In this document: in pieces, positions 1 to 64,000 of the stretch
Position numbering within the stretch: position 1 is the first letter of the stretch
How the letters are laid out: each line of letters begins with the position of its first letter
Assembly (NCBI GenBank): GCA_038496445.1
Contig: JALMLS010000416.1
Location: 1 to 64,000 of the forward strand
DNA length: 64,000 bases
Direction: 5' to 3'
DNA from: Trichosphaerium sp. ATCC 40318
Lineage: Eukaryota; Protista; Tubulinea
The notes under the pieces: generated by a model
What the model was told of the DNA's origin: nothing
Database searches by the model: none
The model's input: the letters and a program-made list of their open reading frames with translations, nothing else
Translations under genes and position numbers: made by a program

Positions 1-495
1 TAAGATTATTTTATATCTCATAGTCATGAATAGATATGAAAATAAACAATATCTCATTATGTTGCCATGTATGTATAGATATGAATTTAAATTACATTTA
101 GCTACACATGATATACTAAAAACTTTGTGTATATGAGAAATGTCATACATATTTTTTTTGTAAAAAAAAAGCCAATTACAAACTCAAAATTGCTTACATC
201 TATATAACTCATCACTATGGATACCTACAAATCAATTATTGCTTGTACCATGTTTATAGGCCTAATAACATATATGTACATATAAAAGTAATTAAAAAAT
301 ACATTTGTAAATGCAACCTCCAAACACAACTGAATGGTAAAAATATTTCAAAATTTACAAAAAAAAAAAAGTTCACGTGTCGCTCACAGGCCATGTAGTG
401 TACGAATATCATTTTCGATGCTGCACACCATAATAATACATGCCTGTGCTAGCGGCACAGCATGAAAGTAGCAAAATCTAATAAAATCGAAAAAG

Positions 496-552
496 TAGAG
501 GTTTAGGTAACCTTAACCCTAACCCTACCACTTAATTTATCAAAAAACCCTA
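496..552. repeat. Telomere-like motif cluster (GGGTTTAGG followed by TAACCCTAACCCTA)
   Basis: The sequence gtagagggtttaggtaaccttaaccctaaccctacc has G-rich and C-rich telomeric motifs facing each other. Confidence 0.6.
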
Positions 553-969
553 CGCGTTCTTAATTTAGCGTTTACAAACGCATTAATTATTGTTCAGGCT
601 CTCAAAACCAAATGCGATCAAATTACTTCTTTCGTTTATGAAGACACGATGTATTTAACTTATACGTGTTATTTAGGATGTTTGTATTTTGTAATGATCA
701 ATAAATAAAATGATGTTGCATTAAAATCTGAACCAAAGTATCGAATAATATTTTGTGTAATTTATAAAGTATTTTTTATTGAAATCTACAAAAAATACAT
801 TAAGAAATGCTATAAAGAATACATAGAGAATTCTATATAAAATACATACGCAATTCCAAAAGTAATACTCTAAGATTCTATGAGTAATACTTACGGAATT
901 TCATATAAATTCAATGGGAATTAAGGAAGAGTTTTTCCGTCTACTTTTCCCATAGGAAAACAGGGTGGA

Positions 970-1269
970 TTACTTAAAAATTCCCATTTTTATTTTACTA
1001 CTGTATTGGGATGCTTCCCAATTACCAAAATTACTAATGGAACGCAGTTTGTCTAACCAATCTTCAACACTGATTTTATCAACTAACCGATCACCGGTGA
1101 ACACTCGCAGTGATCTCTTAGAAATAGACGGGTATTTTGGTGTAACATATACTGGTAGTTTATTTTCAACTAACGGACCACCTTCATTATTGAGTGCCTG
1201 TGTCGGCGCCTTAAACGTTGGTTTATACAACTCTACTGCTGCTGCGATGTCTTCTAACTGATCTAACAT
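970..1269 (-). mobile_element. Gag-like retroelement ORF fragment (probable relic)
   Basis: Intronless 99-aa ORF. LRVFTGD...SVEDWLDKL...NWE resembles the F-x-G...VEDW(L) capsid motif of Ty3/gypsy-type Gag. No pol is seen nearby. Confidence 0.4.
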
Positions 1270-1540
1270 AATCTCTTCTAACTGGTATACGGCACAGAAA
1301 CTCTTGGCTGTGAAAAACTTAACGGAAACAGATGAACTTAAATGAGAATATCAAACAGGTAAAAATCTGACTGTGTCGCCAAATGTTATGATGCTAATAT
1401 AAAGCAAAGCGTAGTTTTATTGAGGTTTGGACAATTACAAAAGGTACAAGTAGATAACAAATATTGTGGGACTTCGGTCGATAGTGTTCAGTGAAAGGTC
1501 TAAGGATATCTTCAGTGAATATTAAGTACGTAACTTAACA

Positions 1541-2160
1541 ATGCATTTCACTGTGAGGTTCATATGTACCGCTTCGCTAAATAATGCATTCCACTTTTAA
1601 ATATTGCAATTCTTATTTCACTACAATACTTTGGATTTCCTCATTTTTTCGTATAAAGCGCTTCGCTTCAAAATGCATTCCACTTTGAGGTTTATACATG
1701 TACCGCTTCGCTAAATAATGCATTCCACTTTAGGTATTATATTCTTTTTTTATTATAATATCTTGGATTTTTTCATTTTTTTCACATGAAGCGCTTCGCT
1801 TCAGAATGCATTCCACTGTAGGCACCGCATATGTGCCGCTTCGCTGAATAATGCATCCGATATTAGGAGTCGCATGCGTACCGCTTCGCTACAGTATCTT
1901 AGATTTTTTTAATTTTTTTTTCGCATTAGGTTTTGTAATATGGCGCTTCGCTTCAAAATGCATTCCACCATAATCTTTGCATGCCTACCGCTTCGCTACA
2001 TAATGCATTCCACTTTAGGTCCTGCATGTGTGCTGCTTCGCTACAAATTGTTGAATTCTATGAGTTTTTCGCTTTTTTGTTGCTTCACTACAGAATGTTG
2101 TCGTTGTGACCCTATAATATATTGCTTTGTGATATATTTCTATACAGTGCTTCGCACTGT
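1541..2160. repeat. 45-bp-period minisatellite with conserved core CGCTTCGCT-x4-AATGCATTCCAC
   Basis: GCTTCGC occurs at 1571, 1660, 1705, 1793, 1838, 1883, 1945, 1990, 2035 and 2149, mostly spaced 45 or about 89 bp. The array ends in the perfect hairpin ACAGTGC-TTC-GCACTGT (2144-2160). Confidence 0.9.
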
Positions 2161-2228
2161 TACATAGTACTATATGTATAAGTATCGGCAACATACGTTG
2201 CCTACATGCTGTTTAGCAACAACATAGA

Positions 2229-2422
2229 TCCTAACCCCAACCTTTAGGGTATAACCCTAATTATTGTTATTGCTGATTAGGGTTAGGGTTAATTCATAGA
2301 CCCAATTAGGGCTAAGGTTAGGTTTACAACCCTAATGGCAAATAGACACTATACAACAGCTAGGTTAGGGCTAGGGTTTACTATTTACAGGAAACCCTAT
2401 ATTGTTTTAGGGTTAGGGTTAT
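2229..2422. repeat. Degenerate TTAGGG/CCCTAA telomere-like repeats in mixed orientation
   Basis: Contains ttagggtataaccctaa, gattagggttagggttaa, taggttagggctagggttt...aaaccctat and ttttagggttagggtta. Confidence 0.75.
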
Positions 2423-2653
2423 GATTTTTGCTTTTTTCACTTTTGCCATTAATTTTATTCTACATATTTCTACTGTGTGCTGATTATGCTTAAACAACGA
2501 CATTGAAATTATTATTATTTATTGGATTTTTATGGTATTTATCATTTTATAAACATTACACCAACATTTAAGTATGTATCAATTTGTAAAGAAATAAATG
2601 TTTACAGAATTACATATTTTAATAACAGAAGTTTGTACAAAACAATACTAAAA

Positions 2654-4323
2654 TTAATTGATAGAGTCCAACTCTTTTATCATCACCAAAGCATCGGCAT
2701 AGCTATCTTCTGGAGTTGAGTAATACTTATAATCCCATTCCTTAGTTTCAAACCCAAACTTTTTATACAAGTTTTGTGCTGGGAAGTTATACACGCTTAC
2801 ATGTAATGTAATCTAAATACATTAACCATTACAACTAACAATAAAATATACCCTTGCACAACCAAGAACAGGTGCAAATTCTACAATGTGACCTAGCAAC
2901 ATAGACGCAATACCTCCACCACTATACTTTTTTTTTATAGCCAAAGAAATAAGTTCCATTGTTCTATATCTGCGCATACCATAGCAACAATACCCTATAA
3001 GCAGTTACTCAATGGTTTTCTTTCAAATATAAACATACCAACAATATACGGAATATTATCTACATACACCTCAGCTACCAAGCATTGACACTTTTTGGAA
3101 TAAACAAACTTCAAAAAAGTGTCATAATCATAAGGTGTAGCAAACGCCTCTTCTTCTATGTCTAATACTGCATCAATATCACCTAAATCAAGCTCTCGCA
3201 TGGTTGCTATCAATATTAATACTTACACAACAGCAAATACAAGCACCACACCTTTAATGGGTTCACGTTTCTTCCTTGGCGGTGCAATTGGCTTTTCACT
3301 GCTGTTATAGTGTACAAAAATCTCAGTACTTTCACCAAGGCGTGGTTCCTTGCACTTTACCTACTCAATCTACTTAACAAACATGCTACAAACATCACTT
3401 TTTTATCGTACAGAGAGCGGTAGTGGCAAAGCCGCAAGTACCTGCGCTGGAACATTGTGCGACACTAAAATACGTCAAATACAAGTATCATGTGACAAAA
3501 CGTACTTTTTAATAAAATGTGTGACAACGGATGTGAATCACGCTTTGTACGCTCACAATTTTGGCACATATTGTAGTCTTTACAATTAAGGCACATGTAT
3601 CGCACACCAATTACAGGATGTTTGCATAACGAACATAACATTCCCTTGTGCACAAGCTCTTTGTCTTCTACAAAAAAATAAGCCAAACGGTTGGCTACAA
3701 CGTTGAACAAAACCGACGCCAACAAGTTTTGGCAGAAAAAAAATGTAATGGCAATGCAAAAGTAGCCACGTGGTTTTTTGCTAACACAAGACTTGACAAT
3801 GTTTTCAATGAAAAATAGAGAGTCTTTTTGTAGCGCTTGCTGTACGTGTGGTTGGGGATCAGAACACGTGCCTGTGTCGTCAATATTGGAGCACATGATA
3901 TCAAATTGCAAATTTGGCCTTGAGCAAACACTGTGAGTACTAAAAAGGCCATATTGAACTTAGCACCTGTCATTGCGCTTGGGTATGGGCCTAAACAGAG
4001 TAAGTGGTGGCACTTCAAGTTGTACAATAAAATTACGTTATTATTTTCATAAATAAGTGCCGTTCATCATGTGCCTTGCACTCTAGGTATGTTTGTTCGC
4101 AATATTCGCTATAAAACACGAATTAGTGGATGAATACTATAAAACAGGCAAATACGCACCACAGATCGTAGTCATCGCAGCTCATACACTTGTAGCGAGC
4201 GCCAAAGATAGGAAAGTCACATACATCGCATATAGCGCCCAAACTGAGTTGCTTTAGCTGTAAATTGGTGCTAGCCTATTCGCTAACTTGTAAAAAACAA
4301 ACGCCAGCAGTCGAACGCACCAT
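2654..4323 (-). CDS. Tandem ZZ zinc finger + GNAT (RimI/Naa-like) N-acetyltransferase, multi-exon
   Basis: Spliced product starts M|[33 protein letters not shown]|EYCE (ZZ1). It continues with [30 protein letters not shown] (ZZ2), then [24 protein letters not shown]...[23 protein letters not shown]...DALVM (GNAT). Stop is at 2654. Confidence 0.8.
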
Positions 4324-4473
4324 TTGTTGCGAATATTGTGTTGTTTGTTTTAGTTTCTTTTAAAAAAAACGCCTGGAAACCTATGTTCATTGAAATGTAC
4401 GCCAAATCTACTTTAACAAACAGTCAAACACGCACAGGTTAACGCCATCCCATGGTCATTCGTTAACAAACAC

Positions 4474-7400
4474 ATGGCAAACACCAATACTGACAACGTA
4501 CCCGAGAACTACCAAACGACAAAATTGTTATCTAACCCCTTTTTTTTTTTCAACTATAGACCCACTCGCTCGCGTCCTTCCTATCAGCGTTAGGTCTTGA
4601 TTGTTTTATTGACGTGTTTGCAGCTTTCCACGTCAACCTCTTGAGGGATGTAAACAGACTAGATAAACGCCATCTGGGCGTTATGGGCATTGATCCAGCT
4701 GTTTTAGAGCTATTGTCTCTTATGAGCTCCACGCGAGGTAGAACAGGCCCTTTCGCTTAGAAAAACGCAAAGAGATAACAAAAATGTAGATATCATGGGC
4801 GCAAAGTTTCCGAAACTTAAAGGTGTCCTACCACTAGGGTACGGCGCAATCTATACGCGAACACGCCAATCTAAAACGCAACAAAAACACATAATTTTTC
4901 TTTGGCGTCAAAAAGGTTAAAAAAAGCACGTGACTGAAGCCTCACCTTTTTTTATAGGACCATAAATTTGAATGAGCTTTTTCCATTTTTTCGTGACGTT
5001 GTGACACAAGATGTATGTCCGAGTGACTTTTTCGAAACACTATCAGGCGTTATGCTGAGCTCCAAGCGCGAAGATATGATCATACCACGCATAATTAATT
5101 TACCGTACTGTGGATACACAGATCCAAAAACAAACTCGCCTCGCAGTGGCCGTGCTACAAGCATTGTATCAGCGGTCATTGGCATGTCCGGAGATCAAGT
5201 TGCGCGAAAAATAAGTTCCTGGCTGATGACCAGCAATGGCGTGCTCAATATTAACTTACAACACTCACGTCTCACTGGAGATGGACTGGGTAAGATGAAA
5301 TTCTAAACTTAATAGCAAACAGTGTCACATCCTTATAGGTGAACTTGTGAGTGCCATTCAGAATTCTCCAACTAGAAACACACTCCAACAAATAGACCTT
5401 TCGCACAACGGAATAGACGACGCTGGTATCCTTATTATAACGCCTCTTATTTACCACACGCCTTTACGCAGATTGTATTTATCACACAATCTCATCAAGA
5501 GTGGCGGAGCCAGTTCAATATTCAATATGGCAGCGCAAATGTCGGATGTTATCCAACTAGAATTACTTGATCTTTCTCACAACACTTTACTGGACAGTGA
5601 GTCACTGAGAAGCTTAGTAAGACTCCTGAAGACAAACACTTCCATAACAAGCATCAATTTGGAAAAGACTTGGCCGAGTAAAGTTGCACTATCAAATGTT
5701 TACAGTCTGATTGAAGCCTTGGCGCTTAGCGACACATTGAAAAGAGCTAAAATTACTCTACCTGAAACTCTGCCTACATCCAAAATCATTACTTTCCAAG
5801 CAAAACGCAGCCTGGAATATCTAGACATAGCGGGATGTGCACCCACCACACCAAGGTCGCCAATACGACGTCGTAAGGGATCATTTCTTCGCAAAAAGAA
5901 ACGAAGTGATTGCAACTTGACAGCGTCAATGGGGCGCGCTCCAACTGTAAAGTTAATCGAGTCTGTCATTGGATCAAACTTAAAACTGAAGTATTTGACA
6001 CTTGCTGATAACAATCTAAACTGTGCGTATTCGCAATTATATCAATATGTTTCTGACTATGTTAAGCCCTAAATCTCGTTGCTCACAAGCTATACGCCCT
6101 TCCTGACTTGACAGCGCTTGATCTTGGGGGCTGCAATATACAATGTGAGGCTTTTATGATTCTCTTTCAACAAGGATTATCCAAAGCAGCTAAGAATATC
6201 CGGTGGCTAAACCTTAGCAATAATAGCTTGGATTGTGCGTTATAGGCTAACTAAAAATTAACATGTAATAATTTAATGTAGGCTCAAAAAAAACTGCTTT
6301 CGATTTCTTGGAGGTTGTACTGACATCTGACATACAACACTTGAACTTGGCCAATAATGTTATAAAGGCGCTACCTAAAATGAATATCTCACCTCATTTA
6401 ACTGTGCTCAATCTCTCAAATTGTAGTATAGGTGAGTTCTTTTTTAAAACCACTTCTACCAAATATTATCCTACATGTAAACACTCTAATTTACCTGATA
6501 GAGCATGCAACAATTGAGTTAGTAGCATCATTGTTAGATTCACGCAATCAACTACAATCGCTAGATTTGTCTAATAATAGTATTTCAGAAGAGTCATTTG
6601 CGATACTATCACGTGCCCTTATCAATAACCAAAGTGTAAAAGTTTTAAATATAGCACAAACTGATAAAAAGGGACTATCAGGCAGAAGCATCTGTGACGT
6701 TATAAGATTTAACAATTTCATTCACGTGCTGAATATTAGTGGAAATAGGATTGGAGAGCGCAACTCAAAAGTACTAACTTACGCTATTGAAACAAACACA
6801 AGCCTTTATGTACTTAAAACGTGCGACTGTGCAATTTCAGGTGGGGACAACTCATGGAAGCAATCGTTTGCTAAAAGATTCGACAAAGTACTCAATCCTT
6901 CTTTTGTTGGTACAGTACTAAAAAGAAATCCGTGTAGGTTTGCTCGAGAAAATCTAAACCACTGCGTCAAAGCTTTTCTGCAATGTCATACGATGTCGCT
7001 CTAAAATACTTGAAGTCGAAATCAAGCCGCAATATAACAAAGTTGGATCTAAGGTACATACTAGTGCTCTTATCCAATTACTTTTAAATAATTCTTAATA
7101 GTCGAAGCGTATTAATAAATGTACCTGAAGAAATTTTCAAACTGGAACAGCTCATGTGGCTCGATGTGCGCTCAACTGGTGTCACAAAACTTTCAGGATC
7201 AATATGTACAACATAACAACACAAAATTGCCCGTTTTAACACCATTCCTAGCGTCCTTAACAAGCTTAACAACCTTATTGCTATCATCTAACAAGATAGA
7301 GTCTTTACCGTATCAATTGTGCCACTTGACTAAGATAAAAGAGCTTCATATCCTTAATAATCCATTGTCACTAATACCGCCAGAAGCACTACAAGACTTT

Positions 7401-10400
7401 CAAACGTTGACTGTTCCATTCACATCATCACGTTTATTTACATATCTATCTTCACTGGAGTTAAGCACAGACAAAAATATTAAATACATGAAGACAAAAC
7501 TTATGATTGTTGGTGATGCTGCTGTACGAAAATAATGATATAGTGCTTGTTATATTACTCTCCATTAACTTTTCTTACAGGTTGGGAAAACGTCACTATC
7601 ACTAGTGCTAAAACGAAACCGATACTTATTGTATACACTACCTACGTTAAATCAAAATGTATCCACAGATGGTATTAACATAACGCAATGTGTTATCAAA
7701 GGTTCAGGCAGTAAACGAATCCTAGTGGACTTCTGGGATTTTGCAGGTATCTCAAAGCACATAACGAGAAAGTTTCTAACACCGCAAAGGTCAGGAAATA
7801 TACTACACAACACACTCTCTATTTTTAAGTTCGAGAGCGATGTATGTGATAGTATTTGACATTACAAACCCAAATCTTCTCACAGTGGAACATTGGATAA
7901 AGGCTATTCGCATTCGGTGAGTATTACTTGACACCAACAGGCGAGATATCTTGTCTTATCTTTCTAGTGCTGGAAACAATACACCGATTTTGATAGTCGG
8001 TAACAAAGGAGATATGGTGAGTGACGCACAGGCGCAAGAAACTATAAGAGCTGTCAGAAAGAAATATAGGTCTTTTCAAAATATTGTTGGCTTTCTCGTA
8101 ACAAGTTGTAAGGACGCCAAGGTATATAATCACTAACAGCAGAAACAATACTGACGCATTATAGGGAATGAAAACTGTCAAGAATGCTATCATAGCTGCA
8201 TGTGAGAAGTACCGATTGGTGGGTTATGATCTTCCTAACTCGTACCTGACGCTTGAAGATACTTTGTCAACGCTAAATCAGGTACCCAACAATTTGTGTT
8301 GTTACTGGGTTAACTGTTTTTAGCCGTTCATATCATGGTCTAAATTTTGTACATTATGTAAAAATGCTGGCATCGCAAAAGGACATGCAAAGAACGCTGC
8401 TGTTGCACTTTCGAACACAGGTAACCAAATGAAAAACTTAAACACGTGACTTAGTGACCCCTTTTTATAGGTACAATATTGTACTTCGAAAATCAACGGA
8501 ATGCACTGGCAGATATTGTATTCTTGAGCCCTCAATTCTTATGTGACGTATTTTCTGAAGTGGTGCGTAATCTACCTACAAAGCCACATCCTAATTTGAA
8601 TAGGTAACTACGAAACATACTTGGATTAAAGAGGGTATCGTAACCAAAGATATCCTTATGGTCCATCTGTGGAAAACATGCTCGCTAGACATTAAACTTA
8701 AACTATTCCAACTACTAAAAGACTTTGATATAGTCTACAGCCTACCTGGTACTACTAGCATACTATTCAAGATAAATAGCTAAACTATTCTTTCAGGCGA
8801 GGGCTCACAACTTCTTATCCCGTGCCTGTTGTCATCCGCAGTTGCTCCTGAATCTTATGACCCAAGGCAAAAGATTCTATAATACTCTTTGTAACTAACT
8901 CCTCTCCAGTGATGATACGAAAAAGAAATATAGGCGAGATTACAGGTTCAGGTTTATGCCAATTGGTTTTGCGAGTAGAATGATCGTAAGGTAAATCAAT
9001 CACAAACAAAGGATAATTAAATATTGTAAAGTTCTTACACGTATTAGATGCTTACATCTATCATCAGTAACTACAGTTGGATACTGGAAAAATGGAGTAG
9101 TGCTAGCCCGCAATGATGAGAAATGTGTACTAGGTAGTAAACCATTTTTAAAAGGTTGATTAATGAACATAAAACAGAATATGACATGGCAACACATAGA
9201 CTTACAATGGATTTCTTGTCTACTGACAGCATATCGCTTGTCATTGATGTTATTAGAAGTATGGATGACCTAATTAACGATTGGTTTCAAGGTACAACAA
9301 TAGTCCTACGACAGAACGCTAACAATAACTTGTCCAACAGGAGTACAGTATTCTGCCTATGTTTCCGCACTTCCGCTGGGCAAAATGGATACGTTCACTA
9401 CCCACGAGGTCGCCAAGGGCATTGCGGATGGGACAGGCGTCGTAGTATGTCAGGATGGCACTAAGCTTTCGTAAGTCATTTTGTCCGCACTCCTACTCTA
9501 ACAGCTATAAACGTAGTGTACAAGATCTTGCGCCTGACTTGGCACTTTCTGACCTTCATGATTTTGTCATTCCATTCTCGGACATAGAAATGGGTGAGAT
9601 GATTGGCCAAGGCGGTTTCGGGGCAGTGTATAAGGCTAAATACAAGGGTGATGATGTAGCTGTGAAACAGCTAAACTTTAGTGACATGACTGATGGTATT
9701 GATGCTGCTGAAATGGTAGTTGAGTTCCATCACGAAGTGCGTGTAATGATGTATGCTGGGAAAAAAAAAAACCAGAAGAACCATCTAAACTAAAGTTTTA
9801 TTAGATTATTACAGCACCCCAACATTGTAAAACTTATTGGTTTAACAATGCAACCATTAACAATGGTCATGGAGTTCCTACCTCTGGGTGATCTGAATGA
9901 TTTTATTCAAAAGAATCCAGTAAGCAACAAAATGAATAAACAGCTCATGTACACAAAAAACTAACCAAGTTTGTTTGCAGGACATAACATGGGAATATAA
10001 ATTAAAAGTAGCATTGGACATTGCAAACGGAATGAATAGAATGCACTGTTTCAATCCTCCTCTTATACATAGGGACTTGAAAGCTGAGAACATCTTGGTA
10101 AGCAAACAAAACGTATTTACTCAGCTTGTTTTGATATCTTAAATAGATGGTTTCAGCAGATGTGAATGCCCCTGTTGCTGCAAAGATAACTGATTTTGGT
10201 ACTGCAGCCTTTGTGCTACAGAAACTGAAGCGTCCTGTTGTGTTAAACACTCAAATTCTTGCACCAGAAATACTAAAAGGAGAGTCATACTCTGTGCAGA
10301 GTGATGTATATAGCTTTGCTATCATACTATGGAGATTATGGACATGCACATTTCCGTATGATCCATCCACCATTATTTTCTTTCTGACATCGACACTTGC

Positions 10401-11943
10401 TTAGATATGACGAATACCATAGCACTAGTAAATGGAAACTACAGGCCATGATAATAGAAAAGCACACACGGTAAGATCGGGTAACCTCCATGGTTTATTA
10501 TTGACCTCCCACACAGCCCTCGCATACCAGAAACTCAAGGCCTCAAGGGCGAGAGATTGTACCAACGTTTAGTCGAAGAATGCTGGCACCCTTCTCCACT
10601 GTCTCGACCACCGTTTCACGAAATTGTCAACCGGCTTTTTGACATTGCACAAACAATACTTGTTGGCGATGAGGATGGTAAGTATGACCCCTTTGCATTA
10701 ATCAACTAATGTTATATCAGTCGTGGATGAATCTTTAATGTTGGCTCTACAATCATTGGAACAAAGCGCCAGTTGGGCATATGATGTCATAAACAAGCCT
10801 CAACAAGTGAATTGCTGTTGCTCTGTAGATAGCACGTATGTTATATTTGGCTGTACAACTGGAGAGCTCGTGTTATATGATGTTGATGTTCGTATATACT
10901 TCTAAACAACTCCTCACTAAAACGTTTGTTAGGAGCAAGCAGTACTCCAACAATCTCCAGTCCACAATGACAAAGTGTTGAATGTAGTCGCAAAAGGAAG
11001 TCTTGTGTGGAGTACATCAGATGATCTCACAGTTAAAGTATCAGCTAAAGAGGTAAGATTGTAATCTTTAATTGAGAAACAGCTAACTTTTTTGTCCCAT
11101 TGAAGACGCTTGTTGTCTTGGCTAGTATTCTGGTACAGTACCCAATTTCATCCTTAGTAACATGGAACACATCTTCAGTCATTGTTGGTTCTGCAATAGG
11201 AGCTATAAGTACAATTGAATATTCAGGAAGCCAGGTACACAAAACAAACAAATGTTATTTTAACAAAAAATAGCGCTTATCTCTCACCACGAAACTGGAG
11301 CTCGAGAATCCAATAACATGCATTTGTATCAAAGATGATAAAGTATGGATAGGGAATAATCACGGAACCATTTACGTCACTGACCAGGTTAGCCTGCACA
11401 AATACACGTGTTTCACTCTTCCAATTGATTTTTAAATATAGGAATTCTCATGTCTAAACAAGTTCCAAAGTCACAAAACACGAGTGAATACAATTATAAG
11501 TATTGCTGATAAGCTGTGTACAGGTTCAGATGATGGATATATAAAAATATGGAAAGATACGCACAAAACAGGTTCGACTTACCCCTTTAATTTTTCTTTT
11601 TGTGCCACTTGTCTAAAATGATACTAGGCGATACTGCGCTCAAACTACAGCAAAGCAATAAAGCAGTGAATACAATAGCTGGTATTGGTGGTATAGTTTG
11701 GGTTTTGGAGGAAGGCAGCGATGTACAACTTTGCAATGAAGTGCGTAAGCTTTTTATCAGCGCTTCTAACCTTTTGCTCTTTAGAACCTTGATTTAATTA
11801 ACACTTTTGCCGATGTACATAACTCTAAGGTCAAAAGTCTATGTATTGTCAACAGTAATGCTATCGTTACATTTGATATATCTGGTATTGCAAAACTCTG
11901 GATAAAGGATAGCAGTGAAGTGATAAGACAATCAAGATACTAA
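4474..11943 (+). CDS. Roco-family protein kinase: SAM - LRR - Roc GTPase - COR - TKL kinase - WD40 (LRRK2/Pats1-like), many introns
   Basis: LRR exons (LQQIDLSHNGI, LDLSNNSI). Roc motifs: GDAA|VGKTSL, STDGINI, FWDFAG|QEIYY, GNKGD. COR region follows. Kinase motifs: GQGGFGAVY..VAVK, HRDLKAEN, DFG, APE. WD-like C-terminal exons (TGSDDGYIKIW). Exon 2 is SAM-like. Confidence 0.9.
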
Positions 11944-12190
11944 CTAATGCCATAAAACTGGAAAACAAAAATAAAAAAAAAACCAGCTAACTAGTCACGT
12001 GGGACATGAATAACATGTTTTATATCACAATCTTTCAAAATATTTATCATTAACACAAAACAACCAAACAAACAAATTGAAAAAGAAAAAAAGAAAACCA
12101 TCACCTGCTGTGTAAAGGGAGTGTTTGATTTTAGTTTTCTTTTTTTTTTCCTTTTTTGTTGTGTTTGTGAAAAAGGGGAGAGATTTAAAA

Positions 12191-14757
12191 TCATTTTTTG
12201 TTGATCAAAATATTTCCAATCGTCTGCAAATGTCTTGCGCATTTAAGTGCCGTCTGGAAGTCATCAGTGGCTGCAAACCAGTTGCGCACTTCATCCAAGC
12301 ATCCAACCATGTAATGGCACATAGTTATAGAGAGATTCTTAAATCTCTCCAGCTTATTAGCGGAATGAGATGACGGCTTTGTTGGTTCTGGTAACGTCAT
12401 AAACTCTTGAAATTTGTCAAACTCCTGAATGCAACTGTTAGCTAACAGGTTCATATGTCTTTTCTTTTCAATACCAATTTAAGACGCTTGATTACAGCGA
12501 GAACAGGTTTAACCTCTGGAGGCAGTCGTATTCCTCCAATCTTGTGATAAAATGCTACAAATCGCGGTCGAATAACTGAAATCAAAGGCAATAATTTCGC
12601 TAAAAAGAAAGAAATGAACACCCAAACCAAACAAAACTAAAATGATACCCTTCAATTTATCAAGCTTTTCGCCACTTGGACCACGGTTAACATTATTACT
12701 TGTAACTTGTGTGATACGTGGAAGCACACTGCTTCGTCTAAAGAAAAGATATAAATACAGAGCTATCAAGCAGGAGAAGGGAAAAAGTAGCACTTTTTGA
12801 AGAAGCAAAAAAAACTAGGGTCTTACCGTTGCCCACCAGCCTTTTCAAGAAGGTCCATAGACAAACGTGTTTCAGCTTTAATCTTAGGCATGAACACATT
12901 AGAGAAGACGCGCTGAGAGCATCGTTTTTTTAAGAAAGGATGCTGCAACATTTGTGCGGCTGTAGGGCGACGTCTTGGATCTTTGGCACAACAACAGTTC
13001 TGAAAGTGATCAAACTCTCTACTCCATTTGTGTGGCTCCTTCATTGGTGGTATACCTAGCAACACATCAGTACAACATACCCAAAAACACTTCTTTTAAT
13101 AAACTGTGATTGCAACGTTGTATGTATAGTGTAACGCACCTTGGTAAGCTATCATGCGCATTGCTTCCATTACTGCTAAATCAGCATATGGAGGTTCTCC
13201 TTTTTCTTTGAAACAGTGTCAGATTTGATAACAATCACATAAACATATTACTTACCAGCCATCTCCCTTGATGTAATACCAATGGACCAAATATCCACCT
13301 TATTATTATAACCCTCGCTAGTCAACAACTCTGGTGCCATCCTTCAAAACAGTGTTAAGAAAAGGAGAATTTGAAGAAAAGAAAAAAGAAACAATAAAAC
13401 AAAACGCGTCGCACCAGCAAGGTGTACCAACAATTGTTGTACGTTGCTCATATTTAGCAGTCAAACTTGCTGCAAGGCCAAAATCAGCTAGAACACTTGT
13501 CAGCAACCAACATGGAACATAAGAAGCTTATTTAGTTCCGAAACTAGCGGCAAAAAATGGCAAAAATTAGGCCATTTTCAGACAATCGGAATGTTATCAA
13601 AAAACAGTACTACGCCGTAAAACTGCGCATAGCGCAGTACTAAAAGTAAAAAACTAAGGAAAATAGAAAACAGTAGCGTACTTAATTTTACAGCGCCATC
13701 TTGTTTTAAAAGTACGTTGTCGCTCTTGATATCTCTATGAGTGTATTAGAAATCGATTTTCGAGGATGTTCAAATAGAGGTAATACAGAAATAAAAAAAA
13801 GATTCACAAATGTAAAAAAAAGCTTTTGTTTGCCTGTGAATTTGGTCTCTGGAATGGAGATACTTTATGCCAGATAACATTTCATGTGCAACATATGCTA
13901 TCTGAGGCTCTGTTAATATGAGTCCATCTAATAGATAGTCCGCTAAGCAACCCTATCGAAGAAAGTGTCAAAATACGACAAAAACTTTAATAAAAGAAGT
14001 TTACCTTGTCCATAAACTCCATAATGATCCATAATAGAGTATCACTACCCATGAAGCAGTCGTGGAAGTTTACTATATTCTTGTGGTTTGTAGATTGCAT
14101 GATTTCTAGTGCGATCAGTAAGTCACAGAGCCAAAGAAAGAAAGAGACAAAAAACCAATTTGCCTTTCTGGTTTAAAAAAAACGCGCAAATGCGCTCTAT
14201 AAAGCGTCAAAATAGACATGTGTCTTACTGATTTCGGTTGTGATGTATCGTAAGTCTTCATCTTGTATTTTAACTTTTTTTATGGCGATTACTTTTTTAT
14301 TTTCCTTTCTAGTTGCTCTGTACACCAAACCAGAAGACCTGAAATACCCATAAGCGCTTGAAAAGAACATGCCTTTAAAAAAGAAAATATTTGATGCAAA
14401 TATAAAAAGAAATTCCGTCCGCCTAGGGGTGGTGTTTCTGCGATTCCTTATAAGATTCGCGCAACATGAAGTGAATAAGCGAACAGCAAATCTGTTTTGA
14501 CAAAAAAGGCCTTTAAACGGTTTCTAGTCGCAACAAAACGACTAGCACGCAAGCCTGACAAGTCAAAAGATGGTACAAGTATTACCCTTCACCAAGCTTT
14601 TCGTGCACTATGTAGCCAAGTTCGTGTAAATTACCGCCAGCAGCTCTGTCTTTACCCTACGCGAATGGTAAGCGACAGAAAATACGTACTAGCTCTATTT
14701 CAGTACCAAAAGGTGAGCGAGCTCTTTTTGAGCGCGGGGACTGTGAGTGTTTGCCAT
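12191..14757 (-). CDS. STE20/PAK-like Ser/Thr kinase with C-terminal extension
   Basis: Spliced motifs: KLGEG|SSGLVY..IAIKK, IHR|DIKSDNVLL, DFG..RTTIVGTPCW|MAPE, KVDIWSIG, GEPPY, RRPTAAQMLQHPFL. Confidence 0.88.
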
Positions 14758-15044
14758 GGAAATACTATTGTATGTTTTCTTTTACAGCGAGATGACTTGT
14801 TTTATACCAAAGGAACTCCCAATAGTTTACCGATCCACAATCGTAGCACTTGTCGTTGTAATTAGGTGTTGGGTAACAGTTAAAGCATGCACTCGGTTAC
14901 CTTAACACCTAGGACTTAAGCAACGGCGCAAAAGAGGTTTTAAATGCATAAAAAGAAGGTTAGTAACAACACTGGTAACACACAACTTTACAACAAGCAG
15001 TCCTTTACTTCTTGATTTTTTTTGGCACAACTTACAAAATTTTT

Positions 15045-18000
15045 TTACTCATCATCAGACGACTCATCGTCTTCTTCGTCGGAAGAACTATCATCCTCCT
15101 CTTCAGATTCTTCAGCTACAATAGCGTCTGTGGACGATTCTTCGTCTTGTTTAGCCTTGCGCTTAGTTTTCAATTCAAAAACTTCGTCATTTTCTACTTC
15201 TCGTAGTTCGAGCTCGTCTTTTTCTGCCTCTGCTTCACGTGCTTTAGCACGTTTTAGTTTGCGAGCAGCCTTAGTGCTCATAGATTCATCTTCGTCATCA
15301 CTTGTATCTTCAGATTCGTCATCGCTTGGATAGTCTTCACGATCATCCTCGTCAAAAGGAAGACCCATGTAGAAGAATATCTCATCTGGTGAATACTCAC
15401 CACTTTAGTAAAAATGTTAGCATTAGGCAACCAAACAAACAAAAAACCAGTACGCACAAGTTCTCCTCAACAAATTCTTCACGGTAGAAGTACTCCCTGG
15501 CTTTGTGCTCATCAATTTCATTGAGCTCTAAGATAATTTCTGCTGGTGTCATTGGCACACCTCTACTCTTCTTCATAACTTTCAAAACACCAGTATTACG
15601 CTTTTGGAAAGCTAGTGATTTCAATAGATCAGCTGAAGTTTCTTCTTGACCAGAGTATGCGTCAGTTACCACAGCTAGCAATGGTGTTAGTCTACTTGTC
15701 CAAAACATTTCAAACAACTGTACCGATAAATATGTTAGTTAGTACAGATACTACAACGATGAAGTATACTGCTAGATACCACAGGAGTAGTCCCTTGCTA
15801 TTAACAGCACGAGAGAATCCTTCAAGATCAAATAATCCAATCCAGAACAAAAACATTTGCTCTATACTTCCTGTAAAGTTTCCAAACTCATTCAAATTTG
15901 AACCGAACAAAAGATGACCAAGGCCTGTAAAGACCATGAATAGCATGAGTGAGAAGACAAGCAAATATGTCATAACACCACCCAACTATTTTGTTAAGAG
16001 TTAGTTCATCAACACATTTGTAATGGATGAGTACCTTTGCAATAAGATATCTGAACCAGTAGTACCTTGGGCTACTTCCAAGCAAGTACATAGTCCTAGT
16101 GGTGATTAGATAATGCTGCGTAGTTGCAAAGAAAAGATACAAACGGTGAAGAACTCTTGGTACCTCAAAAATAGCACCATAGCCAATATGACGCTAATAG
16201 AAAAGTATGCAATGTAAATTATGTTGATGGATACTATCTCTCTTAGTACTTCATTGAACTGAAAGATTGAGCCATTTTCGAATGAAGGGAATACAAAACG
16301 ACGTGATACTACTACTAAACGTCCCCATAGGGCAACAGCAACTATGACCATCTAACATATCGTGAGATAAAAAACGATAGTCAAATGGTACGCACTGGAA
16401 TTGTGAGGTACACGAAGAAAGCCATGAAAAAGCCATATCCGCGAACAGAGTGATCTCTAGTAGACAAAAAGGATTTATATGCGCCTTGTCCACGAGCGCC
16501 TGTTCTAAGACCAGCCAAACGGCAAACTTTTTCGCCGATACGCACGTGCTACAAGTTGATGAGCATTAATCAACGAAAAATGGATTACCTTGGCCTCAAG
16601 GAAGACGCACACGAAAATCAATACAATCACTATAATCTAAAGAATCCAATAAGAACGGTAATCCTTTCTTTACTCAAAAGTAAACGTACTTCCAACATAA
16701 TGCGTGTTAAGTCTGCAGTGCTGCCATATGGATCAATGTACAGAGAAATTACACTATCTTCATTCTGTACTGTTCCAAGGAGAGTAAATCGAATAGTCTA
16801 AACCTTGTTTAGACGTTTTGTAAAAGTGAAGGGATACTTACAACGAAAGTTAAGGTGACTGCTTCAAGACTAGGGTTATACAGTGGAAACATTACAACTA
16901 CTGTTCCAGTTTGATCATTTATCCAGTTGGCATTCTATGCAGCGTATAAGAAGTATGAACAATACAATCAATACAAATGTACCTTTGCTTCGTTTATAAG
17001 GTCTGTAGCTACACTAAGACCACTTGTGCGGCGTAGGAAAATGTGTTCAGTCACATTATTAAAAGTACCATTTATTGTCTCAGGAATATTGAAGTTGATG
17101 TTGTCCAAAGCGTGGCGGACAGACCTGATGCCAGTCTCCCTCTTAAAGCAAACTCTTTGGGTTGTATCGTTTGATTCACGAAAGGCTCTAGGACCACACG
17201 TTCTGAGAAAAATGTCAGTCAAACCGCAATGTGTACAAAAGAAATTGTACTCAGTTTTTCGTCTGATATTTGCAACTAGAATGCCAGACCAAAGACGATT
17301 ATAGCGTGCAAGGAAATGTTGACGATCTAGAGGTAAAGGCGATCCAGCAGCGTCCTCTTCTACAAAGATATTGCCCAAAAGAACTTCTTCAAGCCACTAC
17401 AAAAGAAAAATTGTAAAAAGAGAATTGTGCAACACAGATTTCCGTTTAGTCCAAAAAACGTACTGTGTAGAGTTGTTCCTAGGCTTGTATTAGCGATGCT
17501 AAACTGGCAACAAGAAAGACTTGCTGAAAGTTGTGTTCAGTTTGTAAAAAAAAAGGCAAGGCCAGAAAAACGATTTTAGAGCTCTACGGGCGCGTAGGAC
17601 TACATTTGAGGCATTTTTCGTTTGGGAAAACTTTTCAGCGATAAAAAGCGTACGTAGTTGCCTATGTCGTCAAAGGTTATAATGCCATCAAAGTTGTCCC
17701 TGTTGAGAATCAAATTAGGAAAAGTGATTATTCGTGTTAGAAACAAGCCACAAAGTACCTCAGTTCTCCAGTTATCGCGATAGGGGTCTTTATAGAGTAC
17801 GGAATTAATTGTAGGCCCAAGAGTACAAAAACTAATCCTGTTGTGGCTAACAACAAGTAATACAAGAAGCTGAACCTAAAGGAAGTTCATCAGTCTTCGT
17901 TTAAGATTAAATAACCATACGTTTTCTCCTCATCGAGTACTTCGAGTACGGATCGGACCAAGCGAAGCTTTGGCGCTTGTGCAGCTACATCGTTATCATG

Positions 18001-18096
18001 TGCTAATCGTTTTGGGCCCTTTGGTGTGCCACCTGCTGTACGAGCCGTACTAGCCCTAGGGGACTCTAGAGGTGCGTTTGTATAATCAGTACTCAT
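15045..18096 (-). CDS. Polycystin-2 (PKD2/TRPP)-like cation channel with acidic C-terminal tail
   Basis: Polycystin/TOP-domain motifs NRLWSGILVANIR and WINDQTGTVVVMFPLYN. S5-pore-S6 segment GHLLFGSNLNEFGNF..IGLFDL..YFIVVVSVLTNIFIGTV. Tail is D/E-rich. Confidence 0.8.
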
Positions 18097-18654
18097 GCTG
18101 CCTGTCTTTGGCAAAATCACAACAACTATTCTCCAGCTTAACTGAATTAAGACGTTTTAGTAAATTTAGCTTTTATGCAATGATGACATTGCGAGATGAC
18201 CATATTGAAGTGCCTATGGCAAGGCCAAACACTGGTTATTTCACGGTGTGTTGTAACAGATTACCTTCAATTGGCGTACAATTATTACTGTGCGAAAGTA
18301 GCGTTTCTTCGAGCACTATCAATACCGGGACCGTGCTAACGTCACAACGGTAAATGATTACGTTTAGATGTACTGTTAGTAACTTGTCAAGCTTTCCAAA
18401 TTAGGTTCGTACTGCGTTAAAGTCACCGCAGTACCACAAAGCATCTGTTTGATACAATACAGCAGTTTTTTTTAAGTTGTAGTTCAGAAAACCTGGTAAC
18501 ACGCGGCTATAGTAGTATCACGCCTTGAAACCGCCTTTGTAATATGTTTTGTGCCATTTTCGGTTTGACTAGCCACTTAGTTGAACAAAATCAGAAAAAT
18601 GTCAACAAATAGTCACTGCTAGTATTTTAGTACTCCAAATACGCATAAAACAGC

Positions 18655-20159
18655 ATGGACGCAAGTGCTCTAACAAAATTAGCTAAACGCGCAATAGAAG
18701 CCAAAGCAAATGCTTACTGCCCTTATTCGAGGTTTCAAGTAGGTGCTGCAGTACTAACAGATACAGGAGATGTATTCGTCGGTACAACTTCTAAAAAAAC
18801 GCCTCGACCTCTAATACGGCTAGGTTGTAACGTGGAGAACGCTTCTTATGGTCTAACAATCTGCGCTGAACGAGTTGCAATTTGCAGCGCTATAGCCAAT
18901 GGAGCCAAGAAAATAGTCGCCTTGGCTTGTTCCACGTACGTTTTTTTTTGTAGATTGTTGATTAGCATCATTTCTCACCTTACTGAAAGAAATATCGATG
19001 ACGACAAGTTCCCATGCGGCGCATGCCGTCAATTCATCGCTGAGGTACATTATACTTTTTTGTCACAAACTAGAAAACGACTAGTTCTTTATTTGACACA
19101 TGTAAGTTCGGGGACGTTCTCGTTCTTGCAGTGCGTCCAAGTGGTGCATTCAAACGCATGAGTATTCGCCAACTATTGCCATTTCCATTCGGAAAAGACG
19201 CTCTACACCAAGATGAGTATGCCAACCTTCCTATGGACCCAAAAGCCACATTTTCGCCTCGATCAGAGCGCACAGGGCCTGCAGATGGTGCTGCTGTAGA
19301 AGATGAGTACGTTCATTTCCATAACATGGAAACTGTTCAGTTTTTTTCAGTGTTACTAATAGCCAATAGCAAGGACGCAGTAACGCGTAGTCTCATGATT
19401 ATTGGAGATAGCAGAGTAGGTACATAAGACAATCAGTAAAGTACAACAATATTGGGCTCACTGGTGTTTTAAAAAAAAGGAAAGACATCCATCATTTCAC
19501 AGTTTAGAGATGACAAATTCTCAGCAGTTTACAACGGAACAAACACTATAGATTTTGTACTACATAATGGGTGATATCACCATTTGGTTGCTTACGTTTT
19601 TATCAATGTAGGCAAGCCGTATAAAGGCATATAAGCGCAATAAAATTACAACTGTAAATGGAGTCAAAAACAAAGTTCAGATTTGGGATACAGCAGGATC
19701 AGAAATGTTCACAGCAATCACGCGATCGTATCTTAGAGGATCTAAAGGAGTACTCATTGTTTTCGACGTAACAGAACCAACATCATTCCAAAATGTACCA
19801 TCATGGTTGGAGGAAGTTCAAAAGCAAGGTCCCAACAAACCGCGGATACTTTTAGTTGGTGAGTTCGTTTTCGGCTTTGTCAATGGCATCAATTTGTTAA
19901 ATCCTATTAGGTAATAAATGTGACATAAAAGGACGTAAAATCACTAGCGAGATGGCATTGGTACGCACTAGGTAATGGCTTATCAGGGTTTTTTATTCCA
20001 TTTTAGAAATATGCAAAACAAGCTGGTTTGTTGTATATCGAAACATCAGCAAGAACAGCACGCAATGGTACGCAGTTTCTACTTTAGTCACGTGTTTGAC
20101 ATCTGTTATTAGTGCATCAAGCATTCATCAAGTTGTTGACAGCAATCGCTGCCGAATAA
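18655..20159 (+). CDS. Cytidine deaminase (homotetrameric CDA type) fused to a Rab-like small GTPase
   Basis: CDA motifs: AYCPYSRFQVGAA, G|CNVENASYGLTICAER, PCGACRQ, LLPFPFG. The same reading frame continues to IIGDSRVG|KTS, then WDTAGSE, YLRG, G|NKCD and ETSA. Stop is at 20157-20159. Confidence 0.85.
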
Positions 20160-20381
20160 GTATGTGACGGTACTGAATGAAATGAAGTTACACGCTGGTT
20201 CTCTTGATCATACTTTTTCTCCACAACTGGATGTGTAAAACTAATCAAGATGCATTATGTAAAAAAATATTGACAGTGAAAAAAACCAGCGTATGAATTG
20301 TTTTGACTTGAATTTGCTCGCTTTGTTGGTATTGAATAATAGTCTGCTGTAAGCGATACCGTGAGGCGTGCGTATTCTCAA

Positions 20382-21236
20382 ATGCTGGCGACAAGAGGCA
20401 TAAGCATTGTACAGCGTAGTAGCATCGCAAGGATAAACCGCTCTAAACCTACCCGAGCGTTTACTACTAGTGTTAAAACCCAATCAACCAAACCAAAAAA
20501 ATTAACTTGGGGAGAGAACCTCTGTACGCTGCCCTAAGCTCTTATTACGCACCATCGCGTTATTGAGCTCAATAATCACGTAATAGCTTACAACTACATA
20601 GTGCCCGACTTAGAAACCAATGCGCTTGGCGGTAAGCATTTCGTATTCCTAGGCGATTTTAGATTGCAAATCGGTGACGAGAGGCCAGTATACAAATCTC
20701 AAAAATTTTTGCGAGGATTAGTAGAGCGTCATGGTGGTAGGGTTCAAAACAAACTGTCTAAACGCGTGCGTACAAAACCTCTAACTGTCAAAAAAAAACA
20801 AAAACAAAAACTTGCTCGCTCCCTGTTACAACTAAACTAATGGTGCAGGTAACGCATGTCATCACTTCACGAACATATGTTGAACACACTGAGGACGGTC
20901 GCCGCTGTAAAGTACGTGGGCTTGAAGAATTCTTTCTGTAAAGACAAAAATATTCTTTTTTTTTTTGGAAATGATAGAAACCGTCTTTTAACTGAAGCTG
21001 TATCTAGATAATACAGGCATTGATAGATAGAAAAAAACCAGCACATTCCATAGACTTGATTCTGGACTCTATCCGTAATGAAGAGTTTGTTGAAGACGAC
21101 GAAAAGTATAAAATATTTTGTCCTGTTGCTGGTACCATAATATTATTCATTATTTAAGTTTGCTCTACTTCTACTCATTCTCTCTATTACAGAAATGCCA
21201 AGACAACAGAAGTTGTTTGCCCACAAGGCCATTTAA
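20382..21236 (+). CDS. Small single-BRCT-domain protein with predicted mitochondrial presequence
   Basis: N-terminus MLATRGISIVQRSSIARINRSKPTRAFTTSV is R/S/T-rich with no acidic residues. BRCT region: LGGKHFVFLG...LVERHGGRVQNKLSKR|VTHVI...LILDSI. Confidence 0.65.
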
Positions 21237-21606
21237 GCAAAAGAAAACAAAACAAGAAAAATGTAAAGACACAAAATTGATAAATGCTCAAACAACGGCG
21301 CCACAAAAGGATTTTCTGGCAAGCGCACATTTTTTGATAATAAACAAAAAACCAATCTTAAATGTGCCAAAACTTACGTATTATACACATTTGCGCGTAA
21401 ATTGAATAAACGACTTGCTATGTAATTACAAACACGCCCCTTTACTGTTCTATACAGATGCAAAACTATCTTCAAACATGAGTTTGACACATGTTGTTGT
21501 CTAAAACAAAACAAAAGAAAAAATCGGATTGTCGTTGTCCGAGCATTTTAAGTCCACAAACACCTTTTTAAACACACCAACTCACCTTACAACACCTAAT
21601 ACACTC

Positions 21607-23049
21607 ATGATCAGGTACTAGCGCAGTTAATCGGTTGAATGCTAGTTGCATACTGTATTTATTGATACTTTTCCCGTTCAGGTTCCTATTGCTCGGAATT
21701 TGCTTTTTGGTGCTTTACACCAACGCAGCTACTCTTAAACGCTGTGAACTTGCAAGTTATAATCCATCTCGAACTACAGAGTCTCTACGAGCCTGTCCAT
21801 CATCCACAATCACACCAAACGAATGTACAGCAAACGGAGAAGCCATTTGCAGCTTTGGAACTACTAATCCAAGCTGGTACAAGCTCATACCATTAGACCC
21901 ATCCAGTACGTATCAAAATGGAACAAAACACTCGTTTTACGCGTAAACCACCATATTATGTTAAATTGTAACGGCCGCTCAATAGTTCCTGAGGACTGCC
22001 AAAAGTACACCTTAGAGTTCTACAACGACGCTGAATGTGAAGACCCTGTACTACAGTCTATTTCACAAAGTTGGAAAGCAACTCCATTGGTTGTAAACGC
22101 TGATCATCCAGAGTATGTTTCAACCATTTAAATAACCCAACTGGTTACTAACAAGCGTAGAGTCCGGTACAAATGCGGTGGAGAAACAACTACACGTGCT
22201 AAATATGGATTTCATGTTTCTCAAACTGTAACAGCACCTACTGTACGCTAAAACATTTGGTGGGTTTAAATTATAGCTCATATTCGTTAAAGGAAATATG
22301 GGCAGCTACTTTCATAGATGACACGTGCACACAACTGCATGATAACCAAAAAGTAGGTTTAGTAACATCAACATGCATTTTGAATTCAGCAATCTGTGAC
22401 ATCAACGCTAACTTTCCAAACCTTCCTGTTAAATACACTACAGTACGTGTTTATATGGTGCATGTTATGTACGGAGAATTAAATTATAACACTAGGCTGT
22501 CTACGATCCAGTCGAAAACCCTTGGGGTATAGACATGCAAGTGTTTGGAAACAGTGAATGTAGAGTTACTGGAAAAGGAAGTCCAGTTGATATGCAATTT
22601 AATAGTGTATATCCACTATCTGTACACCCTTCTACACTACCTTTCTTCTGCACTGGTACGTTTGAAAGTATTCTCACAATACTTACAAGTCCAACAATGT
22701 TTTTATCAAGCTAAAAATTACTGTAGAGTGTGGCCAGTACTATGTCAAGTTTTACTTAAACAATCCTGCTCTGCATTGTCCAATAGAGGCTCTTAAATTC
22801 TTAGTACCTACACCTCCCCCACCTACTTCTGCACCTACAAAAGCAACAACACTGCCTCCAACAGAACTACCAACGCCTGAGCCTACAGAAAGTCCAACAG
22901 CAGAACCTACGAGAGCACCCAGACCCAATGTTCCAGTTGATTTTAGACAAATCAATCCACCAACAGAAAGAGTACCAATGCCTAATGGTGTTGCTAGTGC
23001 CGTTATATCTGTAATGGGTCTATTTGTGGCTGTGACGTTGTCATTATAA
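21607..23049 (+). CDS. Secreted Cys-rich surface protein with Pro/Thr stalk and GPI-anchor-like C-terminus
   Basis: Signal peptide MIR|FLLLGICFLVLYTNA, Cys-rich exons, P/T/E stalk at 22810-22930, and hydrophobic tail NGVASAVISVMGLFVAVTLSL*. Confidence 0.7.
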
Positions 23050-23394
23050 TGTAAGAAGTAAACTATATAACCAATCTCAGATCTCTACAACCAATGTCTT
23101 TAAAAAGCAACTACATATTGTCATTTTTTGCGCTTATTACTACGCTATTAACAAACTTCCTGGCCTGTTACTTTTGAAGAAGGTTCCTTTGACGCTCTAG
23201 CTGTTATTCTTCCACACTTGCCATAAGTCAATTGCTACCATTCCCACTGCAGTTTCCACAGTAAGTCTTTAGAAGCATTGTAGTATTGGAGTGATTTATT
23301 TAATGAAAATCCAAATACTAAAAGGGTAGTACAACCCACGTGATTTTTTGTTTTGTACAAAGCGTAAGGTCTTTTTTTTGTTTTAATTTTTATC

Positions 23395-26300
23395 TCAGAA
23401 ATCGAATTCACTAACATCAACATCCTGTACTGGCGTGTTAATCATATTCTCCTCTTCTTTCGATATCTTAGGTGCAGGTGGTTCCTCAAGTCTCTGAACA
23501 AAAGGAACAGTCCCTTGAGAGAATTCACCTTCCTTAGCTTGATTAGCAGCCTTGTTTCTCCTGGCTCGCATTTCAGCCAAAACTTCCTGTAAAAAGAAGA
23601 AAAAGTTAGAACAAGAAAAAAAAAAAAAAATCACTAAAAGAAACGTGTATCACGTGATTCTAAAAAAAATAATTTGGTTCCCACATAAACCAATAAAATA
23701 GAATCAATATTGTGTATATTATGAATAGTATACAGGTGATGTAATTCCTGCAAAGAACCAAAAAAAAAAATAGCAAAGATTTAGGATCGTACTTCTTGTG
23801 ATTTTTTAGGTGCCATTTCTTCATCTTCATCATCATAGTCATACTTAGGACGTTTAGGAGCGCGATACGCCTCTTCATCATCATCATCATTAATGAAACC
23901 ATCGTCATCATTTCTTCTCCGTTTCGATTTTTTCTTGGTCCCCATTTGACTTTCCTTTAACAAACATAGTGTTTCAGCAACAAAAAAAAAAATATGACAA
24001 CTTTTTGTTTTTACCTTTGACCGTTTAGCAAGTAGTTCCAACCTTACTTCTTCACTCTTCTGTTCGAGCATACGTGCAAGTTTGTATGTGACACTACCCT
24101 TTTCTTCATTTTTCAATTGTTCTTCCAACTATGTAACGAAGGGTTAAGACAGGGAAACAAAGACAAAAAAAAAAGAAAGACATACAAGTTTAGCTTGTTT
24201 AGCCTCTTCAATGCGTTGAGCCTCCTCCAACTTAGCTTTATGTTGTTCTTTAGCCTTTTGTTCTCGCTCTTCTGCTGCATCAAGCTTTTCTTGAGCAATC
24301 TTCGCTTGAGACTTCGAAGAATAAGTAACAAAGCCATCCAAAGAAGGAAAAAAGTCTAACATACCGCACAGATTTTAACCAATCTACCACATTTATTTGT
24401 ACTAAAACTACGCCCAGAAGATATATTCTGGAGCCTTTTAAAGATCCTAAAACATGAAGATAAGACACAGAATCTATAACCTGAATAATCCAACAAAAAA
24501 AATCGTCTTCATACCTCTCAGATGATAATAAATTATCCAAAGCCTTACGCAATTGAGCAATCCTTGCACGTTCATTTTTAATAGTAACACTACCCATTCT
24601 CCTCAATGCACAAGCGAGGTTATACCATAAATTATTATTCTCTGGTGAATACCGGACAGCCTTTAGAAAGAAAAGATTAGCAAACATTTTGTCATTCAAA
24701 AAAAAAAACTTCACGTGTTGTCTACAACAGCCAAAACATTCATGAAAACGGCAAAATATGAGAAATAAAGTCAATAGCTACCTTTGAAAGTGTATCACTA
24801 GCTTCTTGGAATCTACCGGCATCATAATACGCGCGTGCAAGCCAATTCATGACTTTAACATTATCACTTCTAAAGAACTTTTCTTGTGCCATTTGATACT
24901 ATTTCAATCGCATCAATAAAACACTGTACAAAGAAAATAATCATTACAACATACGTATCTAATAGCAGACTCAAAGTTACGTTGTTTTAGATACACATGA
25001 GCCAAGTTTATCCAAGCTTGTCCAATCTTAGAACTAGCCTCTCTAACTTGCATAAAAACACTCTTTGCAACATCAAGACGACCAGCAAGTGCATGCATAA
25101 TACCAATACTTAAAAAAAAGTTAGCACTCGTTTAACAAGAGCTCAATAACTCACCCATTTGCAGCATAGATATTCTTTGGATCACGCTCTAAAGTCCTCA
25201 TATAATAGTCGTTTGCAAAGCGTCTAAAACAGACCTTTGTCAGCGGATCATATAGGCATAAACGGTAAGTTATCCAGTAGACAATATATACCTGTATTTC
25301 TTTGTTTTCTCTCTATCATTCATTTTAGCTTGACGATAAATGTTTGCAAGTGAAAGTTGAGCATAGAGATCTTGTCTATCATTCTTGATTATGCGCTCAA
25401 AGCTCTCCTGTGCTCCCTTCCAGTTATGTCTAAGCATATGTAGGTTTCCGACTATTGTCCATGTACCCTATTTTCAAAAAACTGATGTGAATACTCACAA
25501 GTGTTTGGAAGAGAAAGAGAAAAATATATTTAATAAAATGGTGCTTTACCTTGTGCTCTTTATCAACGACTAACGTTTCTAAAAGCCACTCAGAAGCTTC
25601 CAAGTATTCACCTTTGGATATAGCCATACATCCAAGCCTTACATAGCCTATACCGTCATTCAGAAAAACTCAAAAAAACCAAAAAAAAACAGTGGGATGG
25701 CGTACAATCAACATATCCAGGATGATCCTTCAAAATCCCTTTGTACAAAACCTCAGCTTTCTTGAAGTCATTATTATCTTCATAAAGCCGTGCAATATTA
25801 TAAGTTGTAGTGACGTTAATAGCAGCAAATTGGTTATCATCACCAGTAACCTAGCAAAGATAAGCTTTTTACCAAAGTTCCTATTTTATCTAAGAAATAC
25901 CTTATATGTCTCGTTATACGCTGCTAAAGCACCTTCCATATCTCCAAGTTGATGCTTTAGTACACCTACGTTGTTGTGTATAGCTGTAGGTATAGTCCTC
26001 TGTCTTTTGTTCATAATAGCACAGGCACGTTCATAAGCTATTACACAAAGTCAAAAAAAAATTTTAAAAAAACATGTTCAAACCTTTTAACGCTTTGTCA
26101 TGGTCATTGTGTTGTATAACCTGAGCCCATTCTATCCATGTCTCCTCATCATCAGGTCGCATCTCCCTAGCTTTTCGCAAGTACTTCTCAGCTTCACCAA
26201 CACGCCCAGATCTAGCACAAAGTATACCAAGTAACTATAACCAAGTAAGTTAAAGTTAAAAATCCTGATCTTCGCCAACTTGTACCTTGAGTGCCTCAAA

Positions 26301-28052
26301 GTTATCTGGAGATAATGTGAGTACTTTTTCAAGGTGTCCCACAGCTCTATCATGTTCACCATTTAGAACGAAAACCTGAGCAAGCCTGAAATGAGGTAGA
26401 GAGTAATCTGACCAATGTTTAATAGACTGAAGATAAAATTTTCTGGCATTGCTGATGTTTCCCTATTTTAGGAAAACAATTAATACTTTCTTCACTTTCG
26501 CTTATAAACTTCACTGTTCACGTACAGATTTGTGTGCAGCTCTACCAACATAAAAACAAGCTTCAGCTTGGATTTCTTTTACAATTGTGTTGTGGAAAGC
26601 CCTCAAAGCGAATTGCTTTACCTACAGAACAAGTAATTAATAACTCAGCGATAAAGATATTTAAGCTTACTTTCTCATCTTCTCCTCGATGAAAAAATAC
26701 ATTAGCGAGGTGATTAAGAACAACAGAGTTCTCTGGATCAACACCAAAAGCGTCTTTGAATAAAGAAACAGCAATGGCTGTATTATCAGTGGAATACTTT
26801 GTATCGTTCAAAGTCATGATAGCTTTAACAGCCTACGACATGACATAAGTAAAAGATGCTAAAAAGTTTAAGAGCATGTTCATGACAAGTGTACCAATGC
26901 TGAGGCGCAATTTGGATCAAGTTTTATAGCCCTATCGAAACCAAGCTTAGCTAATTCTGGTTTATTAAGTTTATAGTAACACAATCCCATGCCAAGCCTC
27001 ACATTTCCTTTAAGAAAAAAATGAGAAAATCAATCCAGAAATTACAATCATTTAACATTTACTAAAACTTTACCTGGTGCGTTAGGACATAGCTTTAGAA
27101 CCTAGATAATCCGTAAACAACAAGAAAAGAAATATAGCGAGCAGTTGTAAGTGATAAATATACCTTAGAATAAGTCTTTAGAGCTTGACGATACTTTGTT
27201 TGTTTAAATTCAATAGTTGCTTTTCCCAACAAAGCAGGGATGTACTCAGGTGTCTTCTCAAGTATAGTATTGAATTGATCAAACGCTTGGTCCAAATTAT
27301 CCTTAAATAGATTACATACGCCTAAAATATCATTAAGAGGTCAAACTAAAACAAATAACAAGAATGCAACAACAAAAACAACAAAAAGCACAACAAAAAA
27401 AAATGGCAAAATGTCAACAAGATTGTGACACTTGTTGTCCATGTTACAAATACCTTTTCCCACCCACGTAATCTCTTCATGGAAATTAATTTTATCTGCT
27501 TGATTGTACAATTGCGTTGCCTTTAGTATAAGTGTAAGCGGAGGGTGACGTTTTGAGGAAAATTCTTTTCAAAAAAAAGTTTAGTGCCTGTGTAAATAAC
27601 TCAGTTCTGTTTTTATCATCGCTCTCGTGTGCTGCTTCCCTTAGGTAATGGGCAGCCAACGCATTAAGCAAAGCAATACGTTCTGTTTTGTCGTTTGCGT
27701 AATGTTTGTTTATTTCTTCGTTTCACGTCAGTACGTAGCGTAGTATAGCGTTATGAAGCGTACTTTCTGATTTTTCTTTGGTAATTGATTGTATAGTTTG
27801 TTTAAACGCGCTAATCTTGCCAAGTTTATAGTACGCTACCTGCAGCCATTGGGTGTCAGTTAAATAACAATACGCCAAAAAAAGTGCGTTGCGCACCGCC
27901 GCTTGTAGCCAAACGTCTAAAGGCGCTAATTCATTCTTCAGAGCGACTATTAAATCATCTGGTGGGTCTGGAAGGTCGTCAAGCGGGATCTCAATGACCT
28001 CTGAAGAGTCGTTGATAGGTATAGTAAGTACACCCGTGTCCATTGCGGTCAT
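23395..28052 (-). CDS. CTR9: RNA polymerase II-associated Paf1 complex subunit Ctr9 (TPR protein)
   Basis: N-terminus TIPINDSSEVIEIPLDDLP..LKNELAPLDVW..AYY. Many TPR exons, NIYAANG|IG..FMQVREA..AWINLAHVY, and a charged tail. Confidence 0.93.
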
Positions 28053-28336
28053 TTTGCAATAATTCTACGTTGAAAAGTTATAACTTATTCGTCTGTCACC
28101 GGGAGTACAATCAAGAAGCTACAGCGGCCAAAACGGAGACAACGCGAAGGTGAAAAGGCAAGTCAGGGTTTTACAAGCACGTTATTTTCAAACGCCATTG
28201 TGAAGTTTTTTTGCCCACTTGACTTTTTGTATTTTTCGCTCGATTTTCTTCGGTTTTATTCCACATTACTGACATCGCCGGATCTCTATCTGCCCTTTTT
28301 TTTAGCGGACTATAAACATAAATACAAATAAAAACA

Positions 28337-29088
28337 ATGGATCTCAAGAAAGGACAACAATATCAAGAAGGACCTGGTGAATCTGGTTTCCACCGTATCA
28401 GAATTACTCTTACATCAACCAACGTCACTAATTTGGAGAAAGGTACGCTATTAGCTCATCTCGCTCAAAAACACCTCAATCGGCTTAATTTGAGCGTAAA
28501 CTATGCAATATAGTCATTAAACAACCCGTAGTCTCAAACGATTTGATTCGTGGTGCCAAAGACCAACGTTTGAAGGTTCGTGGACCAGTCCGTCTCCCAA
28601 CCAAAGTTTTGCGCTTGACTACGCGTAAATCGCCATGTGGTGAAGGTACGATACTGTAATGATAATTTCACACTTGCGATACTGGAAACACACTTTCTTC
28701 GCTCCCTATGATCAAACTATAACAACGAAAGAGTCCCTCGCTTCTGTTTTTTTCAATTGATTGTACGAGAAAAAACAAACGCTCAATTCTTTGTACAGGT
28801 ACCAACACCTGGCACAGATTCCAAATGCGCATTCACAAGCGTATTATCGATTTACACAGCTCCTCCGATGTAGTGAGACAAATTGTACGTGTGACACGCA
28901 CCATTATTTTGTTCAATTCGCTTTTTCTCTTTCACGATAAACAAAAAAAGTTTACACGTCTTGGCGCCTTTGTAATTAATTCTAATATCACGTTTTAGAC
29001 TTCTATCAGCATTGAGCCTGGTGTACAAGTTGAGGTCACAATTGAAGACGACAAAGATTCTGTCCCAGAAGGAAAAGATGCCCAATAA
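28337..29088 (+). CDS. RPS20: 40S ribosomal protein S20 (uS10), 4 exons
   Basis: [12 protein letters not shown]|[23 protein letters not shown]|[18 protein letters not shown]..|[15 protein letters not shown]. Confidence 0.97.
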
Positions 29089-29533
29089 ACGATTGTAGTA
29101 TTTTGAAACAAAAACGAGAGAAAAGAAATTGTTGCATAGAACTCAAAAAAAAAAACCGAGCCTCGGTCTGTTATTAACTGGCCGATCATGTAAAAAAAAC
29201 AACGCAATCGCTTGTTTTTTACGCAAAATGCTTTTTTTTTGTTGAAATACAACATTTAGCCGCAAAAATGTGAAGTATCTTGTCATTTTCTCATTGTAAG
29301 GTAACGAGAGTGGCATGAAAGCCTTGCGAGACGTTTTTATGCTCATTGCGACAGTTCAAAATGGTCATGTTTGACTTTGTAAAACCGTGAAAGTTGTTGG
29401 GAAGAAAGTTAGAATTTTTCTTTGTAGGCTATTTTCTCTTTGAAGGAAGACGGCAATTCTAACCACGGGGAATTTCCTCGTGTATTTTTTTAAACAGTTT
29501 ATAAGTAAAAACAAGCAATAAACCATACAAAAC

Positions 29534-32277
29534 ATGTCTGACAAAAAAGACGGTACGACCTTATTGTAATTCCACAACGTATCTGCTGATGGCATATCTT
29601 TCTTTTTTAACGCGCTGACGTTACGTAGAAGGCACAGGCACCAGATCGATGGTAAATATCCAAGAACTGGTTAGCAAACGTACGTGGTATTGTGTTTTAC
29701 GTCATATTTTGTTTGTTTGCCGTATTTTTCCAAACGTGTGAAAGCGTAAAGTACAGTAAAAAAAAAATTCGTTTTTGGTTGCCACGCTCTGTTACACCTG
29801 GGAAGTCTCACATATACACGCTAGGCTCCGCCAATTCTGATGCTCCAACCAGCTGGGCCGACCAAGAAGAAGATGTTGATCAACGTACGCTCAATAGCTG
29901 AGAAAGCCTATTCTACGCATAAACCAACCGTTTATACGAGTGATGGCTGTATTTGAAAATAATTATTGGTCTAACTGTCTTTAAGAGCCTCAACAAGCAA
30001 AGAAATCAGCATGGGGATCTGTACCAGAAGTAAAACCAGAAAGTACGTTATAGCTTTCTTGACAGCACAATACGTCTCTAAGTCATCTATAGAGATTGAA
30101 CTTGCACCTGTACAGTGGCCTGGAGAAAAAGACGCCAGGTAGGAACATTTACAAACGATTTATTCGTCAGTCTTTCACAAATTATTACAAAACACCATTT
30201 TTTATTTTCCTTCTCTTGTCCACTTTCATACAAACCAATAATGTCTTAGCAATGCCCCATCTGGTGACATTCGCCAACGCGGTGGAGACGGCACCTACAG
30301 CGCACCTCGTGGCGGTGATCGTGGCGGTTACGGAGGAGACCGTTATGGCGGTGATCGTGGCGGTTACGGTGGAGACCGTGGTGGTTACGGCGGTGATCGT
30401 GGCGGTGACCGTTATGGAGGAGACCGTGGCGGCTACGGCGATCGTGGTGGCGACCGTTATGGTGACCGTGGCGGATACGGTGGAGACCGTGGTGGCTACG
30501 GCGGTGATCGTGGTGGCGACCGTTATGGCGACCGTGGTGGATACGGTGGGGATCGCGGTGGCTACGGCGGTGACCGCGGTGGTGATCGCTATGGTGACCG
30601 TGGTGGTGACCGTGGAGGTTTTGGTGGAGACCGTGGTGGTTACGGTGGAGGGTATGATAATTACGACACATATAATGATCGCTATGCACAACCTCGACGA
30701 GGAGGCTATGGATATGGAAGGCATTGAACTCGAAAGTTCATTAAAATCAAACAAACCATAATTTTTTGAAAAAAAATCAATTCGCTGCCATTTTCTTCTT
30801 GATTTGTATATTTATTGTTTTTTTGTGAAATTCCTTTTTCTTTTATTCTCCTGTCATTGATTTTATATTTAGAAGAGATCCTATTGCTCGTGACCCACCT
30901 GTATTCCCTACAGAAGGTCCATGGAAGTGTTATGTTGGTAATGTATCATACGACGCACTTGAAAGTGATATAGATCAAATGTTTGGCGAATTAAATGTCA
31001 AAGAAGTACAATTGATCAAGTACCCGGACGGCCGCTCTCGTGGCTTTGCTTACATTGAATTCAACGATTTGGATTCTCTAAAGTCTGCTGTAAATGATTA
31101 TCATGGAAGGGTATGTGCCAAAAGCTCACATTTTTTAAGAGTGTCAAAAGACCATCTATCGAAAAACGTTTTTTTCTTTTTGACACTTAATTTTTTTTTT
31201 CGTTTGGACAACCTTTGTTTCAGTTATTCTCCTTCTCAGTGGTTTTCTTTTCTTGTCGTTGCTTGTGTATGTACTCACTGTATTTTATATAGAATCTACT
31301 CGATCGTGCTATAAAGGTCGATGTTGCTACAGCACAACGCCGTACATCCTCATACGGAGGATTTGGTGGAAGAAGCCGTTATGGAGACCGTGAAGGTGGT
31401 TCCGGATACGGTGGTTCTAGATATGGTGATAGAGGTGATAGAGAGGACAGATATGGTTCTCGCGATAGATACGCTTCTCGTTACGACACTGCTGGAGAAA
31501 GTGAAGGTGGATGGGTGCGAACTTGTTATTTTTTTTTTTGAATGAAAAGAAAATGATTTGCTTTGTTAACAAGTTTGACTTGTATTTACTTTTTCTTTAG
31601 CGTAGCAGACCAGCTCGTGCCACTGAAGACGAGCCTCCAAGAGAGAGACCAAAGCTTAACTTACAACCACGCACAAAAGCTGCACCAACTTCAACTGCAT
31701 CTAAACCAGCGTCATCACCAAGCAAGTCTTCTCCTTTTGGTAACGCCAAACCTGTCGATATTGCAGCAAAGCAAAGACAACGTGAAGAGGAAGCAATGAA
31801 GAGAGCAGAAGAGAGACTAAAGAAGCAAGCTGAAGCAAACGTAGAGAAACCTGCTGAGAAGAAAGAAGAAAAGAAGAGCATTTGGGGTAGCAACAAAAGC
31901 CGAGGATACGGAGACCGTGGAGACCGCGGAGACCGTGGAGATCGTAGAGATAACCGTGGATACGGTGATCGTGGCTATGGCGACCGTGGAGATCGTGGAG
32001 ATCGTGGTCAACGCAGTTACGGCCGTGGCGGATACGGTGGTGACCGTTCAAGAGGTGGTGATTCATGGAGACGTGGTACGTTTTTTTTGTTCGTTTTTTT
32101 TTTGGATTTTTGGTTGTCGAAGTCCTTTGTTTCTTACGTCGTTGCTTAGGTGATCGTGATGGTCCTCCACCTTCTAACAGAAGCACTTCAACAAAATCAA
32201 AAGCTCCAGCGAAGAAACAACCGGCAAAGAAATCATCAGCCAACACCAACAGCTTCGCAGTTTTAGCAAACCATTAA
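29534..32277 (+). CDS. EIF4B: Translation initiation factor eIF4B-like RRM protein with RGG/DRYG repeats
   Basis: SWADQEED motif, then an RRM ([22 protein letters not shown]). Also [20 protein letters not shown] and C-terminal NSFAVL, with extensive GGDRGGY repeats. Confidence 0.85.
30280..30655 (+). repeat. Coding low-complexity repeat ([12 protein letters not shown])n in eIF4B
   Basis: Repeats such as ggcggtgatcgtggcggttac. They explain the overlapping shadow ORFs at 30096-30761. Confidence 0.9.
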
Positions 32278-32689
32278 AAAGAAAAGAGGAAATTTTTATT
32301 TGTTTTTCCTTGTTAAATAAAAACTAAAGTTACTGTGTTAAATGTTGTTTGTTTGTTCGTATAATATATTGGTGCCCATAAGTGACAACAGTCAATGACT
32401 TATTGTAACCAACTGTAGTGTGAAGCGAATTTACAACGTACTTACGCTTTGGGATCATAGATAGTCTGTGCACAAACTATCTAATACGGATTTCTGTTGA
32501 TATCTAAGCGAACGCTACGTATGTACGTCACGTGATAGGTACAAAAAAAAGGGTAACAAATATTTAATGACTTCAAACATAGGTTCACCCCACTCACATG
32601 TGGAAGAATGCCACTTTTTTTTAATATTAATGTGCATTTTCTGTTATTTTACGAACTTTGCAAATAGCTGTGCGAAACCAAAGTACTAT

Positions 32690-34371
32690 TACGCTGTAGC
32701 TAAAGACGATGGAAGGGATAAAACCAGGTCTGTATCAGTGACAAATCTAACAAGGCGGGTTAACTGATGCAATCAAAACAGTCGAAAATGAATGGGGGAG
32801 TTCAGGTTGAAAAAAAGATGCAAACAAATACGTACTCAATCTGACTCTCATAGAAGTCGATTGATGTTGTAACAAAGTAAACAAATGCTTTTGAATAAGC
32901 CAAGAGGTGTTTTGTTGCTAATGATACTACTGTTTCAACAGTTTTGTTCTGTTCTATCTTTTTCTTATCGTAGTGATCTTCTTTGGTTATCAAGAATGAT
33001 GTGCTATTCAGAATACCTTCCATAGAGTTCATATTAGTAAAATATTTATGAGTGGTGGTTGATTGGTGTTGTTAAATAAAATGGTAAGACATTTATTGAT
33101 TGATTAATAGTTTTCTTATGTTCAATCAATAATTGAAAACATACTTCAGAAATAGTCTGCCGTTCGCCTTGAGGTGGATTTCCTTTTTATAGTTAACCAA
33201 CGAGATCATTGATACTTTAAGTGGGGCCACAGTCGCTGATGATGTGCAACAGATCAAACGGATTAACTGAAACACTTACAACAGGAAATTATTTCACCCT
33301 TTGCTAGCGTTTAATGTACACATGTTATAATTCCACAAGTCAAAAGTTTATTACATTCTACATGCACAAATACTTCAGAAACAATGTTACTTTTGTCGCT
33401 GAATTCGAAGCCAGTAGGTAATCTAGTTTCTTTGCATTTACGTTTTTCAACCAAGCAAGTTTTAAACAATCTAGACAAGAAGGTCGTAGCTCAGGTTGAG
33501 GTGTCAACAACTTTTTGATAAACAATTGTTGGGGTATTCTCAGTTTAGCACCCAAAATCATTTCTTTTTCACCACGGCTTATTGCACTCATTTCTGTAAT
33601 ACTTCTTTGTTGTGGAGGATGTAATCTAGTTAGTAGGTTAAACGTCAACAAACCTACACCCCATATATCAAATTTTGTATCACGTGCACTTGTGAACGCT
33701 TCAGGCGCAGCGTACTAGATGTTGTTCAGAAAAGTATAAATACTGACTATTGGGTTACCTCAAATGTGCCATTTATATCACCTGGAGTAGCCAATTGTGC
33801 TTCTGATACTGTGAGAGACAGCCCAAAATCTGCAAGTTTAATGTATCCGTCATATCCAATGAGAATGTTCTCAGGTTTAATATCATGATGGATCATTCCA
33901 GTGTTGTGTAAGATTACAAGCCCTTGGAGGACTTGTACAATGATATTCTTTACTATGGGTATTGGTATATACCTTCGTCTTTCTATGAGCCGCATTATAT
34001 CACAACTACATCTCTCCAAGACGAAAATAGGAGAACCTTCAGTAAATGTAAAACTTTCAGAAAGTAACATACAAATTATTAGTCTTGGCTTTCTTTTTTT
34101 TTGACGTACCTTGGTGAAGGAAGCATGAATCTAATAAAATTATGTTCTTGTGTTGTAATTTTTGTAGTATTTGAAGTTCTCGAAGAACAAACTCTCGAGG
34201 ATGATCATGTTTAAACACTTTTAAAGCAACTTTTTTATTCTTTTTAAGGCATTTTGCACCTAATATTGTAGCACTACTTCCTTTACCAAGAGTTCGAGAG
34301 AGCTTGTAGTATGACAAATGGGCTTCGTTGTATGAGCTCTGAATGCTAAAATATTCTTCAAAGGCAGACAT
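32690..34371 (-). CDS. Ser/Thr protein kinase with C-terminal extension (3' end uncertain)
   Basis: [28 protein letters not shown]|[19 protein letters not shown]. Confidence 0.85.
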
Positions 34372-34930
34372 GATGCAAAGTATAGTTGGAAACTTAGTTT
34401 TCCCAATTGTTGTCTACTACTATTTTAGTTCACTTAAACAATTATGCGACAGTAGAACGTCGCATCACGTCAGCACCATATAAGAACTCAATACACCTTA
34501 TATATACGCGCTGGCCACAGAGGAACACGGTATGAACAGAGGATGAGACTTGGGACAACAACTAATCCTACAACTTCGGGTTTTTTGGGGTTTGAAGACA
34601 AATAGTTTATTCTTTATATTTAGATTACACGATACTCTTATGGATAATACAACACTCTACGCCATTTGTCTTTGATGTATACCACTTTTGCTGGAAGCAT
34701 GACTTCATTGAATTGATTACTTACAGATGAAACGACACGTGACGTTTTATGATCTCAAATGTTATAATAGCCTGTGTAAACACATACCTATAACAGCAAC
34801 AAAAAGGGAGCCACGTCACTTTCCGTTTTGCCCTTTTCGCAATCAAGGAAAATGGTTACAACCATGTGAAAATATTACAGTTTGCATTGCGAACAAAGGT
34901 AGTTAAACTAATGACTAACAAAACATCTAA

Positions 34931-37917
34931 TTACGGTTTATTTCTGACACTACAAAAGGGTTTTTTATACTGAAAGGCTATAAGGACTGCTGGATTATTA
35001 GCTTTCTTTTTTAGAAGAACGCAAGTAGCAACCCAAAGAAGAACACCAGACCAAGGTTGGCTACAAAGATGATGTAAGTTTACAGTATCTGAAAAACTAG
35101 TATTTGTACCAAGAGACACTGCATGAGAATTTTGGCCTCTTAAAGCTGTATCTTCGGAGGTTACGCCTGAAACAAAACATAAGAAAAAAAAAGGAACAGG
35201 TGACATGTTTACCAAAGAGAGAAAAGCATAAATCAGCTCCCGGTGCGTCGTAGCAGTTGTTTCCATCTGTCCATGATCTGCAAGTATTTTTCTTGCCCAA
35301 AAATATGTTTTGAGTGTCTTGCCATTGGAACTTGAATCCATTTGAAGTAGAGCTCTCTCTCCAAAAGAATTGGTTGCCTTCGTTTCCATACGATACAAAA
35401 GGAAGAACGTGAACCCAATAGCGCCCTAACATTGTAAGAACATAGAAAAAATCCCTTGGCTGTTTTCTGGGTGGTTTGTTTGGATTTGTTGAAGTATCAC
35501 GTGCCTGGGGTTAGAACACAATCATCTTCAGGTAGGAATAGAGACATTACATCATCAGTATCAGGAGCAAGAATTTGTGCATTATCTTCTCTACAAACGA
35601 CTGTTCCAGGTTTACCTGAAAATTGAAATGTCAGCTAATGTTAGGGTATGCTGAGAGGCTTTTTCTGTTCTGTACCTCTGTTGTTATTGTATATAAGCAC
35701 AGAAACACTATCGATATCAATATTTGAGTTTTGTGGCTCAAAGCGACCTTCGACTGTAACAATTTTGATTCTCCATTTAATATCTATTCTCAGTTTTAGT
35801 ATTGTATGTCACGTGATTTGTTGGAATTACCATTTGGAACTACAAAATCATCAGAGGCGTCGCCACCACCATTAAAGTCAGGAAAGTATTGTGCAGGGAA
35901 TCTATTCGTCAAGCAACTTTGGCGTTGATCAAAAAGAACATGTGGAGCCACCTAAAGATTTTATCAATTGACATCCTATTACCTAAACAATTCGTACTGG
36001 AGTAGGTGCATCAGTTGGTGGAACAGGAGGCCTTCCTGTTGAAGGAGTAGGTGTGGCAGTTGCTTCAGTTGGAGCGGCGGTTGGAGGCGGAGGCGGAGGA
36101 GGAGTTGCCTAGAGAGGTGTTGTGTTAACACTTAAACAGACGCATCAACAACTTACACCACCAGTTGTAAACGCCAAGTTAGCACAAGACTCGGAATCTT
36201 CAATGTGCGCTCGAATAACTTGATTTACACGTTCACTCCTATGTATTGTATTTAGGACCCAACGATTAAACAAACAACAACGTACTGGAATCCATGTTTT
36301 CCTACTTCTCCCATGACTAATGCAAGTTGGCAGTAGGACCAACAAGGTGACTTGTTGAGAGGTCCTGAGCCAATAACACAGTAACTCATACAAACACCTA
36401 CAAATAAATGTTCACCTCACTGTACTCACAAGATTAGACGCACCTGCATCTGGAGGTACTGGACCATAGTTTCCGCAATTATCTATAACAGGAGAAAACT
36501 GTTTGGTGTCATGAGTATGTTGAGCTCCTAACAAATGACCAACCTAGCAGTATTAGAATAAACACCATACATAAAAAGAAATATTCAATTCAAAAAAAAT
36601 ATCATTTATCATACTTCGTGGGCGATAATGTATGGATCATGAATAGCGTCAAACTCGTCTGTACCGTATGTACCAGAAATACCAGCTTCACAGAACCTGA
36701 ATTGATCACATAGGCCACCTAAACAAATAAGAAATTGGCGTCAAGCAGAGAATGCTTACCAACTCTTTGAGCAAATCCACCAGCTCTTCCACCTCTGAGT
36801 GCAACGCCAAAATTGAACTCGAGATTTGGGAAGTTACGTTCGATATATCCTTTCATAGACGAAGAACTTCCTGCGCCAAAAGAACTTATTCCGAGTTGAA
36901 CAACATCAATTGTTGCAAAGAAATCTCGTTCATACATAGCAGATACCTAAAAATAGAAATTAAAAAAGAAACCTTCCAGCACGTGCTGTGTTTGATGATA
37001 TTAAAAGAAGCGGTGAAAAAACTCAACCTGCTTGTTATTTGCTTTTCGCGTACCACACCAATAATGGTCATCATGTAATCACGTGCTTCGGCATCGCTAT
37101 TAAATTCGTTTCTGAATCTACTATCAGTTTCAAATGCGCCTTTCAGGGAATATGTCTTTCCGTTGGTTGTTGACAACCCGTTACTCTCTACAGCACGCTT
37201 TCCAGTAGGATGAAAACGAGTCAAATCAGGTTCAGGGATATCAGAATGATGATCGGTAGAGCAAGAGTGGTCAACGACTTCATCGTGAACATTTCCTTTT
37301 AGCTCCCCCAATTCAAGAGTATCTGTAAATTGCACATGGTGATGGTCTCCGTTAGACCAATGCACCATGCCCTTAAAAAGGGCTCCAGCGTTAACAGTGA
37401 CTACCTGCCAAAAAACATCAATACATGAAAAGCAATTGTTAAGTGAAGTGACAAATTATCTCCTAAAAAACCCATACCACTATACTTTTTTGGTCATTCG
37501 AAACGTGGCCTGTATACACCGTAGCCTGAGGACCTAGATCACTGGCTTCTTTTCCCTTAACATAAACTAGAAACTAGTAAGCTAGCGAAACTAAGATTCA
37601 CAATACCGCGGGGTGTTGACATATGTTTCTTCAAAACAAACTGTAAATCTGGCTCATTTTCATCGTGGTGACGAACACCATACACGTTGAAAGCAATACT
37701 AATTTACATTAAAATTGGTACCCCAGATTTTACCACAAAGGAGAGCTACGCCCAAGAAAGGCTGAAATACGTACCCTGCTTCTACTGAACGTTTGTTGCT
37801 ATGAGATCCAAGAATGAAATCTTTAGCATGGATACGCAAGAGACCAGGATTGGAAGAAGCTGATACAACATATGCTAAGAATACAATCCATAGAAGGTAC
37901 TGCTGAACGCGAACCAT
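34931..37917 (-). CDS. Secreted metzincin (reprolysin/M12B-like) zinc metalloprotease with prodomain, Pro-rich linker and C-terminal domain
   Basis: Signal peptide MVRVQQYLLWIVFLAYVVSA and a cysteine-switch-like HSCST. The split zinc site HE|VGHLLGAQH fits HEXXHXXGXXH, followed by Met-turn CMSYC. PPPPPPT linker at 36000-36110. Confidence 0.85.
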
Positions 37918-40900
37918 GGTTATCGCTGGGTCAGATAATAGTAAATATAACAACTTTAGTAGTATCAAGTGTGAACCTTCCAGGGCCACCCTGGGAAAAT
38001 CTACCAACTCGTTTCCCTTTTTGAAATAGCACCTTGTACATGTAGACAAGAACCTCAGATAGCGATATGTATGTACAAAGAGCTCAGTTCACAAACATAC
38101 TACAAAACTCGGAAGTACAACTGATATGGGCATCTGGAAGAAATAGCTTCGCTGGTTGTTTGCTGTACCTCTGCTTAGTAGTAGGAGAATGGTTTTTGGG
38201 TATTGTATCCCACATGTGATGCCGCTAGTTATGTTAGCTCAGCAGCATTCATTCAAATTTGCAAATACAAACAAAAAGGACATGCAAGCACGTGCCAACG
38301 TGAAGTATTTTAAAATGAAACGTTTTGGTGCACGCTGTCATATTTCACAACATACCGATACCCCTTATCAAAACAAATATTAGCAACACCATTAAACCCC
38401 TCACAATTTCGAATGCGACAACTAGTTGATAATCGCTAGCCACATCGCAAGTTTGCCCAAAAAAGACATGTGATTTACACGGCTAGTTCATGCTGTATTG
38501 CCACGGACGTGCTGTGCCGAAATAAGAGGGAAAATAAAAACTGCACGCAGAGGACAACGTTTTTGACGTTGTATAACGAATGTCACGCCAAACGACGCTG
38601 ACCTTTAACTACAATAAAGGTTTATACGTCAGTCACGTGCGGTACGTTTTTTTGGCTGGATTCTATCATATTTTGGTATTCTGGCTATACTCGCTGTAAA
38701 GAAAACTGGTATTGTTATGGCGTGCTAGGTGAAGGCATTCTTTTGATTAGGTATAAAGACTAACGGCTCTATCGCCAGTTGAAAGTGGCTACATAATTGT
38801 TACGAAGCCACACAAAAAGGATATTGTGAACAAAAAAAAACGGGTAGTTATTTTTAGGATTGCCAATCGGACTGAGTGACGTTCTTAGCGCTCCTATTAT
38901 TTTAAGTTTAATTTATCTTCTTTTGATTTGGTTGCCCTATGTTTCCCATACTTTTTTAGTCGTTGGTATACATCAAATCGGTTCATTGCCATGTGCTTTG
39001 ATTAACTGAGCACTTCGCCTTTGAAACTTTGTTGTTTAAATCTACAAATGAGATAATCGTATCACATCGTCATAGTGTTGACAAAAGATGATATAAACGT
39101 TGTATAGGTAATGGATGAACTTGATATTTAAGAGTCTTTTTGAACGCTCATGAGAAATGAACATTTATTCTTTTAGTGCGCTAAATACCTCGAACACTGA
39201 CATTTATCTACATGTTGTTACATCATATAGGCAATATCCAATTGAAAACATTAAAAAAAAATGCTTCATTTTTATTCACGAGCGTGTACACCACAGCGTA
39301 TATTTGCTTTCAATCAAGCGTGCTCTGATAGTTTTATGAGGTAACGATTTAGGTAAAAAGTTATAACTCAACAATAGTTTTTGGAAAGTTTACATAGCAA
39401 AGAACTCTTCCGATTTTTCATTGGACAATTACATGGATACGTATGTAGCTTTGTTCTACTACAGCATAAAAATTAGTTATGAAAGGGAGATTGGTGAACT
39501 GTAACTACGCCAGGTATACTCCCCTTTGTTAATTGAACCCCATTACTTCTTCTCCTTTCCAAAAGTGACGGTTTGAACAATGATGTTGGGATCTTTAACC
39601 TTCAAGGTTTTAAGCGGAGGGATTTGCTAGCCAGTCAGTGTGATTGCGTCTCTGATTGTAAGGGCATCATGATATAGGTGGTACTGGTCAAACAATTGAG
39701 TTCTACCTCAGCATCGTACTATGATCTGATGGAGGGTCCGAAAGTTTAAGCAACCACCAAAGCTTTGGTTGAAATTGGCTACGAACAACTCATTTTTTAA
39801 AACGTGGTGATCGTACTATCACCTATGTTTCAGCACCACGTGTTTCAGTACAGAAGCGCTACAGGTTGCAACGTTCTGACAGCAAGCATTCTTAGGCTTG
39901 GTGAAGTGTTTGGCAAAAATAGGCCTACGTAGAACCTGTAACATCCAGGGCATCTCTACAACTTTCAACACTATCAAGTTCGCTATGAATTAACCTCGGT
40001 CCGGTATCCCATCTGCCTTTTTTTAGGTAGTTCTTTGGTACTTCCACTATCTTTAGGTAGCACAAAACAAAAAAACACAAGGGAACCACCAACGTCACAC
40101 ACGAAGTTTATCAAATTTTTTTTGTGCAACACAGCAAAAGAAATAGGGTTACCATCCAACTAGTTTTACCACTGAGTTGACTCCTTGAATATAGTGTTCA
40201 CAAAGCGTTTTGTTTTGGTTTAATTCCGCTTTTTGTGACAACGGTTTTAATTGGTAACAAGGTTGAAACTACGCATGGAAAGATACACAGAGGTCGTTGC
40301 AACTGTTTTTCGTATTAGAGTGATGACTCGACAGCGCGCTAACTCGTGAAAATTACTAATAATCTTCTCTGAAGTTGTAAGCTAGTACTAAGTGGGTGTT
40401 TACGCGGTGATATACAACCTCAATACGTTTAACTAATAATAAACGAGTTGCCTAATTTACACTTTTCTCCACTCTACAAAAACCGAGAAAAATGCAATAA
40501 CGAGCCTATAGCTTGTTCTGGTTACAATATATAAACCTACTACTCAAATATTTGAGTAGTAATTATGTGTCACACAGAAGAAATTAGGCTTCTTCGAATG
40601 AAAATTCAGGAATTTATAAAGTTTATTCAAATATGTTCCCAGAATGACTGTGACATTATTCTAAACCAATCACAACAGTTGCACCTCAAGAAGATACTAC
40701 TATAAAACAAAATGAACAGAGATACAAAGCAATACACTCTTCTAAAACAAACTTACAACAACAAATCTGCCGATAGCCGTTATTGTGCTCTAGAACCACG
40801 TACAGGATTAAAAAACAACCAAAGAACACGTCAGCATGTTACAACAACACAGAAACCATCAATAAAATCTCAAAGACGAGTTGCATCCCGCCGAAGAGGT

Positions 40901-41170
40901 GTACGGTCTACCATAGCGCTCTCTTGCTACACAGCTACAATTGGACAGTTTTTCCGGTCTAGCTGATAAGAGCAAAGAAATATCAAAAGAAAAAAATTTC
41001 AACGGAAAGAAAAAACTGTAAAATAAAATTGTATTCTATCAATAAGCTCTTTTTGTTTATTTCGCCCTTAGAGGATACAAATTATTGTTGAGTAAACCGT
41101 CACATCAATAACGCGCGAAACGATTCGAACTTTTTTTTTTGATTTCTGAACTGCTAGTCTCTGCACCGAG

Positions 41171-41597
41171 TTATTCGTCATTAGAATCGTATGGTGTTTC
41201 TTCTTGTTCTACTGCTGCTATAGCAGGTTCTGGCTCTGCAGGAGCTGGTCCTTGTTCGCTTTCACGTCTAATGTTTTCGCACTCATCTAACCATTCGTGG
41301 TAAACATCAACAGGCGCCGTTAGTGCTAGGAAACGTTAAATACCGTTTGAAAAACAAATAACGCCAAACCTGTAATTTCTGTTGCATAATCTACACTACA
41401 CACGCGACAGCTCAACGTAGCAACGCCATCCATCCTTTTGCTACATTTTTGTTACAAAATTGCGTAATAAACAGTCAAGCGCACATTTGAACAGTAACAG
41501 AGCTCTCGTGACCACAGAAAGGGCAATTAAAAGCCTTTGGAAGTTTATTATCCTTTCTTACTGTGATAACCTTCCTACGTGTCTTCCTTTTACCCAT
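41171..41597 (-). CDS. ELF1: Transcription elongation factor Elf1 (Zn ribbon), 3 exons
   Basis: MGKRKTRRK...FNCPFCGHESSVTV|..ATLSCRVCSVDY..|LTAPVDVYHEWLDECE. Not in the ORF track. Confidence 0.92.
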
Positions 41598-41782
41598 GTG
41601 TGCGCCAAAGAATTTGCTAAGCCAATCTCATACAAAAAAACGAATTGACACTTTTCTCCGATTAAAAATCGCCCAAAAAACGTGTCTAACAGCTCAATAG
41701 GTAATCTTTTACTCACTTTATACACACAAAAGACGTTCATTGTACAAGAAGAATTTTTCGCGGCCAAAACAAAGTCAAGTCT

Positions 41783-43244
41783 TTAGATGATATCTGCTTC
41801 TTCGTCTTCTTCGTCTTCTTCCTCTTCTTTAACATCTTCTGCTTCTTCATTTTCTCTTTCTTCTGCTTCAACTTCAGCCATCAACTTCTTCAGGGCGTCT
41901 ACCTTTGGTAGAGCTCTGATGTACATGATTTTTTGATGACGTCGTTTTTCAAATCGAATACCTGTCAAAGTGGCGATATCCGTAAGTCTAAGAAAATTAG
42001 TTTTTTGAGCAAGCTACAATTTGGCACTGTTGCCGTTCAAAAATGTTTGGTTTCTTGAAGTAGGTACCTTTCTACAAAGTTTCTAAGGAGCTGTTCACCG
42101 ATTTTCTCATCAAACTCTTCTGAAACTTTAAAAATAAGGGCACAGTTGACTTTGTACAACTTCATAATTAACTTCCTAGCCTAAAAGAAAAGGTTTAATT
42201 AACCCTTTTTAAATTATCTTTTTTTTGAAATAAAGAGTTCTGTCTCAGGCTTGCGTTCTTCCTAACTCACCTTCATTACTTTTACTTGTACATCATGTTC
42301 AGCTATTCTATCACTAAGTTGGATCTCCTTAATCTAGGCAAACTGTCAGTGTTAAACCGTTTGGAATCGATCACCAAATTTTTTTTTGAAGTAGTAGATG
42401 ACCAGTTAACTGTTCTTACCTTTGATCGGAATCCATCAGGTCCCCATACACCTTCTCTTAGTTTACCATTCAAGAGGGCGTCTTTCTTTTTATTCATCTC
42501 TTGTTTGGTAAGAGGCACGTGATCATAGAACCTAACAACACCAGGAGCTCCAGTTTCTAGGTCCTACAAGAAAAGAAATGTCAGCAAAAAAAAACCCCCA
42601 AAAACATGTGTTTGGACGGAAAGCAACCCCTAACAATGAGGATCAACCACGTATTCTACTTACTGCTGATGCCATTCTCATGACCTCCAATTCATCTCTT
42701 TGTGCAACTGCAAGGACCTCACTAAGGACAAAAAGTCCTTCTTCTTTTTTCCCTTCCAAGGAAATGACCAAAACCTTCTCATCCAAGTTTTTTGTTTGAA
42801 GAGTTAGACGCCCAGGATGATTTTTTATGCGCTCTTCTTCCGCTAAATCTTCTTCCTACGTTATTTGTAAGTGATTTAACGTCAAAGAGTGGCCTTTTTA
42901 GCCAAATTGAGTCGTACGTCAATATAGCGCATATCGACATTGGATATTGGTGGTTTACGTCTAGGTTTGCGACTGTGTTGCTTTTTCTTTTTTGCTCCTT
43001 GCCCTGGCCTTCGGAGAGTACGAACATGAGCCAGTGTTGTATAAACAGCCATTGCTGAACAAACCGTTGTGTTTGTTTTCAAATGACATTGTGCCAATAA
43101 CTGATAGGTATGCGCTTGCAATCGAGTGTTTCCTGGGTTACGCACAGATAGAGGTTTGAATTGCTGCGGTTTTATGTATTGTGGTGTTCTGTATGAGCTT
43201 CTTGTAACATATCTAGCTCGCAGAAGCGTGCTTGATACCCTCAT
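41783..43244 (-). CDS. MTIF3: Mitochondrial translation initiation factor IF-3
   Basis: Presequence MRVSSTLLRARYVTRSS. IF3-N: KVLVISLEGKKEGLFVLSEVLAVAQRDELEV. IF3-C: IKEIQLSDRIAEHDVQVKVMK|ARKLI..KV..IF..GEQLLRNF..LTDIA. Confidence 0.75.
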
Positions 43245-43320
43245 TGTTGTAAATGTGACTTTTTTTGAATTCAACGGCAAAAGGCTTTTTTTTCAATTGC
43301 TACGTTGACGTTTTGTCAAG

Positions 43321-46300
43321 ATGTTGGGCGTGTCTAACAGACTCCCAGGATCTAGTTTACGCCCTACTGTTGAACAGAGATCACTAAACTTGTTTACACA
43401 AAAACCAATAGCTGAAATAAAGCAAATAGCACTAAAAACGAGGTAAGTACTTGTGAGAAGCTAAATGTGACGATTTTTGTAGATATGAGATTGATATTAA
43501 GAAACAAGAGCTTCACCAGCTAATAGGGTACATAATTCGGATACACGCAAAAGCTGACGCCCGTAGGGAGCGCTATAGGGATTTGCTGTCAAGCGCTGAC
43601 TCTATCATCGAAATGCACTCTGCAAAGGATACCTTGGCGCTAAAGCTTAATAAAGTAGCTACAACAGCTCAACGTATACCACAAAAAAAGCCAACAAACG
43701 AAACAGCCAGTGCTGGTACGCTTACTCGCTCAATATTGGAACGCTCAGACATCTAGCTTACCTTTAATAACTAGCAGCCAAATCCTTACGTTACCGTGTT
43801 GCCAAGCAAGTAAAAATCCTTGTGGATGCACCAAATACTGTACGTCACACGTACCAAGCATATTAATCGAGATTTAAAACATTGTATTTAAATGACAGTT
43901 GACATTTGACACATTGTTTTAGATATGGAAATGTATAAATGAGGATGATTTTTTCGGGGCAGCAAGAGAGTTTCTTATAGCTAGAGATATCAAAAAACAA
44001 CTACAATCATCGGAAGATTGTCGTAATTTATTAGTACACGCCACTCTTTTTGATAATACTGTATGCTTTGAACTAATTTTTTTTACTTAGTCAAAACTAC
44101 CTTTCTGTGAACACCGTTGGACATTAGTGAGTAGGTTTAACCCCAAAATTATACAAGGTATTGGATCTCACTTAGAGCGTAATGATTTGGGACCAGAGGT
44201 ACCAATAGCGCTTATATTTTGAACAAAAACCATTTGGCTAACTTTTTTTTTTTCACAGGATTATGCGTCGTCTTTGTGCGCTTATTTAGCCATGCAAGAC
44301 GCAACTAAACGCACTATCACATTTGCCTTTATTAAAGAATTTCTTCCGCGGCGTTTACAGGCGCTACAACGAATTTTACAACATGCTATAACTTGCAAAG
44401 CTGCGAATGGTACAATATTACTTTTGACCTTTTGTGACATTTCGATTAACATCTTTACACCACCCTGTCAAAAAATTCATTCTTGTATTTATTAATGAAA
44501 CGCTAATATCGTGTATATAGATATTGCAAAGGATCTTGTATCTTTTGCGTCTGTACTTCAAAAGACAATTAAACTTATCGGTGATATTTTTTTGATTGAT
44601 CCTGGAAATGACGCTCCGGAAGCGAAGTCCTTGATAGTTTCCTATATCGAAAAAGTGTCAAGTACTTTACCACGTACGCAATTGTTGTATACAAAACATT
44701 CACATGTAATGTCATCGCCAATAGTTATTTTCATTGTTTGGGTTTTTGTTAAATTCTTTATTTGTAGCTGGCACATTTGACCTTTCGACTTTGGATGTGC
44801 CTTCTGAATCTATAGCAAACATGAGCTCTCACTGGGTTGAAAAACAAGTTCTTGCGTTGATACCAAAGAACGTATTAGAAGCAGCAAAGACAGCACAAGA
44901 TTTATGTATGATTGAGAATGAACTCATCAAGCAAATCTCAACTGCTTTCCCTTTACCTAAACCTGCAACGAATGGCTCAAAATCATTCCCAAGTACGTAC
45001 ACATAAACACACATCACACATGTTGATTATTCCTCCATAGAGTATTTGATACCAAGTGTATCTCCTTGGGACTCTATCTGTAATAACGTGCTTAGACGTA
45101 AACTTGATCTGTGGGCATTATTTTTCCATGATAGATTTATTTCACGTGCAAAAGATGTAATAGTTCTTTCGTTCTCATCGTTGAGTATTGAAGATGTACG
45201 CAAGAACCAAAGTTCCTTAACTAGTGTTAGTATATGCTTATATACTCTTTAGGTGTTAACGTCTACACTTGACGTTGTTTGTGATCCAAAGAAGTTTAAT
45301 AAGGCTTCGTATGGTATGTTACTTTCTCACCAGAGCTCTGCTTACCTTTTCTCAATAGATGATAACGTTGGTGATTATATTTGGCAACCACTATCAGAGT
45401 TTGAGTTAAGCAGTGTTGTAGCAAGACGTCATAAAGCTTATGGTAGTACTCCTTATACAAGAAAGATAGGTACGTTTTGTTCTATGTTGTGGCTCCTTTT
45501 TCTGCGTTCTGTAAAACTAACACTTGAGTGAAATAGTTCAAAGTGTTGATGATCATCTTGCACGTATTATGGAGGATGTAGTGAAATTAATTAACGCTAA
45601 TGATAAGTATGCTGCGGCCACAAAGCAAAAGTACGTGAAGAGCATATAATTGGTATTAGTTGGCGCTAATATGAGTGTTTAATTAGAGATGTTGCTACAT
45701 TGACAACAGAGATACAAGAAGCTTGTATGAACGCGATTCTTAGACTATTTGATGGATTAGAAAAGAGAGTTAGAAGACATCAACGTCAGCATCTTGAAGC
45801 TAAGCGACAAGAGAAGTAAGAATACCTATATAAGTCTTCTTGTTACTAACTAGAGTGATAGACCTAGCAATGATATTCTTGCTGCTTTGTTCGTAGGAAG
45901 AAGTGCAGTTAACATCTGTCGACATGCTCAATCTCTTAAATCAATTTTGGAAGAGTTGCATACAAAGCAGAAGGCTGGAGGTATATCACAACAGTCAAAA
46001 TTGCTTTTACGTACACAAGAGTTATTACAGCGTATCAAGGCACCTTCAAAGGCTCAAGGTATTAGTTTTTTTCACGAAGGCTTTTGGGTAAAATACTAAC
46101 TGTGCTTTTTTTAGACACATATTTTTCGAAAGTTTCTCATCGTGGTAATGTTGTCATGGTACTAAGCCTTAAAATATGGATGGATAATTGTGTAATGATG
46201 CTTATTGATGATCTTAAATGTTCTCTAAATGATCATGCTCTTGCTGAGAATATAGTCAAATACAACTGGAGAGAAGTCAACATTAATAACGTACAGTCTT

Positions 46301-47570
46301 TATCATAATGTCCAATACGCTAACAATGTATCCAGGAAGGAGAAGGCGATGCTTCGAAGGATTATGTACCGTACCAACCTTCGCCACATATAATGGGTTG
46401 GATATTCAAAGTAGCAGAACGTATTCATTCTGTTGGAGGTCACACAATCGAAAGCAGTGTCATAAGGCATGTTATAAGATTTTTTTTTCTCAAAGTTTTC
46501 GCCTCGTTTTTCTTATAATTCTTCCTTTAGGTTCTTTGTTTATACTGTTGGAAACGTAATTATACTACTATATCATGATGTATTGTTTAATTAATATTAT
46601 TATTTTGTAGGCTTGTATGGAGACAATCTCTAGTTTTATTCAACAGCATTCGAAAAAACTTAAACCTCATAATGTTGTACAACTTTGGTTTGATATAAAA
46701 TATCTCTCCTTAGTATTTAGTGCTCATTCTGTAGATGGTTTGATGAAAGAGGTATTAGATTCTGAATCATCAGAAGAATCACCTTCATATGGTGATATTT
46801 TACAGTGGAAGATACAGACTGATAAACTACTTCGATTGGCAAAGTCAAAGGTACGGTGCTTCCTCTCATTTTTTTTTTTTTTTTTTTTTTAAAAATCATT
46901 TTACAGTTTTCGCAATTTGTTCAGTCCGTCGACAGCAAGCTTGCCTAAAAACTTATTTATTCAATTTTTGTACTCCTATTGAATTGTGTTATGGTTTTTT
47001 TGGTTAATAGTACGTTCTAGCTGGATCCAATTGAGATTGCTTTTTATGAACCTCATTTAAAGAAGAATACATTAAGATGCTACGAGAGAGCAAAGGTACT
47101 CTTTGGTATCCTTACATATGCCGATTCTAGTGATAGCACACTTAGCAATAATACATTGTACGTAATATAATCACATTAAAGAGGCGACCTAAACCCTTGG
47201 TCCTATTCGAAATGTCGAAGCCTCTTTTCAAGTTTTTTTTTTCTAAATATCTTTTTTTTCTTAGGAGCTCAGCGGATGAACCAAGTCATATTACCTTGGC
47301 ACTTGTGAAGCAAGTTGATAGATTTTCTTATTTACCTATTTCTTCACCTGAGGAAGCACCTATTGAACCACCAACAACAAGTACGCTACTTTTTTCCTGC
47401 TTTTTTTTGCACGTGCCTGACATGGTTTTTTTGTTGTTGTAGTGAGTCAAAAGCACAATGATTCTTCACAAAATAGCTACTCTACTCCTTCTAGTCCTTC
47501 TATGAGTTTCTGGGGACGTATTTCTCAAGGCTTGGGTTCATGGAAGCAAACAAAGGATCAACTGTACTGA
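43321..47570 (+). CDS. COG1: Conserved oligomeric Golgi complex subunit 1 (Vps51-type N-terminus)
   Basis: LF..KPIAEIKQI..IDIKKQELHQLIG|ERYRDLLSSADSIIEM, then QLWFDIKYL, DPIEIAFYEPHL..VLFGIL and RFSYLPISSP. Confidence 0.88.
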
Positions 47571-48187
47571 AATAAAAAACCCCCAAATTTTTCAGCCAGA
47601 AATCTTGCATTCAGAGGCCGATGGACACTCATTTGAGTATTTGGCTTGAAGTCCTACTTGCTGTAGGAAATTACTAGTAGTAATTGAGCTCAAAAACTGT
47701 TTGAACGACTGCAACAACCGTCAAAATGCACGCAAGGCACTGTTGTAGCGCATATGGAAGCGTAATAGATACTTGCACTACTAAAACCCATGGGTTTTTT
47801 TTCTTGCTTGTACGAGGCGTCTGGACGCCTTTTTACGTCTGGTAATGGGTTTTATAACGAAAACATGTTCAAACCTGTACATACGTGAACTTTTGAAAAT
47901 TCAACATGAACTCCGAGCTGCGTTGACAATTTCAGTGAAAATTTTTCCACCAAAGTTGAGCGCTTCGTACTAAATCAAGAACATCAAAAGAAACTTTGTT
48001 GTAGCGTTTAGGAGGCACTTTATACTATGGGTGTCCGAAATATTTGAGATTACACGTGAAACCCGAAATAACAATGTCTGTTAGGAACCAAAAAAGTCAA
48101 CTGATGAAAAGTCTCTTAAAATCATAATTCAGTCATCAAGACAACCATCACAACAAAACAACAACAAACGAATACTTTAATAACAAC

Positions 48188-49402
48188 ATGAGCGCGTTTC
48201 AAGCAACAGTAGAAATTCACAGCGGTAGTAATCTTAAAGTAGCTGATAAATCGGGTTCTTCGGACCCTTTTATGATATGTTACCTTGCCTCCGATAAGAA
48301 ACACTCGTTTAAATCTCAAGTAAGCTATTCCGCTCTTTTAAGACAGCAAACTCCTGAAAACCATCGATACGCTTTTTTACGCGCTGGCTTATCATTTCTT
48401 GCATTGTTGTGCTATTCTAATTCGAAATAGGTTATCAAGCAGGATTTGAACCCAAAATGGGAGACAACATGGTCAGTCCACGCTACACCATCAGACGATC
48501 TTATTTTAGAAGTCTGGTATGTTTTCTAGCAATCATCTCCTTTTTTTAGACTTTTTCTCTAAAACGCCATGCGTAGGGACAAAGATAAGTTCGGTAAGGA
48601 CTTCTTGGGAACAACATCAATTAAAGCGTCATCTCTCACCGACGACAAGCAAGAAATGACTTTAACCCTCGCACCACGCTCAGAAAAGGATAAAGACATC
48701 AGCGGAGACATTAAAGTAACAGTATCAAAGAGCGAGATAGCTATTCTGAAATCAAGCAAGACAAAGGTCGAAAACCACGTTATTGTGCCTATACTCTCCA
48801 ATGATTTGACTCCTCTCTTTGATGAGATGGTTCCTGGTCTTAAAAAACTAGTATCAGTACCTGGATTGCTTCATATGCGTCACGCTATTTTGCAGCATTA
48901 CGGACCTCTTAAAGGAAGTACTATGGGTACAGTGCAAGAGAGTACTCAGTATGCAATGGGACAGAAAATAAGAGGTTCAACCAGAAGCTACAAGTTCCAA
49001 AAGGGAACCATGGTTGTTGCTTGCTCTTGGACTAATGATAAGCTCACATCTTTCCGATTCCAAAGTGCCCAAGTTGGTGGAATGTATACTCAACCAACTC
49101 CAGTACTTGTTTATGCCAACTTCGCTAAAGAGTGGCTAAAGTCTTTCACGGTTGATTACGTCAAGACCAATATGATGATGGGTGTTGATGAAGCTAAGGC
49201 GGCTTTGGAGCCATTGGCTGGAATGGATTTTTCTCATGAGCATACGAAAGATGAGCTCGTTGTACCAGAAAAGTATTCCGAAGGGTTTACTTTGGATGTC
49301 AAGTTGAAGGCTACAGCCGAAGATAGTACAACAAAGGATGTGTTTGTTACTGTGTATATGAAACCTTTTGTTGCATTGATTAAGAGCGTCAAAGTTGCTT
49401 AG
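48188..49402 (+). CDS. C2 domain protein with uncharacterised C-terminal domain
   Basis: VEIHSGSNLKVADKSGSSDPF..|VIKQDLNPKW..LILEVW|DKDKFGKDFLG retains the Ca-binding Asp residues. Confidence 0.88.
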
Positions 49403-49444
49403 AAAGTATGATATCACTCGAACTGTTTATTCAATAAAATAGAA

Positions 49445-49620
49445 ATTATCTACACCTTCATCTGTTACTGAAGTACCACTAACGCTAATAAAATGAACTC
49501 CTGCAAGCGCTTTTACACCTTTATCTGTTACTGAAGTGTCACTAAGATAAATAGTATGAACTCCAGCAAGCGCCTTTACCTTCATCTGTTACTGAGTTTG
49601 ATTAAGGCGAATCAGATGAA
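49445..49620 (-). pseudogene. Relic of a 21-aa LRR repeat gene (VTDEGVKALAGVHxIxLSxTS), frameshifted
   Basis: 63-bp tandem repeat (ATCTGTTACTGA at about 49460, 49523 and 49584) translating to LRR-like units. One copy has a 2-nt deletion. Confidence 0.65.
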
Positions 49621-49652
49621 ACAACTTTACTTGATTTTTTTTTAATCTTTTT

Positions 49653-51035
49653 TTATTTTTTACAACACTGTTGACAAGCATAGCAAGGCATACAGAAACA
49701 ACAACAACAACATTCACCACAGGTTCTATCACCTTGTAAACACTAAAAAATAGTTAATATTGAATAAAACTTATGTGGTATTTGATTAAAACAGCCATCA
49801 AATCATCTTGTGAAAAAAAAAAAAAAAAAAAGAAAAATCGCGATAGTGCTGATAATTTAAGAGCTGTGTTCCAGCCTTTGTATGGTTTTTAATAGATTCT
49901 CAAGAGAGGTATTATTTTTTTGATAACATTTGGTTGCTTGTCGATGATAAACAGACACGAGAATGCAACAGAACTTGGCAAGTTTTTTTTTTTTTTCAGA
50001 AAATTCAAAATCCTTTTTGTGCGTACCTTATGGCATGAATAACACGGTGTACAAAAGAAACAACAACAACAGTCTGTACATGTATCTAAGGTAATATGAG
50101 GAAAAAACACCATTTCGAATTTGTTGTTGCTAAAGAGTAAATCCAGAAAAACTTTCCGTAGCGCTACGATTTTTGCCCAAAAAAGGCAAGTAAATCTCTA
50201 ATGACTACTTGCCCTTATACGTCTTATACTCAGTTTACACACTGAGTTCTCCAGTTCAAACGAAAAAAAAGGTGCCAAAGCTTTAAGTTTTTTATCTTTC
50301 GTAAAAACACTCGTTTACGCTAAGGTTATGCGTAAAAAGCCGTTTTTCAAGATCTTGACGGATTGTATTGGTTTTGTCTCGTAAAACGTTGTACTCGACG
50401 CTTAAACTCTCTACATACCATTTCCTTTACCACCACCAAGTAGTTTCGGGCCTGTATGCATTACGTGGTAACTTTCTTCTTTCTGTTCCTCTTCTTCTAT
50501 TTCGTCCTCTACTTCTTCAAAAACAGCATCAAAAAGCCATTTCCATACGCCTTTACCTCCATCGCTTTCTTCTACAACCTAGCTAAAGTGTTACTACCAA
50601 TTCCCTCTTCTAAGATACATGGCACGCACAGTAAGACTCATTGGAACAGTGGCAACCTGTTTTAGTACAATTAGAAGTGAACATAATTGACAGCTGTCAC
50701 ATAAGGTCAAAAGTATCTTGTACACAATAGTAACACATGATTACAACATTGGTTTACCCCACAGCATGTGGGGATGACACATTAAAATCCTTGCCAAAAA
50801 AAAAAAAGCTTGACGAACTGACTTTTTTTGGCCTTTTGTCACGTGTCATCAACTATTGTGGATGTGAAATATTGTGGCTCTCGAATAACAATTCCAGTAC
50901 CACGTACTGCCAGTTGCTCTTTTTGAATACTACTCAAGTGTCCTTATGAAATGTTGTTTTGATAATTCAATTATTATTAATAGCTATATATGTCGTTACA
51001 AATGTACGCCAAACACGATAACCTTCAGCAGTCAT
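49653..51035 (-). CDS. Small multi-exon Cys-rich protein with duplicated C-terminal CxxCCCCFxCxPCYxC motif
   Basis: Phase-consistent splice: MTAEGYRVWR|HLSS...|ILMCHPHMLWG|CHCSNESYCACH|VVEES..GKGN|DTCTDCCCCFFCTPCYSCHK|CLQGDRTCGECCCCFCMPCYACQQCCKK*. Confidence 0.6.
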
Positions 51036-51098
51036 AGAACCATTAAATTTATAAGATTGTATGAAGTACAATTTATTTATTTGTTACATGGCATGTTG

Positions 51099-53997
51099 TC
51101 AAGAATCCGAGTAATGAACAATGAACCTTGGTATTATTTGTGCCTCCTTTTTAAAAAAGTAGTTAATTAGCATACAATAAAACGAGTTCAAAGTGGTGTG
51201 TTTTTTTGTTTTAACGTACTTCAAAAACAACAAATTCATCATACTTTGGAGTCATATCAACATCCTCAATACCCCAGTATACTTTTTCTCGATCATTGTC
51301 AGGACTACTTGGAACAACAGGAATATAATGTGCATCATAATTCTTGTAAGCGTTTTTTCCCTTTAGGTTAAACATGTCGGAACGAACCTGGAAAATCAAT
51401 TAATTACGCGATGCGGTGGTTTTTAATTGAAGTGTAACGTACTACTGGTAAACAATTTAAAGCTGACATATTACACAACAATAGAATACCATCTTTGGCG
51501 TATACAGAACCGGCGTAAGCCACTTGAAAAGATGTATATATGCCGTTACCAAAGTATCCTAAAAAAAAAAAACCAAATAAGGCTTGCATAAACCTTAACT
51601 GTTCTTACCTTGATCTGTTGTTCCAAGTGCTGAGAATCCGGAGTCACAAATCTTATTTACAGCACTTGACTTAGTACCATGCCAACCCCAAAACATCTTA
51701 CTACCTGATTCAGTCGTCTCACAAACGAACTTTTCCATTCTATTTTCAATGAACATTCTCAACTCAGGATCTTTTTCGTCATCAAGAGATGCAATAAATT
51801 CAGATTGTGCTGCCCGCATATCTAATGAAAAAGGACATTAATTACTATTCTACCATTATAGAAAATGTTCTAAAAAATGATCACGTGCCTAACTTATTTA
51901 CACGTCTTTCAAAAGGAGATTGAAGTAAATTTTCATTTCTTACTGCAATTATTTTTGTTACTCTCCACTTTTCAGGTGATGTAAGATTAAACAACTCTGA
52001 TACGAACTTAAAAGCAATAGGAAAGTTATTTTTAGTAATCTCTATCTGCTCGTGCTCCATAACTTTAGTCCATTTCTTACAAGTATATAGCTTATCTGGA
52101 AAATACCAATTATGCGACTTGTTACCCATACCAACAGCTACAAGAAAGTAAGAATCCAATCCAAAAAAAAAAAAACCCGATTTCTTCAAAACAAAAAACG
52201 GCTGACATTTTTGTCCTCGTAAGGATCTTTAATGTATTATTCTACGGCCAACCAAGTTAATTTCTTGGAGTTAGAATGCTTTTGAGTCTTTACAGCCCAA
52301 GAAATTGAAAAAATATGTGAGTTTTTGTCAATAATTCAACAACACGTTACAATAACACGTGTGATTGGTTTTTTTTGGGAGGAAACGGGCGTTAGTTTTT
52401 TCGTTAGATTTTTCTGTTGTCAAAAAGTTGTTTAATTTATACGTGAGTCGCACAGAGGCTTGTAAAAGGGACTCAAAAAAAAATAAACGGAAAATTCAAA
52501 GCGTTGTTGGAGAAAGGTGTACAAAAAGAGCCAAAACGTACTTAAAGTATTATTCAACCTATCCATTACGTCTTCTCCTATCCAAGAGTTGTTAGCACGT
52601 GAGTGACTTTTGGGAAAAAATACTACAAATATAACTCACCCTCTATTTTACCATTTGATAGAGACATTATATGATTACGTAGTCTAGATATTGTTTTATC
52701 TTGTTCCTGAGAATGTCTTTCCATGCGAACCACTTTTTTGGATATTTTTTCTAATCCAGTTGTGACTGTTTGTAGGTTGTATATAACTTCAGTAATCGTG
52801 TTATCTACGCGTTCTTGTCCTTTTTTAATGATAGCTATATCTCTCTTTAATCCAGCGAAGGTGTCTTCGTTTAATATCTGCGGCTCTGATCCGTTTCTGG
52901 TTATTGTATTTCTTTCTCCATTTACTTTTAGTTTTCGCTCTGAAGCTGAGCTTGAACTATCGTAGTCTCCTTTTCTCTCTTGCTGTACTTGAGATATTTT
53001 CTTCTTTAGTTGGTCCACCTCTTCTTGAATATCCGTAATAGTTGTTTGTATAGCACTAAGTTCTTTGTTTGCTGTTGTTTGCCGTTTTGTTTTTTTTCTT
53101 TGCCTTCTTTCTTTTCTACTTTTTGATTCAATGAACTGCGTTATAAACCGAGCTACTTCTTTACTTCCTTCTTTACTTTGTGCTAAATATACTATTAAAA
53201 ACATATAGCTACTTTTTTAAGCTATATAAAAATTCCTTACGTACCAACATCAAGAGGAGTCTGACGTGATTCATTTTTTGCATTTAAAGATGAAGCGTCT
53301 TTTTTGAGAAGAACACTCAAAATATCTACATCGCTGCACTTGGCTATTTCATAATATAAGTAAAGAGAACATGGCAGTGGTTTACCTGCTATGTGTAATG
53401 CAGTGTTACCCTTCGCCGTTTTAATATTTTGGTCTGCCCCTTTTTCTACGAGTACTTTACAGATTTCGAAATTCTTGTGTTGTATAGCCATGTGTAACGC
53501 TGTTGAATTTTTTTTTGTAACAGCGTTAATATCTGCTCCATTTTCAAGTAGAATAGAAACAATTTTTGGATCAGGTTTTTTACTAAATGCTACACAAATC
53601 GAGTGAACTGTTAGAAAAAAAAAACAATTGTAATTTGAACCTAAAAAAAAAAAAAAAACTTTTTTTTCGGAAACGTTTCGCGTTTTCGCCGTGATTTCCT
53701 TGTTTATCACGTGATTATGAAAAAGATGTCCCGTAATTTATTTCTTTTTTTGTGCTTAATAATATCTAAAGATATTTAACGTACAAGCTGCATGAAGTGG
53801 TGTAGCGTCTAGATACAAAGGGTATTGTACATTAACATTTGTTGGTTTTGCTAGCTCATTTACCTTAGATACATCTCCGTTTACCGCTATTCACGTGAAT
53901 TAGTTACAAAACAGTATCCTTTAATCAATTTCTAATCATTAATGTTATAGATACCTGCACTCCATAATTTCTTTGCGTGTTTAGGCGGCATACTCAT
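51099..53997 (-). CDS. Ankyrin repeats + coiled coil + PARP-like ADP-ribosyltransferase domain
   Basis: Ankyrin: STALHMAI..GADQN..GNTALHIA. Coiled coil at 52623-53204. ART: WGWHGT...GFS...GYFGNGIYTS...YA...YDEFVVFE|EAQIIPRFIVHY (H-Y-E). Confidence 0.85.
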
Positions 53998-54741
53998 CGT
54001 TCCTACGGAACTTAGGGTAAATTAATAATGATCAAGCGTTATTCAGAACTTTAAAATATTGTTTAAGTCACATAAAGTACCGGCTTTGGACCGAAGGAAC
54101 ATGCCACGTAAACGTGCCGACGTAATTAATCACGTTTCTAGCATCCAAACAAAGAATGCGACACGTGGCACAGTTCAAACCTGAAATCATAGCCAGAGCA
54201 CTAGAAACGATTGGTAAAATAACTGCTTTAGTGCGCTGCGCGTATTTCGGCGTTACGATAGATCTAACGCATATATGCTGTAGAATAGTTCTCATAATAT
54301 ACACTCGTTAGAGACTAACTAAGATACGCTAGTGTCGTCTGTGTTAGTTCCATCAATGCATTTGCTTTTCGAGCGTTTACAGCGACGGGCTAAGTGCCTC
54401 CAACACATTACCGTAATTCTGAAAGGTCACATTTGGACAGAAGAGTAGCCGTACACATTGCAACAAAAACCATCGTTTATTGGATGGCTAGTACTTGGAG
54501 CCTTCTCGTTGCGTACTTTATGAATTCTATCGTGTGAGATACCTTGGCTGACAGGTACGTTGAAGGCGACATGAAGACAAAATCTCATAACTATTATCTG
54601 AAAATGAGGATTAAGTTTCGTCACTTAAGTTTTATGTTTTTACGGAATTGTAAACTACACAAAGTTGTTTGGTGTTAAAGGTTGTACGTAATATGTAAAA
54701 ATAAGCTTATATTTACATTATAACTAGTTTAGGGGCTAAAA

Positions 54742-57700
54742 ATGGCAAATGTCGACCGAAACGGCAACAAACTTCTATTTTCATCGTTTTCGTTTGCAAT
54801 TGCTGTTATAGCACTGTTATTTATACACAGCGCTAAAGCTGATTGCACCTTAGTACCCTCTATTCTATATCCAGATATCGACGCAACCTTACAGGTACGA
54901 TAACAAGCCTCAAGATAAGAACCAAATAGCGCAAATGTTTTAGAAATAAATCGCCACGCAGAAGAAAATGCAAACAAACATTTCTAACTCACTTCTTTTT
55001 ATAGGATTACACCGTTGACTGTATTATTCTTACTGCTATTGATCCAAATAAAACACTGACAATATCTTCAAGACAAGACTTTCGGTTAGAAGTCCAAACA
55101 ACCGTGAGAAAACGACATTAATTATTCAATGTTCTCTGAATGTTTTTGTTAAAGGAACTGATATTGACGCTCACCATAACACAAGGTGAAAATATTACAG
55201 TAGTTGGAGGAACATATGAAAGCATAGATGTATCAGGAGTTTCCAAAGCTCAAGTAGAAATGTTTAGAGTAACGACATTGTCAAGTGCAGATCCACTCAT
55301 ATCTGTATTAAATGGTACCTTATTCATCGTATTCTTTAACCGTATTGATAACAGGTCGCTAGGCGAGGTCGAATTCACAAGTTGTTTTATAATAGATGCA
55401 TCCATTGAGCCGAGGCAATCAGTTGTTGTTGAAACTTCAACAATTGCTTTTAGCGGTTGTAGAATAGCGACAGTAAGTTTTATCTTTTTTTTTTCTCGTC
55501 AAATCGTTGGCTTTGTTCGTTTTTGGTTTCCATTTTACTCACGTGCTTGCCTCTGTAGAATTCGGCTTTTATATCAATGCACGCGTCAATGGCTTCATTT
55601 GATAATATATATGTTAGAACTAGTACTAATGGGTGTACGCAAGAACAATGTTATGAATTTCATCTAAAACTAACTTTTTTTTTGCTTGAAGCAATCATAG
55701 AGAGTTCCACTACAACTTCAACTTTTGGTACAAATTATGGCGTATTTCTATACTACAAGTTTAGCACAAATAGATTAAAATTATTGTTTTCTATGAAACA
55801 CAAGCGACGAGAGAAATTTCAGCAGTTTTTTTTAATTTTGTACCTAGATAGGAGCACTTTTGTTGGCGGAATCAATACTACTAATGTCTTCCAGTACGTT
55901 ATTATCATACTGTGTACGTATTTAAAACTAATTAATGTAATTAGATGCACAGGATCTAATGTTCTAAATGTGTACAACTCAGTGATACATAGCGTAACAA
56001 GCAGTACGATCTTTTTTCTGTAATTTTTTTTCAATATTGTTTCCGGTCATCTTTCTTTGGTGACACAAAAAGTTGGCTATTTGTAGCAATGTACATAAGT
56101 TTTCAAAACGATATTTTGTTGATAGAGAAAGAAACTTGTTCAGAGCAATTCAGAAAATGTCATTTTCTGTAGAAAACCCACGTGAGTACTTATTGCTCTA
56201 ATTCTTTGTAGTAATATCTCCCAGTTGCAGTGGAACTACATTGAAATCAGTTACAGTAGGAAAAGGTATGCATTGAGATGCTACAACCGTTTAATAACCT
56301 TCAAAAAAGCTGGTTCTCACGCCGTGATTACTTCTCCTTTTTTTCTTATCTTTTTTTAGATGTGGAAAACATATACGAAGCTTTTAATATTTTTGACTTA
56401 ACGTCATCTTGGAGGAACATTCTTTTAGTTAAAGGAGAGGACGATTATGCAGGATATAATATTCCTCAACCATCTTTCTTATTCCTTAATTATACGGATG
56501 TATTCCGTAATATATCAACAGGAAACTATCAATTACAGGAAGAAAATGCTTGGATTGTTTTTGACTTTCAAGGTACCCAAAAAACGTGTCACGTGTTTGA
56601 ATATCGTAATATACAATGTAGCGATAATATAAAAAGACTGTATTGCATGCTCTACAAGCTAACGGCAGTCAGTGCTAAAAAACCTTCAACCTTGAAATAT
56701 AGGTTTTTTTTTCTTTGCGAAGTTCAAACCGTTAATCTTTTCTATATTGCGCAACCCAATAATAAAATATTGTAGTTTACTAACTGAAACATAGGTGCTT
56801 CAACTGATGTACCTCTGTACGATTTTGGTAAGTACTTACCAACCCGTATAAAATTCAAACTCTAATTCAGTCACATAGAGAATTTTTCTCGGAATATTAC
56901 GATGATTGATGTTGGAGCTCATCAGTACGTACGTTTTATTTAGAAGTAGTGTTATGATATAATAGTTAATAATATTAACGTTTATATAGCGTAATCCAAA
57001 TATTACCTTAGTAAGACCTGAGAATCCATCAACATTATCTCCGACAACATTATCGCCTACAACATTATCTCCAACAACATTACCTCCGACAACATTATCT
57101 CCGACAACATTATCGCCTACAACATTATCTCCAACAACATTATCTCCGACAACATTATCGCCTACAACATTATCACCTACAACATTGTCTTCGACAACGT
57201 TACCTCCGACAACATTATCACCTACAACATTGCCTCCAACAATACCGTCACCGACCACAGAGTCACCAGATTTACCTTCACAATATCACCTACAACGCAG
57301 ACCCCAACATCATCTTCTCCAATAGATTATCCGTCTGTTGCAACCACACAGCCCACAACAGCAATGCGAGGTGACATAGTTGGTTGTGTAGGAAAACCAC
57401 CTACTATACAGTTTACTTGCAATAACGACACATGGGTCATGGCTCCTGGAGAAGTATTTATGCCTGAACCGGAACAAGAAATAATTTTACAAGGTTCTAT
57501 CATGGTTTCAAATATGGCTTTATTACCAAACTCAACACTTGTTTTTAAAGAAGGAGCATGTATTACTCTAACAGGTTCGTTTTAAATTTAGCTTTACCCC
57601 ACCTGTTGTTTTACTGATATGATATGTAGATTGTGCTAATATTACTGGAAAGGCTGTTATAGATCTATCAAATGTTGAGGATGGAGAAGAAAGTACTTTA

Positions 57701-58340
57701 GTTGATTTTTTAGTTGAGAAAGAAAGTTGCATTACCGGTAAGTTACAGTTTCTCTAGATAGCGATTGTGAAAATTAAATAGTCATACTACTTCCAACAAA
57801 ACTCGCTGTGGCGAGTAAAAGTCTGATAACTTTTTTTTCTCGACACAATGCTCTGGACTCGAACAATTGATAATTTCTTATTTTGTATTTTTTGTGAAAA
57901 TGCCACAGTTTAAACGTTGTTTTCTGCGTCTTGTAATTTTTCTGTTAGGACAATTCGATAGCCTAAAGGCGGTTAATAGCAATGGAGAATGTGATATAGT
58001 TACCGCAGAACAAACAAGAAGTCAAGGTAAGATGTTACTAGTATTAGAAAGTCGTCATCATTTCTTACTTTAAGAAAAAACAGGAAAGATTGCTGCTGTC
58101 TTTGGAGTAACAAAAACAAAGTGTAAGGATAATATGGTGTATATGTACATAGGATCAGGTGTTGGTGGTTTTTTGATGTGCCTTACTATAATTATAATAG
58201 TACTACGTATTGAGAAAGTGAACAAAGTCATTTTCCCTTTCAGATACAGGAACGGAGCAAAAAGGAAAACTCTGAAAAAACATCACAAAAAACTTGAAGA
58301 ATTTGAAGTGGAGGAAGATGTCATAAGCCGTGAACCTTAA
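54742..58340 (+). CDS. Type I membrane glycoprotein with mucin-like (PTTLS)n stalk; apparent frameshift near 57278
   Basis: Signal peptide, S/T-rich exons, 15-bp repeat, Cys-containing juxtamembrane domain, TM segment YMYIGSGVGGFLMCLTIIIIVL and a short cytosolic tail. Confidence 0.7.
57026..57250 (+). repeat. 15-bp coding tandem repeat (CCNACAACATTATCN) encoding Pro-Thr-Thr-Leu-Ser
   Basis: About 14 consecutive units are directly visible. Confidence 0.95.
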
Positions 58341-58584
58341 AAAACACTCAAAAAAAAAAAAGAATTGCAAAGAAATAGAAAACATTTGCCCATCTAGCGG
58401 TTGAACCAAAAAAAATTGTATGACTATAGAAATATTGACAATGTCAGCAGTTTTTTCAAATAAGTAGTTTGTAAAGGGTTGTATATCTTAGAGAAAAATA
58501 AACATTATTTCTCATCAGTGTACACAGTTATGCAATCATGCTTATTAAATAGCTTGTCTGTAACTAACGGTAGAAATTGTTTGG

Positions 58585-58740
58585 ACTATCCTTCAGTTAC
58601 ATTACACTAATATGCGACATAGGAAAACAGTACTCACACTTTAGAACTTGAGCCTTCATCTGTTACTGATATAAGGAGGATACTATAAAAGCCTTTAGTG
58701 CTTTGGCAGTCATCTGTGACTGATGTGTTATTAAGACTAA
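58585..58740 (-). pseudogene. Second, more decayed relic of the VTDEG LRR repeat family
   Basis: ccttcatctgttactga (58653) and catctgtgactgatgtgttattaagact match the 49445-49620 repeat. Translates to SLNNTSVTDD...SVTDEG. Confidence 0.5.
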
Positions 58741-59079
58741 TTTACAAACCATTAACAACATGACTGGTATTCAAGTAATGTATGATTAGATGAACACTTT
58801 TTATGAGCAACTGTGTGAGCAAGACTGGTTTGGAGGAAGACTAACGTCTCGGTGGCTCTAACGCAAGCACGAGTAAGTGTTTATATCTTAGAACTATACA
58901 TTTACAAGTGGTATGGAGTACTTTACGTGAGCATAACTGCAGAAAGTCACGTGTGTGCTACAAATTGGGAGTGGCCTTTTAAAAAGTAGGCTTAGCGATA
59001 AAATAAAATAGCGCTATTTCAGGTGAAATCCAAGCATGTCTCCTTGTCATCACAAGACGTTTTAATTTAAATATTACAT

Positions 59080-62000
59080 TTATTCACCTCTTGCCAAATA
59101 ATGTCTAACACCAATCTTGATAAGCTTTTGTACATTATGACCAGTTTTTACATTTACTTCTACACCACAAAGAGATAGATTATCGCAAAAAGTCTGCACA
59201 AAACAAAGAGTTAGAACCAAGTTTGTTGCTTGTCTAGAACACCATCCAAGTTGTCAAAATAGCATTTCGTTGTTGGTCATGCTGTACTATTAAGCACGTG
59301 CGCCCCATCAAATTTTTGGGAGCACAGTACTTATTTTGTAACAGACAACTTGACTGCGAAAAACAAACATTAGTTGTTACCTTAATTTTATTGCTAGTAA
59401 TCTCTTGTTCATCAGGAGAAGTTTCATTGCTTATAAAAGCTAACACTCTTGGCGAATCTTCTTTAGCATATCTGTCTAACTCCTGAAGCCAGGTGCAACA
59501 GCTTTTGATACCTAACAAAGTCAAAAAAGTGCAATATAGAAAATTATTGGTATGAGATTAAACATCTCCTCTCGTACCTACAGCACTTTCAACATCACAA
59601 CAAACAATTAAACATTGAGCCTTATTATACACCCAATCGCCAAAACAATTATGAACCTATACAAACGAGTAATAAGAGTAAGATCAGGCACTAAGTTTAA
59701 AAAACTTACTACAATAACAACTTCAAACTCCTCACTATCGACTTGATAGAAACATCCTACCTAGGACATCAAAATTAGTTCACTATTAGTAAACGTAAAC
59801 TTACAGCTCTATGACCAAAATGCCAAACATGTTTGGTATACATCTCACAACCTGAATCCCTCAGGTACTGTGTTATTCCTAAGAAGATATTTTAACAAAA
59901 CTCCAAATGGTTTTTTTTTGAGTTAGCTTCTTTGCTTGCTTTACCTTCTTTACAGTTTTCTCCTATGAGGTTAATAAATATAGTCCTTGGTCCAGAACTG
60001 TATGATCTAGTTTTTGATTCCAGTTCCTTTTTGTTACTACCATGCAACTTGTGTTTTTTCGCTTCATCGTGCTTCTTTTCTGTTAAAGAGTTAAGTTGAC
60101 TTCAAAAATACTATTCCACCCCAGTCAATGGTACAATTTATGGTAGTGTGAATAAATAACCAAATTAATCTCACACGTATTCTGGTGTGGTCATAAAAAA
60201 CAAGAAAAGCTTGACTACGCCCGGAAAGGCTTCAAGTTTTTGTTTCACTTAAAATGAACACAAACAAAACTCGCTGCTTTTAAACCACTCATAAAATCCA
60301 AACTAAGCTACGTTATATAAAGACTTACCAAGCATGTGAATGTATCGTTTTGCATGTGGAAGCCATGAATGTAAACCTGTAACAAAAAATGTCAACAAAG
60401 GCAAACAACTCATTGTTCTTTGATATGGTCTCGACTATACCTTCAAAAGGAGATGCTTTATTAATCTGACCAACCATGAATGCAAAAGATCTACATGTCC
60501 ATGCTATACACACTCTGCTTGAAGGTACATCAAGGAAACCAAAAATAATCAACCATATTTCGATTGGTGTATTTGACACAAACTGTGATGTCGTTGGCTT
60601 GTACTTTTCTATAATCTTTTGACTTTTACGGGAATAACTTCTCGCTATATCAACAAGAGTCCCATCAATGCCCTAAATAAGCTTTCAATAACAAATATCC
60701 ATTATGTGGGGTTCAAACAGCTCACAAAACAATCATTAGGAAAGGAGATTGGATTAAAAACTTTTGCTTGGTTGTTTGGTTAGAGTACGATCAAACGCTC
60801 TCACATAGGCATGTACCTCTTCTCCAAGGAGGTACAACATATTTTTGTGTCTCACGTGGTTCACTAATACTTTCAAGACCTTACTTGACTTTCTTCTTGC
60901 TGCCTAGTAAAAACAGTTGTTAGAAAACTGCTATTGCATTCAGGCGCTGGTAAAATTGCAAGTCGTTGCCTGTTGCACTGTATTCTCTTACGTAATGAAG
61001 TGCTGTTTCGCTGTTCCTATAATCACTGTAAGGTTAAAGTATAGTTTACAAGAAAGCAAGGTACAATCACAAGCAGCCAAAAAGTAAGAGCGAAAGAAAA
61101 AGAAAAAAAAGTTCTTGTTGAAGAGTACGTTGTGAGCTTTGTTATATCTGCTCCTCTTCGTAATAGATACTTCACAACGAACGTGCTATTATGTTTAGCA
61201 GCGAGATGAAGTATAGTCTCATGTGTCTTGTTATCTCTCAAGTCAACAGAAACTAAACATCCAAATTAAGAACACCATTAAGACATTAATCTTCGTTGGT
61301 ACCTTTCTCAAGTAGGGCATCAAATACCTTCAGATAGAAACATCTTTGAGTCTCTCCTTTAGGTTCTAAAGTTATAAGATCCAGAGGTGCTTGTCCAACG
61401 CTGTTTTCGCGATGATATTGGCAAGATGTTACAATTAATAACATGCTCAATACAACATCAAGATCTTCTCTTTCACGCCATACAATATGCTCAAGTAAGC
61501 TTCCCTTTCTTCCCTCAATATCTTTTGTAGTGTTGATAACTTCGTCTATGCAAAAGCCGAATATATCAGTGCGATCTGTAGATGATAGAATTAGTAACTA
61601 AGCTTCAATAGAAATAATTACCTTTCAATAACACTCGGAGTAAAACTGCATCACCGCCTTCTTGTGTTGTAATAAAACTTTTAGCAGACTCTGGAAGACG
61701 CTCGTAAAGGCTCCATTTTTGTTTAATAAGCATGTTAAGCCAAAGAAATGGAGATAAACCAAATCTGTAAAATAAGTTAAAAAAAGTTGTTGGAATTTAC
61801 GTTTCTGGATAACCTCTATTTAATCAACGCTTACCTATTCCTCTTACGTAAGTCACCTCCATTTTTAAATAGCCACCAGAAGAAAGAAGTATTGAAGTGG
61901 TATAAACTAATGAGGATAGGTGTATCACCGATATTGTTTTGACAATTTATATCAAGCCCTAATTCGAACGAATAAATACTTGCGTCAGCACACGTGCGAA

Positions 62001-62700
62001 TCCAAAAAAAAATGAAAAAAGAGTATTCGTAGTTTACCCATTTCTAGTAGTTGCGCGCATATTTCCAAGTCGATATTAAGAACGCCACGTGCCATAAGAT
62101 GAAATGCGTTATTTCCTGAGCTATCTGTTTTTTTTAAAGTATCTTCGTATAAACCATCTCTTTCGCCTTTAGTTTGCTTGGTGTTGCGGTACCTACATAA
62201 AAGAAGTACAATTGAATAAAATATAACGTCAAAGGTTAAATTCTTTAATATAGGTACGTTGTATATCTAACACGTGATCCATGGACACGACGCTCTATAA
62301 TTTTTTGTTTTAGATAAAATATCTTCGAGCTTTATCCGTATGTACCATTGCTTGGCCAAGCATACTTCCAATCCATTTACTGGTAAACAAGTTATTGATG
62401 TCGAAGAATTTGAATAGGGTATTTGTTAAGTCTGCTTTGTCAAGATGCTCCAGTTCTAGCGTGAATATAGCCTAAGCGAGGGCAGAGTTGGTAAGAATGA
62501 TTACAGCTTACAAGCGCTACAATACTGCACTGCGTGTATTCCTTTGAATAGTTTGTTTCTTATCTTTTTCTTGTTTCTCTACACTACTTGTGCTTATTAC
62601 TTCATATCACATTGCTTTGCTAAGAGGTGAACGTAATTTTACTAGTAACTCAAGTTTTGTAGCAAGTAAAAACGAAAAACAAGGAGTGAAGACATTACAT
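59080..62700 (-). CDS. Ankyrin repeats + F-box + degenerate Rab/Ras-like domain (start uncertain)
   Basis: Ankyrin: GNNAFHL, GDTPIL, ETILHLAAKHN..LLRRGADI. F-box: NTPIEIWLIIFGFLDVPSSRVCIAWTCRSF. The Rab-like tail YNKAQCLIVCCDV..WLQELDRYAKEDSPRVL..EVNVKTGHNVQKL lacks canonical G1/G3/G4 motifs. Confidence 0.7.
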
Positions 62701-62890
62701 GATAACTTTTTTTGCATGTTGTTTTATCTATACCGTCGTTGCACAACAAGCTCCTAAGAGCTACATCAATTTTATTGTATGCCTGTGCCGTGACATCCGT
62801 TGTTTTGGGACGCGTGATACTTAGTGAACTAGTTAAGCCAAAAGTCAACAAAAAAAACAGTCTAAAAAAAGAACAAAGCCTTTTAGCGTT

Positions 62891-64000
62891 ATGGCTGCCT
62901 CAAATCAAAGTGGAAATGTTGCACCTATTGTAAAGCAAAGAACTATTAACGCAGACGGTACAGTTGGAGAAAATACCTTAATAGAGAGCCTGGACGCCCT
63001 TTCATTGTCTTTCTGCCTTCTAGCAGCGTCTGACGACGCTATTTTAGGCGTTCTAAGCTTCCTCGACTTAGAAACGCTTTATGCAACGTCTACTACTTGC
63101 GCACGCCTAAACACACTTGCTAGATACCAAATATCGCTCTTGCCATCGATTCCACAGTATACTATTAAAGATCAAATGCAGGGATTGATGGAATTTACTT
63201 TTTCTCAACCTCTGGACAAGGATGCAATCTACACGCTCCATGTCTCAGGAGTACCTATTACATATAACAAGGAAGAAGGCTACACCATTTTGCCCGTTGA
63301 TGAGAGACCTAGTTGTTATGACGCTATAAGTGAAGGTACAATACTGTTCACTTCAAAATCACTAAAGAAAGGGCTTCCTGGGAATGAAACTGTTTATGAA
63401 ATTAATATGGGCGGATACACAAGTACTTACATACAGTCTTTGTTGACTTTGTACTTTTCGGCAAAAAAGAAGGGTATTACAGTAAGGAGTAAACCATTTA
63501 AGACTACTCTTCAGCCTGGATATCCGTCATGCTTTGATGGAAATGCTTTGATTCATATGTCAGATGGAACTCAAAAGAGAGCGAAGTATATTGAAGTTGG
63601 TGATAAGGTTATTTCATCAAAAGATACTGTTCAAATAGTAAGAAAAGTCAGTTCTACTACAGGAAGAGTAAAAAAGTTGATGGTGAAACTTGGTGATTTT
63701 TGGATTACAAGAGGTCATCCAGTTTTCGTGAATGGTGATTGGTTCGTTGTCGTTATATCTAGCTTTGTAGTAGACATGTTTATTTTTCTTTCTTTTTTCT
63801 TCCTTTTGATGTTGCAGCGATATACTAACTCTTGGTTTAGGTTCAGACCGGATGAATTGTACCAAACCGAACTGAGAGTATCAGATGGTTTGTATAATTT
63901 TGTTCTAGATGGAGAGCATACTATACGTGTTGGCTTATCTAAAGTCTTTACGTGTTGTACACTTGGAAAATATTGTGGTGATAGATTGAGCAGTTTGTAT
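62891..64000 (+). CDS. F-box + Hint (Vint/Hedgehog-intein-like) autoprocessing domain protein; runs off window end
   Basis: Open frame from ATG 62891 to the window end. F-box: LLAASDDAILGVLSFLDLETLYATSTTCARLNTLA. Hint starts at Cys 63530: CFDGNALIHMSDGTQKRAKYIEVGDKV...WITRGHPV...W|FRP...LYNFVLDGEHTIRV...CCTLG. There is an in-frame 99-nt intron at 63742-63840. Confidence 0.82.
   Translation, partial: MAASNQSGNVAPIVKQRTINADGTVGENTLIESLDALSLSFCLLAASDDAILGVLSFLDLETLYATSTTCARLNTLARYQISLLPSIPQYTIKDQMQGLMEFTFSQPLDKDAIYTLHVSGVPITYNKEEGYTILPVDERPSCYDAISEGTILFTSKSLKKGLPGNETVYEINMGGYTSTYIQSLLTLYFSAKKKGITVRSKPFKTTLQPGYPSCFDGNALIHMSDGTQKRAKYIEVGDKVISSKDTVQIVRKVSSTTGRVKKLMVKLGDFWITRGHPVFVNGDWFVVVISSFVVDMFIFLSFFFLLMLQRYTNSWFRFRPDELYQTELRVSDGLYNFVLDGEHTIRVGLSKVFTCCTLGKYCGDRLSSLY

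Follow-up and report, generated by a model that had tools for sequence, protein, structure and literature searches.

A candidate cytidine deaminase-Rab-like GTPase fusion gene in the amoeba Trichosphaerium sp. ATCC 40318

Cytidine deaminases (CDAs) with a three-Cys zinc site are homotetramers. The human (1mq0), mouse (1zab) and B. subtilis (1jtk) enzymes and the family models TIGR01354 and NF004064 share this site, a catalytic Glu, the motifs NVENASY and LLPxxFG and a core of ~127 amino acids (aa). Rab-type G domains, for their part, are known within bigger polypeptides. The large Rabs (Rab44, Rab45 and Rab46) combine an EF-hand and a coiled coil with a prenylated C-terminal Rab domain, and RJL (DNAJC27) has a J domain; the partners in these proteins are signalling or chaperone modules, and no deaminase is known among them. 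A third relevant protein is Rab24, a stand-alone Rab that keeps its C-terminal Cys and has Ser67 at the position of the switch II Gln. Its low intrinsic GTPase activity and inefficient prenylation are described in a passage of PMC11886508 that cites Erdman et al. 2000.

The DNA analyzed here (the window) consists of positions 1 to 64,000 of contig JALMLS010000416.1 from Trichosphaerium sp. ATCC 40318. On its + strand, positions 18655-20159 can be read as nine exons that form a single 362-aa frame, with the junctions placed by motif, and the predicted product is made up of a complete tetramer-type CDA, a linker of ~65 aa and a Rab-like G domain. Compared with the tetrameric CDAs listed above, the amoeba protein would have ~215-235 extra C-terminal residues, namely the linker and the G domain. 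As in the large Rabs, the G domain would be the C-terminal part of a bigger polypeptide; however, the protein falls outside the Rab44/45/46 class, as its N-terminal part is a CDA and it does not have the prenylation Cys that the large Rabs keep. It resembles Rab24 in having WDTAGSE instead of WDTAGQE, but among solved structures its exon 6 is nearest to Rab35, Rab1 and Sec4. We lean towards the view that the locus produces one polypeptide of 341 or 362 aa, in which the CDA is followed by the linker and the Rab-like G domain, and that this product is most likely the 341-aa form. The likelihoods that we attach in words to this reading and to its competitors (two separate products, an artefact or a gene remnant) are judgements and not computed probabilities.

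Gene model and deaminase half

The exons and the other features of the gene are listed in Table 1. The eight introns of the CDA-Rab gene are all of the GT..AG type and 42-62 nt long, and seven of them have a GTAC donor. The GC content of the window (~0.37) and the intron sizes are consistent with the published Trichosphaerium draft genome (PMC10521059), where GC is 37.7%, introns average 75 nt in length and genes have ~8 introns each. Splice donors in the window are mostly GTAC(G/A) and not GTAAG or GTGAG. Counted on both strands, GTAC and GTACG are each 1.5-fold and GTACGTT is 4-fold above expectation, and GTAAG, GTGAG and GTATG display no enrichment. This GTAC preference helps gene modelling in this genome.

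Table 1. Positions of the exons and other features of the CDA-Rab gene in the window
Feature	Position	Strand	Basis
Exon 1, ATG and CDA N-terminus (…CPYSRFQVGAAVLTDTGDVFVG)	18655..18781	+	Alignment with other CDA N-termini
Exon 2, CNVENASY substrate-binding motif and CAE (zinc Cys, catalytic Glu)	18824..18935	+	CDA alignment
Exon 3, PCGACRQFIAE (second and third zinc Cys)	18990..19044	+	CDA alignment
Exon 4, CDA C-terminus (FGDVLVLAV…LLPFPFG), linker, Rab strand 1 and half of P-loop (LMIIGDSRVG)	19107..19419	+	In frame, stop-free
Candidate extra intron inside exon 4, donor GTACGTT	19307..19369	+	Donor score, heptamer enrichment, composition
In-frame ATG, possible start of a stand-alone Rab-like protein (METVQFFSVLLIANSKDAVTRSLMIIGDS…)	19326..19328	+	Would be used if the locus made two products
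Exon 5, rest of P-loop (G/KTS) and switch I (YNGTNTIDF)	19480..19556	+	Motifs in spliced model
Exon 6, strand 3, G3/switch II WDTAGSE, RabF-like motifs	19612..19858	+	Pfam Ras, structure matches, RNA contig
Intron 6	19859..19910	+	Confirmed by RNA
Exon 7, G4 NKCD	19911..19960	+	Motif; RNA contig 43 nt into exon
Exon 8, G5 ETSA	20007..20067	+	Motif
Exon 9, helix 5 (VHQAFIKLLTAIAAE) and stop TAA; without hypervariable tail or Cys	20113..20159	+	Spliced model

Introns 1 (18782-18823) and 2 (18936-18989) are both in frame and stop-free, and a naive ORF of 168 aa (18655-19161) crosses the two of them. Removal of intron 1 (GTAC..AG) takes out a 14-aa insert that is absent from other CDAs. The database CDAs P0127 and P0061 have inserts at the intron 1 position, which may likewise be introns left in by their gene models.

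For intron 5, two other acceptors in the same frame lie 15 and 24 nt past 19611 (19612-19635). Use of either would reduce an 8-aa insert, ASRIKAYK, in the hairpin between strands 2 and 3 of the Rab domain; the second acceptor would drop all eight residues and give the exact spacing between switch I and strand 3 of Rab1 and Rab35. We retained 19611 as the acceptor because it is the first AG past a CTTAC branch-like motif.

The sequence-only reading of this DNA had described the deaminase as intact, with CAE and PCGAC, and this is confirmed by the exons in Table 1 and by the family searches, for which the queries were the genomic ORF 18655-19158 (its two in-frame introns read through) and exon 6 alone. 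The former matches Pfam dCMP_cyt_deam_1 (PF00383) at 6.8e-14, with 52 bits versus a cutoff of 25, and the NCBIfam cytidine deaminase model NF004064 with 100.9 bits, above the cutoff of 74. Its TIGR01354 score of 96.7 bits is below the cutoff of 113.65, for a query that had two translated introns and did not include the C-terminal exon. The motifs CPYSRFQVGAA, GCNVENASY, CAE, PCGAC and LLPFPFG are all present. When the first 200 residues of the spliced protein are aligned locally with eight CDAs, the catalytic motifs (CPYS.F.VGAA, GCNVENASY, CAE, PCGACRQ and LLPxxF) are all in register. The zinc site (CAERVA and PCGACRQ) is of the three-Cys type, matches the other CDAs column for column with the catalytic Glu present, and does not have the His and two Cys of the dimeric class. 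The best solved-structure relatives are B. anthracis 2d30, mouse 1zab, human 1mq0 and B. subtilis 1jtk (best E 3e-17). Judged from these motifs, we predict that the deaminase half is catalytically complete and that it belongs to the three-Cys, homotetrameric class. In the eight-CDA alignment the stand-alone CDAs stop 5-10 residues past the FG motif, whereas the CDA-Rab protein continues.

The Rab-like half and its transcript

The G domain has a P-loop that is split by intron 4 between GDSRVG and KT, the switch I Thr (YNGTNTIDF), DTAG, NKCD and ETSA. Searched on its own, exon 6 gives a Pfam Ras match at 1.9e-20 (73.5 bits), and its best solved-structure matches are Rab35, Rab1, Sec4 and Rab2, with ~55% identity to Rab35. 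The motifs and family scores of the two halves are well outside what chance would give. Compared by eye, the RabF motifs are kept in part (KVQIW, IVFDVT, YLRGS and MFTAIT). With G1, G4 and G5 intact, the domain is predicted to bind guanine nucleotide, and its specificity for guanine is predicted because both NKCD and ETSA are intact.

In switch II, Ser stands where the catalytic Gln of DTAGQE is expected, and because Rab24 has the same change, intrinsic GTP hydrolysis is probably poor. TBC-type GAPs bring their own Gln finger, so that the Ser need not abolish GAP-stimulated hydrolysis. WDTAGSE is also present in P0269, a partial Rab-like protein from another organism (L007:2283-2708, a Logan contig) that is 52% identical to exon 6; this observation indicates that Ser replaces Gln in at least one further Rab-like lineage that is not Rab24.

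The protein ends with …LLTAIAAE immediately past helix 5. Its TAA (20157-20159) is followed by a GT, but this GT cannot splice the TAA out. As the C-terminal Cys is absent, prenylation is impossible, and for the same reason we refer to the domain as Rab-like and not as a canonical Rab. The G1, G3, NKCD and ETSA boxes, the DTAGSE and the AIAAE end without Cys had all been read from the unspliced letters, and each of them is found in the spliced model; the parallel drawn at the same time with the poorly hydrolysing Rab24 agrees with the passage of PMC11886508 cited above.

A single public run of the organism (X1) has contigs that match the locus, and we regard it as RNA because its contigs show five exact GT..AG joints. 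A 220-nt contig covers 19681-19857 at 100% identity, skips the 52-nt intron 6 and reaches 43 nt into exon 7; the joint is from 19857 to 19910/19911, with GT..AG ends. Therefore, the Rab half is transcribed and is spliced as modelled at intron 6. Coverage within the gene is 19681-19953, and there are no X1 contigs over the deaminase half or the join (18655-19680). This gap is uninformative on the join because most of the other Rab exons are also uncovered. RNA across 19200-19750, which had been named as the place to look for a fused transcript, is thus found in part: a contig spliced at intron 6 begins at 19681, and none lies over 19200-19680.

Presumably the Rab half is translated, since it is intact over six exons and expressed. 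One could still propose that the deaminase transcript carries it in its 3' part as a remnant that is untranslated or decaying, as an orthologue was not found in the searches described below, the prenylation motif is absent and switch II is divergent with its Ser. However, the six exons are in one frame, G1, G2, G4 and G5 are all preserved and spaced as in Rabs, exon 6 retains its likeness to Rab35 and splicing of the transcript occurs where it was predicted. We find a remnant hardly credible.

The join in exon 4

Exon 4 encodes the CDA C-terminus together with the initial half of the P-loop, and the CDA and the Rab are in the same frame with no stop between them. The ORF at 19131-19427 is indeed uninterrupted and has both LLPFPFG and GDSRVG inside it, as the sequence-only reading had reported. 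From this it had been concluded that the fusion holds whatever the splice model, and that conclusion has to be withdrawn: there is a candidate donor at 19307 within the ORF with two possible acceptors, one of which (19350) would break the fusion and the other (19369) would keep it. The fusion therefore does depend on the splice model.

The donor at 19307 is GTACGTT, a heptamer that intron 2 also uses as its donor. There are 15 and 13 copies of it on the two strands of the window versus 3.7 expected per strand, and an enrichment of ~4-fold means that most copies are probably genuine donors. With a matrix from 12 introns it scores 8.3 bits, the top of the 54 GTs in the exons; the matrix is crude because a clear decoy in the CDA core reaches 8.1 bits. 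The composition also changes at this point. The stretch 19307-19369 is intron-like, with a GC content of 0.33 and a T content of 0.38 versus 0.50 and 0.19 for 19107-19306, and GC returns to 0.46 in 19370-19419. If translated, 19307-19369 would read YVHFHNMETVQFFSVLLIANS, which is a hydrophobic patch, and the linker on either side of it is acidic, rich in Pro, Ala and Ser, and looks disordered. The most likely transcript also loses the 63-nt intron 19307-19369 from the linker. Another donor, GTATGCC at 19217, was considered and rejected; GTATG is not enriched in the window, where GTAC donors dominate.

With the acceptor at 19369 the frame is preserved and the product is the 341-aa fusion (…GAAVEDDKDAVTRSLMIIGDSRVGKT…). 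A CTAAT branch-like motif is located 10 nt before the TAG of this acceptor, as is also the case in intron 1 and in one intron of the neighbouring gene. With the acceptor at 19350 (tttttttcag) the intron is 44 nt, the frame shifts and a stop is reached at codon 171, which would leave only a 170-aa deaminase ending in …AAVEDDVTNSQ. No canonical yTnAy branch motif was seen in range of 19350, and the RNA-confirmed intron 6 lacks one too. In the 12-intron matrix the 19350 acceptor scores 5.5 bits (rank 2 of the 76 AGs in the exons) versus -2.1 bits for 19369, and this counts against the fusion. The matrices were also tried as an arbiter between the two acceptors and left the choice undecided, as true acceptors in the 12 introns span -6.6 to 6.6 bits.

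These features allow another reading, namely that the locus makes two products. The 44-nt intron 19307-19350 would give the 170-aa CDA with a tail of ~40 aa, and the Rab would be translated from its own transcript, which would begin inside exon 4 and use the in-frame ATG at 19326 (METVQFFSVLLIANSKDAV…). The hydrophobic N-terminus of such a Rab may take the place of the missing prenyl anchor. In a variant of this reading the gene has alternative acceptors that switch between free CDA and fusion; that is, alternating use of 19350 and 19369 might toggle free enzyme versus fusion. The ranks of the GTACGTT donor and of the 19350 acceptor, the enrichment of the heptamer in the window and the frameshifted stop after 19350 fit with two products, as do the good context of the ATG at 19326 (A at -3), which counts against the fusion, and the fact that stand-alone CDAs finish soon past the FG motif. 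X1 contigs within the gene are also confined to the Rab half, but the RNA is too thin to compare the halves, most of the Rab exons being uncovered.

Several other observations do not fit well with two products. The start codon of the Rab would be inside the last intron of the deaminase, and as a stand-alone Rab would start within the CDA gene, two genes on the same strand would overlap; in contrast, the next downstream gene starts ~210 nt past the CDA-Rab stop. The common stop-free frame would be a coincidence, for which a rough estimate for two independent genes is about 1 in 5 (~0.2). In addition, the 19350 acceptor is the one with no canonical yTnAy in range, although this point is softened by intron 6, and CDA-only or Rab-only fragments of the gene are absent from the protein collection searched. 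We regard two products as possible but rather unlikely.

The fusion has additional support. Both halves match their families, the CDA can be aligned over its whole length with stand-alone CDAs, and the GTAC donor style recurs in the RNA-confirmed introns of the neighbouring gene. C-terminal extensions are also natural in this class of CDAs, for example in the CDA-CoaE fusion P0139. Conservation gives the fusion no support, because no orthologue or protein of the same architecture was found in the searches.

Two ordinary neighbouring genes could also look like one if the assembly had a chimeric join or if an indel masked the stop codon of the deaminase. The draft genome was built with long-read data (PMC10521059), and there is an out-of-frame TGA at 19214, seven codons past the FG motif. 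However, 19107-19340 is free of homopolymers of ≥5 nt, the sites at which indel errors are to be expected, the join is free of repeats and N runs, the intron style is common to both halves, and a misjoin would also need to land in frame. The specific case of a stop hidden by a frameshift error was rejected as unlikely, because the TGA at 19214 is the only nearby out-of-frame stop and has no homopolymer close by. The only long homopolymer of exon 4, T7 at 19341, is inside the candidate intron. An artefact of the assembly or the sequence is thus very improbable.

Distribution, possible function and neighbouring genes

A HMMER scan of the CDA ORF against 1.84 billion representatives gave 790 matches at E ≤ 1e-10. 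No CDA-GTPase fusion was found among the best 150 of these 790, and none of the 150 is from the source organism. Ten of the best 150, including most of those near or above 300 aa, were scanned for domains and have no GTPase domain; they are tandem CDAs, single CDAs with an unassigned extension, and CDA-CoaE, YbeY-CDA and deacetylase-CDA proteins. These natural fusions indicate that the CDA fold accepts both N- and C-terminal partners, but they differ from the amoeba protein in that the partner is not a GTPase; among the partners, YbeY and CoaE are genes typical of prokaryotes.

A word-indexed protein search found nothing above 50% identity to the CDA ORF within 92-294 aa and 0 matches to exon 4; exon 6 had one match, the 52% identical P0269, which is unrelated. 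The length windows of this search would hide a full-length fusion, and the representative scan would not. No called neighbour gene of a deaminase family is present on the Logan contigs L007 and L008 associated with P0269, and the metagenome loci L001-L006 have Rab genes at ~50% with no CDA upstream. Neighbours in the ESM Atlas belong to plain CDA or plain Ras-family clusters, with no fusion among them. The viral contigs searched contain no relatives, and so a giant-virus origin is unsupported. The literature search returned nothing relevant on a deaminase-GTPase fusion, and cytidine deaminase is not mentioned in the supplements of the Trichosphaerium genome paper (PMC10521059). As had been suspected from the sequence, the pairing of a CDA with a Rab-like domain is found nowhere else in the databases and literature searched, which comprise thinly sampled protist proteomes and, for the CDAs, the best 150 of 790 matches; the domains themselves are known.

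If the fusion is made, the deaminase core would tetramerize and four G domains would be displayed on flexible linkers. Two functions can be envisioned. The one that we favour, with low confidence, is that the G domains form a multivalent handle through which the deaminase is brought to a Rab effector or GEF. Recruitment would be to an endocytic or phagosomal membrane and would occur by avidity, without a lipid anchor; in a phagotroph, such a membrane could be the place where nucleosides from digested prey appear. The other is that the G domains are sensors of the GTP/GDP state that modulate the enzyme. GTP is known to activate CTP synthase, which is a precedent for control by GTP status. Either regulation by GTP state or effector-mediated targeting of a tetrameric deaminase would be compatible with the architecture. 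Our confidence is evenly divided on whether the locus gives a genuine, translated fusion of this sort, which would be a tetrameric salvage enzyme with four lipid-free, slowly hydrolysing G domains, in which the guanine-nucleotide state or a Rab effector or GEF would control the site or the rate of cytidine deamination.

If true, this would connect pyrimidine salvage with guanine-nucleotide or membrane-traffic signalling in a new way, and it would also be a natural example of a Rab domain that works without a lipid anchor inside an oligomeric enzyme. Should no fusion be produced, the locus is still an instructive example of an ORF that spans two genes and hides an intron, and it would call for caution with other Rab-fusion calls in this genome.

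Neither half has a second copy in the window, which also contains no tRNA or Rfam matches. The downstream gene (20369-21385, +) has a higher contig depth in X1 than the CDA-Rab gene, and the 5' end of its transcript is probably near 20369 because a contig begins there with adaptor sequence. One of its exons reads …GGKHFVFLGDF…LVERHGGRV…, and Pfam gave no match on 20601-20837. Its four RNA-confirmed introns are at 20524-20601, 20766-20848, 20912-21007 and 21132-21192; three of the four donors are of the GTAC type (GTACGC, GTACGT and GTACCA) and the other is GTGCGT. Upstream, on the opposite strand, 15400-17400 (-) has a weak polycystin-channel-like chain of ORFs (PF08016, E 0.0099, below the cutoff), and 12823-13065 (-) encodes the C-terminal part of a protein kinase, with a PF00069 match of 2e-5 in one exon.

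What the first reader, a model, noticed from the sequence alone, without database searches (positions are those of the whole stretch)
62891..64000. F-box protein carrying a Vint-type Hint (intein-like) autoprocessing domain, absent from the ORF track
Seen in sequence: an F-box at the N-terminus and a spacer of about 130 aa. The Hint domain has block A Cys1 (PS/CFDG), block B TxxH (ITRGHP), and Vint-like YNFVL..H and CCTLG motifs. No intein His-Asn end is visible before the window edge. Established: Hedgehog-type Hint domains cleave N-terminal to Cys1 through a thioester and can ligate a nucleophile to the released N-fragment, and classical Vint proteins carry vWA upstream. Inference: an SCF adaptor could self-cleave and become covalently joined to a small molecule or protein, tagging it for ubiquitination. 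This would be an undescribed autoprocessing and degradation device.
Basis: partly seen in the sequence, partly recalled or inferred. Interest (0 to 1): 0.8.

Follow-up and report, generated by a model that had tools for sequence, protein, structure and literature searches.

The report
Self-cleaving F-box protein with Vint domain
This is a real two-exon gene of an amoeba-like protist that joins a docking motif of the cell's protein-tagging machinery (F-box) and a small beta-sandwich to a hedgehog/intein-type self-cutting domain; I found this combination in no paper, and nobody has tested what the cut achieves.

Summary
An open frame starts at 62891, runs off the window and stops at 64042 on the contig. 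It contains one 99-nt phase-2 intron (63742-63840), so the product is 350 aa.

- **Hint domain.** It scores 45.7 bits against Pfam Vint (cut-off 27). Its predicted fold matches the solved Tetrahymena Vint domain (8r2c: Z 16.6, rmsd 2.2 Å). Cys214, Thr273 and His276 are invariant across the family.
- **F-box.** The gene alone is below the Pfam cut-offs. The call is supported at family level: profile-profile 97.8%, E 9e-13, against bona fide F-boxes; three confident helices matching Skp1-bound F-boxes; and relatives that pass both the F-box and Vint cut-offs.
- **Spacer.** The "spacer" is an FN3-like beta-sandwich.
- **Family.** This genome holds at least seven intact paralogs under purifying selection, plus one canonical VWA-Vwaint-Vint gene. 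The named relatives all come from Amoebozoa transcriptomes.
- **Other fusions.** The same short Vint type also follows methyltransferase, LIM and GRDP-like N-termini. It therefore looks like a generic C-terminal processing module.

Self-cleavage at Ser213|Cys214 is inferred, not shown.

This scan has already reported three paralogs of this gene on other DNA of the same genome, with the same reading. No paper in the searchable library describes the F-box-Hint architecture.

The parts
62891..63741 (+). Exon 1. It holds codons 1-283 plus the first two bases of Trp284, and encodes the N-terminal arm, the F-box, the beta-sandwich and the N-terminal half of the Hint domain.
   Evidence: First in-frame ATG after a stop. 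Translation. The exon end is fixed by the conserved TG|GT donor shared by all paralogs.
63008..63139 (+). F-box-like three-helix motif, residues about 40-83. The usual Leu-Pro is replaced by Ala-Ser.
   Evidence: Pfam F-box-like scores 15-16 bits and F-box 13-14 bits, both below cut-off. hhalign of the family against bona fide F-boxes gives 97.8%, E 9e-13, over residues 40-80. The AF2 helices 48-55, 60-67 and 71-83 have pLDDT 83-95. Structural matches are 5ibk_E (Z 8.2, 47 of 48 aa) and the F-box of 6o60_C FBXL2 (Z 6.8, rmsd 1.8 Å).
63143..63520 (+). FN3/Ig-like beta-sandwich, residues about 85-210.
   Evidence: AF2 strands span 90-207. Many FN3 domains match at Z 7-8.3 and cover the whole domain. 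Foldseek gives only sub-threshold Ig/FN3 hits.
63527..63532 (+). Predicted scissile junction Ser213|Cys214. Cys214 is Cys1 of the Hint domain.
   Evidence: Cys is invariant in 7 paralogs and 16 family members, always 59-60 residues before the Thr of TxxH. It aligns with residue 1 of inteins, Hh-C and 8r2c.
63530..63741 (+). N-terminal half of the Vint-type Hint domain, residues 214-284, including TRGHP (Thr273 and His276 at 63707-63718).
   Evidence: Pfam Vint profile positions 1-71. Matches 8r2c chain residues 5-77 at E 1e-7.
63742..63840 (+). Phase-2 intron of 99 nt, GTTCGT...TTTAG, with a TACTAAC branch-point box at 63823-63829. It happens to be in frame and free of stops.
   Evidence: Six paralogs have an intron at the same position in the Trp codon. 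Their lengths are 40-206 nt and most shift the frame. BLASTP against relative P0002 shows a 33-aa gap exactly here. The Vint profile and 8r2c are continuous across it. pLDDT is low over 285-318.
63841..64000 (+). Exon 2, which continues to 64042 on the contig with the stop included. It encodes the C-terminal half of the Hint domain (FRPDEL, LYNFVLDGEH, TCCTLG with invariant Cys355 in unspliced numbering, Cys322 in the mature protein) and a conserved 25-aa tail YCGxRLxxLyPxxNxxfG.
   Evidence: Pfam Vint positions 73-115. 8r2c chain 81-124 at E 1e-4. Family invariants. Positions.

Best explanation
The locus is an intact, expressed-type two-exon gene for a 350-aa cytosolic protein. It has three modules: an F-box (about residues 40-83), an FN3-like beta-sandwich (about 85-210), and a short Vint-type Hint domain (214 to about 327 in mature numbering) followed by a conserved 25-aa tail.

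The most likely mechanism follows Hedgehog C-domains, BIL domains and inteins. Cys214 attacks the Ser213 carbonyl in an N-to-S acyl shift, assisted by Thr273 and His276. The acyl group possibly passes to the invariant Cys of TCCTLG, as with Hedgehog C143. The thioester is then resolved by water or another nucleophile.

This releases a fragment of about 23 kDa, F-box plus sandwich, that can dock on Skp1 and act as, or be regulated as, an SCF substrate receptor. The Hint domain plus tail is discarded, or it governs when the fragment is released and with what C-terminal group.

Shown here: the gene structure, the three folds, intact catalytic residues, purifying selection, and the family. Inferred: cleavage, Skp1 binding, and the fate of the thioester.
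For: - **Gene model.**
- **Vint domain.** Pfam 45.7 bits against a cut-off of 27. The family profile matches 8r2c at E 6e-17. The fold match to 8r2c is Z 16.6, rmsd 2.2 Å, 131 aa; Hh-C 1at0 scores Z 11.4 and inteins score Z 9-12.6.
- **Catalytic residues.** Cys1, Thr and His of TxxH, and the first Cys of CC(T/S)LG are invariant or nearly so in 16 divergent members.
- **F-box.** The family profile pulls bona fide F-box/LRR proteins out of 1.84 billion sequences at E 7e-10 to 3e-8 through its positions 15-65. hhalign gives 97.8%. Structural matches are to Skp1-bound F-boxes. Relatives P0003, P0010, P0151 and P0069 pass the Pfam cut-offs for both F-box and Vint.
- **Skp1.** Skp1 genes are present in this genome.
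- **Selection.** dN/dS is 0.12-0.27 for the Hint domain and 0.38 for the N-terminal part.
- **Expression of relatives.** Relatives occur in Trinity transcriptomes of three Amoebozoa.
- **Mechanistic precedents.** Hedgehog C1, TxxH and C143 (PMC12054796). BIL2-driven conjugation (PMC8616854). Burglin's view that Vint proteins are processed inside the cell (PMC2362128).
Against: - No RNA run was listed for this genome, so splicing and expression of this copy rest on comparison only.
- This gene's own F-box score is below the Pfam cut-offs, and the canonical Leu-Pro is missing (Ala47-Ser48). Skp1 binding is not assured.
- The structural F-box hits score Z 6.8-8.2, a range the tool itself warns can be common for short helical pieces.
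- No Vint domain has, to my knowledge or in the papers I could search, a demonstrated cleavage product or adduct.
- The folded model used the unspliced frame, which carries a 33-aa insert.
Confidence: 0.6

Rival explanations
1. Covalent capture or conjugation. The thioester at Ser213 is resolved by a lysine of a target protein, or by a small molecule or lipid, rather than by water. The F-box-sandwich fragment then becomes covalently attached to something. That would mark the target for SCF ubiquitination or anchor the adaptor.
For: Hint thioesters are used this way elsewhere. Hedgehog uses cholesterol (PMC12054796). Tetrahymena BIL2 conjugates a ubiquitin-like domain to lysines without ATP (PMC8616854). 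The 25-aa tail after the Hint fold is conserved, with invariant Cys362, Arg365 and Pro371 in unspliced numbering. It could be an adduct-recognition element. Burglin noted U-box-VWA-Vint proteins, another link between Vint and ubiquitin ligases.
Against: Nothing here shows an adduct. The same Vint type with the same tail follows methyltransferase, LIM and GRDP-like N-termini, so whatever it does is not specific to F-box cargo. The tail is far shorter than the Hedgehog sterol-recognition region.
Confidence: 0.12
2. The N-terminal helices are F-box-derived but no longer bind Skp1. The protein then has nothing to do with SCF ligases, and the Vint domain is simply a generic self-removing C-terminal module of amoebozoan proteins.
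For: The gene's own Pfam F-box scores are below cut-off, and Leu-Pro is replaced. The same Vint type is attached to unrelated N-termini.
Against: The F-box region is the best-modelled part of the N-terminus, with pLDDT up to 95. It is conserved in all seven paralogs. It matches bona fide F-boxes that also lack the Pro and still score 42-56 bits in Pfam.
Confidence: 0.15
3. The Hint domain does not cleave. It serves as the substrate-binding or regulatory domain of an F-box protein, in the place where other F-box proteins carry WD40, LRR or Kelch repeats.
For: F-box proteins normally carry a C-terminal interaction domain. No cleavage has been shown for any member.
Against: The nucleophile Cys1, the Thr and His of TxxH, and the downstream Cys are strictly kept across very divergent members, while surface positions vary. 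dN/dS is lowest in the Hint part. This pattern is typical of catalysis. The FN3-like sandwich already offers a binding domain.
Confidence: 0.1
4. The locus is a decaying pseudogene or a chance open frame.
For: The intron is read through without a stop. Fragments of the family with stops exist on contigs C1 and C71.
Against: The frame is intact, the splice signals are conserved, dN/dS is well below 1, all catalytic residues are kept, and Pfam E is 8e-12.
Confidence: 0.02

Closest known systems
VWA-Vwaint-Vint proteins (Pfam PF14623; Burglin 2008, PMC2362128; Tetrahymena Vint structure 8r2c)
   Same: This is the best sequence and fold match for the Hint domain: Pfam Vint above cut-off, 8r2c at Z 16.6 and 32% identity over 131 aa. 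Shared motifs are WIT..HP, GEW..P.EL, LY.FVL..H and C..LG. Both are intracellular, and both lack an intein C-terminal junction.
   Different: There is no VWA and no Vwaint domain upstream. The last 50 positions of the Vint profile (116-166) are absent, replaced by a 25-aa tail YCGxRLxxLxPxxNxxYG. The motif has a Cys-Cys pair instead of a single Cys. The genome keeps one canonical VWA-Vwaint-Vint gene separately on contig C42.
Hedgehog/Hog C-terminal autoprocessing domains (PF01079; 1at0)
   Same: Same fold (Z 11.4). Cys1 follows a small residue, a TxxH motif is present, and a conserved downstream Cys could play the part of Hedgehog C143. The domain sits C-terminal to a variable 'cargo' (PMC12054796; PMC2362128).
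   Different: Pfam Hint scores 22 bits, below the 29.7 cut-off. There is no sterol-recognition region and no visible signal peptide. The cargo is cytosolic.
BIL domains of ciliate BUBL loci (6tmm, 6y75)
   Same: A Hint fold (Z 11.1) tied to the ubiquitin system. The thioester at the N-terminal junction is used to conjugate the upstream domain (PMC8616854).
   Different: BIL2 sits between two ubiquitin-like domains and keeps a C-terminal Asn. Here the upstream part is an F-box adaptor, nothing follows the Hint tail, and conjugation is not shown.
F-box proteins (PF00646, PF12937), substrate receptors of SCF ligases
   Same: An N-terminal three-helix F-box is followed by a beta-rich domain. Profile and fold matches are to Skp1-bound F-boxes.
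   Different: Leu-Pro is missing and the single-sequence score is below cut-off. I found no F-box protein described with a C-terminal autoprocessing domain.

Membership tests
Vint (PF14623) | Profile match above Pfam's gathering score | tested here: met
   45.7 bits against a cut-off of 27, E 8e-12. Profile positions 1-71 lie in exon 1 and 73-115 in exon 2.
Vint (PF14623) | Hint blocks A and B: N-terminal Cys nucleophile and TxxH | tested here: met
   Cys214, Thr273 and His276 are invariant in 7 paralogs and invariant or nearly so in 16 family members.
Vint (PF14623) | Fold like the solved Vint domain | tested here: met
   8r2c_A: Z 16.6, rmsd 2.2 Å, 131 aa, 32% identity. Foldseek E 7e-8.
Vint (PF14623) | VWA and Vwaint domains upstream (the architecture that defined the family) | tested here: not met
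   No VWA or Vwaint hit in the protein. Both are found in the canonical gene on C42.
Vint (PF14623) | Full-length domain, including profile positions 116-166 | tested here: not met
   The match stops at position 115 in this gene, its paralogs and its relatives.
F-box (PF00646 / PF12937) | Profile match above Pfam's gathering score | tested here: not met
   13-14 bits against 20.5, and 15-16 bits against 24.3, for this gene. Six of 7 paralogs match weakly, best E 1.8e-4. Relatives P0003, P0010, P0151 and P0069 pass.
F-box (PF00646 / PF12937) | Homology to bona fide F-boxes at profile level | tested here: met
   hhalign gives 97.8%, E 9e-13, over 41 columns. The family profile retrieves F-box/LRR proteins at E 7e-10 to 3e-8. 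Caveat: the comparison set was chosen from those hits, although Pfam validates each of them independently.
F-box (PF00646 / PF12937) | Three-helix fold as in Skp1-bound F-boxes | tested here: met
   Helices 48-55, 60-67 and 71-83 have pLDDT 83-95. 5ibk_E scores Z 8.2 over 47 of 48 aa. 6o60_C scores Z 6.8, rmsd 1.8 Å.
F-box (PF00646 / PF12937) | Conserved Leu-Pro at the start of helix 1 | tested here: not met
   Ala47-Ser48 here. Val/Ile/Ala followed by Thr/Ser/Asn in the paralogs.
F-box (PF00646 / PF12937) | Binding to Skp1 | not testable with these tools
   Skp1 genes exist in the genome. No complex prediction or assay was available.
Hedgehog/Hog domain (PF01079) | Hint profile above cut-off plus a sterol-recognition region | tested here: not met
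   22.4 bits against 29.7, covering only profile positions 12-49. Only 25 aa follow the Hint fold.
Intein | C-terminal His-Asn followed by Cys/Ser/Thr and a C-extein | tested here: not met
   The protein ends ...FGPSILG with no His-Asn and no downstream extein.

The most novel reading that the evidence does not exclude
The short Vint module of Amoebozoa may be a general intracellular 'C-terminal activation' device. It would convert the end of its cargo into a thioester that is passed to a defined acceptor, either a protein lysine or a lipid or small molecule recognised by the conserved YCGxRL..P..N..YG tail. The cargo here is an F-box adaptor; elsewhere it is a methyltransferase or a LIM protein. 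For the F-box members this would give an SCF adaptor that is covalently tethered to its target or to a membrane. It would be an enzyme-free conjugation route beside the BUBL system of ciliates.
Probability: 0.12. Interest if true: 0.9.

Novelty: new variant of a known kind. Interest (0 to 1): 0.6.

Why it matters
Hint domains are best known from animal Hedgehog signalling and from selfish inteins. What the widespread intracellular Vint branch does is essentially unknown.

This gene offers a compact 350-aa protein in which a Vint domain with all catalytic residues sits directly behind a recognisable ubiquitin-ligase adaptor. That makes a simple question directly testable: does it cut, what is left on the new C-terminus, and does cutting switch SCF function?

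If it only self-cleaves, it is a new way to mature or time an F-box protein. If it ligates, it would be a second natural case, after ciliate BUBL, of Hint chemistry feeding the ubiquitin system. It would also be a possible small self-cleaving tag for protein engineering.

The finding that the same Vint type follows several unrelated N-termini in Amoebozoa extends Burglin's observation that Hint-type domains readily acquire new cargo.

Tried and rejected
- **Word-indexed protein search.** A search with exon 1 found nothing at E <= 1e-3. The family is too divergent for it. The exhaustive profile search did find relatives.
- **RNA evidence.** No sequencing run was listed for this stretch.
- **ESM Atlas.** The search by features gave no usable hit. 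The search by fold gave only generic Hint clusters, and none with this architecture.
- **Foldseek on the N-terminal model.** Nothing at E <= 1e-3.
- **Intein reading.** Rejected, because there is no His-Asn, no +1 nucleophile and no C-extein.
- **Hedgehog/Hog membership.** Rejected, because the profile score is below cut-off and there is no SRR.
- **Transmembrane reading of residues 285-317.** The hydrophobic 33 aa in the unspliced frame could be read as a membrane helix. I rejected this because it is an intron: the position is conserved, branch point and acceptor are present, and the stretch is absent from relatives.
- **Active-site distances.** I could not measure them because model coordinates are not exposed to scripts.
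- **Organism identity.** Not determined. I saw only that the named relatives are Amoebozoa.
- **Joined exons.** No search or fold was run on a joined (spliced) protein. The exons were searched apart by reference, and the fold used the unspliced frame. In one search a script joined the two exons only to count 350 codons and 0 stops. That sequence was not printed, saved or sent to any tool.

Full report
**What is in the sequence**

The window is contig C161:1-64000 of a 70.3-Mb, 642-contig eukaryotic assembly. The window is 37% G+C. From the ATG at 62891 a frame stays open to the window end. On the contig it stops at 64042, giving 383 codons unspliced. It is absent from the ORF list only because ORFs that run off the source are not listed.

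**Gene model**

The frame holds a 99-nt phase-2 intron at 63742-63840. It starts GTTCGT, carries a TACTAAC box at 63823-63829 and ends TTTAG. Three results support it.

- Six paralogs in the same genome have an intron at exactly this point, inside the Trp codon of G(D/E/N)W|(F/Y)RPDEL. Their lengths are 40 to 206 nt, and most shift the frame.
- BLASTP of the unspliced frame against relative P0002 shows a 33-residue gap exactly there.
- The Pfam Vint profile (positions 71 to 73) and the solved Vint chain 8r2c (residues 77 to 81) run on without a break across it.

The product is therefore 350 aa.

No RNA run was listed for this stretch, so splicing of this copy is inferred from comparison. No joined protein went to any tool. 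In one search a script joined the exons only to count 350 codons and no stops.

**Hint domain**

- Pfam Vint (PF14623) scores 45.7 bits against a cut-off of 27. Hedgehog Hint (PF01079) scores 22.4 bits against 29.7.
- A profile of 16 family Hint domains hits the Tetrahymena Vint structure 8r2c at E 6e-17.
- The AlphaFold model has mean pLDDT 78.4, and 85-98 in most of the Hint core.
- The model aligns to 8r2c at Z 16.6, rmsd 2.2 Å, 131 residues and 32% identity. It aligns to Hedgehog C-domain 1at0 at Z 11.4, to BIL2 at Z 11.1 and to many inteins at Z 9-12.6. Foldseek agrees, with E 7e-8 for 8r2c.

The residues invariant or nearly so across 16 divergent members are listed below in unspliced numbering; subtract 33 after residue 284.

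- Cys214
- Gly237-Asp238
- Thr273, Gly275, His276, Pro277
- Trp284
- Arg319, Glu322, Asn336
- Cys355, the first Cys of TCCTLG
- Gly359, Cys362, Arg365, Pro371

Cys1 always lies 59-60 residues before the Thr. There is no His-Asn, no +1 nucleophile and no C-extein, since the protein ends ...FGPSILG. Protein splicing is therefore excluded. N-terminal cleavage or ligation chemistry of the Hedgehog, BIL or Vint kind remains.

Hedgehog uses C1, TxxH and a downstream Cys (C143) that takes the acyl group as a branched intermediate (PMC12054796). The invariant Cys355 is a candidate for that role. This is an inference; I could not measure distances in the model.

**F-box**

On this gene alone the call is sub-threshold: F-box-like 15-16 bits against 24.3, and F-box 13-14 bits against 20.5. 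The canonical Leu-Pro is Ala47-Ser48. At family level the evidence is good.

- Six of seven paralogs give weak F-box matches, best E 1.8e-4.
- The seven-paralog profile, searched against 1.84 billion representatives, retrieves F-box/LRR proteins P0043, P0060 and P0075 at E 7e-10 to 3e-8. It does so through its positions 15-65 only.
- Those proteins score 42-126 bits on Pfam F-box models. Two of them also lack the Pro.
- Profile-profile comparison of the family N-terminus with those F-boxes gives 97.8% probability, E 9e-13, over residues 40-80.
- The model has three confident helices at 48-55, 60-67 and 71-83, with pLDDT 83-95.
- They superpose on Skp1-bound F-boxes: 5ibk_E at Z 8.2 over 47 of 48 residues, and FBXL2 in 6o60 at Z 6.8, rmsd 1.8 Å. 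The tool warns that such Z values are not decisive for short helical pieces.
- Relatives P0003, P0010, P0151 and P0069 pass Pfam's cut-offs for both F-box and Vint.
- The genome encodes Skp1.

I take the F-box as real, with Skp1 binding untested.

**The 'spacer'**

Residues 85-210 fold as a beta-sandwich. It matches FN3 domains and the transglutaminase N-terminal sandwich at Z 7-8.3 over the whole domain. Foldseek gives only sub-threshold hits. This domain is the natural candidate for the substrate-binding part.

**Family and distribution**

- This genome holds at least seven apparently intact members, on C161, C113, C71, C11, C66, C70 and C28. It also holds fragments with stops on C1 and C71, and partial copies on C66 and C112.
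- It keeps one canonical VWA-Vwaint-Vint gene on C42, with Vint at 151 bits over the full profile.
- dN/dS between paralogs is 0.12-0.27 in the Hint part and 0.38 in the N-terminal part.
- About 30 of the best 150 database hits share the family motifs FWITRGHP, W(Y/F)RPDEL and C(C/S)(T/S)LG.YC..RL.
- Most of these come from unnamed JGI or Logan contigs of 1.0-1.4 kb that carry one complete uninterrupted ORF.
- The named ones are Trinity transcripts of Mastigella eilhardi, Pyxidicula operculata and Amoeba proteus, all Amoebozoa.

The same short Vint type, with the same tail, also follows other N-termini.

- A methyltransferase, in A. proteus P0023.
- LIM plus F-box, in P0151 and the C28 paralog.
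- F-box plus a GRDP-like domain, in P0003.

This makes the Vint module look like a portable C-terminal processing device rather than something tailored to F-box function.

**Literature**

Burglin (2008, PMC2362128) defined Vint as VWA-Vwaint-Vint. He noted a few members with an upstream U-box and judged these proteins to be processed inside the cell. F-box is not mentioned. Full-text searches combining F-box with Hint, Hog, intein-like or Vint terms found no paper describing the fusion. BIL2 of Tetrahymena shows that a Hint domain can conjugate its upstream ubiquitin-like domain to lysines without ATP (PMC8616854).

**Interpretation**

My best reading, at about 0.6, is a cytosolic F-box-FN3 precursor that removes its Vint domain by thioester chemistry at Ser213|Cys214, yielding or regulating an SCF substrate receptor.

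The rivals are:

- an F-box relic with no SCF role (about 0.15);
- a non-cleaving Hint used as a binding domain (about 0.1);
- a pseudogene (about 0.02).

**Earlier notes of this scan**

Three follow-ups on other pieces of this genome (s1-372481, s1-387268, s1-400809) described paralogs as F-box plus beta-sandwich plus Vint in an amoeba-type protist, with no paper found. My independent tests agree. The present gene is a further member of that already reported family.

**Verdict**

The domain interpretation is supported, and the proposed degradation device is untested. This is a new domain architecture of a known autoprocessing domain. Interest 0.6.

Noticed in passing
L022 = G000:C28:216271-219516 (exon 1 at L022:793-1719); also protein P0151: One paralog, and a database relative, carry a LIM zinc-finger domain in front of the F-box. 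The architecture is LIM, F-box, sandwich, Vint. LIM scores 40 bits in P0151 (E 4.8e-10) and E 2.3e-9 in the paralog.
   Followed up: partly
Protein P0023 / P0163 (Amoeba proteus transcripts); L032:1432-3802: The same short Vint type ends a 688-730-aa protein that begins with a class I methyltransferase domain. On Logan contig L032, a methyltransferase gene call lies just upstream of Vint protein P0157. The two may be one spliced gene.
   Followed up: partly
L027 = G000:C42:18568-21792 (ORFs 153-1283 and 1534-2031): This is the genome's single canonical VWA-Vwaint-Vint gene (VWA 40 bits, Vwaint 87 bits, Vint 151 bits). It is split by an intron just before the Hint domain.
   Followed up: yes
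window 60325-60579 (-) and 61023-61450 (-): Upstream on the other strand lie a short ORF with a weak F-box-like start (19.3 bits, below cut-off) and exons of an ankyrin-repeat gene (Ank 29.6 bits).
   Followed up: partly
L001:3039-3122 (contig C161:64429-64512, just past the window end): About 390 nt downstream of the stop, a short ORF begins MTEEVAITMDAVSMVPDEIWLMMFN and then runs into a GTACGA donor-like site. It looks like the first exon of another F-box-type gene. At 28 aa it gives no Pfam hit.
   Followed up: partly
G000:C1:1040758-1044662, C71:146775-146879, C66:86888-87586, C112:5-202: These are fragments of the family. Those on C1 and C71, and part of the second C66 copy, carry in-frame stops; the C112 piece is an exon 2 at a contig edge. 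They suggest turnover of copies by duplication and decay.
   Followed up: no
Alignment A6 (proteins P0002, P0012, P0018, P0026, P0098, P0021, P0016): A second subtype of the family has C(S/T)SLGGYCPRLA..DP..D..YGRGYG and a longer conserved C-terminal tail (...Y.WLL.L.ERIP...). F-box N-termini occur in both subtypes.
   Followed up: no
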